Assembly: GCA_041178425.1 (NCBI GenBank)
Contig: JBEGVH010000031.1
Span: 32,001 to 96,000 of the forward strand
Source: Pseudomonadota bacterium
GTDB taxonomy: Bacteria > Bdellovibrionota > Bdellovibrionia > Bdellovibrionales > Bdellovibrionaceae
Length of the DNA stretch: 64,000 bases
Direction of reading: 5' to 3'
The position numbers and the translations under genes were made by a program. Below, piece by piece: positions 1-64,000 of this stretch. The notes under the pieces were generated by a model that saw only the letters and a program-made list of their open reading frames with translations, did no database searches and was not told the origin of the DNA. Within the stretch, counting starts at the first letter, position 1; the number at the start of each line of letters is the position of its first letter.

Positions 1-73
1 CTAATCTAGGACTTTCAATTTTCTTATCTCTCAAAAACTGAACTGATTTTTCAAAAACTTCTTTTACCTTCAT
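1..73 (-). CDS. prmC: Release factor glutamine methyltransferase, N-terminal fragment (runs off window start)
   Basis: Hand translation from ATG at 73: MKVKEVFEKSVQFLRDKKIESPRL, resembling the PrmC N-terminus; starts 1 nt after the prfA stop, the usual prfA-prmC order. Confidence 0.8.
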   Translation of the reverse strand, partial: MKVKEVFEKSVQFLRDKKIESPRL

Positions 74-74
74 C

Positions 75-1145
75 TTATTGTGACTGATTTTTTAAGGCTT
101 CCGCCTGAAAATACGCCAAGATAGGATCGATCAAAAGCTCTAGTTCCCCACTCATAACTGCATCAATCTGGTGAATTGTAAGACCAATTCGGTGGTCAGT
201 GATACGAGATTGAGGAAAATTATAGGTTCTTATCCGCTCAGAGCGATCACCCGATCCAATTTGAGCAAGACGAGTTTCAGAGGCCTCTTTTCGTTTCTTT
301 TCTTCTTCGAGCGCAGCTAGTTTTGAGTAGAGAATCTTCATCGCCTGTTCGCGGTTACCTAATTGAGATTTACCCTCTTGGCAAAAAACAATAATGCCCG
401 TGGGCAAGTGAGTCACCCGAACTGCGGAATCCGTCGTATTAACAGATTGACCTCCTGCTCCTTGAGAGCGAGTCACGTCAATTCGAAGATCTTTTGGATC
501 AATTTTCAATTCTGTTTCTTCTTGCTCAGGAATGATGGCAACCGTCACTGTAGAAGTGTGGATTCGGCCTTGAGTTTCCGTCTTTGGTACTCTCTGAACA
601 CGATGAACTCCACTCTCCACTTTCAATCGGCCATAGACACCATCACCACTAACACTCGCAATGACTTCCTTCACTCCACCAACGTTTCCTTCAGACATCG
701 AAAGAAGTTTTACTGACCATCCTTGTTTCTGGGAGTATTGAGTGTAGGCCCTGAATAATTCATCAGCAAAAAGGCTCGCCTCATCGCCACCGGTTCCAGC
801 TCGAATCTCAACAAGAACATTTTTATCGTTGTTAGGATCTTTGGGTAGCAACAAGATTTTCAACTCATCTTCCATTGCAGGAATTTCAAGTTCAAGTTGC
901 TTAATTTCTTCCTTTAGAAGCTCACGCATTTCAGGGTCTTTTTCCCCTTGGAGCAAGTCGATATTGGACTCGTGATCTTGTTTCTTTTTTTTGTATCCAC
1001 GATAAAAACTAACCACTTTTTCTAAGTTGGACAGCTCCTTCATAAGACTTCTATACTGAGTTTGATTTGAAGCAACATCAGGCCGCTGCAGCTGGAGATT
1101 AACCTCTTCGTAACGAGATTCAACTTCACTTAACTTAGAAAACAT
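75..1145 (-). CDS. prfA: Peptide chain release factor 1
   Basis: GGQ motif (GAGGQSVN), PxT anticodon motif (RVPKTE), [11 protein letters not shown]. Confidence 0.98.
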
Positions 1146-1231
1146 TTGAGACCCTCAAAAGGGAGAAACATTATTGATAATTGTGTATCAAAAATAAAGG
1201 AACGATTCTAGTAAGAATCTCTAGAATCTCT

Positions 1232-1266
1232 AAAAATAAAAATGCGGCCCCTGTATAGGACCGCAT
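1232..1266 (-). terminator. Intrinsic terminator downstream of rpmE
   Basis: Minus strand ATGCGGTCC-loop-GGGCCGCAT followed by TTTTATTTTT. Confidence 0.65.
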
Positions 1267-1292
1267 CCGCTCTAACTCTAAAACGTAGATCT

Positions 1293-1541
1293 TTACTTCT
1301 TAGATCCGTATTTCTTACGGAAACGGTCAATACGACCTTCAGTATCGATTACACGCTGTTTACCAGTGAAAAATGGGTGTGATGCAGAAGAAATTTCCAC
1401 CTTGATCACAGGATACTCTTTGCCATCTTCCCACTTAACAGTCTCTTTTGAGTTCAATGTTGATTTACCCAAAAAGGCATAATCACATGATACATCTTTA
1501 AATACGACATCTCTTAATTCGGGATGAATACTTTTTTTCAT
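1293..1541 (-). CDS. rpmE: 50S ribosomal protein L31, type B (Zn-free)
   Basis: MKKSIHP...[23 protein letters not shown]; no CxC/CxxC zinc ligands; rho-rpmE-prfA order. Confidence 0.95.
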
Positions 1542-1667
1542 CTTTTCGTCCCCTTCTTATTCCAGAAGCCATAGCCTATACTACACTATGGCACCGCTTG
1601 TCGAGCCCATTCTCTCGAACTTTCAACAAGTTTTTAAGGTTGTAATAAATTCAATGGTTTCAGCGGC

Positions 1668-3503
1668 TTAGTTGCCACTCATACCATTGAGGAATTCCTT
1701 GTTAGTTTTAGTAGACCCTAATTTATCCAACAAAAACTCCATGCTATCAATAACATTCATTGGCGCAAGGACCTTACGAAGGATCCATAAACGGTTTAAA
1801 TCTACCTTTTCGATCAATAAGTCTTCCTTACGAGTTCCAGATTTATTGATGTCCATACATGGGAAAATACGCTTTTCCATGAGTTTACGATCTAGGTGGA
1901 TTTCGGCATTACCCGTACCCTTAAATTCTTCAAAAATAACCTCATCCATACGAGAGCCCGTATCGATAAGCGCGGTAGCAATGATCGTCAAGCTGCCGCC
2001 CTCTTCGATATTTCTCGCCGCACCGAAAAAGCGCTTGGGTTTGTGAAGAGCGTTTGAATCCACACCGCCCGATAAAATTTTACCTGAAGGTGGAACAACA
2101 GTGTTGTACGCTCGTGCCAATCGCGTAATCGAGTCGAGCAAAATAACAACATCATGCTTGTGCTCTACTAAGCGTTTTGCTTTCTCAAGAACCATTTCTG
2201 CAACTTGAACGTGACGAGTCGGAGGCTCATCAAAAGTGGAGCTGACGACCTCCCCTTTTACGTTTCTCGACATGTCTGTCACTTCCTCAGGACGCTCATC
2301 GATGAGCAAAACGATGAGTTTAACATCGGGCTGATTGGCCGATATAGCATTGGCAATATTCTGCATCAAAACGGTTTTACCAGTACGCGGAGGAGCAACA
2401 ATCAACGCTCTTTGGCCCTTACCGAGCGGGGCCATCAAATCTACAACACGAGTGGTGTATTCGCCCGGATTATACTCTAAACGAAGCCTTTGGTTCGGAT
2501 AAAGAGGGGTGAGGTTATCAAAAAGAATCTTATCTTTGCTCTTCTCTGGTGTCTCAAAATTTAATGAGTCGACTTTTAAAAGTGCAAAATATCTCTCACC
2601 ATCTTTTGGCGGTCGCACAGTACCTGTAATTGTGTCACCGGTTCTCAAACCAAATCGGCGAATCTGGGAGGGGCTAACATAAATATCGTCTGGCCCCGGA
2701 AGATAGTTATAATCTGGTGAACGTAAAAACCCGTACCCATCAGGGAGAATTTCTAAAACACCACTACCATAAATGTCTTCCCCTAGGCGAGCCGCTCTCT
2801 TTAGGACTTCAAACACCATGTCCTGACGACGCATACCCGCAGCATTTTCAATTTTAAGCTTGAGGGCAAGATTTGTTAGATCCGCTATGTTTTTTGATTT
2901 TAAATCTTTAGAGTTGAGCTCGCTCTTTTCAGCGTCAGTCAAATTGATATCAGCTAAATCAACTTCGGAGTTCGCCTGAGGCTGAGATCCTCCGTCATTG
3001 CCTCCACCCGCAAAATCCTCTTGGCCATAACTAGAATGGCGGCCCGATTGCTGTCTATCTTGTCGGTGGTCTTGGCGATGATCCTGACGACCATCTTGGC
3101 CTCTGAAATCTTTGCGATAACCATCTTTACGATAACCACCATTATTGTTGTTATAGCGATTCTTATCAAATTTCTTCTGAAATCCCCCGCGATCCCGAGC
3201 TGGCTCAGAGGTTTCGGTATTTGGAGTGTTAGAGCCCGGAGTGGGCTGCTGAGAGGGCGTTGACTCCGCCGATTTCTCTATGCCTGGAGCAGCAGCTTGA
3301 TTAACGGAAGCCTTTTCTGTTGATTCGGAATGAGATGCCGCAGCGGCAGCCTCTAACGGTGGGGGCGCGGAAACAAGTGCTTCATTTGATTGTGAAATTT
3401 GTTCGGCGCTGCTCTCTGAGCTTGAAGCTTCTTTTTTGGCATCGATAGCCTTTGTTCTTCGAGGCTTCTTAACCTCTGCGCTTGCATCTTTAGTTTCAGA
3501 CAA
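1668..3503 (-). CDS. rho: Transcription termination factor Rho with long disordered N-terminal extension
   Basis: GYGFLR and [15 protein letters not shown]-binding motifs, Walker [20 protein letters not shown]; start placed at TTG 3503 behind an AAGGAG Shine-Dalgarno (the ORF track extends to 3611). Confidence 0.97.
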
Positions 3504-3742
3504 AGGGAACTCCTTGATAATCGGTATTGAATAAGTAAGATTGCAAATAAAGATTTGTACTAATGACGTCTTTGACCATTTTAGGTTGGCCTCAAACAAG
3601 ACCTTTGTCAACTTGAAACTTTTTGAGCCGGGGAGGGGTAGCCTAAAGGGCCTGCAAAATCTTAAAATAACTCGCTTTATTGTACCAAATCGATAAGCCC
3701 ACTGATTTTTTAAAATAATTCCAGTATCTGGTTCATACTAAT

Positions 3743-3770
3743 TAAAGCTCCTGCACGTAACTGCCGAAAA
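3743..3770 (+). promoter_or_regulatory. Putative sigma28 (FliA) promoter of the PilZ gene
   Basis: TAAAG-N15-GCCGAAAA, close to consensus TAAA-N15/16-GCCGATAA, 28 nt upstream of the ATG. Confidence 0.65.
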
Positions 3771-3798
3771 GGATTTTATTGAGAGACAAGGAGTTTTT

Positions 3799-4164
3799 AT
3801 GTCTTTAGAAAAGTCGGCTGCCCCCCGCTTGTCCTTGGCGATGAGCGTAGAGTTTCGGAAGAGTTATTCTCGTCAAATGAGTTCTGGCACCTTGAGAAAT
3901 ATAAGCCTTTCTGGCGCCTTTCTTGATACATCAACTGAATCATTAATGAGTGGAGACAAGTTGCAGATTGTTCTCAATGTAGGCGCAAGAGTAAGAAAAG
4001 TCTCCGCAGAAATAGTATGGAAAAACCAAAAAGGTGTGGGTTTGAAATTCAATCATTCAAACAATCGCGATTTACAGATTGTCGACGACCTCATGTATTT
4101 TGCAGAGAACAAGCGCGAAACCCAGAAAGACTTACTTGGAGACATCTTTGATAAAGTCAGCTAA
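3799..4164 (+). CDS. Stand-alone PilZ-domain protein (c-di-GMP receptor family)
   Basis: NISLSGAFL (D/NxSxxG motif), xxxPR N-terminal switch, IVW..GVGLKF; AAGGAG RBS. Confidence 0.85.
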   Translation: MSLEKSAAPRLSLAMSVEFRKSYSRQMSSGTLRNISLSGAFLDTSTESLMSGDKLQIVLNVGARVRKVSAEIVWKNQKGVGLKFNHSNNRDLQIVDDLMYFAENKRETQKDLLGDIFDKVS

Positions 4165-4263
4165 ACCAATGCTCTCTCTTCAATCTTGAAAGATGCAACC
4201 CCGTTAAACGAATCTATTATCGGGGCAACTAAATAAACACGAAATTCAGATCGTCGAAGAAAT

Positions 4264-4297
4264 AAAAAAAGCGCCTCATATGAGGCGCTCCTTTTTT
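4264..4297. terminator. Bidirectional intrinsic terminator between the PilZ and LysM genes
   Basis: A7-GCGCCTCATATGAGGCGCT-CC-T6: perfect inverted repeat between convergent genes. Confidence 0.85.
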
Positions 4298-4312
4298 GTA
4301 GTGTAATCAATT

Positions 4313-5605
4313 TTACCCTACGTGAGTTTTTTCGTCGAAGGCTTGCTGTTCGGCTGCAGCCTGAGCGGCCTTTCGTCTTCTGATCACAATAATCAAGGCC
4401 ATCAATGCGACAAGACCTGCGCCACCGAAAATTATCGGTGTCATATCTTCTCCGGCTTCGGCACCTTCTCCCTCTTCAGCGGGAACCTCTTCGCCATCAG
4501 CTGATGCCATCGCTTCAGAGGGTGGTGGAGGTGGAGGCGGCGGCGGTGGTGGCGGTGGGGGCGGTGGTGGAGGCGGCGGCGGTTCATTCATCGCCACTTG
4601 GCCCTGCGCTGGCTCCATTGGGGGTGGTGGAACATCATTGGTTGGCGGCGGTGGTGGTGGTGGTGGCTCATTCATTGCTACGGGCGGCGCAGGAGGGGGC
4701 ACAATATTATTTTGATTCTGAGCCAATGTTGGCGCAGGCGCGGACGCCTCTGTACCCTTCCAATATCTAAGAACCAACCCAGCACTCAGGGCTCCTTTAG
4801 ATTCAATTGAATTTGTAGCCCACAGCTCCTTCCAGTTATTTTCATTTCCCAAAAGCTGTTTAGCGACGCTTTTAAGATTATCGCCTTCATTAGTTACATA
4901 AGTGAGCGGTATATCGCCGCGATCTTCGAAGTAGTTTAAAAGTTTAACTGAATCTTCTGATCGAGCCACTGAATTATAATAAACTTTGTCTCCAACTTTT
5001 AACTCGCGATGAGAAAGTGAATTGTTCCATTTTTTCAGTTCTTTGGCAGCAGCCTGCGAGCTCAACGTTTTCTCTGCCACCGACTTCCAGGTATCACCCT
5101 TTCTTGCTAGATAAACGGTATTCATCCATTTTCCGTTTTTCTCAAAAGGAGCAGCAACAACTTTTAAATAAGGTGCCGATGGCTTTGGTGCTGGTTTTTC
5201 CTCAGGGAGCGGTTCGTTAGCCATAGGGAGACTAGCAAAGTCGTTTTGAGCAACTGAAGTGGAGTTGTCCGATGGAAGCTCTGGGGGAGGTGCTTCATTG
5301 GCCATTGATGGCGGCGGAGCAATTGGAACCTCTGGTGGCGCTTCAGAGGCAGGAGCCGTTTCCGGTGCTGCCGCGAACTCAGAAGTTGGCGCCTCAGTTG
5401 GTGCTTCACTTGGAGCCTCAGCTTCAGCTACTGCCTCGCTACTCTCTTCGCTGCCCTCTTCTGATGCCTCGGCGGTTTCTTCGCCTTCTGATGAAGATTC
5501 TTCAACTGCTGATTCTTCTTCCTCTTCGGCGCCGCCTGACGAACAATTCGTCAAGTAGATGGCGCTCGTGAGGCACAAGAGCATCAATAGCAATTTCTTT
5601 CCCAT
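4313..5605 (-). CDS. Proline-rich envelope protein: lipoprotein-type signal, two LysM-like modules, polyproline linker, C-terminal TM helix
   Basis: MGKKLLLMLLCLTSAIYLTNC; Y-x-(ARK/TNE)GD-x-(W/L)-x-SVA LysM-like repeats; 21-Pro run; hydrophobic helix followed by RRRK; start at ATG 5605 behind AGGGG. Confidence 0.75.
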   Translation of the reverse strand: MGKKLLLMLLCLTSAIYLTNCSSGGAEEEEESAVEESSSEGEETAEASEEGSEESSEAVAEAEAPSEAPTEAPTSEFAAAPETAPASEAPPEVPIAPPPSMANEAPPPELPSDNSTSVAQNDFASLPMANEPLPEEKPAPKPSAPYLKVVAAPFEKNGKWMNTVYLARKGDTWKSVAEKTLSSQAAAKELKKWNNSLSHRELKVGDKVYYNSVARSEDSVKLLNYFEDRGDIPLTYVTNEGDNLKSVAKQLLGNENNWKELWATNSIESKGALSAGLVLRYWKGTEASAPAPTLAQNQNNIVPPPAPPVAMNEPPPPPPPPTNDVPPPPMEPAQGQVAMNEPPPPPPPPPPPPPPPPPPPPPSEAMASADGEEVPAEEGEGAEAGEDMTPIIFGGAGLVALMALIIVIRRRKAAQAAAEQQAFDEKTHVG

Positions 5606-5737
5606 AAATTCGTCCCCTGAATTGGATTTCAAAAACGATCTTCGTCTCATACTTTAAAAGTAATTGATCTTTAATGAATTCTGCAACTAGGCTTCGCTAA
5701 AAGAAAAGAAAGCCAGACTTTGACTGGCCCAAAGAAC

Positions 5738-6196
5738 TTATTTTTTTATAAATAATTCTAGTTTGTCACCGACTTTAATGTGGTTTTCTTTAAACCAGCC
5801 TCGCCTCATTTCTAGGGCATATTGGGCTGGGTTTGAGCTTTCATAAACGGGCAGATTGGTTTGCATTTCAGAAGAAACCGCCACCATTTCGAGAGTCTGC
5901 AATAGCACTCTATCGCGAGAAAAAAAACCAATCGATAAATTAACAAAGGTATTCTTCATCCAAAAAGAAAGCTTTTGCTCTCTTGGAAAAATAAAGAGCA
6001 TGCCTTCGTTAATGCCAATTTTTTTTCGAAACATCATTCCATGCTGTAGTTTTTCATGATTATCTGCGAGCTCCACTTGCAAAATCTTACTTCCTACTTT
6101 GATTTTTATTTTTTGAAAATCGGGATTTGCCTGCGCAAGAGAAGTCTCCAAAAATAAGAATGCCATAATCGATGATATCAAGAAGAGCCTAATCAT
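5738..6196 (-). CDS. DUF192 family secreted protein
   Basis: VELAD..GMMFR..GMLFIF..FWMKNT..YALEM..GW motifs; signal peptide from MIRLFLISS (ATG 6196). Confidence 0.88.
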   Translation of the reverse strand: MIRLFLISSIMAFLFLETSLAQANPDFQKIKIKVGSKILQVELADNHEKLQHGMMFRKKIGINEGMLFIFPREQKLSFWMKNTFVNLSIGFFSRDRVLLQTLEMVAVSSEMQTNLPVYESSNPAQYALEMRRGWFKENHIKVGDKLELFIKK

Positions 6197-7109
6197 TGAT
6201 CTCCTCTTCCGCTGCCAGCAAACGGGCCAAACCAAAACGAAGCCCTCGAGTAGAAACAGTGATTTGGTTTTTACCAATCACTCCAAGAACTCCAATAAGA
6301 ATCATCACTCCCACGCCTATTACATCGGAGCGCCCCTTAGGAATAGTATAGTTTGCTTCAATCTGTTCAGGTGTCATTGCTAATAGGCGCGAACGCCAAT
6401 TTTCTAGTTCCTCTAGATTAAATGTGTAGCCCTGGATTTTTTCTGGATCGAAGCCACCCAACGCAGCGGCGGCAAGTGTCGTTGGGGTGCCAGCAACGGC
6501 AACCACTGAGCTCAAATCTTGTGTTGTATTTTGTTGGAACCCTGAAAAACTGTTTAAGATTTCGTGTTCAATTTCTTTTTGAACCGACGCCGAAATTGGA
6601 AAATCGGTCACAAATTTCTCTTTTAGCTTAACGACACCGATTTCAAAGCTTTTTTTATAAGTTATATTACCAGCCGCTCCAACAATAAGCTCTGTTGAAC
6701 CGCCTCCAATATCGATCACCAAGGTTTTTTGCAGGAGGTTCGCTCCCGTGAGGGCGCCCCGATAAGTAATTTTACCTTCAAGATCTCCAGAAATTACTTT
6801 TATTGGAATCCCCAGAGATTCACCTATCATGATTAATTGGTCACCGTTAGAGGCTTTCCTTGCTGCAGCCGTCGCGACGGCCAAAATTCTATCTGGAGAG
6901 TATTTTTTAATTTCCTGGCTGAAGCGCTCCAGACAAAGTCGCGCTCTTTCAAGTGCCTCTTCACAAAGCCTGTTAGACTCAGCCAAACCTTGGCCGAGTC
7001 TAACAACTTCAACTATATCTTTTTGAATGCTGATTTTACCCTCGTCATCGACATCTGCAATTAGACAAAGAAAGGTATTTGACCCGAGGTCGAGGGAGGC
7101 GACTCTCAT
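6189..7109 (-). CDS. ppx: Ppx/GppA family exopolyphosphatase (short form)
   Basis: DLGSNTF, VATAAARKASN and DIGGGSTE ASKHA motifs. Confidence 0.9.
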   Translation of the reverse strand: MRVASLDLGSNTFLCLIADVDDEGKISIQKDIVEVVRLGQGLAESNRLCEEALERARLCLERFSQEIKKYSPDRILAVATAAARKASNGDQLIMIGESLGIPIKVISGDLEGKITYRGALTGANLLQKTLVIDIGGGSTELIVGAAGNITYKKSFEIGVVKLKEKFVTDFPISASVQKEIEHEILNSFSGFQQNTTQDLSSVVAVAGTPTTLAAAALGGFDPEKIQGYTFNLEELENWRSRLLAMTPEQIEANYTIPKGRSDVIGVGVMILIGVLGVIGKNQITVSTRGLRFGLARLLAAEEEIND

Positions 7110-7113
7110 CGAT

Positions 7114-8547
7114 CTAGCCTTTGAGCTTATCGGTTAAAATCTGATTCAATAGTTCCGGATTAGCCTGACCCTGTGTTGCTTTCATCGCTTGGCCAACAAA
7201 AAAGCCAAACAATTTGGTTTTACCCGAACGGTATTCAGCTACCGGACCTGGATTCTTTGCAATAAGGTCATCGATCACGGCCCCAATTGCTCCGGGATCG
7301 GTGATCTGCACTAAACCTTTTTCTTTCACGACTACAGCTGGATCTTTGCTGGTCTTCCACATTTCGGCAAAAACCGTTTTGGCAATCTTTCCAGAAATTG
7401 TTCCTTTATCAATCAATGCAACGAGCTGTCCTAGTTGTGTTGCAGCAATAGGCGATTGCTGAATGGAAAGTTTAGCTTCATTCAATTCTCGCAACAACTC
7501 GGTCATAACCCAGTTAGACGCGCTCTTAGCATTCTGACAAATTTTGACGGCTGCCTCAAAATACTCAGCTAAATCTCTTTCGGTAGTCAAGACTTCAGAA
7601 TCATAGAGAGGAAGACCATACTCCGACTGAAAGCGCTCTAGCTTTTGGCGAGGTAATTCGGGGAGCTCTTCCTTTGCCTTTTTTAAATGGGCGTCCGTCA
7701 GAATCACAGGGAGCAAATCGGGCTCAGGGAAGTAGCGATAGTCTTGCGCGTCTTCTTTTGTGCGCATCGTGAATGTTCGATTTTTGTCTGGATCATAGAG
7801 TCGCGTCTCTTGAACAATTTTTTCTCCTCGTTCAACAGCTTCAATTTGTCTCTCAATTTCGAAATCAATCGCCTTCTCAACAAACCTAAATGAATTGATA
7901 TTTTTAATTTCTACTCGAGTTCCAAACTTGGTGTCGCCCATTTTGCGGACACTCACATTGCAGTCACAACGCATGGATCCTTCTTCAAGATTCCCGTCGC
8001 AAACATTAAGGTATCGAAGTATTTGACGAACCGTCCGCGCATATTCCCCAGCTTCTTTGCCCGTGCGCAAATCTGGCCCCGACACGATTTCCAAGAGCGG
8101 TATGCCGCTGCGATTGAGATTGATAAGAGTGTAGTCTCCTTGGTGCGTCGACTTTCCCGCATCTTCCTCAAGGTGAGCGCGAGTGATCGAGATTCTCTTG
8201 GTCGCACCATCTAACTGAAGGTCGACAAAACCATGCTCGCAGATTGGCAGATCATACTGAGAAATTTGGTAGCCCTTTGGCAAATCGGGATAAAAATAGT
8301 TTTTCCGAGAGAAAACTGATTTGCGTCGAATCTCACAGTTTAGTGCCAATCCAGTACGGATCGCATAATCGATTGCTTTTTTGTTTATAACCGGGAGAGC
8401 CCCGGGCATTCCAACGCTCACTGTTGAGGTGTTCTCGTTGTCGCCGGCCTCAAACTCAGTCGAGTCCATGCTAAACATTTTCGTTCTAGTTTTTAATTGC
8501 GCGTGAATTTCTAGGCCAATAACAGCCTCATATCCGTTAGATGACAT
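7114..8547 (-). CDS. gatB: Asp/Glu-tRNA amidotransferase subunit B
   Basis: YEAVIGLEIHAQL, RKNYFYPDLPKGYQISQ, DYRYFPEPDL; start at ATG 8547 (MSSNGYE). Confidence 0.97.
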   Translation of the reverse strand: MSSNGYEAVIGLEIHAQLKTRTKMFSMDSTEFEAGDNENTSTVSVGMPGALPVINKKAIDYAIRTGLALNCEIRRKSVFSRKNYFYPDLPKGYQISQYDLPICEHGFVDLQLDGATKRISITRAHLEEDAGKSTHQGDYTLINLNRSGIPLLEIVSGPDLRTGKEAGEYARTVRQILRYLNVCDGNLEEGSMRCDCNVSVRKMGDTKFGTRVEIKNINSFRFVEKAIDFEIERQIEAVERGEKIVQETRLYDPDKNRTFTMRTKEDAQDYRYFPEPDLLPVILTDAHLKKAKEELPELPRQKLERFQSEYGLPLYDSEVLTTERDLAEYFEAAVKICQNAKSASNWVMTELLRELNEAKLSIQQSPIAATQLGQLVALIDKGTISGKIAKTVFAEMWKTSKDPAVVVKEKGLVQITDPGAIGAVIDDLIAKNPGPVAEYRSGKTKLFGFFVGQAMKATQGQANPELLNQILTDKLKG

Positions 8548-10009
8548 TTGGTCTCCTATCAGAAATATTCGCAGCGGCCTCGAGTGCTGAAGCAACGGCA
8601 AAAAGTTTCTCTTCTTGAAAGTGGGTCGCAGTGAGCTGGATTCCGATTGGCATTCCCTGGGCTGAGAATCCAAACGGCACGCTCATTCCGGGGAGTCCGG
8701 CAAGGTTGGTCGACGTTGTGAATATATCGTTAAGGTACATTGCGAGCGGATCAGAAATTCGCTCACCAATCTTAAATGCCGCTGTCGTCGATACCGGGCT
8801 CAAGATGACATCACATTTTTCGAAAGCAGACTGAAACTCTTGAGTTAATAACCTTCGAACCTGACCAGCTTTATTGTAGTAAGCATCGTAATACCCAGAA
8901 GAAAGGGCATAGGTCCCAAGCATAATACGACGTTGAACCTCTTCACCAAAACCTTGCCCTCTATTCTTGCAATAGAATTTTTCAAGCTCAACCGCAGATA
9001 GATTTTGATAATCAGCTCTGTAACCATATCGTACCCCATCGTAACGAGCGAGATTACTCGAGGCTTCACTGGCAGCAACGAGATAGTAAATAGGGACCGC
9101 ATACTGGGTTAACGGAACTTGCACTTCAACAACCTCAGCGCCGAGAGACTTAGCTGTAGCAATTGCATTTTCGACGGTCTTTCGAACATCCGCACTGATC
9201 GCATCGGTTTCATATTCACGAATCAATCCTATTTTCATTCCCTTGAGGTCTTTGCGAAGACTCTGTGTGAACGTGGGAACTGATTTCTGGCTTGACGTGG
9301 AATCGTGTATGTCGTGACCAGAAATAACCTCCAACATTTCCGCAGCATCTGCGACCGTTGACGTCATTGGGCCTGCCTGATCCAAACTAGAGGCATAGGC
9401 AACTATGCCGTAGCGACTGACTCTCCCATAGGTTGGCTTAATGCCAACTATTCCGCAGAAGCTCGCTGGCTGACGAATTGAACCACCCGTGTCTGTTCCA
9501 ATACTTGCCACGGCTAATCGAGCCGCCTGGGCCGCCGCTGACCCACCACTTGATCCTCCCGGAACACAATCTAGGTTCCATGGATTTTTAACAGAACCGT
9601 AAAATGACGTTTCATTGCTGGAGCCCATGGCAAACTCATCAAGATTTGTTTTGCCAATGACTAGTGCTCCTGCTTTTTTTAACTTCGCCACAACTGTGGA
9701 GTCATAGGGCGGAACAAAATTGTTCAACATTTTTGATGCAGCCGTAGTTTTGATGCCCTTGGTACAAAGCATGTCTTTGATGGCCAAAGGGAGTCCCGCA
9801 AGTGGTCCTACATTTTCGCCAGCAGCGATTCGCTTATCCAATTCACGCGCATCATCCATCACCCTCTCATTGACGGTGATAAAAGAGTTTAATTTGGGAT
9901 CGAGTTCCTTGATTCGATTTAAAAAGGCCTCAGATAATTGAGTTGCCGACAACTCTCTTTGTTGAATCTTTTTTCGCAGTTCTGCGATACTTAAATCAAT
10001 AATTGCCAT
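8537..10009 (-). CDS. gatA: Asp/Glu-tRNA amidotransferase subunit A
   Basis: Amidase signature GGSSGGSAAA and GTDTGGSIRQPA; GKTNLDEFAMGSS. Confidence 0.97.
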   Translation of the reverse strand: MAIIDLSIAELRKKIQQRELSATQLSEAFLNRIKELDPKLNSFITVNERVMDDARELDKRIAAGENVGPLAGLPLAIKDMLCTKGIKTTAASKMLNNFVPPYDSTVVAKLKKAGALVIGKTNLDEFAMGSSNETSFYGSVKNPWNLDCVPGGSSGGSAAAQAARLAVASIGTDTGGSIRQPASFCGIVGIKPTYGRVSRYGIVAYASSLDQAGPMTSTVADAAEMLEVISGHDIHDSTSSQKSVPTFTQSLRKDLKGMKIGLIREYETDAISADVRKTVENAIATAKSLGAEVVEVQVPLTQYAVPIYYLVAASEASSNLARYDGVRYGYRADYQNLSAVELEKFYCKNRGQGFGEEVQRRIMLGTYALSSGYYDAYYNKAGQVRRLLTQEFQSAFEKCDVILSPVSTTAAFKIGERISDPLAMYLNDIFTTSTNLAGLPGMSVPFGFSAQGMPIGIQLTATHFQEEKLFAVASALEAAANISDRRPNVI

Positions 10010-10036
10010 GTTCGATTCCTCTCCAGAAGCTAGTTG

Positions 10037-10318
10037 CTATATAACGGGTGGCACTCGAAATAAGTGACCGATTTTGTCTGGTGCATTTGCCAATATTTCA
10101 TCAGGAGTTAACTCCTGTACGACGTCATCTTCTCGCCAATAAGCTTCGATCTCTGTTGGCGTTACAAGAGGCTCAACTCCCACTGTAGAAACCTGAGCGA
10201 TCTGCTCAAAATGCTTTAGTACTCGAGGAAGTTGTTCGGCATGCTCACGAGCCTTCTCTGGACTCAGTTCCAAGCGCGCCAACAATGCAATTTTCTCAAT
10301 ATCCGCCAAATCAATCAT
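10037..10318 (-). CDS. gatC: Asp/Glu-tRNA amidotransferase subunit C
   Basis: IALLARLEL...REDDV...LANAP..F.VP; directly upstream of gatA. Confidence 0.93.
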   Translation of the reverse strand: MIDLADIEKIALLARLELSPEKAREHAEQLPRVLKHFEQIAQVSTVGVEPLVTPTEIEAYWREDDVVQELTPDEILANAPDKIGHLFRVPPVI

Positions 10319-10438
10319 TCGGCCTCCTTCACTTGTTATTCAGGTATTTTGTAACAAAAAAAATACCCGTTTTCATTCTATTGTAGTAGAGCCCCAAAGA
10401 TCTAATGCCTTGCATCTCAAACCTATAAAAAGTATTAA

Positions 10439-12469
<2,031 letters not shown>

Positions 12470-12519
12470 AGACAAGCCCTCTTGCCCTCTCCCCCTCGAC
12501 TTTTTGAGCCTAAAACAAC

Positions 12520-12714
12520 TTAGATGTGGTCAATAATAATATCGCGAGCCATTACGGTCTTGCGACCATCAGCCTTAGCTGATTCAATGCCACGAATGCA
12601 AAGCTGCTCAATCGCTTTACTGAGTACATCTATCGTTTCAGCAGATGTATTCATTTCGCCTTTTTCCTTAATAAACTTTTTTACCTTACTGGTTACTACC
12701 AAAACGTCTGACAT
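12520..12714 (-). CDS. Bacterial histone-fold protein (Bd0055/HBb type)
   Basis: 64 aa VLVVTSKVKKFIKEKGEMNTSAETIDVLSKAIEQLCIRGIESAKADGRKTVMARDI; histone-fold L2 signature A..xGRKTV...D; closely resembles B. bacteriovorus Bd0055 as recalled; GGAGG RBS. Confidence 0.92.
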   Translation of the reverse strand: MSDVLVVTSKVKKFIKEKGEMNTSAETIDVLSKAIEQLCIRGIESAKADGRKTVMARDIIIDHI

Positions 12715-12801
12715 AGTTCCTCCGCCGATGGTTTCACCTATGAATTGAAATACAAAGGAAGACTATTTTCAATAGAAGTTTTGCTGGGTTGCATTTATTT
12801 T

Positions 12802-14748
12802 TTATTCAAAGCTTGCTTGAACGACCTGAACCGAATCACGCTGAGGCTTCACTATTCTACCCAAAGCCCTGCGATTCCTACGAGAATAGACAATTAGGTT
12901 GGGTGAGTCCTGCTCAAGATTGAAAATTACGAAGCCACCACCATTGACGCCCCGCTCAACAGGCTTCCCCGTTGGATCAAAGTAAACAGTTTTTGATTTA
13001 GAGTTCTTATTGGGGATTTCCACAAAGAAATCCTCTCCTTGCACAAACCCAACGATACTACCGGTATCCAACTCTTCATTTATTTTTAACGATGCTCGCA
13101 TTTCCTCGAGCCACTCCCTTGGAATCAAGGGAAGATGAAGATAATCTAAAAGGTGATGATAGCTTAAATGCATTGGCTCATAACCCGCCTCAGGCAAAAC
13201 ATTGATAAACGATATTCCTTTTGTTTTGGGAATCTCAAGCACAAGGGCGCCCGTTGGGTCTAACTCGAAGATGTCGTTTAACTGCTGAACCTCAATTTTC
13301 GCTGGACGAGACTGCCCAGAGAAAGCATCAAAACTTCTTACCGTGATGGAAGCCGCCTCCGTTGGAGTTTCTGCAATGATGTTGGTTACCTTACCCGGGA
13401 AAAGAAGCACATTTTGGTGGTAGCCCTTCCCGTTTGGTAGGCCTATATAGAGATCCTGCCAACCATGCTGGCTCCCAACAATGGTAAACATTCCGTTTTC
13501 TGAGGTTTGCTGCTGAGTGCGATCTGGCAGGTAAAATCCACCAAAATAACTTGTTGGGCCCAAGGAAGAAATCACTGTTGCTCCTTCAACAGGGCGCCCA
13601 CTGGCCTGAATCACACCATAGATAAGTGAATCTCCACGATCCAAATCAAGAGAAATATCGCTTTCATTCAATATCTCGCGAAGCCCCCAGATCATTCGCT
13701 CGGGTAGAAGCATTACATCAGACCCTGCTCCTATATCTACTAAGGCTACCGAATTACGATGATTTTGAGATTGCCCCTCAACCACTAGCTGCGATTGTGG
13801 ATCGAACTCATTCACCTCGTAGTCACTCTCCAAAGCAGAGCCAAACCCCCAGCTCGTTGCAAGACCTAGTGTTGCTTTAAGCTGTTCGGATTTTCCATAG
13901 GCTGAACTCACTCGCACAGGCAACTTTTGAGCCGTTCTTTTTAAAACTAGTTTTGCACCCTTAGCTAATAAAAGATCCGAAACCGAAATTAACCCTTCAC
14001 CTTCGACGCCACCCCTTTGATTGGTTAAACGACCAACAACGACTCCACGGGTGCTATTAACCTTCATCGAAAAGGTTCCACGATTAAGATCAATCGCAGC
14101 CACTTCTTTAGCAACACCCTCTTCAAAACGTCTCACATCAATAAAATGTTTATCCGTAAGGGCAAGACTGCCATCTCGAACAAATTCGATTTCGCCTTCA
14201 ATCGCTAGCCCTTCTTGTCGCTGTAAAGGTGCTTGCTCTGGTTGTTTGTTTTCAGCCAAAACTTCTCTAAGACGGTCACCCAGCGCTTGATTTTCGGTGG
14301 CCGGATGAATGTCCTCTATTTGTAGGCCTCGACGTTCCTTTGCTAATTTTAATCTCAGCTTTTCCTCGTCATTAAAAATATTGGGACCTTCACTGAATTC
14401 TTGGGGTCCGCTATTTGCTGTAATGATTGGTGATTGTGGCTCAACTTGCTCCAGAAAACCAAAACTTAATTCTTCTAACTGAAGCAGCTCAAGTTCAGGT
14501 GGACCAACTTTAAGCTCAATAACTGTATCAGCGTTGCTTTGCTCGATGACAACGCCTTCTTCGTCGAGGATCTCAAGGGCCATGGACGGTGGAAATTTTT
14601 GCGAAAGATTTAAATCTATTTTTTCAACTCGGAAGCCTAGGTCATCGCGACCTAAAGAGGGAGCGTGCAAACAAGTCCATGCCACCAATGCTAAAAGCAG
14701 CAGTGAATGAACTAAGTTTATTTTGCTAAAAAAGCTCCGGTGGTTCAT
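12802..14748 (-). CDS. Large exported hypothetical protein with carboxypeptidase-regulatory-like beta-sandwich segments
   Basis: N-terminal hydrophobic signal; GVIQASGRPVEGATV...TSENGMFTI; start may be ATG 14748 or 14754. Confidence 0.6.
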   Translation of the reverse strand: MNHRSFFSKINLVHSLLLLALVAWTCLHAPSLGRDDLGFRVEKIDLNLSQKFPPSMALEILDEEGVVIEQSNADTVIELKVGPPELELLQLEELSFGFLEQVEPQSPIITANSGPQEFSEGPNIFNDEEKLRLKLAKERRGLQIEDIHPATENQALGDRLREVLAENKQPEQAPLQRQEGLAIEGEIEFVRDGSLALTDKHFIDVRRFEEGVAKEVAAIDLNRGTFSMKVNSTRGVVVGRLTNQRGGVEGEGLISVSDLLLAKGAKLVLKRTAQKLPVRVSSAYGKSEQLKATLGLATSWGFGSALESDYEVNEFDPQSQLVVEGQSQNHRNSVALVDIGAGSDVMLLPERMIWGLREILNESDISLDLDRGDSLIYGVIQASGRPVEGATVISSLGPTSYFGGFYLPDRTQQQTSENGMFTIVGSQHGWQDLYIGLPNGKGYHQNVLLFPGKVTNIIAETPTEAASITVRSFDAFSGQSRPAKIEVQQLNDIFELDPTGALVLEIPKTKGISFINVLPEAGYEPMHLSYHHLLDYLHLPLIPREWLEEMRASLKINEELDTGSIVGFVQGEDFFVEIPNKNSKSKTVYFDPTGKPVERGVNGGGFVIFNLEQDSPNLIVYSRRNRRALGRIVKPQRDSVQVVQASFE

Positions 14749-14749
14749 T

Positions 14750-14857
14750 AACATCCTTGTTGGTGCTGTAGTAACTCCTTTACTACACCTCCTTTAATCC
14801 TAAGGACTCTTTGGGTCTTGGGTCAAATACACCGATCAAGCCAAGACCAACATCCCC
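14750..14857 (-). promoter_or_regulatory. Leader with multiple GGA motifs, putative CsrA/RsmA sites
   Basis: AACA-AGGA-UGUU hairpin on the RBS, UGUAGUAA-AGGAG-UUACUACA hairpin, and three further GGA motifs. Confidence 0.55.
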
Positions 14858-14862
14858 TAGCC

Positions 14863-15363
14863 TCACAAATAGGTTTTTGAAATAATCGTTTTTCCTTGGC
14901 CATAAAACTCGACATTAGTCACATTCGTCTGATTCATTATTCTATCCAAGGTCTGGCCCATGATTGGATGATGAAAAGAGCGCCAAACCTCCCAGGCACA
15001 ATAAAGCCAGGAGGTGTCTGCAATCATGTTTGGATGGGGAAGCGTCACCGCCGGTGTTATAAAAACAGTTTGATCGTAAACCATTAAAAAACACTTCATG
15101 GGTTCGATGACTTTCATGGTTTCATCAAAACGCTGTTCAATTTTTTTTAGCTCATCAATAACTTTTTCTGCCGACCACGAGGTGGAGAGTTTTAAAACCA
15201 CCCGTAAATTAGGATGCTCACTTCCAATGCCCGACTGAACGACCGTTGAAGCTGAGAGAATCTCGGCGAAGTCGTTTAACTGATCGATAGTCCAACGGAG
15301 AATGTCCAGCCCTTTCAAAAGTCCGGCTTCAATTCCTACGAGTATTTGTGAACTCTCTTCCAT
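14863..15363 (-). CDS. FolK/HPPK-fold protein with degenerate active site
   Basis: LKKIEQ, VTLPHPNM and HP..G.T match HPPK; GSN, RxWGPR and DxD motifs absent. Confidence 0.7.
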   Translation of the reverse strand: MEESSQILVGIEAGLLKGLDILRWTIDQLNDFAEILSASTVVQSGIGSEHPNLRVVLKLSTSWSAEKVIDELKKIEQRFDETMKVIEPMKCFLMVYDQTVFITPAVTLPHPNMIADTSWLYCAWEVWRSFHHPIMGQTLDRIMNQTNVTNVEFYGQGKTIISKTYL

Positions 15364-15375
15364 GCTAGCCCTTAG

Positions 15376-16077
15376 TTACGAAATGACATCTTCCATTTTG
15401 TATAAACCCGATGGCTTCTGCAAAAGCCATTGAGCAGCGACCATCGCCCCTCGAGCAAATACCGTACGATTGATGGCTGTATGTTCAATTTGTAGAATTT
15501 CTTCATCTGAGACAGCGTACACTTTGTGAACACCAAAAATTCCTCCTCCCCTCATGACCATCGGAGGGGGACATGCTCTTCCGATCACGCTCTCAAGTTC
15601 CTGCTGCAGATGAATTGCTGTTCCACTCGGTCGATCTTTCTTGTGCCGATGATGCCACTCCTCAACTTGAAAATCGAAGTCCTTGGTAGCTTTAAAAACC
15701 TTAAGGGCATTCTTCATTACGGCAATTCCAAGGCTCATGTTTGGCGCCCAAAGTACTGGAATAGCAAGGGAGGCCTGCTTGAGCGCATGATGTTGATTGG
15801 AACTGAGACCAGTTGTGCCACTGACGAAAGGGATTTTATTTTCTACGCAAAACTCAAGCGCTTTATCAAAAAGTTCGGGAGAAGAAAAATCGATTATAAT
15901 ATCAACGGACCCTTTTTCCACCTGAGAAATCGAATGAACATTTTGTCTAAACCCGTCTGCTTTGTGTCCTACACCACTTGCCGCTACAAAGCTTTCAGAT
16001 TGATTAATTAAAGATAACAACTCTAATCCTACGCGCCCCCCAGCCCCGATCACACAAACTCTCGATGGCATTATCAT
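15376..16077 (-). CDS. dapB: 4-hydroxy-tetrahydrodipicolinate reductase
   Basis: GAGGRVG, IDFS, SGTTG, APNMSLG, EWHHRHKKDRPSGTA. Confidence 0.95.
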   Translation of the reverse strand: MIMPSRVCVIGAGGRVGLELLSLINQSESFVAASGVGHKADGFRQNVHSISQVEKGSVDIIIDFSSPELFDKALEFCVENKIPFVSGTTGLSSNQHHALKQASLAIPVLWAPNMSLGIAVMKNALKVFKATKDFDFQVEEWHHRHKKDRPSGTAIHLQQELESVIGRACPPPMVMRGGGIFGVHKVYAVSDEEILQIEHTAINRTVFARGAMVAAQWLLQKPSGLYKMEDVIS

Positions 16078-16937
16078 AGTAGACCAACCTTTTCGAGTTC
16101 GCCACGAAGCTTAAGGGCATTTAGTTCCTCTAATTCGCAGAGTGGCAAGCGCAATTCGGCCGATCCAATTATATTCATGAGTTGCAATGCTTTTTTTACG
16201 GGAATCGGATTGGCTTCACAAAATAGAAGATTAATCAGAGGCAAATAGCTTTTATAGCTCACGTCGAGACCCTGCGATTCGATGAGTGAAACAAAGGCTT
16301 TTGGAATAATATGGCTCGCCACGGAGATAACGCCGTGGCCTCCGGCCTGCAAAAATTCAGCATAGGTACCATCATCACCCGAAAGCATTATAAATTCTTT
16401 TCCACATGACTTAATTATTTCTTTAGCAAATTCAATGTTCCCAGAGGCCTCTTTGATTCCAATGATGTTTTTGTGTTGGGATAACTTTTGGATGCTCTCA
16501 ATCGAGAGAGATGAGATGGTCCGCGAAGGCACATTGTAGAGAAGCACTGGGACACCCACCGAACTGGCTACGGCTTCAAAGTGAGCCACCAATCCCCGCT
16601 GAGGTGGCTTATTGTAGTAAGGCACCACTACTAAAAGTGCATCCGCTCCAAGAGCCTCTGCTTTTTGACTGATTTCAATTGTCTTCTTCGTTGAATTTGA
16701 GCCCGTTCCCACAATTAGGGGGATGCTTTTGCCAACTCTTGCTTTGGTGAAATTAAAAATCTCAACCACCTCGGACCATTCAAGAGTGGGGCTCTCTGCG
16801 GTAGTTCCATTGACAACAAACCCTCCAACGCCTGCTGCGAGTTGCTGTTCAATGAGTTTGCTTAAAGATTCAAAATCAACCTTTCCATCCCGAAAGGGGG
16901 TGACCAACGCAGTGAAAGTCGTCTTCAAATTTTTCAC
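16074..16937 (-). CDS. dapA: 4-hydroxy-tetrahydrodipicolinate synthase
   Basis: ALVTPF, NGTTAES, PYYNKP, YNVPSRT, GIKEASG, NPIPVK. Confidence 0.96.
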   Translation of the reverse strand: MKNLKTTFTALVTPFRDGKVDFESLSKLIEQQLAAGVGGFVVNGTTAESPTLEWSEVVEIFNFTKARVGKSIPLIVGTGSNSTKKTIEISQKAEALGADALLVVVPYYNKPPQRGLVAHFEAVASSVGVPVLLYNVPSRTISSLSIESIQKLSQHKNIIGIKEASGNIEFAKEIIKSCGKEFIMLSGDDGTYAEFLQAGGHGVISVASHIIPKAFVSLIESQGLDVSYKSYLPLINLLFCEANPIPVKKALQLMNIIGSAELRLPLCELEELNALKLRGELEKVGLL

Positions 16938-16972
16938 AGAAAAACCTTTCTTTCGATTAAAAATTATCAGTC

Positions 16973-17794
16973 CTAGTAGAGCTCAACTTCTTCGTCGAGA
17001 CCAGCTGGGCCAGTGAGCCAACAAAACTTTTTAGAGCTATCAAGATCGACTCTCAATAAGCCGCCCGGAGTTTGAACTTCAAGAGTGTTCTGATTGGCGT
17101 CGGCACCTTGGAGCTGAGAGAGTGCCATAGCAACAACCCCTGTTCCGCAAGAAGCCGTAAAATTTTCAACTCCTCGTTCAAAGGTGACTCCGGCCAAGCC
17201 CTCTGGGCTTCTTCTAAAAAAACTAACATTAGCGCCAGCACTTCCAAAGTCAGCGTGATAACGAAAGTGTTTTACCAAGGGAAGAAGTGACGACCTTTCA
17301 AGAGATTCAACCTCAATGACCGCATGAGGAACCCCGGTATTAATGTAGCTATATTTTATGTTCTTAGAATCAATTTTTTCAATGTCCCACAATTTATAAA
17401 TTTTGTGCTCAGGCATCTTCACGCTGAAGTTTCCATTTTCAAGAATCTTTACCTCAACGACACCAGCGATGGTTTTAAACGATACTTTGGGCTCCGTAAA
17501 GTTGGCATACGACCTTACGTAGAAGGCCATGCATCTAGCCGCATTGCCACACATTTCGGCGGAGGAGCCATCTTTGTTATAAAAGTCCCAAATAAAATCG
17601 ACGGGTTCGTTTGGTTCATGTTTTTTAACAATCACAAAGCCATCTGCGCCCGATCCGAATTTTTGGCACGCTAACTGAGCGAGCTCGGAGGAATTAAGCC
17701 CCCGAAGGGAAGCAGGAAGGGTATGTTCTCTAAGCTCTTTATCCGAGATGAAAAAAAACGTGTTCTGGGTGGCGCTAAGGCGACGAAAATTCAT
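16973..17794 (-). CDS. dapF: Diaminopimelate epimerase
   Basis: GADG, N.DGS.AEMCGNAARC, NTGVPH, ERGV..T.SCGTG. Confidence 0.93.
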   Translation of the reverse strand: MNFRRLSATQNTFFFISDKELREHTLPASLRGLNSSELAQLACQKFGSGADGFVIVKKHEPNEPVDFIWDFYNKDGSSAEMCGNAARCMAFYVRSYANFTEPKVSFKTIAGVVEVKILENGNFSVKMPEHKIYKLWDIEKIDSKNIKYSYINTGVPHAVIEVESLERSSLLPLVKHFRYHADFGSAGANVSFFRRSPEGLAGVTFERGVENFTASCGTGVVAMALSQLQGADANQNTLEVQTPGGLLRVDLDSSKKFCWLTGPAGLDEEVELY

Positions 17795-18051
17795 TATTTC
17801 TTCACCTTGCTGGGCTTTTTATTGTTTTCCTTGGTAGGGGTATTCGGGACTGGCTGTGGTCGCGGAGTTGGTGTTAATGTTTCTTTCGGTGATTGGCCAG
17901 ACCCAATGGCCTCGATCGACTGGCTCTCTCTTATTCCTTTGCCAATAGCGGGTGGGTATTCAGGTACGGTGGGTCGACCTTTTACTCCACATCCGGCAAT
18001 AAAAAAGGCAAGAGTCCCTACTGAAAAACCAAAATACAATAGCGATTTCAT
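17794..18051 (-). CDS. Small lipoprotein, LptM (YifL/LppL)-like
   Basis: Lipobox IAGC followed by GVKGRP (family motif CGxKGxL), Pro-rich tail; TAATG coupling to dapF. Confidence 0.65.
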   Translation of the reverse strand: MKSLLYFGFSVGTLAFFIAGCGVKGRPTVPEYPPAIGKGIRESQSIEAIGSGQSPKETLTPTPRPQPVPNTPTKENNKKPSKVKK

Positions 18052-18054
18052 CGC

Positions 18055-18903
18055 CTAGTTACTCCTTTCGCTCCTCGAGCGAAATTCATCGATTTCTTTA
18101 ACATGATCACAGACCCATGGGTCCATCCAGTGATAAGCTTTATCAAATGAGGGCAGCTTATGGCAGAGATTTTTATACTTCTCCGAGAGCAATCTCTTTT
18201 GGAGCAGATCTTTCTCCAGAGCCCAAGCAACATATAATAATTCTGGGTTCTCATCGTCGAGCTTTTGGGTATTTGAGTCTTTATTTAATTCGAAAGCTGA
18301 AACCCGAAAGCGGTTAACGATCAAAAAGCTCGGGGAGACAGATGATAGTTCAACTTTATTCAGATTTTCCAGCGATTGAGTGCGGTTATTCTGACATATA
18401 AAAATCAGTGTCTGGAGATTTTCTATGTCAGGATCAAAGGGATTAATTTTTAAAAGATCTGAAAGATACTTTTGTGACTGTTGGCACTCTTTTATGGCCA
18501 ATAGAGCAAATGAAAGACTCTTGAGAATCGAGCCGTTCATGGGCTCAATTTTTAACGCTTCTTTTAAGTTTTCGGCAGCCTGGGCTCTATTCAGGTTGTA
18601 ATCTGCGATGGCCACCTCATAGGACTGCTGGGCTTTTTCAGAAAAAAAGAGCTCAGCCGTTTTTTTTAGAGCCCTTTTTAATTCAGGAAATGCGACAGAC
18701 TTCAATCCCTCTTTGGCAATAGTACCGATGAGTATCTGTGAGGCTTGATTTCGATCGCGTTGCAAAAGCAGAACTTGAGATTTTAAAATTTGATCTTGGA
18801 AAGTTTCGAGATTTTCAGGGATTTTTTTGGTCCATCCCAACGACGAAGATAAAAAAAGAAAAAGGGCCACCAAAATGGCAGCCCTTTCGTAAAAACCGAT
18901 CAT
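18055..18903 (-). CDS. Exported TPR-like helical-repeat protein
   Basis: Signal peptide; A..LKEALKIEP and L..LLKINP TPR-like repeats. Confidence 0.6.
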   Translation of the reverse strand: MIGFYERAAILVALFLFLSSSLGWTKKIPENLETFQDQILKSQVLLLQRDRNQASQILIGTIAKEGLKSVAFPELKRALKKTAELFFSEKAQQSYEVAIADYNLNRAQAAENLKEALKIEPMNGSILKSLSFALLAIKECQQSQKYLSDLLKINPFDPDIENLQTLIFICQNNRTQSLENLNKVELSSVSPSFLIVNRFRVSAFELNKDSNTQKLDDENPELLYVAWALEKDLLQKRLLSEKYKNLCHKLPSFDKAYHWMDPWVCDHVKEIDEFRSRSERSN

Positions 18904-19481
18904 TACTTTTTCTCGAAAGAAACAAGCTCGGTAACAACTTCACCCATTTGGCTTTGACCAAGAGATTTAATCATACCTGAGATTGGGATCAACTTTGGAT
19001 TAGCCCACTGCTCAGTGTCTTTGTTCTCTTTTTTATCATGAATTTTGAAGTAAACAGCGTCAAAAGTTCCAGCAGGCACTGTTACTTTGCTTTCTTTTAC
19101 TTCAACAACTTCCATTTCGCCTTGCTCTGGTGGAGCTTGCTCTTTTCCATCAACAACTACTTTTTTGATAGCGCCAGTATTTGGATCAATCAAAACAGAC
19201 ATTTGTTGTTTTCCAAGAAAGCCAAGATCTACATTTTGATCTAACCAGTAACCTTCAGCGTTCTTTTCACGAACGATGACATCAAGTTTTCCCTTGATAA
19301 ATGAGGCCATTGACAAGTCATAGTGACAAGCATCGCCGATCGCCCAGTTGATCCCCGCTGTTTGAGCTTGGAAAACCGCTGTTTGCTCTACTGATTGAAG
19401 CAAGGCTTGGGTTGGAATTTCATTTGCAGAAGCAAAAGAAGCTGCGAACAATCCCAGCACAACAAGAATATTCTTTAACAT
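18903..19481 (-). CDS. Secreted beta-rich hypothetical protein (DUF3108-like)
   Basis: Signal peptide ending ASA; VTVPAGTFD motif; GGAGG RBS. Confidence 0.65.
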   Translation of the reverse strand: MLKNILVVLGLFAASFASANEIPTQALLQSVEQTAVFQAQTAGINWAIGDACHYDLSMASFIKGKLDVIVREKNAEGYWLDQNVDLGFLGKQQMSVLIDPNTGAIKKVVVDGKEQAPPEQGEMEVVEVKESKVTVPAGTFDAVYFKIHDKKENKDTEQWANPKLIPISGMIKSLGQSQMGEVVTELVSFEKK

Positions 19482-19629
19482 AATCCCTCCTAATGAATTT
19501 GGATCAGAGAATCTCTAACCCTCTTAAGTGGACTAAGTGAAGACAACCCTTGATGAGGAGTCAAGAGAAACTATTTATAAATTTTCTTTACGATGAAAGC
19601 GCAGGCGTCAAATTGAGCGCTTCGCGCTA

Positions 19630-21981
19630 TTACTGCGGACCGTAGCCCTTAACTAGCACTTGTCGTGGCTTACTCCCATTTGCACCGCCGATAACACCCT
19701 CTCGCTCCATGATCTCTATAAGTCGAGCCGCTCGAGGATAACCCAATCGATACTTCCTTTGAAGAAGCGAGGCACTGATCTCTTTGACGGAAGAGGCAAA
19801 AGCAACTACCTCATCATACATCTCATCGTATTCATTGTCTCCGCCAGAGGAATCGTCAGAAAATCTATTTTCTCTGTCACCATTATCTTCTAATAGGCTC
19901 ATCAGATGGGCGTCATACTGTGGCTCTGATTGTTCACTCCAGAATTGAGCCACTTTATTAATTTCAGCATCAGATAACCATGGCCCATGATGCCGGACGG
20001 GCTTATCCGTTCCAGGGGCTCGAAATAACATATCCCCCCTCGCCAACAATCTCTCAGCGCCTGATTCATCGAGAATAATTCGCGAATCCATTTTACTTGC
20101 AACCTTAAAACTAATTCGGCCAGGGATATTCGTTTTAATTAATCCAGTAACGATTTCTTTTCGCGGACTTTGCATACAAAGCGTTAGATGAATACCGCAG
20201 GCCCTTGCCAATTGGGCGAGTCGAACTACACTCTGTTCGACATTATCCGAGTCAATTTGCATTAGATCGCCAAATTCTTCGACGACAATAACTAGGTATG
20301 GAAGCTCTTCAAAATAATACTTTTGATTTTTCTTATTTTTATCCTCTAATTCATCATTTGTTTTTTTATGAGCTTCTTTGTCTTCTGAGGACAGAGCCTT
20401 CACTGTTTCATTGTAGGCCTCAAGCCCACGGGCACCAAATTTGGACATTGAGCGATAGCGCTTGTCCATTTCTTTAACGGCCCAGCGGAGAGCTGCAACT
20501 GCCTTTGGCGTTTCAACAATGGGCGGCAATAACAAGTGAGGAATTTGGCTGAAGGCTGCCAGATCCACCTGCTTTGGATCAATTAAAATCATTCGCAGTG
20601 TTTTTGGTGAATGCCTGAAGAGCAAACCCGTAATCGTAGAAACAGTGAAGACCGACTTTCCTGACCCCGTTGACCCAGCAACAAGCAAGTGAGGCATCTT
20701 TCTTAAGTCGACAATTTGCGGATCTCCATTTGTTTGTCGCCCTAGTGCGATAGGGAGCTTCATGTCGTCTTTCCAAAAATCCTCCTCTGCCAGGAGGTCT
20801 TTTAGATAAACGGTTTCTCTTGTCGTATTAGAGCTTTCAATGCCAACAACATCTCGCCCAGGGATGGGCGCGATGATTCTTAGCGATTCACTTGAGAGAG
20901 CAATCGCTAAATCGTTTTCCATACTTGTTATGTTACTGAGCTTTACTTCAGCGTTGGGCTTGAATTCAAACATCGTCACGGCGGGGCCCGACTTTACGGC
21001 CACCACGTTCCCAGTCACATTAAAGAGTTTGAGCTTCTCTGTTAATTGCTCGGCTTTTCGCTTGAGTTCCTCTTTATCCACTTTTGCACGAGTTGCAGGA
21101 GGATCTTCGAGCAAATTGAGTTTGGGCATATTCCAGTTTTCAATCCTCGCAGGTACATGGGATTTAAGAATCACTTTTCGCTTTGGCGCCGTCTTCAAAG
21201 CTGGAGCCACCTGGGTCGATGCCTCGGCGTCCTCCTCTTCGTCATTGCTCTGCACTGAAAATTCAGCAGCCACCGATTTTTCAGATTTTTTCGCAGGAAC
21301 AACCTCTTTAATCCGCTTTGTGACTACGTTTTTCAGCTTCTCTTGGAGAGTCTCAGACTCTGAGTCTTTTTCTAATTTATATTCTATGGCTTTAAAGGGA
21401 TCATCTGTATCCTTGGTCGATTTTTTATCCAAACGCGCTTCTTTTGGAAAAAAACCTAAGACGAACTCATAGAGCTCTCTGAGATTTTTTTGAGTAAGAA
21501 CGACCGCCAACACAGCGACCCCAACCCATAGAAGAATCTTTGACCCTATCGGGTTAAGGATTCTCTCGAGACCGCGCCCGATGAGATCTCCAATTAAGCC
21601 GCCTACTTGAATATTATTATTGTAGAAGAGTGCATCGCTAAAATGAAGCTGCATCAAACTGGTTGCAATCAGAACTAAGGCTAAAAACGGTAGAAACTGA
21701 ATGTGTTTTGCCGTTGGTAGGCGGCCGCGAACACCATCAACTCCATAAAAACCAAAATATGGAACCCAGAGCCAACTTCCAAGCCCAAAGAGGTGAAACA
21801 CGGAATCCGACCAAAAGCTCCCCACAAGGCCACATAAGTTTTGTGCCCTCATAAACGTCAAATGATTGAAAGAGGGATCCGTTGGGTTGTAGCTATAGAG
21901 TGACAACAGTGTCACAGTAGACATAAGTAAAAAACCGATCCCAACAAGGTCTGAGTAAAATTTTCCAATCCATTTTTTCAT
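19630..21981 (-). CDS. ftsK: DNA translocase FtsK
   Basis: N-terminal TM domain, PHLLVAGSTGSGKS, GAERLLARGDML, gamma domain SASLLQRKYRLGYPRAARL; start at ATG 21981. Confidence 0.96.
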   Translation of the reverse strand: MKKWIGKFYSDLVGIGFLLMSTVTLLSLYSYNPTDPSFNHLTFMRAQNLCGLVGSFWSDSVFHLFGLGSWLWVPYFGFYGVDGVRGRLPTAKHIQFLPFLALVLIATSLMQLHFSDALFYNNNIQVGGLIGDLIGRGLERILNPIGSKILLWVGVAVLAVVLTQKNLRELYEFVLGFFPKEARLDKKSTKDTDDPFKAIEYKLEKDSESETLQEKLKNVVTKRIKEVVPAKKSEKSVAAEFSVQSNDEEEDAEASTQVAPALKTAPKRKVILKSHVPARIENWNMPKLNLLEDPPATRAKVDKEELKRKAEQLTEKLKLFNVTGNVVAVKSGPAVTMFEFKPNAEVKLSNITSMENDLAIALSSESLRIIAPIPGRDVVGIESSNTTRETVYLKDLLAEEDFWKDDMKLPIALGRQTNGDPQIVDLRKMPHLLVAGSTGSGKSVFTVSTITGLLFRHSPKTLRMILIDPKQVDLAAFSQIPHLLLPPIVETPKAVAALRWAVKEMDKRYRSMSKFGARGLEAYNETVKALSSEDKEAHKKTNDELEDKNKKNQKYYFEELPYLVIVVEEFGDLMQIDSDNVEQSVVRLAQLARACGIHLTLCMQSPRKEIVTGLIKTNIPGRISFKVASKMDSRIILDESGAERLLARGDMLFRAPGTDKPVRHHGPWLSDAEINKVAQFWSEQSEPQYDAHLMSLLEDNGDRENRFSDDSSGGDNEYDEMYDEVVAFASSVKEISASLLQRKYRLGYPRAARLIEIMEREGVIGGANGSKPRQVLVKGYGPQ

Positions 21982-22109
21982 ACCCTTAATTTCTCTTATC
22001 GGAAGCGCAAACAAAAGCAATTCTCTTACAAAAGCCTAGAAGTAAGACCTTTGACGGGGATTTTCGCTTTTCAATCTTCTAGTATTCGTAGTAAGTCTCG
22101 ACTCGACTT

Positions 22110-22748
22110 ATGATTAAGATAAACGAAATTTTTTATAGTATTCAGGGTGAGTCGAGCTATGTGGGCTACCCAACCGTTTTTGTGCGAACAACCGGTTGCA
22201 ATTTGAGGTGCACTTATTGTGATACCAAATACTCCTATCACGAAGGCGAAAATTACTCGAGAGAGACAATTCTAGAAAAGATTGCCTCCTTTGGTGCTCA
22301 ATATGTCTGTATCACTGGTGGAGAGCCCCTGCTACAACCAGATGTCTATCCGCTTTTGGAGGAGCTCTGTAATCTTGGCTATAAGGTTTCGCTCGAAACC
22401 AGTGGGTCCAAGTCCTGCTCACTGGTCGATAGAAGAGTAAAAATTATTCTTGATGTTAAGACTCCTGACAGCGGTGCTCGTGATTCGTTTTGCAGTGCTA
22501 ATCTTGAGGCTATCAGCACAACAACAGAATTAAAGTTTGTAATTTGTAGCGAAGCTGATTTTTTTTGGTCTGAAGACTTTTGTAAAAAACATTCACTTTT
22601 TGAAAAGTGCAGTGTCCTTTATAGTCCCTCCTTCCAGGAAATAGACCCAAAATGGCTGGCTGAGAAAATTTTAGCTACCCAGTCGAGGGCAAGGTTGCAA
22701 TTGCAATTACATAAGTATATTTGGACTCCCGAAACTCGTGGAGTTTAG
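22110..22748 (+). CDS. queE: 7-carboxy-7-deazaguanine synthase (radical SAM)
   Basis: EIFYSIQGE, CNLRCTYCDT (CxxxCxxC), TGGEPL, LQLHK. Confidence 0.9.
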   Translation: MIKINEIFYSIQGESSYVGYPTVFVRTTGCNLRCTYCDTKYSYHEGENYSRETILEKIASFGAQYVCITGGEPLLQPDVYPLLEELCNLGYKVSLETSGSKSCSLVDRRVKIILDVKTPDSGARDSFCSANLEAISTTTELKFVICSEADFFWSEDFCKKHSLFEKCSVLYSPSFQEIDPKWLAEKILATQSRARLQLQLHKYIWTPETRGV

Positions 22749-22849
22749 AATTTCATTTCTTTTACTGCCTTAAATGTTGCCAAAGGGGCATTTAGATCGT
22801 AAGAGGGATGTCCTAATTTTTAACCATATTAAACGAAAGAAGGGACGCC

Positions 22850-23218
22850 ATGTCAGTCAATTTGACGCCCAATGTGAACCCATCATCGCCAACCGTTCAG
22901 CCTGTAGTTCACACTGCTGCAACTGGGCCAGACAATCTTTTTGTTGCTAACTTGTCTTCTATCAGCCTTGAGGAGCTTGTTAAACGCCGCCTCGAAGTAC
23001 ATTTTCAACAACAATCGGCTGTCGATGTTGATGCGGGTGGCTTGAAGCTTTATGACGTGGTTCTTCAACAGGTTGAAAAGCCCTTACTTGAGCTTGCGCT
23101 CAGAGCGACAAACGGCAACCAAGTAAAAACAGCCCAAATGTTAGGTATCAACAGAAATACTCTTAAAAAGAAAATCGATTCATACAAGATTCGCGTTAAA
23201 AGACTCGGAACGATGTAA
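22850..23218 (+). CDS. fis: Fis-like nucleoid protein / HTH_8 regulator
   Basis: LYDVVLQQVEKPLLELALRATNGNQVKTAQMLGINRNTLKKKI matches the Fis core. Confidence 0.8.
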   Translation: MSVNLTPNVNPSSPTVQPVVHTAATGPDNLFVANLSSISLEELVKRRLEVHFQQQSAVDVDAGGLKLYDVVLQQVEKPLLELALRATNGNQVKTAQMLGINRNTLKKKIDSYKIRVKRLGTM

Positions 23219-23234
23219 TTTTTCTAAAAATTTG

Positions 23235-23289
23235 GGCCTTCGATTCGAAGCGAATGTATTGAATTCGAATTTTGAGGGCCTTTATTTTT
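23235..23289 (+). terminator. Probable terminator after fis
   Basis: GGCCTTCGA...TTGAGGGCC imperfect stem followed by TTTATTTTT. Confidence 0.5.
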
Positions 23290-23468
23290 CCCCGTTACTA
23301 TCCCCAATCGCTCTTCATTTTATTCAACATCAAACGTCATTAACGGGCTTCAAAGCGGCTTCCGGTGAGTCTTTTGCTTTAAAAACAAATCTATTGGATT
23401 TGAGAGCAAGGCTTTATTTTTCATTTTGTTCGATTGATGAGTGCCCCTCAATAAGGTAAAAAAGGTCT

Positions 23469-24881
23469 ATGTCATTTGATCCTAAATTGCCTCCCCAAAA
23501 TATTGAAGCTGAGCAATCTATTCTCGGAGGTCTACTTCTCGACAAAGAAGCCTGGGATCAAGTTTCTGATATAATTACAGCAGAAGATTTTTATCGACCC
23601 TCTCATCAAAAATTGTTTGAAGCTATTGCGCACTTACACCGTAGCAGTAAAGAAGTCGATATCATCACTGTTCCAGATTATTTAAAATCTAAAGGTGAAT
23701 TTGACCAAGTTGGTCCGGATTACATTATTCAACTCGTACAGAATACAATAACCACAGCCAATATTGCTACCTATGCAAACATTGTAAGAGAGCGGTCTTT
23801 ACTTAGACGATTGATACAAACTTGCACCGGCATAATTCAAAAATCCTATAGTCAGGATTTTGAAAATGTGGAAACCTTTGTGGATTCTGTTGAAAGCGAA
23901 ATTTATAAAATCAGTGAGAGCCGGGAGTCTTCGGGTCTAACTGAAGCCGCCGACATCGTTTTCAAGAGCATGGAAAAAATCGAACAGCTCTATCATCAAC
24001 AAGCCGACCTCACTGGCATATCAACGGGATTTAATCGACTCGATCAAATGACCTCGGGATTACATCCTGGGGAATTGACGATTATTGCTGCTCGTCCGTC
24101 CATGGGTAAAACGGCCTTTAGTTTGAATATTGCTCAACATGCGGCACTTCGACAAAAAAAATCTGTTGCTTACTTCTCTGTGGAAATGAGTAAAGAATCA
24201 GTCATGATGAGGGTTCTTGCCTCTGAGGCTAAAATTAACCTTGGCGACATAAGAAACGGTCGTGTGCCCGATTCCGCCTGGCCCAAATTAGTCGCTGCTG
24301 CCTCCATGATTAGTGAGGCCCCATTGTTCATTGATGATACCTCGGGCGTGAGTCCTGCCGAAATTCGAGCACGTTGCCGGAGACTAAAAAAGCAAAATGG
24401 GCTTGATCTCATCATGATCGATTATTTGCAGATTATGGATTTAAAACAAAAAGTAGAATCCAGGGAACGTGCGGTTTCTGAAATATCGCGCTCCCTAAAA
24501 GCTATCGCAAAAGAGCTACAGGTTCCCGTTATAGCGCTCGCTCAGCTCAATCGTTCAGTCGAGGGTAGGGCAGAAAAAAAGCCAATGCTGTCAGATCTGC
24601 GTGAATCTGGGTCGATTGAACAAGACGCTGACGTTATTATGATGCTTTATCGAGAAGGTTACTACGATAGGGCCGATGAAGGAAAAGCAGATCATGCTGA
24701 AATCATCATTGGCAAACAGAGAAATGGTCCAACGGGTTCAGTCGATCTCAAGTGGGAACCTAAATTCGGACGTTTTGCAGATGCTGACGAGATGCCTCAG
24801 GCGCCTCCGCCACCCCCTCCGATTCCACTTCAACCGGGTGGCCGACCCAAGAATTTTGCCCCTGGCGCAGGAGCACAATAG
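23469..24881 (+). CDS. dnaB: Replicative DNA helicase
   Basis: PPQNIEAEQSILG, AARPSMGKT, IDYLQ, SDLRESGSIEQDAD, KQRNGP; Pro-rich C-terminal tail. Confidence 0.97.
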   Translation: MSFDPKLPPQNIEAEQSILGGLLLDKEAWDQVSDIITAEDFYRPSHQKLFEAIAHLHRSSKEVDIITVPDYLKSKGEFDQVGPDYIIQLVQNTITTANIATYANIVRERSLLRRLIQTCTGIIQKSYSQDFENVETFVDSVESEIYKISESRESSGLTEAADIVFKSMEKIEQLYHQQADLTGISTGFNRLDQMTSGLHPGELTIIAARPSMGKTAFSLNIAQHAALRQKKSVAYFSVEMSKESVMMRVLASEAKINLGDIRNGRVPDSAWPKLVAAASMISEAPLFIDDTSGVSPAEIRARCRRLKKQNGLDLIMIDYLQIMDLKQKVESRERAVSEISRSLKAIAKELQVPVIALAQLNRSVEGRAEKKPMLSDLRESGSIEQDADVIMMLYREGYYDRADEGKADHAEIIIGKQRNGPTGSVDLKWEPKFGRFADADEMPQAPPPPPPIPLQPGGRPKNFAPGAGAQ

Positions 24882-24915
24882 ATTCCGCCCATCGATGCTC
24901 TTACCACCAAGACAT

Positions 24916-24949
24916 AAAAAAAGCCGAACCCTAATGAGTTCGGCTCTTA
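24916..24949 (-). terminator. Intrinsic terminator of rplI (convergent with dnaB)
   Basis: AGCCGAAC-N8-GTTCGGCT stem with an A7 tract on the plus strand (U-tract on minus). Confidence 0.75.
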
Positions 24950-24974
24950 ATTTAAAGCTGTTTATTTAAATAGC

Positions 24975-25418
24975 TTAGGCTCTTTCAACCGTTACTTGGA
25001 TTTCTCCATGTAGACCTTCACCCAACTTGATAGTTGCTTTGTGTTGACCCAAAACTTTAATTGGCTCTTCAAGGTGAATATCGCGACGATCAACTGAGTA
25101 ACCAGCCTTATCAAGCTCACGAGAAATATCAGTCGTAGTGATCGTACCGAAAAGCTTATCAGTATCACCGGCTGCAGCCTTAAATGAAACAGACACGCCC
25201 TTCATTTTAGCTAAAAGCGCCTCGCGTTCTGCGTGTGCTTTTTTCTTATGAATTTCAGCAACTCTCTTTAAGTGTTCCCACTCGTTTACACGTTTTTCGG
25301 TCGCCTCTTGAGCTAATTTACGTGGAAACAAAAAGTTTCTAGCATATCCATCGGCAACGTTTACTAACTCTCCAACTTTGCCCAAATTTTTAACGTCTTT
25401 TTGTAAAATAACTTTCAT
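24975..25418 (-). CDS. rplI: 50S ribosomal protein L9
   Basis: [39 protein letters not shown]. Confidence 0.97.
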
Positions 25419-25435
25419 AATGTTCTCCTTAAATC

Positions 25436-26314
25436 TTAATGATTCAACCGCAAGCGGAGGAATCTTCTTCTAAATTCGACCCAAAAATCAATGACTCCAA
25501 TAGCAGCCACCAGAAAGAATAGTTGCACCAAGAATACTGCGTACGTCAAAAATCGAACAAAAAATCCGACTCTGAGGGCAGCAAAAAAGGCTTCAACTAC
25601 TGCTAGGCCCTGAAAGAAATAAAGAACAACCATGACATTTACGACGTTTGTTGCAGCCATCGATACGGATTTGTTTCCAATATCAATAAAACTAAACAAA
25701 AATGAAACCATGGCTATCCAAATATAACTATCTGGAAGTTTAAAATCTAAAAGGTGAAGCTTATCTTCGCTCTCTGTTGCAAAGCCAAAAAGTCTTGAAA
25801 TTGGTGTTTCTAAAATGAGGGCCAGAGCCAAACTCATAATTAGAAGGGCGGCAAGAACCGATGGCACCTGACCCAGAAGATATTCTGGCTCTATCTTTAC
25901 CATCGAATTGACCTGCTGTGCCTGTTTCAAAACAATTTGCACCTGCTCTTGAAGTCGCAAAGCTAAGGTTGTTCCCTTAGAAATCAACCATTGCTGTGTG
26001 GCTGACACAGTTACAGCCGCGCTTACTGCTACCGCAGGAAATCCAGCTGCAAACATGTTACGATATCTTTTATAAATTTCCGAAAAGAGACCCATAAGCA
26101 GGGTGACGCTTAAAAGGCTAATGGCTACCGGTATAAGACCAAAGCCAACCAATATAAGCACACCCAATAAGTAAGAAGTCCAAAAGGCACCGCTAGAAAA
26201 ATTCTTGTGAGCCACCCGAATAACGGGAGCCACAAGTAAAAAGGGTAGTGCTGAACCAAGTACGCTCAGAATTACCATTAAACCTAGTTTTAAATACCTC
26301 TTAGAAACTCCCAC
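25436..26314 (-). CDS. DUF2232/YybS family membrane protein
   Basis: Multi-[11 protein letters not shown] and [12 protein letters not shown] motifs; located between rpsF and rplI. Confidence 0.8.
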
Positions 26315-26318
26315 CTAA

Positions 26319-26765
26319 TTACTTCCTAGGAGCGCCTTCTGAAGCTGCAACAGCCATTGCGGCTCTCTTAGCTTGAATTTTTGCTTCTCTCTCTTTTTCT
26401 TTGTTAGCGCTCTCAACGATCGCTTTTTTGAAAGCTTCCATGTACTTAGCCAAAGAAGTTCTCTCATCTAAGCGCGTGTGCATATAGCGTAGAACTTTGT
26501 CATTGATTCGCATTGTACGCTCGAGTTCCGCAACAGCAACTGCCTTAGACTCGAAAGTAGAGTGGAAATAAACTGCTTTGCGCGTTTTTCCAATTTGGTT
26601 AGCCAATGTTCTCTTTCCCCAAGTATCTAGTGAGAAAATAGATCCACCCGCTTGTTCGATGATTCCTTTGTTCTTTCTGAAAAGCTCTTTTTGCTCTTCA
26701 AGAGTTGCATCTGGGTGCATAAGAACAATAACTTCGTAATGGCGCTTCAATTCTGTAGTGCTCAT
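26319..26765 (-). CDS. rpsF: 30S ribosomal protein S6 with helical C-terminal extension
   Basis: HYEVIVLMHPD, WGKRTLA..I, ELERTMRINDKVLRYM. Confidence 0.95.
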   Translation of the reverse strand: MSTTELKRHYEVIVLMHPDATLEEQKELFRKNKGIIEQAGGSIFSLDTWGKRTLANQIGKTRKAVYFHSTFESKAVAVAELERTMRINDKVLRYMHTRLDERTSLAKYMEAFKKAIVESANKEKEREAKIQAKRAAMAVAASEGAPRK

Positions 26766-26770
26766 TTTTA

Positions 26771-26814
26771 TCCCTTCGGTTTAGCCAGCCCCCTAACCTA
26801 TTAAGGAGCAAGGA
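26771..26814 (-). promoter_or_regulatory. S6:S18 ribosomal-protein autoregulatory leader RNA
   Basis: UCCUU-GCUCC-N-GGGGC-UGGCUAAA-CCG-AAGGGA directly before the AUG: anti-SD/SD P1, P2 hairpin and conserved CCG, same layout as the recalled E. coli rpsF leader. Confidence 0.75.
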
Positions 26815-26986
26815 CGTTCTTGTTTTAAGAAGTGAAAGGTCTATCATGGCTCGCCCCTTAGAACAAGGGGGAAGATCAGGTGGGTGTTATGTACAAATAG
26901 CTAGGTTTGTCTGCTATTTACAGCCCTTTTAGCCAGATTTCTCATTGCCTTTTGAACCTAGAATAACTTGGGAATATGATGTAATT

Positions 26987-27772
26987 ATGTATACTTACCT
27001 AGAAATTACCTCAGGAACCCAGCAAGGACGAACCTATCTTCTTCGACCAAATTTGCGATTGGGCTCAGGGGAGTGTGAGCTCCAGATCGACGATCCTGAA
27101 CTGCCAGCTCATCATTCCCAGATTATGTACGACGGCAATGACCAAATGGTTCTTGTCTGTACTAATGCCGTCTATGAAATTTTTACTAATGGTCGCTCTT
27201 CAAAGAGGGTCGTTCTGGAAGACGGACAGCATTTGAGGGTGGGAGCAACTACGCTTCAGGTCATAGTCTCGAGTAAGCAACTTCTAGGCGCTCTTGATCC
27301 CCTGAAACCACAATCAGCCACAGACGTCGATCTCGAGCGAACTCTTCAACAAATAAAATCCACAAAATCAACAAGGACGGACTTAGTTGCGGAACTCAAT
27401 CAATTGGCGGCTAGAGCCCCTCGCCATACTAATGCCGCTAGTGTTCGCTTCTTTAAACATCCCGTTAGAATATCTGTCGAACAAGGCCCGCAGGCAGAAG
27501 ATGAATTTGTTTTTACTTGGGGCCCTCGTGATTTTGGGCCATTGGCCCTTGAGTTTCCAATTGAGTTTCCACCCTTTCCAGGCATCTTATTTACGATCAG
27601 TCCGAGTGAAACAGGAGAAATGGTTTTCTCAACAAAACACCCAGATTTTTCTAGAGTTAGTGGCCAGAGGGAAACAACTTGTGTTATGGCTGACGGCGAT
27701 AGAATCGAAATTGGAAATTCAGTACTTTTGATTGAGTATCTTAAGGACATCAGCAGCCATGACGAAGATTGA
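26987..27772 (+). CDS. Tandem FHA-like domain protein
   Basis: LEITSG...G, H..I, TNG...L.DG..LRVG and a second ADGDRIEIG module; start placed at ATG 26987. Confidence 0.7.
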   Translation: MYTYLEITSGTQQGRTYLLRPNLRLGSGECELQIDDPELPAHHSQIMYDGNDQMVLVCTNAVYEIFTNGRSSKRVVLEDGQHLRVGATTLQVIVSSKQLLGALDPLKPQSATDVDLERTLQQIKSTKSTRTDLVAELNQLAARAPRHTNAASVRFFKHPVRISVEQGPQAEDEFVFTWGPRDFGPLALEFPIEFPPFPGILFTISPSETGEMVFSTKHPDFSRVSGQRETTCVMADGDRIEIGNSVLLIEYLKDISSHDED

Positions 27773-28634
27773 AAAAAAAATTGGATACTTTGAAAGCTTT
27801 GACGGACAGCAAATTTACTTTGAATCTCGTGGAAAAGGAGAGCCAATTGTTTTTGTTTATGGAATAGCCTGTTTAATAAATCACTGGCACCATCAAATCG
27901 ATTATTTTTCAAGAAGCGCGCGCACTCTGGTCATCGATTTACGCGGACACCACAAGACAGCAAAGCCTCACTCTCTCGATTCGCTCACAATAGAACACAT
28001 TGGAAAAGATTTAAAATTTTTGCTTCAGAGCCTTCGGATTAATAAGGCCCATTTTGTGGGCCATAGTTTTGGCGCACAAGTTCTTCTGAGTGCTTATCAA
28101 AGTAATCCAGAAATGTTTAAGAGTTTAACTCTCATTAACGGTTTTGCCTCAAACCCCGTGAGCGATATGTTCGGGCTAGGAGTAGTAGATAAACTCTACC
28201 ATTTCATTCGAAACAGTTATCGAGATAATCCCGTGATGTGGAAAACCTTGTGGAAATTGGGTGTGGATAGCCCACTCGCTGTTCCATTTACTTCTTTGGC
28301 TGGTGGCTTTAATTTAAAACTTACAAGCCTTAAGGATATTCAAGTCTACGCCAAGGGCGTGTCCAATATGGACCTCGATGTTTTTTTAAAGTTATTTGAA
28401 GAACTAATGAATTATGATGGATCAGCCATTCTGAAAACCATCGAATGTCCTACTCTTGTTATCAGCGGAGAGAATGACAAAGTGACACCTGTAAAGTTTC
28501 AGAAAGAAATGGCTTTCAATATACCTAATTCAGAATTTCTGGTTGTTCCCTATGGGTCTCATTGCACCCAATTAGATTTTCCTGATTATATAAATCTGAA
28601 GCTAGAAAAGTTTTTAATGCTCGAAAACACCTAA
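27759..28634 (+). CDS. Alpha/beta hydrolase
   Basis: DLRGH, GHSFG nucleophile elbow, GENDKV, GSH; start at ATG 27759. Confidence 0.9.
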   Translation: MTKIEKKIGYFESFDGQQIYFESRGKGEPIVFVYGIACLINHWHHQIDYFSRSARTLVIDLRGHHKTAKPHSLDSLTIEHIGKDLKFLLQSLRINKAHFVGHSFGAQVLLSAYQSNPEMFKSLTLINGFASNPVSDMFGLGVVDKLYHFIRNSYRDNPVMWKTLWKLGVDSPLAVPFTSLAGGFNLKLTSLKDIQVYAKGVSNMDLDVFLKLFEELMNYDGSAILKTIECPTLVISGENDKVTPVKFQKEMAFNIPNSEFLVVPYGSHCTQLDFPDYINLKLEKFLMLENT

Positions 28635-28659
28635 AGCTCCTATAGATCGGAGCTTTAGG
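28630..28659. terminator. Hairpin between the convergent hydrolase and subtilase genes
   Basis: CCTAAAGCTCC-N8-GGAGCTTTAGG 11-bp inverted repeat. Confidence 0.6.
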
Positions 28660-28682
28660 GTTACTTTAAAACGTAAGACAAA

Positions 28683-30314
28683 TTATCGATGCGCCACTTT
28701 GGTTAGTTCAAAGCCATAATCATTGACGCTGTCATCGGCAGTAAATTTAATTTGAACAAAATCTCCAGATACAACGGGTGACCATACGGCTTCCCCTAGA
28801 TCGCCGGTCATTTCTCCAATTTTTTTACCGCTTCTATCAAACAAAACGAGTTTGTCGTAACGAGCCTCAGTATCAAACTTATCGAAGAAGAGCGCGATAT
28901 CTTTGGCTCCCGGAATCTCTACGGTCCAAGTGTCTGTGTATTTTTCAGAATAAGGATGTGGTGTCGAAATACTTAATGCCTGCGTATTTGGCCAATTTGC
29001 GGGATCATTAGGATCCGGTGGAGCCATCTGATTGGTCAATGCCATGTAGGCATCAACAATTCCATTAGAAGCTGATTTTCCTTTTAGACCAGCCAATGGT
29101 TTCGACGTTTTTATTAAACGCTCCCTAACTTTCTCTGGAGTCAGCGTTGGGTCTTGCGACAAAAGCAATGCCACAACTCCTGAAACATGCGGTGTAGCCA
29201 TTGAAGTTCCCGACCAAGAAGCATAGCCGCCAGGGAGGCTACTAAACACGTTAACTCCGGGAGCTGCTACATGAACTGTGCGGCGTCCGAAGCATGAAAA
29301 AGTCGCTAGGCGTCCTCGGTTATCAACCGCCGCTACAGAAATTACGTTTGGAACATTGTAGCTTGCTGGATAAGACGGGCTCTCATCGTTGTTGCCTGAG
29401 TGATTGCCGGCTGCCGCTGTAAAGACGATACCTTTTGCATTTGCCTCATCGATGGCTTCCTTCATTATCTCGGAATATCCACCGCCACCCCATGAGTTAC
29501 TCATGATTTTAACACCCATTTTGGTGGAGTATTTAATGGCTTCGACAGCATCATCTAGACTTCCGCTACCATCTTTACTCAGGAATTTAACTCCCATGAT
29601 TTTTGCATTCCAAGCAACCCCAACAATGCCTTGGTTATCATCGCCTTTGGCCGCAATCGTTCCAGAGCAATGACTTCCGTGGCCATGATCGTCCATTGGA
29701 TCTCCATCCTTATTAACGAAATCATAGCCGTGGATATCATCTACATATCCATTGTTATCATCATCTACTCCAGGTGTGCCGTTGGCCTCTGCCTCGTTAG
29801 TCCAAATATTTCCCTTGAGATCCTTGTGATTGTAGTCGACCCCCGTATCAATAACAGAGATGAGCAGATCTTGATTTCCGGTTTGAATATCCCAAGCCTT
29901 TTCGGCGCCAATATCCACGCCAGCTATTCCTATGCTCTTATTGGAATCGGCCTGACCACTATTAACTAACCCCCATAGCTTGCCAATTTCTGGGTCATTG
30001 GGGAGGCGAGAGGTTCGATAGATATAATTTGGCTCTGCAATCTGAACGACATCAGATTGTAGAAGACGAGAAACAGTTTGTTTTTGGTTTTTGTTATCGT
30101 TTATTTTTAAGACAACAATATCAGAGTTGGGAATCACCCTCTTAACTTTGACGCTCATCCCTTTGTTGAGGGTTAAAAGTGCCGTCTTTTTTGAAACATT
30201 CTTTTTAAGCTGAACAACGTATTCGCCAGCAATAGCCTCTGGATCTGCTCCAAACGCCTTCGACATCGAAAGCAAAATGAGCAATATTAGCTTTTCCCTC
30301 AACCCTCTAAACAT
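28683..30314 (-). CDS. Secreted S8 subtilisin-like serine protease with prodomain and C-terminal CUB-like domain
   Basis: Catalytic triad VIDTG / HGHGSHCSG / GTSMATPH; signal peptide; C-terminal FDTEARYD..F.ADDSV..YGF. Confidence 0.92.
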   Translation of the reverse strand: MFRGLREKLILLILLSMSKAFGADPEAIAGEYVVQLKKNVSKKTALLTLNKGMSVKVKRVIPNSDIVVLKINDNKNQKQTVSRLLQSDVVQIAEPNYIYRTSRLPNDPEIGKLWGLVNSGQADSNKSIGIAGVDIGAEKAWDIQTGNQDLLISVIDTGVDYNHKDLKGNIWTNEAEANGTPGVDDDNNGYVDDIHGYDFVNKDGDPMDDHGHGSHCSGTIAAKGDDNQGIVGVAWNAKIMGVKFLSKDGSGSLDDAVEAIKYSTKMGVKIMSNSWGGGGYSEIMKEAIDEANAKGIVFTAAAGNHSGNNDESPSYPASYNVPNVISVAAVDNRGRLATFSCFGRRTVHVAAPGVNVFSSLPGGYASWSGTSMATPHVSGVVALLLSQDPTLTPEKVRERLIKTSKPLAGLKGKSASNGIVDAYMALTNQMAPPDPNDPANWPNTQALSISTPHPYSEKYTDTWTVEIPGAKDIALFFDKFDTEARYDKLVLFDRSGKKIGEMTGDLGEAVWSPVVSGDFVQIKFTADDSVNDYGFELTKVAHR

Positions 30315-30492
30315 GACCCCTCCTTGGAATGACCACTTCTCACTGTGGTACCCGGAAAGTTTATCAAGAATAGAGGTGAAAAGATGCGGCCGAAAGGACC
30401 ATTTTTATTTAATTAATTTTATGAGGATCAATAAATTTAGTTTATACACGACCAGCCCTAGGATCAGGCTGGTCGCCATAGAAGTAACTCGA

Positions 30493-31290
30493 CTAGCCGT
30501 CTCCGAGCTTTTGACCGGCATCGTGCTTATTCATTGCGGCCGCTACATACTCGCGGTTAAGACGCGCGATTGTTGTTAGGTCAATGCCCTTCGGACACGA
30601 AACCGAACAAGCCCCTGTGTTTGAACAAGCGCCAAATCCTTCGGCATCCATCTGAGCAACCATATTAAGTACTCGTTCTTCCCTCTCAACTTGTCCCTGT
30701 GGCAACAAAGATAGATGCGAAACTTTTGCGCTTGTAAAAAGCATAGCTGATGCATTTTTGCAGCTCGCTACACATGCTCCACATCCAATACACGTTGCTG
30801 CCTCGAATGCCTCGTCGGCGTCACGCTTTCTCACTGGAAGATTATTCGCATCTTGTGCAGTGCCTGTATTTACCGAGACGTATCCACCAGCTGAAATTAT
30901 TCTGTCTAAGGCTGTACGATCTACCATTAGGTCTTTAATGATCGGAAACGCTTGAGCTCTCCAAGGTTCGAGTACAATTTTATCTCCATCTTTAAAGTGA
31001 CGCATATGCAACTGGCAGACTGTGGTTGAGCGCTCAGGACCATGCGCTTCTCCGTCGATCATAAATCCGCAACTACCACAAATTCCCTCACGACAGTCGT
31101 GATCGAATGCAATCGGGTCGCCTCCGTCAGCAATTATCTGCTCATTAACAGCGTCGAGCATTTCTAGAAAGGAGGCGTCGGTTGACACTCCCTTTGCCTG
31201 GTAATCAACAAATTGACCCTCGTTTTTGGGGCCCTTTTGTCGCCAAACTTTTAAAACTAAATCAATATTTTTTGATTGATTAGAAGCCAT
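30493..31290 (-). CDS. sdhB: Succinate dehydrogenase/fumarate reductase Fe-S subunit
   Basis: [21 protein letters not shown]...C...CPK clusters. Confidence 0.95.
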
Positions 31291-31302
31291 GATTCTCTCC
31301 CA

Positions 31303-33219
31303 TTACTTATAACTTCGGGTTGCAAGCTTAACATTCTCGAAGGTCAGTGCTTCTTTATGTAAACTTTGCTTTTTGTTAGTACCTTGCCACTCCCATGCAG
31401 CAACATGACAGAAGTTCTCATCGTCACGCTGAGCTTCTCCCTCAGAGGTCTGATATTCTTCTCTAAAGTGTCCTCCACACGACTCCTTACGCTCGAGAGC
31501 GTCCAAACACATTAGTTCTCCTTGTTCTAAGAAATCTGCAACTCGGCTAGCCTTCTCAAGCTCTGGGTTAACGTAATTAAGATCGCCGGGGACTTTAACA
31601 TTATTCCAGAATTCTTCGCGAAGCTTTGGAATGGACTCAAGAGCTTTCTTCAAACCAGCCTCATTGCGTCCCATACCACAATATTCCCACATAGTGCGGC
31701 CAAGTTCTTTATGGAAGCTTTCCACTGTTCTTCCGCCCTTGATCGACAACAATTTTTGGAGTTCCTGCTGAACGCCCTGATGAGCTTCTTTGAAACCATC
31801 ATGGGCAGGTGATACTTTCTCAAGATTTGTTCCCGCTAGGTAGTTGCCAACGGTGTATGGCAAAACAAAGTATCCGTCTGCCAGACCTTGCATGAGAGCA
31901 GAGGCCCCAAGGCGGTTGGCTCCGTGATCAGAGAAGTTTGCTTCTCCGGCGACGAATAAGCCTGGAATAGTACTCATAAGGTTGTAATCAACCCAAAGGC
32001 CGCCCATCGTGTAGTGCGGAGCCGGATAAATCATCATTGGTACTTTATAGGGGTTCTCTCCGGTAATCTTTTGATACATTTGAAACAAATTACCGTAACG
32101 AGCAGCAATCGCTTCTTCGCCAAGGCGGTTAATTGAATCTCTGAAGTCTAAGTTAACAGCAACTCCCGTAGAACCCACACCGCGACCTTCATCGACGCGG
32201 TATTTGGCTTGTCGAGAAGCCACATCGCGAGGAGCAAGGTTGCCGAAACTTGGGTAAATTCTCTCAAGAAAGTAGTCACGTTCGTCATCTGGAATTTCGC
32301 TAGCCGGGCGCTTATCGCCTTTATTTTTTGGAACCCAAACGCGGCCATCGTTACGAAGTGATTCAGACATTAGCGTTAGCTTTGACTGGTTTTCCCCATG
32401 AACCGGAATGCACGTCGGATGTATTTGAGTGTAACAGGGGTTTGCAAAATAGGCTCCGCGCTTATGTGCTCTCCATGCTGCCGTCACAGCACAAGCCATC
32501 GCATTGGTTGAGAGGTAAAACACATTCGAGTATCCGCCGGTTGCAAGAATAACGGCGTCGGCAACATGGGATTCCACTTCACCGGTTAAGAGGTTTCTCA
32601 CGATGATCCCGCGCGCCTTACCGTCGATGACGACGAGGTCGAGCATTTCGCGACGATACAGGAGCTCTACTTGCTTTGATTCCACCTGTCTCATCATTGC
32701 AGAATAAGCACCAATCAAAAGTTGTTGACCTGTTTGTCCGCGAGCATAAAAAGTCCGGCTAACTTGAGCTCCACCGAAAGATCGGTTTGCCAGAAGGCCG
32801 GCATAGTCTCGGGCAAATGGAACCCCTTGAGCAACGCATTGGTCGATAATATTAACCGAAACCTGAGCCAAACGGTGAACGTTTGCTTCTCGCGCTCTAA
32901 AATCGCCCCCTTTTACGGTATCGTAAAAAAGTCGGTAAACCGAGTCTCCATCATTTTGATAATTCTTTGCTGCGTTGATACCACCCTGAGCAGCCACAGA
33001 GTGTGCGCGACGGGGGCTTTCATGAATGCAAAAAGCTTTTACATTGTATCCCATCTCACCAAGAGAGGCCGCAGCACTCGCTCCTGCCAATCCAGTTCCA
33101 ACGACAATAACGTTGTACTTTCTCCGATTAGCTGGATTGACCAGTTTCATACCGAACTTGTGCTTGTCCCATTTTTCTTCAATCGATCCAGAAGGAATTT
33201 TACTATCAAGTGTTACCAT
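31303..33219 (-). CDS. sdhA: Succinate dehydrogenase/fumarate reductase flavoprotein
   Basis: [39 protein letters not shown]. Confidence 0.96.
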
Positions 33220-33232
33220 AATGTTTTTTTCC

Positions 33233-33898
33233 TTAGTTCATAAAGTAAACGTAAATTGGTTGCGCAATAAATCCCCCGCCAACGACAAGGGCGTAGAGGC
33301 AGCTTATTGCTTGTCTTTTCTTTTCATGGGCTCGACTGTTAAGTCCAAAGGATTGCAAAAGTGATCCAACCCCGTGGCTCAAATGTGCCGTGAGTAGAAT
33401 CAAGCATACAATATATCCTGCGACGTAGGCAGGGTTAGCAAACACCTCAACCACTAATCGATGAATGTCTCGCATAACCACTCCGTTCACAGTGGTTTCA
33501 TAATAAGTACCAAACTTGAATGTTATTAGGTGGTAAATAACAAAAAACAAAATAATTGCGCCATGAAAAACCATCGTTCGTGATGACCAAGACACCTTTT
33601 TTTCTCCGCTGGCCTGAACATGATATCGGGCACCTTTAGCAGCCCTATTTTTCAAAGTCAGTCTCATCCCCATAAACACGTGGGTGAGCAAAGAAAAAAT
33701 CAATGCAGCTTCTGCTACATAAATAATCTTGCCACTGGTGAGTGCGTGTCCGTACTCATTGTAGGCGTCGGAACCTACAAACAATAATAAATTGCCTAGC
33801 ATGTGAGCCATTACAAATCCTACCCAAATGAAACCGCTGAGTCCCATCAAGTATTTCATGCCGACTGTTGATGCAAAAAAACATACCTTTCTCGTCAT
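33233..33898 (-). CDS. sdhC: Succinate dehydrogenase cytochrome b subunit (5-TM, b558 type)
   Basis: Multi-TM with His heme ligands (HMLGN, THV, YHL, HLSHG); first gene of sdhCAB. Confidence 0.92.
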
Positions 33899-34088
33899 GG
33901 ATTCCTCTCTCTACAGGCACCTCGTGCGGCGCCTAAAATCTGTGTTCTATTACGTCTTAACCCTAGGAAATTTCTTTGTCTATTCTGCTCTTTTTAAAGT
34001 TTGTTTTGCGTCGAGTTACAGCGATCAACCTTTGCTTGCCCCAGTTTTTCCTAGGTATAGTGCGGGCATTCAGAGAAAGGTGCATAAA

Positions 34089-34862
34089 ATGAAAATTTTT
34101 GTGTGTATCAAGCAGGTTCCGGATACGGAAACTAAGATCAAGATAGCCGCTGATTTAAAGGGAATCGATCCATCCTCCATAAAGTGGATTGTGAATCCCT
34201 ACGATGAATATGCCATTGAAGAAGCCGTGAAGCTCAAAGAAGCAAATGCAGGCTCAACAGTAACAGTTTTTACGGTCGGCCCTAAAAAAAGAGCGGCAGA
34301 GGTTCTACGCACGGCTCTTGCCATGGGCGCCGATGAAGGCGTTGTTATAGATTCTCCTGAATTTGTGGACCCAATTGTTTGTGCAAAAGCTCTCTCTGCT
34401 GCCATCAAACAGGAAGGTGCCTTCGATATTATTCTCGCGGGCAAGCTAGCCATTGATGATAATGCCTCCAGCGTCGGCCCAATGCTTGCTCAATTATTAA
34501 ATATTCCTCATGCTTCCGTTGTTGCAAAACTATCCGTAGCAGGCTCTGCCCTAACGGCGGAGAGAGAAGTTGAGGGGGGCACTAAAGAGGTCGTTCAAAT
34601 CCAAACTCCAGCCCTCATCAGCGCTACAAAGGGTTTAAATACTCCACGGTATGCGAGTCTTCCTGGAATTATGAAGGCAAAAAAGAAAGTTCTTAAGGAG
34701 TTAGATTTCGCCGGCCTCGGTGTCGATGGTAAAGCCTCAACCACCTTGACCCAGTTCCGTCTACCTGCCGAAAAGCCAGCTGCTAAAATACTTGCTGGCT
34801 CTGCTGATCAACAAGTTTCTGAGCTCGTTCGTCTCTTAAGAGATGAAGCGAAAGCCCTATAG
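34089..34862 (+). CDS. etfB: Electron transfer flavoprotein beta subunit
   Basis: MKIFVCIKQVPD, NPYDEYAIEEA, ALAMGAD, NTPRY; true start at ATG 34089 behind AGAAAGG. Confidence 0.95.
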   Translation: MKIFVCIKQVPDTETKIKIAADLKGIDPSSIKWIVNPYDEYAIEEAVKLKEANAGSTVTVFTVGPKKRAAEVLRTALAMGADEGVVIDSPEFVDPIVCAKALSAAIKQEGAFDIILAGKLAIDDNASSVGPMLAQLLNIPHASVVAKLSVAGSALTAEREVEGGTKEVVQIQTPALISATKGLNTPRYASLPGIMKAKKKVLKELDFAGLGVDGKASTTLTQFRLPAEKPAAKILAGSADQQVSELVRLLRDEAKAL

Positions 34863-34871
34863 GAGTCATTT

Positions 34872-35837
34872 ATGTCAAAACTCTTAATCTTTACTGAACA
34901 TCAAAACGGAAAGCTCAAAAGAAGCGCTCTCGAGCTACTTTCTTTTGCCCACCAAACCGGCGCCGAAACAGTGGCCTTAGTCTCTGGCTCCGATTCGGCC
35001 TCTGTCATTCCAGAACTTGGCCAATGGGGTGTCTCAGCGGTTCATGTGATTTCAGACTCAAATTTTGATAAGTATAATCCTGAACTTTTTGAGCAAACCT
35101 TCTCTGGGGCGATTAAATCTATTGCTCCTTCTTGTGTCTTAGCGTCTTGCTCTGCTCTGGGGAAGGATCTCTTTCCTCGAGTGGCTGCCAACCTGGGATT
35201 TGCATGTGCGAGTGATTGTACCCATATCGATTGGAACGGCGGTAAAATAAAGGCTACCAAACCACTCTACTCAGGAAAATGCTTGGCCGATGTTGAGTTC
35301 GAAGCAACGCCAATCATCTTGATGAGAGCTAATCAACTGCCTTTAGTTGCTTGCCCAAATAAAAATCATACGCCACAAAAAGTTGATGTGACTGCATCAG
35401 TAAGCGACCTCAAAACTCTCATAAAAGAAATTGTAAAAGGGGCTTCACAAAAGTTAGACCTCACAGAGGCGAATATAATCGTTTCTGGCGGTAGGGGAGT
35501 TAAGGCTCCTGAAAACTTTAAACTCCTCAATGACTTAGCAGACGTTCTTGGAGCCACCGTTGGTGCTTCAAGGGCTGTCGTTGACGCCGGCTGGGTCTCT
35601 CATGAAATGCAAGTGGGGCAAACAGGAAAAACAGTCGCCCCTACGCTTTATATAGCGGTTGGTATTTCGGGAGCTATTCAACATTTGGCTGGTATGAGCG
35701 GAAGTAAAGTCATTGTTGCGATCAATAACGACGCCAATGCACCTATTTTTCAAAAAGCAACTTATGGAATTGTAGGAGATTTATTTGAAGTTTTACCGTT
35801 GCTAACATCAGAGTTCAAAAAAGCATTGCCACACTAA
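34872..35837 (+). CDS. etfA: Electron transfer flavoprotein alpha subunit
   Basis: VSGGRG, GASRAVVDAGW, QVGQTGK, GISGAIQHLAGM. Confidence 0.96.
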   Translation: MSKLLIFTEHQNGKLKRSALELLSFAHQTGAETVALVSGSDSASVIPELGQWGVSAVHVISDSNFDKYNPELFEQTFSGAIKSIAPSCVLASCSALGKDLFPRVAANLGFACASDCTHIDWNGGKIKATKPLYSGKCLADVEFEATPIILMRANQLPLVACPNKNHTPQKVDVTASVSDLKTLIKEIVKGASQKLDLTEANIIVSGGRGVKAPENFKLLNDLADVLGATVGASRAVVDAGWVSHEMQVGQTGKTVAPTLYIAVGISGAIQHLAGMSGSKVIVAINNDANAPIFQKATYGIVGDLFEVLPLLTSEFKKALPH

Positions 35838-35845
35838 ATTTTATA

Positions 35846-35873
35846 AGGCCCGCGGGGAACCCGCGGGTCTTTT
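35846..35873 (+). terminator. Intrinsic terminator after etfA
   Basis: AGGCCCGCGGG-GAA-CCCGCGGGTCT followed by TTT. Confidence 0.75.
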
Positions 35874-35875
35874 CG

Positions 35876-36547
35876 GTGATTGTGAAAAATTTTTTTCGTT
35901 CCCATATCTTACCTCATTTGGCCTGGATGCTCTTAAGATTCCTTTGGTGGAGCTGGCGCTATACAATTGTCGAAGCTCCAGAGTTGAAGCGCCTTTTAAA
36001 GGAAAAAAGTCCCTTTCTGTTAGCCCATTGGCACGGAGATGAAATTGCCCTAATGCCTTTTATCACTCGCTACCGGCTCGCAACTATTGCTTCGACCTCA
36101 AAAGATGGCGAACTAATGGCTGGCTTTATTCACAAACTCGGAGGAGTGACCTCTCGTGGCTCATCCACAAGAGGCGGTGTCGCTGCCCTGAAGGGACTTA
36201 TTCGACTCATTAAAAATGACCGACACAACTCTAGTTTTGCTGTTGATGGACCGAAGGGTCCCATTTACAAAGTTAAGCCTGGTGTTTTTGAAGTTTCACG
36301 GATTGCCAATGCACCTATTTTTTGGGCAGGGGTGAGTGCAGATCGATACTATTCTTTTCCTAAGGCTTGGAATAAGGCGACCCTACCAAAACCCTTTGCA
36401 AGAGTGTTTGTTGAGTGGCATGGCCCAATGCCTGCCCTGAGCTCTGAAGACGACCCAAAATCACTCCAGCTAAGCACTGAGTTAGAAGAAAAGCTCAATG
36501 CTGCAAAACATCAGGCCAGTAAACAATTTGAAGTTGGTCCATCGTGA
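35876..36547 (+). CDS. DUF374 / lysophospholipid acyltransferase family protein
   Basis: WHG, S.SKDGE, RGSSTRGG, DGPKGP, W....LPKPF. Confidence 0.88.
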   Translation: MIVKNFFRSHILPHLAWMLLRFLWWSWRYTIVEAPELKRLLKEKSPFLLAHWHGDEIALMPFITRYRLATIASTSKDGELMAGFIHKLGGVTSRGSSTRGGVAALKGLIRLIKNDRHNSSFAVDGPKGPIYKVKPGVFEVSRIANAPIFWAGVSADRYYSFPKAWNKATLPKPFARVFVEWHGPMPALSSEDDPKSLQLSTELEEKLNAAKHQASKQFEVGPS

Positions 36548-36641
36548 AGTCCATAATAGAATTGGACAACTCCCGAAGCTGAATGCTAGCGTTTTAACGT
36601 TACCTTTCAACTAAGGCTCGTTAACACAAGGAAGATGTAAT

Positions 36642-37478
36642 ATGAAAATGACTTTGCCATTGAAACAACTGTTGTTTGCCTTATCATTTCTGTTTTGCTC
36701 AAACCTCTTAGCCAACATTTCAGACAGTGATGTGCTTGCAGTTATTGGATCAAAATCAATCACCATCGGTGAATTCAACAAAAAGTTCAATGAAGTAAAG
36801 TCTCAAACTCTCAACCCACCAACAAAGGAAGAGTTTCTTGAAGATCTCGTACGTTATTATGTCGGGCTTCAAGAAGCAGAGAAAAAAGGCCTCCGCAATG
36901 ATCCTGTGATAAAAGAAAAAATGGAACAAGAGATGTACAAGGGGCTCTTGGAAAAAAATCTAGGTCCCGAGGTGGCAAGTATCAAGGTTACCGACGAGCA
37001 AATGAAGGCCTGGTATAAAGAAAATCCCGAAATCAGAACCAGTCACATTCTCATTGAATACAAGCCCGGTTCAAAACCCGAAGAAATGGCTGCCGCCAGA
37101 AAAAGAGCCCAAGAAATATTCGATAATGAAGTAAGAAATAGCAAACGTCCCTTCGAAGAGTTGGTTCGCCTCTTTTCAGACGATCCACTGAGCAAACAAA
37201 CCGGTGGAGACATTGGTTGGCAAAACAGGTTAACGCTCGTGCCAAACTATTATAACACCGCCCTAAAAATGAAAACTGGAGAAATTAAGGGCCTCGTTGA
37301 GACTCCTTTTGGATTTCATATCATTAAATTAACTGGCAAACATTCTTATGAAAACGCCAATAAGCGACAAATCAGAACGGCAGTTTTTGATGAACAGCGG
37401 CGCCAAAAGTTTAATAAGTATTTCGAAGCTCTAAAGAAAGACTATCCGATTAAGGTTAATTCAAAGTTAATCAAATGA
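36642..37478 (+). CDS. Exported parvulin-type PPIase
   Basis: Signal peptide; SHILI, GGDIGW, VETPFGFHIIKL. Confidence 0.9.
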   Translation: MKMTLPLKQLLFALSFLFCSNLLANISDSDVLAVIGSKSITIGEFNKKFNEVKSQTLNPPTKEEFLEDLVRYYVGLQEAEKKGLRNDPVIKEKMEQEMYKGLLEKNLGPEVASIKVTDEQMKAWYKENPEIRTSHILIEYKPGSKPEEMAAARKRAQEIFDNEVRNSKRPFEELVRLFSDDPLSKQTGGDIGWQNRLTLVPNYYNTALKMKTGEIKGLVETPFGFHIIKLTGKHSYENANKRQIRTAVFDEQRRQKFNKYFEALKKDYPIKVNSKLIK

Positions 37479-38443
37479 TGAATAAATTATCGCCTCTGCG
37501 GTTCCTAATTGCCGTAGGGTTGTTGTCCTGTGGGGCTTGTAACTGGTATCAAGCCTCTTTAAAAAACAAGGTTGTTGTTAAGGTTGATTCAAATGAATTC
37601 AATTCCAAACAATTTGCCGACGAACTATCTCATAGGCTTTCAAAGTACGACGCGCTTACAGCCAAAGACCCGAAGAATATCGAACTTGTCAAAAATGCCA
37701 TCATCAATGACTTTATTCTATCCTCTATTTTAAAAAAGTGGGCCCAAGATAACAATATTCAAGTATCAAAAGTTCAAATCGAAGACGAGATAGCGAAGGT
37801 TCGTAAAGGGTTTCCCGACGACTTAACATTTAGAGAAGAGCTTTCAAAGCAGGGTGTCTCGCTTTATCAGTGGCAGCAATCGATGACTGAACGTCTTCTT
37901 GAAAAGGCTGCCATGAATCATGTTAATAAAATGGTGCCTCAGCCCACTGATGAGGAAATTTCTAAACACTATCAGCTTTCAAATAAAAAGTATTTTCAAA
38001 AGGAACGGGTGTACTTGCACCAGATTGTTCTGGCCACCAATTCCGATGCTGATCAAGTACAAGTAGCTTTAAAAAAGAATCAATCTTTTGCGAGCCTAGC
38101 TCAAGAATTTAGTATAACGCCAGAAAGTAAAAAGGGTGGAGAGGTCGGTTGGGTCGAGAAAGGTCTTTTGCCTGTCTTTGATGAGGCCTTTACATTACCC
38201 ATCGGCAAGGCAAGTGATCCAATTCAGAGTCCTTACGGCTTTCATATTTTATTGGTTACAAAAAAATCGCCAGAAGGACCAATACCATTGAGTAATGTTC
38301 ATGACGCGATTAAACGGGAATTGAAGGGCCAGAGGGATCAAGCGTATTTTTCGAAATGGCTCGAAAATCAGATAAGGAGCTTGCATGTTTTCAAAGATCA
38401 ACAGCTTATTGATGCCATGGCAGTCGAAACTCGCAAAGAGTAG
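37475..38443 (+). CDS. Exported SurA/PrsA-like parvulin PPIase
   Basis: SurA-like N-domain; FASLAQEFS, GGEVGW, QSPYGFHIL. Confidence 0.88.
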   Translation: MMNKLSPLRFLIAVGLLSCGACNWYQASLKNKVVVKVDSNEFNSKQFADELSHRLSKYDALTAKDPKNIELVKNAIINDFILSSILKKWAQDNNIQVSKVQIEDEIAKVRKGFPDDLTFREELSKQGVSLYQWQQSMTERLLEKAAMNHVNKMVPQPTDEEISKHYQLSNKKYFQKERVYLHQIVLATNSDADQVQVALKKNQSFASLAQEFSITPESKKGGEVGWVEKGLLPVFDEAFTLPIGKASDPIQSPYGFHILLVTKKSPEGPIPLSNVHDAIKRELKGQRDQAYFSKWLENQIRSLHVFKDQQLIDAMAVETRKE

Positions 38444-39392
38444 CGCCCTCTTGGTTTTAATTATAACAACTCACCTGCCAACAAATTGTTTTGCTGATGA
38501 GCTTGTGGAAAAAACGGTAGCTCTTGTGAATAATGAGCCCATTCTTTTGTCGGATATCAAGCAATTGGAGAGGCGACTGAGTAAATCCTCTATGATTGAT
38601 GATCTCCTCCTTTTTGATTTGCCTATTGAAAGCCTAAAGAAAGATAAAAAAGCACAATTACAATTTTTAATAAACGAGCGAATCGTTGATTCAGAGGTTA
38701 AAAGAAATAATCTCGGTGTTACCATGGATCGGGTAGATCAAGAAATTAGAGAGATTGCAAAGCGCAACAATATTAGTAAAGAGGACCTTTTAAAAACTCT
38801 CCAAACCCAGGGGATTAACTCTTCGGATTACCAGTCTTTCATGAAACAGAGAATTGAGCGACAATCTATTGTAGAGCAAGAAATCACCTCAAAAATCCGT
38901 TTAAGCGACGAAGACGTTCTCGCTTTCTACAGTGGCCAGACCGGTAAGAAGTTTAATAAAATAAACGAGTACTCAATTTCTCACATCTTCTTTAATCCTC
39001 AAAAGGGAGGGGCTGAGCAAGCTTACTCAAGAGCAAAAGGTGTCTTGGAGCAAATCAAATCGGGCACCAGCTTCGAAAAGGCCTTGAGCAAGTCCACTGA
39101 AGAGACTAGCCCTGCAGCCGGTGGAATGTTGGGCACATTCAAGTCAGGCGAATTTTCAGTCGAAATGGAAAAAGCCGTCAAAGATTTAAACATTGGTGAG
39201 GTTTCTGATGTTGTAAAGTCTCGATCTGGCTTTCATATTCTTAAACTTGTTCAAAAGAAACTTATTGCTGATCCTGACTTTGAGAAGAATAAGGAAAAGT
39301 ATCGCGCCCTGCTTTTCGAGAAAGTCTTTAAGCGACAATTAAAGGCTTGGATTGATTTAAAACGCGAAGAAGCCAGCATCACTCTAAATTAG
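38385..39392 (+). CDS. surA: SurA-like chaperone/PPIase
   Basis: VALVNNEPILLSD, LINERIV, SHIFF, GGMLG, SRSGFHILKL; directly upstream of pdxA; exact start uncertain. Confidence 0.8.
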   Translation: MFSKINSLLMPWQSKLAKSSALLVLIITTHLPTNCFADELVEKTVALVNNEPILLSDIKQLERRLSKSSMIDDLLLFDLPIESLKKDKKAQLQFLINERIVDSEVKRNNLGVTMDRVDQEIREIAKRNNISKEDLLKTLQTQGINSSDYQSFMKQRIERQSIVEQEITSKIRLSDEDVLAFYSGQTGKKFNKINEYSISHIFFNPQKGGAEQAYSRAKGVLEQIKSGTSFEKALSKSTEETSPAAGGMLGTFKSGEFSVEMEKAVKDLNIGEVSDVVKSRSGFHILKLVQKKLIADPDFEKNKEKYRALLFEKVFKRQLKAWIDLKREEASITLN

Positions 39393-39404
39393 AAAACAAC
39401 AGTC

Positions 39405-40358
39405 ATGGGTAAAAAAGTTATCGGCATCACCACAGGCGATCAAACGGGGATAGGACTAGAAGTGACTACAAAGGCCCTTTCCTCCCTTAAGGGCTCGTCT
39501 TCTGTTTATGTGATTTGGCAAAGCTCTCAAAAAACAAAGTTTTGCTGGAAGCCCTTGCCCAAAAAAACGAGCCTGATCGTTCGATCTTTGGACGATGCAC
39601 TCTCAGAAGTCCAAGCGCGAAGATCCCCTTATCGATTCATACATATTGATTCGGATGATAGCCCTGCCCATTGGGTGAAGGAGGCCGCTCAAGGTTGTCT
39701 GGACGGAAAACTTTCTGGGATGGTTACCGGGCCTGTCTCTAAAAAAACTTTTCTGGAATTTGATCGTGAAAGTATCGGACACACTCCCTTACTAAAGAAG
39801 CAATGTAAGGCTACTTCGGCCTATATGGGTTTTTTGGGTAGCCGCTTCAATGTCGTTCTGTTGACCGGGCACCTGCCTCTTTCAAATATTGAAAAAGCCT
39901 TAACGCCAGCAGAGCTAGAAAAGGGGTTCAAAACAGTGAGTGAGTGGACGGCTTTTCTTCCAACCAAGTTGCGAAGAAGACCGCTTGGAATCCTTGGCCT
40001 CAATCCTCATAGTGGAGAGAGTGGGGTAATAGGTACCTTCGAGCAAAATATTCTTGGGCCCCTCCTAAAAAAGTATCCTCACTTGCGAGGGCCGCTGGTT
40101 CCAGACGCAGCCTTTTTGAAAGAGAACTGGGACAAATTTTCCTTTTATATCTCTCTTTACCATGACCAAGGATTAATTCCTTTTAAAATGATCCATGGCC
40201 ATTCAGGGGGGGCCCATGTTACTCTGGGACTTCCAATCATTCGAACGAGTGTTGATCACGGAACGGCCGAGGACATTTATGGCAAGGGAATCGCTCAGGC
40301 AAACTCCATGCGAGATGCGATTAAATGGTGTGAAGCACTCACAAGTAAGAAAGGTTAA
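39405..40358 (+). CDS. pdxA: 4-hydroxythreonine-4-phosphate dehydrogenase
   Basis: ITTGD..GIG.E, GHT, GLNPHSGE, YHDQGLIPFK, RTSVDHGTA. Confidence 0.92.
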   Translation: MGKKVIGITTGDQTGIGLEVTTKALSSLKGSSSVYVIWQSSQKTKFCWKPLPKKTSLIVRSLDDALSEVQARRSPYRFIHIDSDDSPAHWVKEAAQGCLDGKLSGMVTGPVSKKTFLEFDRESIGHTPLLKKQCKATSAYMGFLGSRFNVVLLTGHLPLSNIEKALTPAELEKGFKTVSEWTAFLPTKLRRRPLGILGLNPHSGESGVIGTFEQNILGPLLKKYPHLRGPLVPDAAFLKENWDKFSFYISLYHDQGLIPFKMIHGHSGGAHVTLGLPIIRTSVDHGTAEDIYGKGIAQANSMRDAIKWCEALTSKKG

Positions 40359-40361
40359 TTT

Positions 40362-41732
40362 ATGGCATTCGATCCAGTGATTTTCAGAGAGTACGATATT
40401 CGTGGTATTTACGGCGAGGAATTTGACTTGCAGTTTGCCTATGAGCTTGGAAGAACGTACGCCACCTATCATCATCTCAAGACCAACCTGCCGCACTCAC
40501 GAGTCGCCGTTGGATACGATGCTCGCCTCTCAAGCCCAGATATTTTTAATAGCTTATCGCGAGGCCTGAATGAGGGGGGCCTTGACGTGCTGAACTTGGG
40601 TTTAGTGACAACTCCCATGAACTATTTTGCGAACTTTTCCGTGGACGTTACCGGCAGCATAATGATCACAGGCAGTCACAACCCGCCTAATTATAATGGA
40701 TTTAAGATTTGTCTCGAAAAATCTAGTTTGTTTGGTGAAGAAATCCAAAATTTGAGGTCGATCTACCTTAAAAAAGATTGGTACGTTGGAAACTTGGGAG
40801 TTACGTCTCACTTCGATATTTTTCCAATCTATATTGATCGATATAAAGATGAATTTAATAAACTCCAACCGCTTAAAGTTGTTCTTGATTGCGGTAATGG
40901 GGCTGCTGGAGTTATTGCTCGCAAATTATTCCAAAGTGTCGGAATTGATCCTATTGTCTTATGTGAAGAACCAGATGGTCGTTTTCCGATTCACCATCCA
41001 GACCCAACCGTAGAAAAAAACCTGACCATGTTGAAAGAGGCAGTACTTAAGGAAAAGGCTGCTATCGGCATTGGTTTCGATGGAGATGCTGATCGCATTG
41101 GCTTAGTCGATGAAAAGGGCCAAATGATTTATGGCGATGAACTCATGGTTATGATTGCTCGCGATATCCTCGCAAACAAAAAAGGAGCCAAAATAGTTGG
41201 TGATGTGAAATGTTCAGATCGGCTCTACGACGATGTTAAGGCCCATGGTGGAGAGCCAATCATGTGGAAAACTGGCCATAGCCTTATCAAAGACAAAATT
41301 AAACAAGAGAAGGCTCCCTTTGGTGGTGAAATGAGCGGCCACATATTCTTTGCCGACCGAAATTACGGATACGATGATGCTGTTTATGCTGGTTTGCGTG
41401 TGGTTGAGATTCTTTCAAAAACAGGAAAAACAGTTTCGCAACTTTTAGAAGGTCTCCCTAAGGCCTTCAACACTCCAGAAATTAGAATCGATACCACCGA
41501 AGAACGAAAGCAACTCATCGTGGATAAGCTCAAAGAAAAGTTTCTCGAGCGCTCAGACGACTATGAAGTAAATCTCCTCGATGGAATTAGAATTTCCTTT
41601 AAAGATGGTTGGGCTCTAGCAAGAGCTTCTAATACTCAACCCGTATTGGTATTGCGATTTGAAGCTAATTCTGAACAGCGGCTTCAAGAGATCAAAAAAC
41701 AAATTGAAGAAGTGGCAAATAAATACTTGTAA
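40362..41732 (+). CDS. Phosphomannomutase/phosphoglucomutase (AlgC-like)
   Basis: FREYDIRG, ITGSHNP, FDGDADR, GEMSGH, RASNTQP. Confidence 0.95.
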   Translation: MAFDPVIFREYDIRGIYGEEFDLQFAYELGRTYATYHHLKTNLPHSRVAVGYDARLSSPDIFNSLSRGLNEGGLDVLNLGLVTTPMNYFANFSVDVTGSIMITGSHNPPNYNGFKICLEKSSLFGEEIQNLRSIYLKKDWYVGNLGVTSHFDIFPIYIDRYKDEFNKLQPLKVVLDCGNGAAGVIARKLFQSVGIDPIVLCEEPDGRFPIHHPDPTVEKNLTMLKEAVLKEKAAIGIGFDGDADRIGLVDEKGQMIYGDELMVMIARDILANKKGAKIVGDVKCSDRLYDDVKAHGGEPIMWKTGHSLIKDKIKQEKAPFGGEMSGHIFFADRNYGYDDAVYAGLRVVEILSKTGKTVSQLLEGLPKAFNTPEIRIDTTEERKQLIVDKLKEKFLERSDDYEVNLLDGIRISFKDGWALARASNTQPVLVLRFEANSEQRLQEIKKQIEEVANKYL

Positions 41733-41769
41733 CAGAACTTTGGCCTCAACTTTATTGGGGCCAGAAAAT

Positions 41770-41800
41770 AAAAAAGGAGACCAAACGGTCTCCTTTTTTT
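41770..41800. terminator. Bidirectional terminator between pgm and atpE
   Basis: AAAAAAGGAGACC-AAAC-GGTCTCCTTTTTTT. Confidence 0.9.
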
Positions 41801-41820
41801 ATGTCTATGATACGTCTCAA

Positions 41821-42144
41821 TTAACCGATTTTTTGGTTAAGGAAAAGAGCGATCAAGAACGCCAAGATCACAAGTGCTTCGATAAGAGCAAGCGCAACGA
41901 TCATCGGAGTGAAGATCTTGTCTTGAGCAGCTGGGTTGCGAGCGATACCCTCAAGGGCAGCTGCAGCTGTTTTAGATTGAGCCTGAGCTCCACCAAAAGC
42001 AGCGATACCAATTGCTAAGCCAGCACCAATTGCCAACATGCCATTGTTAGATCCAGCTGTTGTAGCAGCTTCTTGTGCGAAGGCAGGTACTGCAGCAACA
42101 AAAGCCAACAAAGCAACTGCCATTTTTTCCATAGTTTTTCTCAT
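41821..42144 (-). CDS. atpE: ATP synthase F0 subunit c with N-terminal signal-like extension
   Basis: IARNP loop, ALIEAL with the conserved carboxylate. Confidence 0.95.
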   Translation of the reverse strand: MRKTMEKMAVALLAFVAAVPAFAQEAATTAGSNNGMLAIGAGLAIGIAAFGGAQAQSKTAAAALEGIARNPAAQDKIFTPMIVALALIEALVILAFLIALFLNQKIG

Positions 42145-42180
42145 GAGGTTATCTCCTTTTTCTAGTTCTTTCTCTTTAAA

Positions 42181-42876
42181 TTAATGTTCGTGTGCCGTGG
42201 CCATTGAAATATACACCATCGAAAGAAGTGTAAATACGAAGGCCTGAATGAAGCACACAAAAATTCCTAACAAATAAAATGGAATTGGCACAACAACAGG
42301 AACGAGGTCAAGAAACACACCCAAAACGGTATGATCACCCGACATTACGTTGGCCAAGCGCATAGAAAGACTGAAAGGACGGATAAAATTAGAAACGAGT
42401 TCGATGGGTAGCATAATTACGGCTAGGGGCAAAAACGGGCCCAAAAAATGCTTTAGGTAATGAAGGCCGTTTTCTTTGATCCCATAATAATTATAGGCAG
42501 CAAAGGAAAAAAGACCCATCGCAAAGGTTAAATTAATATTTTGGGTAGCAGGAACAACCCCAGGAAGGACACCCATCAAGTTATTAATCAAAATAAAGGT
42601 GAAAAGTGCGGTAAAAAAAGGAACAAATTTACGGCCATGGTGGCCAATAATCATGTCTGACAAACCGACTATAAATTCCGTCAGTAATTCAAAAATGCCC
42701 TTAAAGGAGAATTTCCCAGCAGGAATTACGGCTGCGTCGCCTTTCCCCAGAGACGCACGACCAACAATCGCAGCCAAGATAATGATAGCTGACACTGCTC
42801 CCGCGGTAGCGACATGTGCTAACTCTTCACCAACTCCTGGAACCAGATTTGCCCATGTAAAATGCGATAATGACAT
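42181..42876 (-). CDS. atpB: ATP synthase F0 subunit a
   Basis: PIELVSNFIRPFSLSMRLANV, IQAFVFTLLSMVYI. Confidence 0.96.
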   Translation of the reverse strand: MSLSHFTWANLVPGVGEELAHVATAGAVSAIIILAAIVGRASLGKGDAAVIPAGKFSFKGIFELLTEFIVGLSDMIIGHHGRKFVPFFTALFTFILINNLMGVLPGVVPATQNINLTFAMGLFSFAAYNYYGIKENGLHYLKHFLGPFLPLAVIMLPIELVSNFIRPFSLSMRLANVMSGDHTVLGVFLDLVPVVVPIPFYLLGIFVCFIQAFVFTLLSMVYISMATAHEH

Positions 42877-43059
42877 TGGAACCTTTTCCGTAAAATTTTG
42901 TATTAAGGCTAATAAAGAGAACCTCTTAGTTACCTTAAGACCGCAAAATTCATAAAACGGCCTTCTTCATACAATGAGGGATTTATTTTGGGCAATAAAT
43001 TTCTGCGTCTCAAATTACTTCTTTTTGATTTTTGTAGGAAGGCATCGCTAAAAAAATGC

Positions 43060-43257
43060 CTACATTTTACTCATTCTTTTAAGAAGAAAGAAAATTCGGG
43101 CAAACCATCCGCCAAGTCCTGTAAACGTTAAAAGGATCGTAAAAAGCCCCTTACTTTGAAAGTGCTCATCGAGATATTGGCCAAGCCATATAGAGGCCAA
43201 GACAATTCCGACCGCCTCAAAACCAATTCCAACAAACACTAGCCACTTACTTTTCAT
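43060..43257 (-). CDS. AtpZ/AtpI-type small membrane protein
   Basis: Two TM helices with G.YLD..F motif; upstream of atpB. Confidence 0.8.
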   Translation of the reverse strand: MKSKWLVFVGIGFEAVGIVLASIWLGQYLDEHFQSKGLFTILLTFTGLGGWFARIFFLLKRMSKM

Positions 43258-44066
43258 TCCTTTGGTTTCTTTCTGGGTAAGTCAGAGAAAGTATCGCGAA
43301 TCTTTTTGATGCGTAACTCGATATATTCCTTAGGTTCGTAGAAGGGTTTAATTTCCTCTAAAACTCGAACGGCATCGATATGGTTACCAATTTCTTCGTA
43401 GCAAAGAGATAGGTTGATCGCCACATTTTCTTTTTTTGCCCTCTCGGGAAATTTTTTATTGAGTACTTCAAGCGCTTTTGCTGCTTCGGAGTATTTCTTT
43501 TCTGTCAGTTGGATGTTGGCCTGAAGATACTGGGTATCAAAATCGATTTCAGGTGATAAGTCCGATTCCTGAAGAATCAAGTTGGCCTCATTCCATGAAA
43601 GAGAAAACTGGCCTAGGTAATAATAGCATCGAGCAATAGCCAGTCGAATGCGTGTTTTTTCTTGGCGTGAAATTTGGTTCGATAAAAGCTTTTCATATTC
43701 AATAAGGGCCTTTTCGTATCGACCTAAATTATCAAAGTAAATTTGTGCTATTTGGGATTGGGAACGCCATCTTTCTTCGGCATCAGTTGAATAAAGAATT
43801 AAGAATTTCAGGACATTAATGGCCTTTTCATAGTTCTTTAGTTCAAAAACTAATATTTTAGCGCTTTCACGGGCGGCTCTTATGGCCGCCGGTTTTTCGG
43901 GGGCCCTTTTCATGGTGTTGTCGAATTCGGCTAATGCTTCTCGATAGTCACCAGCCGCTTGATATCTTAACCCAGCCTTTAAATTCCTTTCCTGGGCCGA
44001 ATCACAACCCAGGAATATTATAGGGATTAGAATAATGACGAGCTTACTTAATAGTAGTTGCAGCAC
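43254..44066 (-). CDS. TPR-containing lipoprotein
   Basis: Lipobox FLGC; several TPRs (IAQIYFDNLGRYEKAL, IARCYYYLGQF). Confidence 0.75.
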   Translation of the reverse strand: MLQLLLSKLVIILIPIIFLGCDSAQERNLKAGLRYQAAGDYREALAEFDNTMKRAPEKPAAIRAARESAKILVFELKNYEKAINVLKFLILYSTDAEERWRSQSQIAQIYFDNLGRYEKALIEYEKLLSNQISRQEKTRIRLAIARCYYYLGQFSLSWNEANLILQESDLSPEIDFDTQYLQANIQLTEKKYSEAAKALEVLNKKFPERAKKENVAINLSLCYEEIGNHIDAVRVLEEIKPFYEPKEYIELRIKKIRDTFSDLPRKKPKE

Positions 44067-44096
44067 AACGCCTTCCTTAGCCTCGCAGACAATCTC

Positions 44097-46580
44097 CTAG
44101 TGAATATTTTCAGGCTCTACCGCTGCGTCCTCGGTAGTGCCAGTCGTATCCAAGAGAGTCGCTACTCCTGTAACTAGCTCTTCTTTGTTAATATTAATTA
44201 GCTTCACACCTTGAGTGTTTCTCCCAAGAACGGAAATTTCTCCGCAGCGAGTTCGTATCACTTGCCCTTTGTCTGTGGTTATAATCACCTCATGCTTATC
44301 ACTCACCAATTTAGTGGTTACAACATTACCCACTTTGTCGGTTGTCTTTTGAGTAATAATTCCAACGCCGCCACGACTTTGAGTTCGGTATTCATTAACG
44401 GCAGTCCGCTTTCCGAAGCCTAAGTCGGTCACCATTAAAAGGGTGTCGGTCGTGTCTTTTTTCACAACTTCCATACTCACAACGATATCACCTTTACCAA
44501 GAGTGATCCCTCTAACACCTCTTGCCGAACGCCCCATTGGACGCACATCGCCTTCGTCAAAACGAATAGACATACCATCTTTCGTCGCAACAAAAATATC
44601 ACTTTGTCCGTCACTCAATTTTGCCTCGATAACGTTGTCGTCAAGATCAGTCGTTAGGGCGATGATTCCTGCTTGCCGAGGATTAGAGAAAGCCTCAAGA
44701 GGAGTCTTTTTCACAACTCCCTGCTGAGTGATCATGAATACAAATTTTGATTCACTGAATTCTTCTACTGGTAGAACCGCTTTGACTTTTTCGTTCGCAC
44801 TCAAATTCACAACGTTGGCAATGGATTTGCCTTTAGAGGTTCTATTGCCAAGTGGAAGTCGGTGCACCTTCACCCAATACAATTTACCTTTATCCGTAAA
44901 CACGAGTAGGGTGGTTTTTGTGCTCGCCATGAAAATGTCTACGACATAGTCTTCCTCTCGGGTCTCGATACCCTTAAGGCCCTTGCCCCCGCGCTTTTGC
45001 AAACGGTACTCATCTGGAGACATTCTCTTGATGTAACCCGTGTTGGTGTAGGTGACGATCATGCTCTCTTCTGCGATTAAATCTTCATCTTCAATATCGT
45101 CAACACTACCTTCAATTTTGGTGCGACGTTCGTCGCCAAATTTTTCTTTAATTTCCTGAAGTTCATTCACGATGATCTTATGTATCTCTCGCACATCCGA
45201 GAGAACCATATTGAGCCATTGAATAAGTTCGTTGAGCTCTTTAAGTTCCAACTCGATTTTTTCTCTTTCAAGGCCAGTCAATCGCTGAAGCCTCATCTCC
45301 AGAATGGCTTGAGCTTGTCTGTCGCTAAATCCAAACGTCGACATAAGGGCTTCTTTAGCCGTGTTAGTTTCTTTGGATGCTCGAATGACAGCAATAACTG
45401 CATCAATTTTATCGAGGGCGATAGTTAAGCCCTCTAAGATGTGGGCTCGATCTTTAGCTTTACCAAGATCATAAATGCAACGTTTAGTAACTACTTCTCG
45501 TCGATGATCAATAAACGCCTGAAGCATTCCCTTTAAATCAAAGAGTACAGGTTGGTTGTTGGCATCAAGAGCCAACATCGTAATTCCATAGCTTACCTGC
45601 ATTTGCGTGAACTTATAAAGGCGATTTAAAACAACGCTACCGTTTTCATTTCTCTTCAATGTAATAACGATACGCATACCTTCACGAGAAGACTCATCCC
45701 GAATGTCTGCAATTCCCTCTATTTTCTTTTCGTTAACGAGGTCAGCGATACTCTCAATGAGTTTTGCTTTATTAACCTGATACGGAATTTCGGTGATAAT
45801 GATTTCTTCGCGATCTTTACCTTGAACTATTTCTGCAACAGCCTTGAGAGTAATAATTCCCTTTCCTTTTTTATAGGCCTGCAGAATGCCTTCGCGTCCT
45901 GCAATAACACCTGAGGTAGGAAAATCCGGACCAGGAATCATTTTAATTAAATCATCGATACTTAGCTCAGGATTCTTAATGAGCTCCATACAGCCATCCA
46001 CAACTTCTGATAAATTGTGTGGAGGAATGTTTGTGGCCATACCAACGGCAATACCCGCACTACCATTCACCAATAGGTTTGGAAATTTAGCTGGCAAGAC
46101 GAGAGGAATCTGCAGGGAATCGTCGTAGTTTGGACCGAATGGGACAGTCTGCTTTTCGATGTCAGCCAGAAGCTCCTCAGCAAGAGAGGTCATACGAACT
46201 TCTGTATAACGTTGGGCCGCAGGGCTATCGCCGTCGATGGATCCAAAGTTTCCTTGACCATCAATCAAAGGGTACCGAAGAGAAAAGTCTTGGGCCATTC
46301 TCACCATGGTGTCGTAGACAGCCACATCGCCATGAGGGTGGTATTTACCAATAACATCACCAACAACACGGGCGGACTTTTTATAGGGTTTGTCGTGAGT
46401 GTTGTTTAGATCATATTGGGCGTAGAGAATGCGACGATGCACGGGCTTTAATCCATCGCGAACATCGGGAAGCGCTCTTCCGACAATAACACTCATCGAG
46501 TACTGAAGGTAGGCCTCGCGCATTTCCTTGTTAATATCAACTACGGTAATACCATTATTTGCTTGATTAATTTCTTGCAT
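44097..46580 (-). CDS. gyrA: DNA gyrase subunit A
   Basis: [25 protein letters not shown] catalytic Tyr, GyrA-box QKRGGKG. Confidence 0.98.
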
Positions 46581-46597
46581 ATTATTTCCAATTTTTT

Positions 46598-49027
<2,430 letters not shown>

Positions 49028-49040
49028 TCATATCCCCCAG

Positions 49041-50165
49041 TTATTGAACAGAAAAATTACCATTGTCCACGGCGATATATCTCTGTGTCTCGTTCGTGAG
49101 ATCACGGCAAAGATAGCGATCCGTCGTGGTAATAAAAATTTGCCCCTCAGTTACATTCAACAATTTAACAAGATTAGCCCTTGTTTGTCCGTCCAGCTCC
49201 GACAATACATCATCGAGAAACAGGATGGGTACTGTACCATAGACCCTCCTATGATACATGAGCTGAGCCAATTTAAAAGATAATATAAGGGCTCTTTGCT
49301 GCCCTTGCGAACAAAAACTTCGTGAGTCTTTGTTATTTATCAAAAATTTGATCTCGTGTTTATGCGGCCCCACCAAACTGTGACCAACTGCCATCTCCGC
49401 GATCTTTAACTCGGAGAGTCTATTCCTCAGATTTTGGCGAATTTGTTCTTTTTGGTAATGCAATGCATTTTTGTCGGAAATCAGGTACTCCACAGAGATT
49501 TCAACAGGTGTTGGGTAGAGATCGTTTGCCACCTTTTTTACATCCTCAAAAATGTGGATAATTCCTTGGATTCTGTGGAAAGAAACCTCCGTAGCAAGTT
49601 CTAGGAACTTCTCCTCATAGGAATCTAAAAGTCCAATGGCCTGCTCTCTAGAAATAACCTGATCTGACAGAGATTTCAGAACTTTGTTTTTAGATTTCAA
49701 AATTCTCATGTAGTCATCAAAGAGGCCCTGGTAGTTTAAATTGGGACAAGTAAAAAGAAAGTGATCAATGAGATCTCTGCGCTCTCCGCTTCCTTCTTTG
49801 ACCGTGGCCAAACTTTCTGGGCTAAACAGGACAACGGGAAACTGATTCGAAAGTCGATTCGAGCTTATCTTTTTTCCGTTATACCAATGATTTTTGCGAC
49901 CATTTTCAACAATAAACCGCAATTCACTTTGTTCTTTTAGCTCCACGCTTAGAGAAACCGATGATTGATTTTGTGAATAACTGGTTAAGTGCGCGTTTTC
50001 GCCATACCGAAAAGTATCGCCTGTTAAGCAAAGATGTATTCCTTCGATGAAATTTGTTTTTCCCTGGCCATTATTTCCTACCAGAATATTTAATCCTGGC
50101 AGGAGATTGATAGTGGTATCTAGAATATTTCGAAATTGAAAAAAACGAATCGACTTAATCCACAT
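49041..50165 (-). CDS. recF: DNA replication/repair protein RecF
   Basis: GNNGQGKTN, CSQGQQR, LDDVLSELD. Confidence 0.95.
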   Translation of the reverse strand: MWIKSIRFFQFRNILDTTINLLPGLNILVGNNGQGKTNFIEGIHLCLTGDTFRYGENAHLTSYSQNQSSVSLSVELKEQSELRFIVENGRKNHWYNGKKISSNRLSNQFPVVLFSPESLATVKEGSGERRDLIDHFLFTCPNLNYQGLFDDYMRILKSKNKVLKSLSDQVISREQAIGLLDSYEEKFLELATEVSFHRIQGIIHIFEDVKKVANDLYPTPVEISVEYLISDKNALHYQKEQIRQNLRNRLSELKIAEMAVGHSLVGPHKHEIKFLINNKDSRSFCSQGQQRALILSFKLAQLMYHRRVYGTVPILFLDDVLSELDGQTRANLVKLLNVTEGQIFITTTDRYLCRDLTNETQRYIAVDNGNFSVQ

Positions 50166-50180
50166 GCCAAAATCTCAGCA

Positions 50181-51308
50181 TTAGAATCTCATCGGCATTA
50201 CAACACACGTATAATTTGCGTCGCCATGAGGTCTTACTATTAAGGGAGAATTCGTATCTTTGAGTTGCAAATCAACTAGCTCAGTCGAGGTGGCCGCCAA
50301 AATTTCAAGTAAATAGCGCGCGTTTAAGTTAACTTTAAAACCAGGTCCATCGTAAGACACTTCAATCTCATCTGATGCATCTCCGAGCTCACTGTTATTT
50401 GAGCTAATCAACATTTTCGATGGACTAACCTCAATGAGAACACTCTTTGATTTTTGATGAGCATGAAAAGAAACTCTCTTAATAGAAGTAAAGAATGGTT
50501 CTCGCGGTAAAATGATATTGTGATTAATTGTTTGTGGAATAAGTTGTTGATAATTGGGATAACGTCCCTCAATAAGTCGAATGAGCAAAATTGTATCTTG
50601 GTGTTTAACAACCAGTTGAGCTCCCTCTATCGACAATTCCACCGAATTATCCACAGTTTCAAGAATCTTATTGAGCTCATGAACCCCTTTTCTCGGTATA
50701 ATCACTCCAAACAACTTTGTTGGGTCTTCTCCAGAAGTCACACCATCCACAGTTCTATTCACAACGGCTAAACGATGTCCGTCGGTGGCAACCATTCGTA
50801 AATTAAATTGGTTGTTACTCCAGTATCGTTCTAAATAAACGCCATTCAGGTGATACCTAGTATCATCGTTTGAAACAGAAAAAATAACTTTAGAAATCAT
50901 CTCTCTGAGAGTTTGGGCTGGGATTTTAGTGAACTCACAGCCACCAATGACAGGGAAAACCGGATATTCCCTCGGATCACTACCATGAAGCTTAGAGCTA
51001 TATCTTTTTTGCTGTATTTGAACCCATGAGTTATCTAGAGCCGTTAAGCGCACAGGGAGATCGTTCAACTCCTTTATAATTTCAAATATGTGTTTAGCAT
51101 GAACCGTCACTCTACCCGGTTTCAAAACCTTTGCCGTTGTTTTGGCGGCTAAACTAATTTCTAAATCTGTGGCGTATACTTTTAGAGTATCTTCCTCTGC
51201 CTCGAAAAGTAGATTAACCAAGTTAGGCATATTAGCTCTTTTTTCTGCTACCGTTTGAGCTAAAGAGATCATCTTGAGAAGTTCTACTTTTTCAATTTCT
51301 ACCTGCAT
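50181..51308 (-). CDS. dnaN: DNA polymerase III beta sliding clamp
   Basis: ATDLEI, RYHLNGV, VATDGHRL, IIPRK, RLIEGRYP, VVMPMRF. Confidence 0.97.
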   Translation of the reverse strand: MQVEIEKVELLKMISLAQTVAEKRANMPNLVNLLFEAEEDTLKVYATDLEISLAAKTTAKVLKPGRVTVHAKHIFEIIKELNDLPVRLTALDNSWVQIQQKRYSSKLHGSDPREYPVFPVIGGCEFTKIPAQTLREMISKVIFSVSNDDTRYHLNGVYLERYWSNNQFNLRMVATDGHRLAVVNRTVDGVTSGEDPTKLFGVIIPRKGVHELNKILETVDNSVELSIEGAQLVVKHQDTILLIRLIEGRYPNYQQLIPQTINHNIILPREPFFTSIKRVSFHAHQKSKSVLIEVSPSKMLISSNNSELGDASDEIEVSYDGPGFKVNLNARYLLEILAATSTELVDLQLKDTNSPLIVRPHGDANYTCVVMPMRF

Positions 51309-51527
51309 GACAGCCCCTTATTTATTTCTTCTAAATATATTTAAATAATTAGTAGTAGTAGTAGTAACGTGGATTCCGTTAGTTATCTACTAACTCCATA
51401 AAAACACTTGCCTTTTAATGTGGACACTCGTGCGTATATCTAAAGCCGAAAACATCATTTTTTGTGGGTAAACGAGATCCACAAAAATATACACTAAGTT
51501 TTCCACAAGGTTATACAATATCCCCAT
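51309..51527. other. oriC: Chromosomal replication origin oriC (dnaA-dnaN intergenic)
   Basis: AT-rich tract 51318-51349; (TAG)5TAA trios 51350-51367; DnaA-box-like 9-mers at 51368, 51383, 51419, 51463 (TGTGGGTAA), 51475, 51499 (TTTTCCACA), 51511; gene orientation flips nearby. Confidence 0.88.
51350..51367 (+). repeat. DnaA-trio element (TAG)5-TAA
   Basis: Trinucleotide repeat between the AT-rich tract and a DnaA-box-like site, as in the B. subtilis basal unwinding system. Confidence 0.8.
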
Positions 51528-52949
51528 TCACAGTCCGTTGATATTGTGGATTCTGGTTGTTAACTCATCGATATCTCTCTTTAAATCAGGATCTGAAGCC
51601 TGTAGACTCTTGACCCGTTCTCTTGCGTTGATAACCGTCGTGTGATCTTTATTGCCAAAAGAACGTCCAATATCGGTTAGTGATTTGCCAAGGTGTTTTT
51701 CGATGAGGAACATGCAAACCTGGCGAGGAATAACGATAGATTTTACTCGGCTTGATCCCTTTAAGTCTTGGAGTCTCACTTTATAGTAGTCAGACACAAT
51801 TCGTTGAATGTCTTCGATCGTGGCCGTGTTTTCATATTCCTGAATAGCCAAAACTTTTCGTGCCAATTCCATATCTATTTGCAGACCCTGTAAATCAGCA
51901 AACATCTTTAGGCGATTCAGGTTTCCTTCGAGTTCGCGGATGCTAGTTTTTGAAATGCGAGCGATATAGTTAATAACTTCTTCGGTGAGTTTTACACCCA
52001 TTCGTTCCGACTTATATCTTAGAATTGCCATTCTCGTTTCTAGATCGGGCATTTGAATATTAGCAATGAGGCCCCACTCTAAGCGGGAACGAATCCGATC
52101 CTCGAGACCATGAATTTCTCGAGGAATTCGGTCGCTAGCGACAATGACCTGTTTTCTTTTTTCGAAAAGCTCATTGAGAGTATGAAAAAACTCCTCCTGA
52201 ACTGATTCACCCCGGCGCAAACCCTGAATATCATCTACAAGGAGCACATCGAGGCCTTCGCGATACTTTTGTCTGAATTTATCCATTTGGCCGTGCCTAA
52301 GGGAAGACACGCACTCGTTTATATAACGATCCACAGAGACGTACACTACTCTCATGTGCGGAAACTTCTCTTTTATGTGATTCCCCGCCGCTATAAGCAA
52401 ATGCGTTTTACCCATACCCACCGGACCACAAATAAAAAGGGGGTTATAACTGCTGCCCGGGTTTTGGGCGATGTTGTAAGTTGCAGCATGGGCAAATTCA
52501 TTATTTTTACCAACAACAAATGTCTGAAAGGTGTAATCGGGATTTAAAATGTCTTCGCTTTTAGGTTTTCCTGCCTGGCTCTGCTGACGAATAGGCGCAC
52601 TATGGTCAGTGGGCGGCAACGGAGACTCCGGTACCTGTGGAGGTTCCAGCAGGAGACTCTGAGAGTCTGCGAGAAAGTTCAGAGACATAGAGTCTTGCAT
52701 AACCAGTTGAATATTAAAGGGTTTCTTAAATAGATTCGCAATTTCTGAGACAATTCCCTCTAGATTATTAGAAATCCAATAGTGATGCATTTTTGACGGA
52801 ACCCCAAGATATAGCATCATAACGCCCTGAATTTCTTCAGTTTTTAGTAGTTGTACCGGCCCAAGCCAAGTTTGAAAAAGCTTGTTCTTATCATTTCGGG
52901 TGGTCAGGTTAGATTTCACCTGTGTCCAAAGATCGCTTAAAGGATCCAC
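51528..52949 (-). CDS. dnaA: Chromosomal replication initiator DnaA
   Basis: YNPLFICGPVGMGKTHL, LLVDDIQ, RIRSRLEWGL, IRELEG, FGNKDHTTV. Confidence 0.98.
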   Translation of the reverse strand: MDPLSDLWTQVKSNLTTRNDKNKLFQTWLGPVQLLKTEEIQGVMMLYLGVPSKMHHYWISNNLEGIVSEIANLFKKPFNIQLVMQDSMSLNFLADSQSLLLEPPQVPESPLPPTDHSAPIRQQSQAGKPKSEDILNPDYTFQTFVVGKNNEFAHAATYNIAQNPGSSYNPLFICGPVGMGKTHLLIAAGNHIKEKFPHMRVVYVSVDRYINECVSSLRHGQMDKFRQKYREGLDVLLVDDIQGLRRGESVQEEFFHTLNELFEKRKQVIVASDRIPREIHGLEDRIRSRLEWGLIANIQMPDLETRMAILRYKSERMGVKLTEEVINYIARISKTSIRELEGNLNRLKMFADLQGLQIDMELARKVLAIQEYENTATIEDIQRIVSDYYKVRLQDLKGSSRVKSIVIPRQVCMFLIEKHLGKSLTDIGRSFGNKDHTTVINARERVKSLQASDPDLKRDIDELTTRIHNINGL

Positions 52950-52988
52950 TTATCCCCCCTTTTTTAAATATGAAAATAACTGAAAATC

Positions 52989-52997
52989 TGTGGAAAA
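52989..52997. promoter_or_regulatory. DnaA box in the dnaA/rpmH divergent promoter region
   Basis: TGTGGAAAA (TTTTCCACA on minus), one mismatch to TTATCCACA. Confidence 0.55.
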
Positions 52998-53123
52998 GTG
53001 GTACTAGCAGAGCCAGAAAATGTTTTCAACTGTTGACCTGGTCGCTTCGTTATGATTTTATTGGCCCTCAAATTTTCATTATAACAGTTAGTGTCGTACT
53101 AATATTAAGACTGGGAGTTTTTA

Positions 53124-53273
53124 ATGAAACGTACATATCAGCCAAAGAACAAGCGTCGCAAAGGTGCACATGGTTTCCGCGCGAGAATGGCTACAAAAAA
53201 TGGTCAACAAGTCCTTTCTAGAAGAAGGGCAAAAGGCAGAAAGAGACTCGTGATCGCTGTCGGTGGAAAGTAA
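53124..53273 (+). CDS. rpmH: 50S ribosomal protein L34 (absent from the ORF track)
   Basis: Hand translation: [57 protein letters not shown]. Confidence 0.97.
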
Positions 53274-53637
53274 TCTAGAAAAACCGAAAGTCGACAGACT
53301 AAGTTTCCAACGGCTCCGAGAGAAAGGCCACCGAGCACAAACCTGTGGTTGGTTCGTGGTTTATTGGGATAAAAACAATCTTAAAAAGGCCCGTATTCTC
53401 TGGAATATATCTCGGAAGGTGGGAAACTCGGTTGTTAGAAATCGACTTAAGCGCTGGTGTCGGGAGTATGTCAGAGTTAGGTTAAGTGATGTTTTTGCAG
53501 TCCAAGGACTTGACCTGAACATTGCTTTCCGACCTAACCAAAAAGAATTCTACAAGGATCTTAGGCGTGAGGCGTTCGATAAAGAGTTTTATCGACTTGA
53601 AAAAAGAATTAGGAGCACCCTTGCTAAGGATCCTTAG
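53263..53637 (+). CDS. rnpA: Ribonuclease P protein component
   Basis: RNR motif [15 protein letters not shown]; follows rpmH. Confidence 0.9.
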
Positions 53638-53869
53638 TTTTTTTTCAATGTTTGCAATGGTGGCATACAGAACCATAGGGTCTCCCCATCTTGGTGGATG
53701 CTGCCGCTTTACGCCAAGTTGCTCGGAATTCGCCCTGGGCTGTTATCACCGCTTCAATTTCTTCAAAGCTTCACAATTAACCTTTAAAAGACTCCTCAGT
53801 TGCAGACCTGGGGGAGGTTTTGGGCATGACCCAATCCCTGAGAGTGGGGATCTCGATGAATCAAGATAA
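53621..53869 (+). CDS. yidD: Membrane protein insertion efficiency factor
   Basis: CRFTPSCS...RLLSCRP..G.DPIP; start guessed at TTG 53621 behind AGGAG. Confidence 0.88.
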   Translation: MLRILSFFSMFAMVAYRTIGSPHLGGCCRFTPSCSEFALGCYHRFNFFKASQLTFKRLLSCRPGGGFGHDPIPESGDLDESR

Positions 53870-55451
53870 CAATAATTTTATGGATTCTAGAACACTTTGG
53901 GCCATTCTTCTCGTCGGAGTTGTGTGGTTTGGGTGGCAAAACTATATCAATAAGAAGTATGGGCAACAATCCCAACAAACTTCTGCCCCAGTTAATGAGC
54001 AAGTTCCAACTACTGCCGCGGCTAATTTAGGAGTTGCGAATAACGCTGTTGTTGCTGTTGGTGGGGTTGAAGAAAAGATCGCAGAAAATCCTGAACGAAG
54101 AATTGATTACTCAAATGCCAATTTCAGAGCGCAGATTTCTTCAAAGGGAATGGCGCTAAAAACATTGGTTCTCAATCAGTTTACCGGCAGAGATAAGAAT
54201 CCAGTCACTTTTTCTGGTGGCGAATTTGGGCTTTTCTCGACTCAACTATCTGGTCGGCCTGTTGAATTTCAAATTTCTCAAGAAGGCGCAGAGACTTTTG
54301 TGGGAGTCGCAGAGGTTGGCGGATTGAAAATCCATAAAAAGTTGGTGTTCTCAGATAACTACAAAGTAAGTATAGAGACGAAGCTAGATTCAACAGAGGG
54401 TGCAATTCCCCCCGTAGAATTGTCAATTGAGGACGATCTTAAAAAGGTTGAAGCTGGAAGCATTTTTTCTCCACCATTAGAATCACAAGAGATTCTAATT
54501 TTGAATAATGAGGGAGAAAAAGATTTTAATATGGCTAGTGAGCCTGAGGGTATCTCCGCAACTATCAACCAAGCTAACTTAGCGAGTATCAATAGCCATT
54601 ATTTTAGCGCTGCCTTTTTAGATAAGTCTGATTTGCTTCCCAGCTTTATTGTTGATCAAAAGCCAAGCGCTCCTTTTTTGAAGGGACAACTAAAATACTC
54701 TTTTTCTGCTGATACCAAGTCCATGGTTCTCAAGGGTATTGGTTATGTTGGCCCTAAAGACATTAATGTTTTAGAGTCCGTTGATCCTAAGTTTCTGAAG
54801 TTGGTGAAGTTTGGATTCTTTTCGGCCATCGCTCAACCTCTTTTATTAACAATGAAGTGGCTAAACAGCTTTATTGGCAACTGGGGATGGTCGATCATTT
54901 TACTAACATTGCTAGTGCGTATGATTGTTATGCCTTTGCATATTATGTCTTTTCGCTCGATGAAGGCGATGCAAAAAGTTCAGCCTTTGATTCAGAATCT
55001 GCGAGATAAATACAAAGACGACCCAATGACTCTGAACAGAGAAATGATGGAACTTATGAAAAGACATAAGGTTAACCCCCTGGGTGGTTGTTTGCCGATG
55101 CTCTTACAAATCCCGGTGTTTTTTGCTCTTTATAGAGTTTTCAGTGAAAGCATAGAATTGTATCAATCGCCATTTATTTTTTGGATTCACGATCTGAGTT
55201 CGAAGGATCCATTTTTTGTGCTGCCAATTTTTATGGCCGCAGTGATGTATCTACAGCAGAAGATGACTCCATCAACCATGGATCCTGCCCAGGCGCGAGT
55301 TATGCAATTCATGCCTATAATTTTTAGTTTGATGATGATTTCATTACCAAGTGCACTTACTCTTTATATGTTTGTGAGTACATTTTTTGGAATTTTACAG
55401 CAGTATTTATTTTTGAGAGACAAGCCAGCCACAGCAGTGGCAATTAAATAG
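53856..55451 (+). CDS. yidC: Membrane protein insertase YidC
   Basis: GNWGWSIILLT, NPLGGCLPMLLQIPVFFALY, WIHDLS..DP; start at ATG 53856. Confidence 0.97.
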   Translation: MNQDNNNFMDSRTLWAILLVGVVWFGWQNYINKKYGQQSQQTSAPVNEQVPTTAAANLGVANNAVVAVGGVEEKIAENPERRIDYSNANFRAQISSKGMALKTLVLNQFTGRDKNPVTFSGGEFGLFSTQLSGRPVEFQISQEGAETFVGVAEVGGLKIHKKLVFSDNYKVSIETKLDSTEGAIPPVELSIEDDLKKVEAGSIFSPPLESQEILILNNEGEKDFNMASEPEGISATINQANLASINSHYFSAAFLDKSDLLPSFIVDQKPSAPFLKGQLKYSFSADTKSMVLKGIGYVGPKDINVLESVDPKFLKLVKFGFFSAIAQPLLLTMKWLNSFIGNWGWSIILLTLLVRMIVMPLHIMSFRSMKAMQKVQPLIQNLRDKYKDDPMTLNREMMELMKRHKVNPLGGCLPMLLQIPVFFALYRVFSESIELYQSPFIFWIHDLSSKDPFFVLPIFMAAVMYLQQKMTPSTMDPAQARVMQFMPIIFSLMMISLPSALTLYMFVSTFFGILQQYLFLRDKPATAVAIK

Positions 55452-55468
55452 CCGGATTAGGAGGAATA

Positions 55469-56026
55469 ATGGCAGGATTTTTCAGCAAACTTTTTGGTGG
55501 AAATAAAAAGAAGGATGGCCCAGCGGAAGTTGAAAACCTTATTAATGAAACAGTTGAAGGAATCATTAAGAGGGCCGATTTTAAGCTTCAATTTAGCCTA
55601 ACTCATACTGAAGAAAATGATGAAGCGGTTGTTATCATAAACTTTGATGGAGAAGATGAGGGTCTTTTAAAGGACCGCGAAGGTCAATTGATTGATGCCT
55701 TTCAATTGTTGGTAAAGAGAGTACTACAGCACCATCTCCCAGAAGATCGTACAAATATCATAGTTGATTGCAATGGGTTCAGAGAGGAGTCTAATCAGGC
55801 TCTTATTGATTTAGCTGAGAAGCTTAAAGGAATTGCTTTGGAAAAGGGGAAGTCCGTTTATTTTCGCGCACTCCCTCCAAAAGATAGAAAGGTTATCCAC
55901 CAATATTTAGCCAATGATCAGCGAGTAAAAAGTCGTTCGATCGGAGACGGCTTATATAAGAAAATTAAAGTCTATCCAGTTAAAGGACAGCGTCCAGAAG
56001 TCGAAGAAGATTCTGCTGCTGATTAA
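55469..56026 (+). CDS. jag: Jag/KhpB (EloR) RNA-binding protein, KH + R3H, lacking Jag_N
   Basis: G..IDAFQ KH-like segment, DRKVIH R3H motif, SRSIGDG; downstream of yidC. Confidence 0.85.
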   Translation: MAGFFSKLFGGNKKKDGPAEVENLINETVEGIIKRADFKLQFSLTHTEENDEAVVIINFDGEDEGLLKDREGQLIDAFQLLVKRVLQHHLPEDRTNIIVDCNGFREESNQALIDLAEKLKGIALEKGKSVYFRALPPKDRKVIHQYLANDQRVKSRSIGDGLYKKIKVYPVKGQRPEVEEDSAAD

Positions 56027-56028
56027 CT

Positions 56029-57465
56029 ATGTTTGGTGGAGATAGAGATTTTGATACAATTTGTGCTCTCTCCACCCCTCCGGGCACCGGGGGCATTCAT
56101 GTGGTTCGTGTTAGTGGTGTAAATGCACTTAAAATTGTTCGATGGTCGGCGCCTTTTTTACCCCTGACGATTGAGTCGCACAGGTGCTATTTCGGCACTC
56201 TGGTTTGGGACTCCTCAGGTCAAGAGGCAATTGACGAAGTTCTAGTTACGTATTTTAAACACGGACACTCTTTTACTGGTGAAGAAACAGTAGAGATTTC
56301 CTGTCATGGAAGCCCCTTTATAGCTAATCGCATTCTCAAGGTACTCCTGGTAAATGGAGCTCGGATGGCTGACCGGGGTGAATTCACTTATCGAGCATTT
56401 GTGAATGGAAAACTTGATTTGGTTCAAGCTGAGAGTGTTCTTTCGTTGATAGAGTCTGAATCCCAGAAAGCTTCTCAAATCGCTTTGAAGCAATTAAAAG
56501 GCGGTCTTTCCAGTGATCTTAGATCTATTGAGTCTCACATCTTGGGGCTTTTGGCTCGCTTGGAAATTTCTATCGATTTTACCACTGAGGATGTGGAAAT
56601 TATTAGTAAAGATGACATTCGGTTCCGGGTTGGGCAAATTAACGCTCCGATTTTAAAACTTCTCGAGACCTTCAGAATCGGAAGTAGAATTCAAAGTGGC
56701 TTCGAAGTGGTTCTCGTGGGCGAACCAAATGTTGGCAAGTCTAGCTTGCTCAATCGTGTTCTCTCTGAAAATCGAGCTATTGTTACTGAAGTTCCAGGAA
56801 CCACTCGTGATTTGATACAGGAAGAGATTGTTATTAAAGGGGTGAAGGTCTCCTTGATTGATAGCGCAGGAATTAGAGAAACATCTGATATCGTTGAGAA
56901 AATTGGTGTTAGTAGAACGCGAGAGGCCATAGATAGAGCAGATTTGGTTCTAGCAATTTTTGATTCAAAATCTCCTAATTTAGAAGAGCTCATCAAAGAA
57001 TTACCGGTAAACCTAGCTAAAGTCGTTTTTGTTGGAAATAAGGCTGATTTGGTCTCGATGGATTCAGAGGCTGCCATTCGTGGCGCCTTACAAAGCTTGT
57101 TGAAGTCATTGAACAAATTTCAAAGCCAATCAGAGGTTGAGCTATTTATCCGAGAAAGATGTATTTTCCTATCGTCATTGGCTCCGGAATCAAGGGGGCA
57201 AATGGTAGACATTATCGAAAGACATCTTGATACCGGAAGTTTTGGAGACGATGCGGTTCTTTCACAGGCACGGCATTTTGAAAATCTCCAGAGGGCTTCT
57301 GAGTGTTTTGCGCGGGCGGCTGAATTGGCCGATGAGGGTGCGAGTCCCGAATTCCTGGCTCTTGAAGTAAAAGAGGGTTTGGTACGGGTTCAGGAAACGC
57401 TTGGCGAACGCTTTGACGATCAAGTTCTTGATCGTGTCTTTCGTGAATTTTGTATCGGTAAATAG
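56029..57465 (+). CDS. mnmE: tRNA modification GTPase
   Basis: DTICALSTP, GEPNVGKSS, GTTRD, DSAG, NKAD, C-terminal FCIGK. Confidence 0.97.
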   Translation: MFGGDRDFDTICALSTPPGTGGIHVVRVSGVNALKIVRWSAPFLPLTIESHRCYFGTLVWDSSGQEAIDEVLVTYFKHGHSFTGEETVEISCHGSPFIANRILKVLLVNGARMADRGEFTYRAFVNGKLDLVQAESVLSLIESESQKASQIALKQLKGGLSSDLRSIESHILGLLARLEISIDFTTEDVEIISKDDIRFRVGQINAPILKLLETFRIGSRIQSGFEVVLVGEPNVGKSSLLNRVLSENRAIVTEVPGTTRDLIQEEIVIKGVKVSLIDSAGIRETSDIVEKIGVSRTREAIDRADLVLAIFDSKSPNLEELIKELPVNLAKVVFVGNKADLVSMDSEAAIRGALQSLLKSLNKFQSQSEVELFIRERCIFLSSLAPESRGQMVDIIERHLDTGSFGDDAVLSQARHFENLQRASECFARAAELADEGASPEFLALEVKEGLVRVQETLGERFDDQVLDRVFREFCIGK

Positions 57466-57474
57466 GTGTAGTTT

Positions 57475-59367
57475 ATGACCCAGTTTCAAGTGATCGTAGT
57501 TGGTGCCGGCCATGCCGGAATCGAGGCTTGTTTAGCGGCTGCCCGCTTGGGCTTAAATACTCTAATGGTTACAACAAATACCAAGAGAATCGGATACATG
57601 AGTTGTAATCCATCAATTGGTGGTTTAGCCAAGGGCCATATGGTTAGAGAAATTGATGCTCTCGGTGGGCAAATGGGTTTGGCCGCTGATGGTTCATGTA
57701 TCCAGTTCAAAAGATTAAATGGTCGTAAGGGACCGGCCGTTCGTGGATCTCGAACCCAGAATGATAAGTACCTTTATTCCCATTTAGTAACGCAGGCACT
57801 TTTTAACCAAGAAAACCTATCAGTGATCGAGGGTGAGGTTAAAAGTCTTATCTTAAAAGACGGCCAGTGTTTTGGTGTCGTTCTACAAGATGGATCCAAA
57901 ATTTCTGCCAATGCGGTTGTTTTGACAACGGGCACTTTTATGAATGGGGTTATGCATTTTGGTTTGAAGCAAGTGAAGGGTGGTAGGGTTGGCGACTCTT
58001 CCTCAGTTGGTCTTTCCGACCAACTTCTTGAATACGGTTTTGATGTGAAACGCCTTAAGACTGGAACTCCTGCTCGCCTAATTAAAGAGAGTATTGATTG
58101 GTCAAAGACCGTACCTCAATGGGGAGATGAGAAACATTATCCATTTAGCTTTCGTTCTCCAAAGAAAAGGCAGCTTCCTCAAGTTGCTTGTTATTTAAGT
58201 CGTACGACTCGTGAGACCCACGACATCATCCAGAAGAATCTACATCTTTCCCCGATGTTTTGTGGTGTGATTGAGGGAACTGGACCAAGGTATTGCCCCA
58301 GTATCGAAGATAAAATAACTCGCTTTGCGGATCGTGATAGTCATCAAACTTTTCTTGAACCTGAAGGGTTGTCTACAAATCTTATTTATCTTCAGGGTAT
58401 TTCCACCAGTCTTCCCGAGATGGTGCAGGACCAATTTTTACGAACCATCCCCGGGTTAGAAAATGTGAAAGTGGCTAGATACGGTTACGCTGTCGAGTAT
58501 GACTACATAGAACCAAGTCAAATTCACCATCGACTTGAGACCCGCACTGTTAAAAGCCTATTTTTTGCCGGCCAGATTAACGGAACCAGTGGCTACGAAG
58601 AAGCTGCTGCACAGGGTTTGATTGCGGGAATTAATGCCGCCCACTCTGTTCTTGGCAGGGAAGAGCTCGTTTTAGGTCGGGAAGAAGCCTATATTGGTGT
58701 GCTCATTGATGACTTAGTGACCAAGGGTACCAAAGAGCCCTATCGAATGTTTACCTCCCGAGCAGAGCACCGCTTAGTTTTGCGAGAAGACAATACTTTA
58801 GACCGGTTAAGTAGCGTTTCAAGGCGAGTCGGTTTAATGACTGAAACTCAGCTTGAATTGCTCGAGCAATTGACTCAAAGGCGAAACGATTTAATGGAAC
58901 GCCTTAAAGGAAGTCGCGTTTACCCGAACGCAGCGACTCAAGATAAATTGGAGAAAATGGGTACCCCTGTTTTGACAAAGTCTCTTACTTTCGAGGAGTT
59001 ATTGCGTAGAAGCGAGATTACTTGTTCAGACTTATCTCTGTTAGATTTTCATATGGATGACGATCCAGAGGTAAACGAGAGTGTAGAGATCGCTGTTAAA
59101 TATTCTGGTTACGTTAAGCGTCAGTTGGAAGTTATTGAACAAGCACAGCGACTAGAGTCTCTTAAAATGCCGGAATCATTAGACTATTCTTTAATTAAGG
59201 GGCTCTCAAGAGAGGAAGTAGAGAAGTTAACCAAGATTAGTCCTCGCACACTGGGTCAAGCCCAGAGAATTAGTGGCGTAAATCCCTCAGCAATCCAGGC
59301 GATCATGATATACTTAAAAGGTCGACAGCGAAAACTGAAGGAGATTGATCTTGGATACCAACAGTAA
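57475..59367 (+). CDS. mnmG: tRNA uridine 5-carboxymethylaminomethyl modification enzyme
   Basis: VVGAGHAG, MSCNPSIGG, GPRYCPSIEDK, GQINGTSGYEEAAAQG. Confidence 0.98.
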   Translation: MTQFQVIVVGAGHAGIEACLAAARLGLNTLMVTTNTKRIGYMSCNPSIGGLAKGHMVREIDALGGQMGLAADGSCIQFKRLNGRKGPAVRGSRTQNDKYLYSHLVTQALFNQENLSVIEGEVKSLILKDGQCFGVVLQDGSKISANAVVLTTGTFMNGVMHFGLKQVKGGRVGDSSSVGLSDQLLEYGFDVKRLKTGTPARLIKESIDWSKTVPQWGDEKHYPFSFRSPKKRQLPQVACYLSRTTRETHDIIQKNLHLSPMFCGVIEGTGPRYCPSIEDKITRFADRDSHQTFLEPEGLSTNLIYLQGISTSLPEMVQDQFLRTIPGLENVKVARYGYAVEYDYIEPSQIHHRLETRTVKSLFFAGQINGTSGYEEAAAQGLIAGINAAHSVLGREELVLGREEAYIGVLIDDLVTKGTKEPYRMFTSRAEHRLVLREDNTLDRLSSVSRRVGLMTETQLELLEQLTQRRNDLMERLKGSRVYPNAATQDKLEKMGTPVLTKSLTFEELLRRSEITCSDLSLLDFHMDDDPEVNESVEIAVKYSGYVKRQLEVIEQAQRLESLKMPESLDYSLIKGLSREEVEKLTKISPRTLGQAQRISGVNPSAIQAIMIYLKGRQRKLKEIDLGYQQ

Positions 59368-60037
59368 GAATAGTCAGGCTTCCGCAGCAGCACCGAAGGT
59401 AAATGATTCTTGGAAAATTAGAGAGTGGTTTCCAGATATTTCTGAAGCCACGGATAATAAGCTTAAGTTATTCTGTTCCGAGGTAAAACGTGTCAATTCA
59501 GAAGTGAACTTAGTGTCTGAAAAGACGGTACGCTTTATAGATATTATTCATTTCGCAGATAGTATTCTTTGTTGCCGCTCTATAATGAAAGATCAAAAGA
59601 TTTCTTCGATTTACGATGTAGGCAGTGGAAATGGTTTTCCGGGTCTTGTAATGGCCATTCTATACCCAGAAGTTAAAGTTACCCTAGTGGATGCTGAGAA
59701 TCGCAGGGTTTCCTTTATGAAGACTGTTATTTCTCAGCTTGATCTTAAGAATATAGAAGTGATCGGTAAGCCGATAGAAAGTTTCCCTCCTGGGAGCTTT
59801 GATGTTGCCATTTTGCGTGGATTTGGAACCATCCCAAAAGCAATGTTAAGTTTTCGAAAGCAAGTCCGTAAAAATGGATGCATCTATATGATCAAGGGAG
59901 AAGAATGGCCAAAAGAGGTTACAGATATTCCCATTCAACTCTGTAGTTTTTGGTTACCAAGTCTTGTGGCCGACTATAATTTGCCAATGGGAGAATATAA
60001 GTTCTCTGTTGTTAAGCTCAAGAAGATTTCAGACTAG
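59345..60037 (+). CDS. rsmG: 16S rRNA m7G527 methyltransferase
   Basis: HFADS, DVGSGNGFPGL; follows mnmG; start may be TTG 59351. Confidence 0.92.
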   Translation: MILDTNSKNSQASAAAPKVNDSWKIREWFPDISEATDNKLKLFCSEVKRVNSEVNLVSEKTVRFIDIIHFADSILCCRSIMKDQKISSIYDVGSGNGFPGLVMAILYPEVKVTLVDAENRRVSFMKTVISQLDLKNIEVIGKPIESFPPGSFDVAILRGFGTIPKAMLSFRKQVRKNGCIYMIKGEEWPKEVTDIPIQLCSFWLPSLVADYNLPMGEYKFSVVKLKKISD

Positions 60038-60053
60038 TGTTCCACGTGGAACA
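60038..60053. promoter_or_regulatory. parS: parS centromere site 1
   Basis: Perfect 16-bp palindrome TGTTCCACGTGGAACA immediately after the rsmG stop. Confidence 0.95.
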
Positions 60054-60102
60054 CCCGCTGGGACTCTCATTTTACTAGATGTTTGATTTGCCACGAAGAT
60101 AA

Positions 60103-60606
60103 TTAGTGGCCTCCTCCGGCTTCTTCAGCCCCGCCTTCGCCATGCTCTCCTCCTCCAGACTTTTTCTTTTCTGGAGGTCCCTTTCCTGCAGGCGCTCTAA
60201 CGACAAGCCTACTTATAGCCTTTTTATATCTCTCTACCTCTTCTGAATTGTTCCAGTCATTGCCTTTGTTAAATTCTCGTAGGTATTCGTTACGAACGTA
60301 TTCCTCTCGGCTCAAGATTTTCAACTTCCAGTATTTTACCTTCTCTTCTAGTTTTCTAATGTCTTGAACCGCAATATCTGCCTTAAATCTTAGTCTCTTT
60401 TTTTCCGATTCACCCTCAACAGTTTTCATATTTGCCATATGTTCATCAAGCTGAGTTTTTCTTTCTGCGAGCTTAGTTTCAGAAACTCCCAACTGTGTTT
60501 TTAGATCTTGATAGATGTAATCGGATGATTGCGGGTCAGGAATAGGTTGACGACAACCAAAACTAAGAGATATCAGAATAAATAGAATAAATTTAGTGCT
60601 ATTCAT
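60103..60606 (-). CDS. Hypothetical coiled-coil lipoprotein with Gly/Glu/His-rich tail
   Basis: MNSTKFILFILISLSFGC lipobox; long helical segment; tail KKKSGGGEHGEGGAEEAGGGH; start at ATG 60606. Confidence 0.72.
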   Translation of the reverse strand: MNSTKFILFILISLSFGCRQPIPDPQSSDYIYQDLKTQLGVSETKLAERKTQLDEHMANMKTVEGESEKKRLRFKADIAVQDIRKLEEKVKYWKLKILSREEYVRNEYLREFNKGNDWNNSEEVERYKKAISRLVVRAPAGKGPPEKKKSGGGEHGEGGAEEAGGGH

Positions 60607-60610
60607 GTAG

Positions 60611-60626
60611 TGTTCCACGTGGAACA
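60611..60626. promoter_or_regulatory. parS: parS centromere site 2
   Basis: Second perfect TGTTCCACGTGGAACA, about 90 nt upstream of parA. Confidence 0.95.
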
Positions 60627-60650
60627 TCGGCACATCAGGACAAAACCTAG
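60624..60650 (-). promoter_or_regulatory. Putative sigma28 promoter of the lipoprotein gene, overlapping parS2
   Basis: Minus strand CTAGGTTT-N11-GCCGATGT versus consensus TAAAGTTT-N11-GCCGATAA. Confidence 0.5.
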
Positions 60651-60717
60651 AGTCCAGAGAATATTCCTTGCCATCAACTTAAAAATTTCGGATTTTTAAT
60701 TAAACGATGGAGAACCT

Positions 60718-61578
60718 ATGGCACGCACAATATGTATAGCAAATCAAAAGGGGGGAGTGGGAAAAACGACGACATCCGTCAATCTCTCAGCTGCTCTTGC
60801 ACACCTCGGCAATAAAGTTTTGTTAATCGATCTTGATCCTCAAGGAAATGCTTCTAGTGGATTGGGCCTGAAGCGTTCTGATTTTCAAGATTTGAATGCC
60901 TATCATATGCTTATAGGGGAAAAAACAATAACTGAAGCGACTTATACTACAAGAGTTAAGAATTTGAGTGTAGTTCCCGCAACCCCTGATCTCGTGGGTG
61001 CGGAAATTGAGCTTGTAGACACTCAACACCGCGAATTTAAGCTCAAACAAGAGATTCAGAGTGTCGCCTCCGAATATAACTACGTTATTTTGGACTGCCC
61101 ACCGTCACTTGGACTACTCACAGTGAATGCCCTCACGGCAGCAGACAGTTTTTTAGTACCCCTTCAGTGTGAGTACTACGCTTTGGAAGGTTTGAGTCAG
61201 TTACTTAATACGGCTGGAATTATTAAAAAGAACCTAAACCCCAACCTACACATTGAGGGAATAGTTCTAACTATGTTCGACACCAGAAATAATTTGAGCC
61301 ATCAGGTTGTTGCAGAAATTAAAAATCATTTCGGCGAAAAAGTTTTTGGGGCCATCATTCCCAGAAATGTAAGACTTAGCGAGGCGCCATCACATGGCCT
61401 TAACATCCTTGAATACGATATCAAATCTATTGGGGCAGTTAAGTACTTGCAGTTGGCAAAAGAGCTAGATGAGCGAGTAAATCCCAAAACAAAAAATAAA
61501 CAAAAAGAGTCAAGCAAGAAAGATAACGACACGATTTTACAAGATAAAATAGAAACTGAGAGCGAAGCAAATGGCTGA
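60718..61578 (+). CDS. parA: Chromosome partitioning ATPase ParA/Soj
   Basis: NQKGGVGKTT, DLDPQGNA, DCPPSLG, QCEYYALEG, IPRNVRLSEAPSHG. Confidence 0.97.
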   Translation: MARTICIANQKGGVGKTTTSVNLSAALAHLGNKVLLIDLDPQGNASSGLGLKRSDFQDLNAYHMLIGEKTITEATYTTRVKNLSVVPATPDLVGAEIELVDTQHREFKLKQEIQSVASEYNYVILDCPPSLGLLTVNALTAADSFLVPLQCEYYALEGLSQLLNTAGIIKKNLNPNLHIEGIVLTMFDTRNNLSHQVVAEIKNHFGEKVFGAIIPRNVRLSEAPSHGLNILEYDIKSIGAVKYLQLAKELDERVNPKTKNKQKESSKKDNDTILQDKIETESEANG

Positions 61579-62629
61579 AAAAGTAATTGAACAGAAGAAG
61601 GGTCGACTAGGACGCGGACTCGGAAGCCTTTTAGGTGGAGCGCCCCCAGCAGCAGCACAGCAGGAATCAGCTGCGCCAATTGTGGTAGAAAAACAACAGT
61701 TAAAAGAAGCGTCACCTAAGGTTGAACCTGTAGCCGCAAAGGTGACCGACAAGGTCGAAGGTAGGGCGATTGAGTCAGCCGCAGTCGCGCCGGCCCCAAC
61801 TCCGGCGCCAGTTGCTCCGGAATCAAGAATCTGGAAAATTGCTGTTGAAAAGCTGCATCCAAATGAGTTTCAGCCTCGACAAAAATTCAACAAGGACACG
61901 CTGAAGGAGCTTGCAAACTCCATAAAAGACAAGGGAATTTTACAACCAATAGTGGCAAGAAAACATGCTAGCGGTGCTCTTGAAATTATTTCGGGTGAGC
62001 GTCGATGGAGAGCTGCGCAAATGGCCGGACTCCAAGAAGTGCCTGTCATTATTCGAACAGTCAATGACCAGGACTCCCTTGAACTAGCCATTATTGAGAA
62101 CATTCAAAGAGAGGATCTCAATCCGATAGATGAGGCCGAGGCCTACCAAAGACTAGCTCAGGAGTTTAAACTAACTCAGCAACAAATAGCTGAAAAGGTC
62201 GGTAAAGATCGCGCAACAATTGCCAATTCCCTTCGATTGTTGCTACTCGCTGACCCCGTTCGAGAAATGTTAGTTAATCATGAGCTCTCCGTTGGACATT
62301 GCAAAGTCTTGCTTTCACTAGATAATCCCAAGACACAAACAGAAGTTGCCAGAAAGGCCCTCAAAGACCAACTCAGTGTGCGTGCACTTGAGAAATTAGT
62401 GAATAAGGCCCTGAGAGGATTATCAATTGAAGATGAAGAAGACGGTGATCCAAAGGCTGAACTAAAAAAGAAGTTGATCGATAATATGTCGGAAAACCTT
62501 CAGAAACTCCTAGGAACTAAGGTTGCTATCGATTATGCCGAAGGAAAAGGAAGAATCATACTTTCCTTTTACTCTGATGACGAGTTCAACCAAATCACAG
62601 AAAAAATAAATCAAGCATGGCGGAAGTAA
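61571..62629 (+). CDS. parB: Chromosome partitioning CTPase ParB
   Basis: LGRGLGSL N-terminal peptide, QPR, GERRWRA, ENIQREDL, HTH GKDRATIANSLRLL. Confidence 0.97.
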   Translation: MAEKVIEQKKGRLGRGLGSLLGGAPPAAAQQESAAPIVVEKQQLKEASPKVEPVAAKVTDKVEGRAIESAAVAPAPTPAPVAPESRIWKIAVEKLHPNEFQPRQKFNKDTLKELANSIKDKGILQPIVARKHASGALEIISGERRWRAAQMAGLQEVPVIIRTVNDQDSLELAIIENIQREDLNPIDEAEAYQRLAQEFKLTQQQIAEKVGKDRATIANSLRLLLLADPVREMLVNHELSVGHCKVLLSLDNPKTQTEVARKALKDQLSVRALEKLVNKALRGLSIEDEEDGDPKAELKKKLIDNMSENLQKLLGTKVAIDYAEGKGRIILSFYSDDEFNQITEKINQAWRK

Positions 62630-62967
62630 TTAACCAATCAAACGAAATGAATATCACCGCGATTCTCGATCGCGGTGCTACTTTTGAGGGCAAATTAACC
62701 TTCGAAGGAACTGTGCAAATCGGAGGCACTTTTAGGGGCGAAATTTTTACGAAAGACACCCTCGTTATTAATCCAGGATCAAGGGTTATCGCAGAAATTG
62801 AGGCAGAGACAATCATTATCAGTGGGAATGTAGAGGGAAACCTTTTTGCACGAAAAAAGGTCGTCATGAATCCTCCTGCAATTTTTAAGGGCACAGTCAC
62901 AACGCCGAGCCTAACCATTGAAGAGGGAGTTGTTTTTGAAGGTGCCTCACATATGCCGAAATTTTAG
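62617..62967 (+). CDS. Bactofilin (polymer-forming cytoskeletal protein)
   Basis: Beta-helix repeats FEGKLTFEGTVQIGG.F.GEI...G.V.G...L.IEEG.VFEG. Confidence 0.9.
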   Translation: MAEVINQSNEMNITAILDRGATFEGKLTFEGTVQIGGTFRGEIFTKDTLVINPGSRVIAEIEAETIIISGNVEGNLFARKKVVMNPPAIFKGTVTTPSLTIEEGVVFEGASHMPKF

Positions 62968-63057
62968 GGCCATACGCGGACCAAATTATTGTTCTTGACC
63001 GAAAAACCTAAGGAGTGCTACTCCCAAACAGCATTAAAAAACCTTAGGAATTCGGTA

Positions 63058-63489
63058 ATGGCCATACTAAATCAGCTCGGCATCAATTATACTACGTTCT
63101 ACTGTTTCTTTATTTTTATCGTCACTTTCTTCTTTCTTAAAGAAATTCTATTTAGGCCCTACTATCTAGCCTTCGAAGAGCGCGAAAAGCGAACCAAGGG
63201 CGGAGAGACGAGCGCAAAAGATTTGCAGGCCAAAACGGCTCAACTTAAAGCAGAGTTTGAGGGTGCGGCACGCGATCTGAACTCACAGATAAAAGCTACT
63301 TTTGATCAATCAAGAACACAGGCGTCTAAAGAAACAGAGGCCATCATAACAGCAGCGAAGGCACAGGCAGAAAAAGTAATCGAAGATACGCGTTCGCACG
63401 TGGCTAAAGAACTAAAAAAAGCTCAAGATCAACTCAGCCTCGAAACGCCAGGTGTGGCGTTGGCAATTACTAAAAAAATGCTGGATTAG
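63058..63489 (+). CDS. ATP synthase F0 subunit b'
   Basis: Single TM, then L..ILFRPY....EERE and coiled coil; start at ATG 63058. Confidence 0.85.
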   Translation: MAILNQLGINYTTFYCFFIFIVTFFFLKEILFRPYYLAFEEREKRTKGGETSAKDLQAKTAQLKAEFEGAARDLNSQIKATFDQSRTQASKETEAIITAAKAQAEKVIEDTRSHVAKELKKAQDQLSLETPGVALAITKKMLD

Positions 63490-63498
63490 GATAATTCC

Positions 63499-64000
63499 AT
63501 GAAGTTTTGGGTGTCGACACTTTCCACTTTCATCATAGTTAATAGCGCGGTGGCCTCATCTGGTGGCGGTCATGACGTTCACGGAGGAGATTCCCACGGA
63601 ATCCCGACTGTTGTTTATTATCAGGCCCTCAACGTAGCTATCATTTTGATTGCTGCGGTAGTTTTTGGGAAAAAATCAATTGCTGCTTTTTTCGCAGGCA
63701 AAAAAGAAGGGTTCCTGAAGGCGCAAGAAAAAGCTCAGGGCGTACTTCGAAGTGCTGAAGAAGAATATCAGCAAATGAAAGAGCGTCACGATAAGCTCTT
63801 GATGAACAGAGATGAATCCATAGCAAAAGCAACCGCAGATGCTAATGATTTGCGCGCGCAGATTGTTCGTGATGCTGAAGCGCTGGCTCAAAAACTCAAT
63901 AACGAAGCCCACCTTTCTTCTAAGCTAGAAATTGAGAGAGCTAAGCACGAGCTTAAAGAGCAACTTATTAGAGATGCTTTTGAATTATCTAAGAGAGACC
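63499..64000 (+). CDS. atpF: ATP synthase F0 subunit b, runs off window end (absent from the ORF track)
   Basis: Hand translation MKFWVSTLSTFIIVNSAVASSGGGHDVHGGDSHG...QALNVAIILIAAVVFGKKSIAAFF, then coiled coil; follows b'. Confidence 0.85.
   Translation, partial: MKFWVSTLSTFIIVNSAVASSGGGHDVHGGDSHGIPTVVYYQALNVAIILIAAVVFGKKSIAAFFAGKKEGFLKAQEKAQGVLRSAEEEYQQMKERHDKLLMNRDESIAKATADANDLRAQIVRDAEALAQKLNNEAHLSSKLEIERAKHELKEQLIRDAFELSKRD

Follow-up and report, generated by a model that had tools for sequence, protein, structure and literature searches.

Organization of the rsmG-parA region

The window analyzed here, a stretch of 64,000 nucleotides, carries between positions 51528 and 59367 open reading frames (ORFs) whose translations resemble dnaA on the minus strand and rnpA, yidD, yidC, jag, mnmE and mnmG on the plus strand, which we take to be an ordinary origin cluster. 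According to the ORF list and Pfam matches, the origin-proximal order continues with rsmG, an antisense ORF, parA, parB and a bactofilin gene, and two parS sites lie among them:

59345..60037, plus strand: rsmG (gidB; ORF list, Pfam GidB, E 3e-36)
60038..60053, no strand: parS1, rsmG side, exact palindrome
60103..60606, minus strand: predicted lipoprotein gene of the Bd3907 family, 167 aa
60611..60626, no strand: parS2, parA side, exact palindrome, also placed by primer mapping on locus L047
60718-61578, plus strand: parA (Pfam AAA_31)
61571-62629, plus strand: parB (Pfam ParB_N/HTH_ParB)
62617-62967, plus strand: bactofilin gene (Pfam Bactofilin)

The earlier note had reported two identical perfect parS palindromes at 60038-60053 and 60611-60626, bracketing a minus-strand predicted lipoprotein gene whose ATG (60606) lies 4 nt from parS2, and an exact-match check found every one of these coordinates to be right. 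The stop codon of rsmG adjoins parS1 (60038), which separates the 3′ ends of two converging genes, rsmG and the lipoprotein gene. Both sites are identical 16-bp consensus palindromes close to parAB and the origin, as expected of parS; the two consensus matches compare with 0.12 expected by chance, and they are the sole perfect parS sites of the 3.06 Mb assembly, the other seven matches having two mismatches. Binding of the cognate ParB to parS was demonstrated in vitro for the B. bacteriovorus site. The names are swapped relative to the published system: parS1 of the window (rsmG side) corresponds to parS2 of Kaljevic 2023, and parS2 of the window (parA side) to its parS1.

The arrangement varies among relatives. 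One locus has tandem parS at the promoter (L020), another has three parS (L024) and two have parS inside rsmG (L028 and L030), while a 230-bp rsmG-parA interval (L022, G027) holds a single parS with neither the lipoprotein gene nor a CCGA motif; at G024:C1:4269286-4269309, CCGA flanks parS on both sides and forms a 24-bp near-palindrome. The rsmG-side parS (L043-L091; 60038-60053 in the window) is extended by at least two extra perfect pairs in 18 of 46 loci, vs. 1 of 49 for the promoter-side parS, and mean pairing over the eight flanking positions is equal at the two sites (2.74 and 2.80, respectively). The rsmG-side parS may double as a terminator hairpin between the converging genes.

The 167-aa product is a predicted lipoprotein, with a signal peptide predicted to end at Cys18 and a cysteine after the hydrophobic stretch that is invariant in 28 of 28 sequences. 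The lipobox of the window protein reads SFGC, which departs from the lipobox consensus at positions -3 and -2. The predicted structure is a long helical hairpin (pLDDT 89). Pfam holds no family for this protein, Foldseek against the PDB gave no fold match at E≤0.001, an Atlas search (best score 0.88) led to clusters without names and no named relative, and none of the 519 representatives found bears a name. The gene is carried by 228 of the 280 genomes of the order and by 1 of 188 outside it, and sits between rsmG and parA in the loci read. The 52 genomes of the order in which it was not found are in many cases small (1.2-2.3 Mb, e.g., families f6, f8, and f9) and mostly retain FliA.

Two predicted promoters at the parA-side parS

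Two divergent promoters are predicted in the space between the lipoprotein gene and parA:

60617-60616, minus strand: predicted sigma-28 start, 10-11 nt after CCGA, mid-parS2
60631-60624, minus strand: FliA-type -10 GCCGATGT, whose CCGA adjoins parS in relatives
60651-60647, minus strand: FliA-type -35 TCTAG, 16 nt before CCGA, where the score peaks (spacer 16)
60668-60696, plus strand: predicted sigma-70-type parAB promoter TTGCCA-N17-GATTTT, start near 60703

A FliA-like promoter with GCCGATGT at 60631-60624, three nucleotides in common with parS2 and FliA spacing had been claimed by the earlier note, and this much stands: the last three bases of the -10 are parS2 bases, and parS2 overlies the end of the -10, the discriminator and the predicted start. 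The -35 element had been placed one base off. That register, CTAGGTTT (60650-60643), scores -3.6 bits and was rejected because relatives and the genome's own FliA-type matrix favour one base further out, where TCTAG scores 6.5 bits; relatives carry TCAAG, TTATG, TTCAG, TTTAG, or TAAAG as this pentamer. With a start-site spacing taken by eye from mapped FliA starts (PMC3627812 Table S2), transcription would begin at 60617-60616, inside parS2 as first proposed.

The genome encodes FliA (TIGR02479 above cut-off) and, in upstream regions with this locus excluded, a T..A(G/T) pentamer is enriched 15-16 nt before CCGA(T/A)A, with 16 and 32 of 169 sites at these spacers vs. 3-10 at other spacers. Clear FliA-type sites precede three of the eight flagellin-family genes. 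Iteration of the matrix, from whose building the locus was left out, yielded 89 FliA-type sites near starts with the consensus CT(A/T/C)AAG-N15/16-GCCGATAAG, which matches the attack-phase FliA consensus of B. bacteriovorus, TTAAG-N16-CCGATA (PMC3627812). The base after CCGAT is a G at the site under study, as in 12 of the 89 sites. The first matrix gives the site 6.1 bits, a value lower than its training range and attained at 3031 of 6,122,578 positions; with a softer matrix, built with a larger pseudocount and one column dropped after the first result was known, it scores 12.6 bits, within the training range (10.6-22.4), and 286 positions score as high. Taken alone, the site is thus modest and only suggestive, and it is its conservation across relatives that lifts it above chance. 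A CCGA(T/A) -10 with a T..AG-type -35 at 15-16 nt occurs here in a genome that has both a FliA gene and a FliA-type regulon, and a genuine sigma-28 promoter, with predicted FliA dependence, is very probable.

Within 60606-60633, an in-frame GTG (60633), ATG (60627), and GTG (60618) permit gene calls that read through parS (MFHVEH), and the protein collection contains both 176-aa and 167-aa forms of the lipoprotein. The longer annotations would place the gene start upstream of the predicted sigma-28 start.

The back-to-back sigma-70-type parAB promoter, absent from the earlier note, is newly predicted here from TTGCCA (60668-60673) and GATTTT (60691-60696) on the plus strand. Of the 33 loci bearing a TTG(A/C) hexamer, 23 have an A...T hexamer after it at spacer 17; no other spacer accounts for more than 7 of 33. 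A generic sigma-70 and terminator scan, whose consensus excludes these -10 variants, returned neither promoter and no terminator at parS1. The predicted parAB start is ~87 bp from the sigma-28 start and, since RNA polymerase usually covers about -50 to +20, the sigma-28 and sigma-70-type complexes would overlap or touch. The -35 elements of the two promoters have bases in common in 15 of 35 loci and are separate in the other 20. In those 20, the sigma-28 -35 persists (2.3 bits vs. -5.97 ± 0.97), and the notion that it is a mere shadow of the parAB -35 was rejected, as the spacer-16 signal holds there. Separately, one locus (L003, G007) has only 34 nt from parS to the parA start, with a perfect TAAAG as sigma-28 -35 beside the ribosome site of parA; a sigma-70 motif was looked for there and not found.

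Conservation of the predicted promoter-parS junction

The earlier note had proposed to look in relatives for the motif abutting parS, and the junction proved highly conserved. In 49 named loci chosen through the protein and not the motif (Bdellovibrio, Pseudobdellovibrio, and related records), CCGA lies immediately 5′ of the parA-side parS in 48; in the 49th it lies 2 nt away and the -35 is displaced along with it. The motif occurs in 0 of 49 on the opposite flank of the parA-side parS and in 0 of 47 on either flank of the rsmG-side parS. The junction was also found in 20 of 20 further loci, and in 72 of 79 when the 49 named loci were pooled with the first 30, a pool that includes this window and some duplicates. 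Across 35 dereplicated loci, spacer 16 alone gives a peak in the -35 score (mean 3.63 bits vs. -5.98 ± 0.75 for shuffles), and 23 of the 35 have a -35 of at least 3 bits there. A pattern of parS, TCGG and -35, which misses the TTAGG and TCAGG variants, matches 138 of 280 genomes of the order and 100 of 130 of the family, and its reversed control matches none; without the -35 term, it occurs in 31 of 31 family members and, beyond the order, in 6 of 188 genomes, these 188 being counted with or without parS. As the loci and genomes are kin, these counts show long retention and are not independent trials. Co-occurrence with FliA was uninformative, FliA being present in 272 of the 280 genomes.

These distributions bear on whether CCGA and the pentamer are a FliA promoter at all, or instead an extended ParB site, a part of the parAB promoter or another protein's site. 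Such a reading could draw on the bases shared with the parAB -35 in 15 of 35 loci, on the first-matrix score below the training range and on the lack of a mapped start for this gene in B. bacteriovorus. It is hard to reconcile with a CCGA that is one-sided, absent at the other parS and, beyond the order, present in 6 of 188 genomes, with the spacer-16 signal of the 20 loci without common bases and with the near-consensus CCGATAAG promoters that remain where parS is displaced, and we regard it as very improbable. Its simplest form, in which CCGA belongs to an extended parS consensus, was rejected on the one-sidedness, the 0 of 47 at the other parS and the 6 of 188 outside the order.

The position of parS relative to the promoter was read in 55 further loci, 6 in the family and 49 in other families, taken among the stronger matches listed, with 80 weaker ones outside that list, plus 7 others. 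In 33 loci parS lies over the predicted start, in 8 (four families) it adjoins the -35 at -51/-52, in 6 (one family) it lies in the leader, in 6 it lies elsewhere and in 2 it was not found, three of these last 8 loci being placed over the start by a slightly different parS finder. At least three loci have parS at -65 to -71, beyond the usual polymerase footprint. In distant families, parS has thus moved, either up against the -35 or into the leader, and the predicted promoter remains: near-consensus CCGATAAG promoters precede the gene at loci with displaced parS, and 7 of the 8 loci that have parS at the -35 are predicted to start transcription on the first base of the start codon. The mean -10 score is 5.8 bits where parS overlaps and 9.2 and 14.1 bits where it does not, which suggests that the overlap is retained at a cost to the consensus.

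An alternative that deserves weight is that a real sigma-28 promoter drives the gene and merely came to share bases with parS, FliA and ParB acting in different phases and never meeting. The rsmG-parA intergenic space is short, mostly 70-250 nt, so that an overlap can arise and freeze without function; the position of parS relative to the promoter differs between families, Bd3907 RNA is low, and loss of ParB has only minor effects on the transcriptome of several bacteria (PMC7022226). On the other hand, the exact junction survives across genera despite lipoprotein identities of 16-51%, the displaced parS sites occupy a few discrete, operator-like positions (-51/-52 in four families) and the -10 is nearer to consensus where parS does not overlap it. 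Such a functionless overlap is a rather unlikely explanation, if a serious one.

Transcription, ParB loading and known systems

All expression evidence comes from B. bacteriovorus or close strains. In B. bacteriovorus, Bd3907 reaches 57.1 RPKM during attack phase vs. 16.9 during growth (102 vs. 9 reads), and was flagged by threshold as attack-specific with p 1.9e-4, which is not significant after Bonferroni correction (0.71), while growth induces parA 305-fold, parB 160-fold and rsmG 30-fold (PMC3627812). Bd3907 RNA appears weakly attack-biased among growth-specific neighbours. Its start is absent among the 140 mapped attack-phase starts (PMC3627812 Table S2), and the supplements of PMC11323537 hold no further expression data.

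RNA contigs from four studies end on the parA side of locus L047 at 2380, 2385, 2390, and 2392, the predicted start being 2392; on the gene side, one contig ends at 2492 (predicted 2491-2492) and one at 2508, 16 nt downstream, and of the other runs one has a low-depth piece from 2437 that crosses the site and one has no cover. Coming from runs of unspecified phase and without DNA control, the contigs give only a weak hint. Run X11 has the gene uncovered and parA deeply covered; a hole in contigs proves nothing, and this gap was not counted. A noncontiguous operon or excludon, with one transcript passing from rsmG through the antisense gene into parA, is not supported: growth-phase reads number 9 for Bd3907 between 583 for rsmG and 1220 for parA (PMC3627812), no RNA contig spans the interval in any of four runs, which is a weak test, and parA has its own conserved promoter motif, which argues against a single rsmG-to-parA transcript.

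The centromere of B. bacteriovorus is subject to a block on ParB loading. In attack phase, ParB foci form on bare plasmid parS and do not form when either parS is supplied with short flanks (242 and 330 bp); the block operates only in B. bacteriovorus, its Bdellovibrio-specific factor was left unnamed, and local topology or specific proteins were proposed (Kaljevic 2023, PMC10547168). The four published primers map on L047 with 0, 2, 1, and 2 mismatches. The published parS1-extended fragment reaches from the start of parA into bd3907 and therefore contains both predicted promoters and the parA-side parS, while parS2-extended contains the rsmG-side parS and neither promoter, and ParB is blocked there too. 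ParB stays off the centromere through the G1-S transition even if made constitutively, a foreign parS nearby is always accessible, and the origin is polar in attack-phase cells (PMC8445325). ParB is depleted at division (PMC10547168), flagellar genes peak at T260, i.e., at division, and a decrease of fliA on prey contact has been reported (PMC5430801).

That the parA-side parS serves as an operator, at which ParB and sigma-28 polymerase exclude each other locally, is the reading that we tentatively prefer, at slightly less than an even chance; the dependence on FliA, the starts and each exclusion step are inferred, the anatomy and conservation are observed, and the phase-specific RNA and the ParB block are those of the B. 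bacteriovorus papers. Because parS has bases in common with the promoter and covers its predicted start, ParB and polymerase would likely exclude each other. We assume, from kinship and the FliA-type regulon, that the window organism has a Bdellovibrio-like attack phase. In growth phase, parAB would be transcribed and ParB on parS would block sigma-28 initiation. At division, ParB would be cleared while the flagellar (FliA-type) genes peak, and the Bd3907-family gene would turn on only after removal of the segregation complex. In attack phase, sigma-28 polymerase would hinder ParB loading at the parA-side parS only, and would interfere with the parAB promoter.

The earlier note had proposed a possible switch that ties the centromere to the life cycle, or else ParB as growth-phase repressor of this gene. 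In favour of the switch, the ParB-blocking fragment does contain the conserved promoter; against a simple switch, the other fragment blocks without one, and Bd3907 RNA is low with no mapped start. Against a switch of the whole centromere, the timing does not match either, as the ParB block persists until replication starts, after fliA is reported down. A local switch of the kind preferred here would probably account for part of the control of the centromere and not all of it. A stronger version, in which sigma-28 polymerase parked on the parS-fused promoter is the Bdellovibrio-specific attack-phase ParB-blocking factor at this site and also shuts parAB, making a ~100-bp bistable switch between hunting and replicating, seems unlikely, and mutation of the promoter alone would probably fail to restore attack-phase ParB foci on parS1-extended.

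Still more would be asked of sigma-28 polymerase if it were chiefly responsible for locking the entire centromere in attack phase, sitting on the parA-side parS, sending its transcript to the other parS and covering that one from a second site in the rsmG end. Like a FliA promoter, the block is Bdellovibrio-specific, attack-phase-specific and local, and L047, which matches all four primers, does carry a look-alike of 6.9 bits in its rsmG end (TTAAG-N16-CAGACAAA, L047:3043-3067, rsmG strand) with a predicted start 3 nt before the rsmG-side parS. Look-alikes reading TTAAG-N16-CAGA (6.9-10.3 bits) recur in L140, L142, L144, L146, and L153, and 11 of 20 loci of the L047 genus reach at least 6 bits in the rsmG end, vs. 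6.7% of 71-nt windows of this genome. They follow, however, from the RsmG protein sequence itself (K...T[DE]K); for the Thr, 13 of 19 use ACA, the poorer codon, and 4 use ACC, with no sign of codon selection, and the look-alike is missing in this window and in four genus mates (-2.8 to 5.6 bits). No conserved sigma-28 site was found at the rsmG-side parS, where no position reaches 6 bits in more than 6% of loci, and a conserved second promoter there was rejected. ParB stays off through G1-S, fliA is reported to be down already on prey contact, and low Bd3907 RNA implies low polymerase occupancy unless the complex is stalled. A lock of the whole centromere is accordingly judged improbable.

The lipoprotein itself could, as a last alternative, hold the origin region at the envelope during attack phase, being made and exported between the parS sites while the ParB complex is absent. 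Compatible with such a tether are the polar origin of attack-phase cells, the occurrence of the gene in 228 of the 280 order genomes and its position, in the loci read, between rsmG and parA; its RNA is low, no family, fold or partner indicates this role, the idea is pure inference, and we consider it highly improbable.

If exclusion by occupancy holds, a sigma factor would control centromere assembly, amounting to developmental licensing of a bacterial centromere; the ParB-blocking fragment contains a predicted promoter for the essential sigma factor of attack phase, FliA, which provides a named candidate blocker and makes it testable how chromosome segregation is linked to the predatory life cycle. 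An E. coli reporter system for Bdellovibrio FliA exists (PMC5430801), and a study with time-course RNA-seq and RpoC ChIP-seq (bioRxiv 10.1101/2025.09.24.678257) is directly relevant to the claim. Even if it is untrue, two unannotated predicted promoters and a likely ParB-repressed gene are identified, as is a lineage-restricted predicted envelope protein retained between parS sites across the order.

The closest known system is bd3908-parS-bd3907-parS-parAB of B. bacteriovorus HD100, in which the genes follow the same order and the two parS are likewise identical; it was reported as the first in which ParB does not remain on the centromere at all times (Kaljevic 2023, PMC10547168). The available text of that paper, the only one to mention bd3907 in the literature searched, treats it as an unknown protein, with no mention of FliA and no promoter on parS, where one is predicted here. 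A search of mostly open-access literature returned no report of a FliA promoter on parS. In the mapped FliA regulon of Karunker 2013, read by eye, starts lie mostly 10-11 nt after CCGA, transcripts are often leaderless and the same -35 variants occur (PMC3627812 Table S2); the window site differs in that its -10 ends in parS bases (CCGATGTT). A partition site at a promoter, as seen here, is the arrangement of ParB-repressor systems (P. aeruginosa parS3/parS4, KorB, omega2). In P. aeruginosa, ParB bound to parS3/parS4, upstream of PA0011/PA0013, represses nearby genes, and chromosomal ParB repression is also known from S. pneumoniae (parS-comCDE, at a distance) and V. cholerae (ParB1); as reviewed, none of the three involves a developmental sigma-factor promoter with parS bases, and the opposite effect, exclusion of ParB by polymerase, is not mentioned for those systems in the available text (PMC7022226). 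Among plasmids, KorB (IncP-1, IncU) is a partition protein that doubles as repressor at promoter operators (PMC7022226), and omega2 is a repressor whose full occupancy of its operators blocks open-complex formation (PMC4627068). Unlike the window locus, these plasmid systems act on housekeeping promoters and have no life-cycle switch. Moreover, omega2 is of a different protein class from ParB. Repression of nearby promoters by ParB-type proteins is thus already known, and what is new is the predicted FliA promoter on parS.
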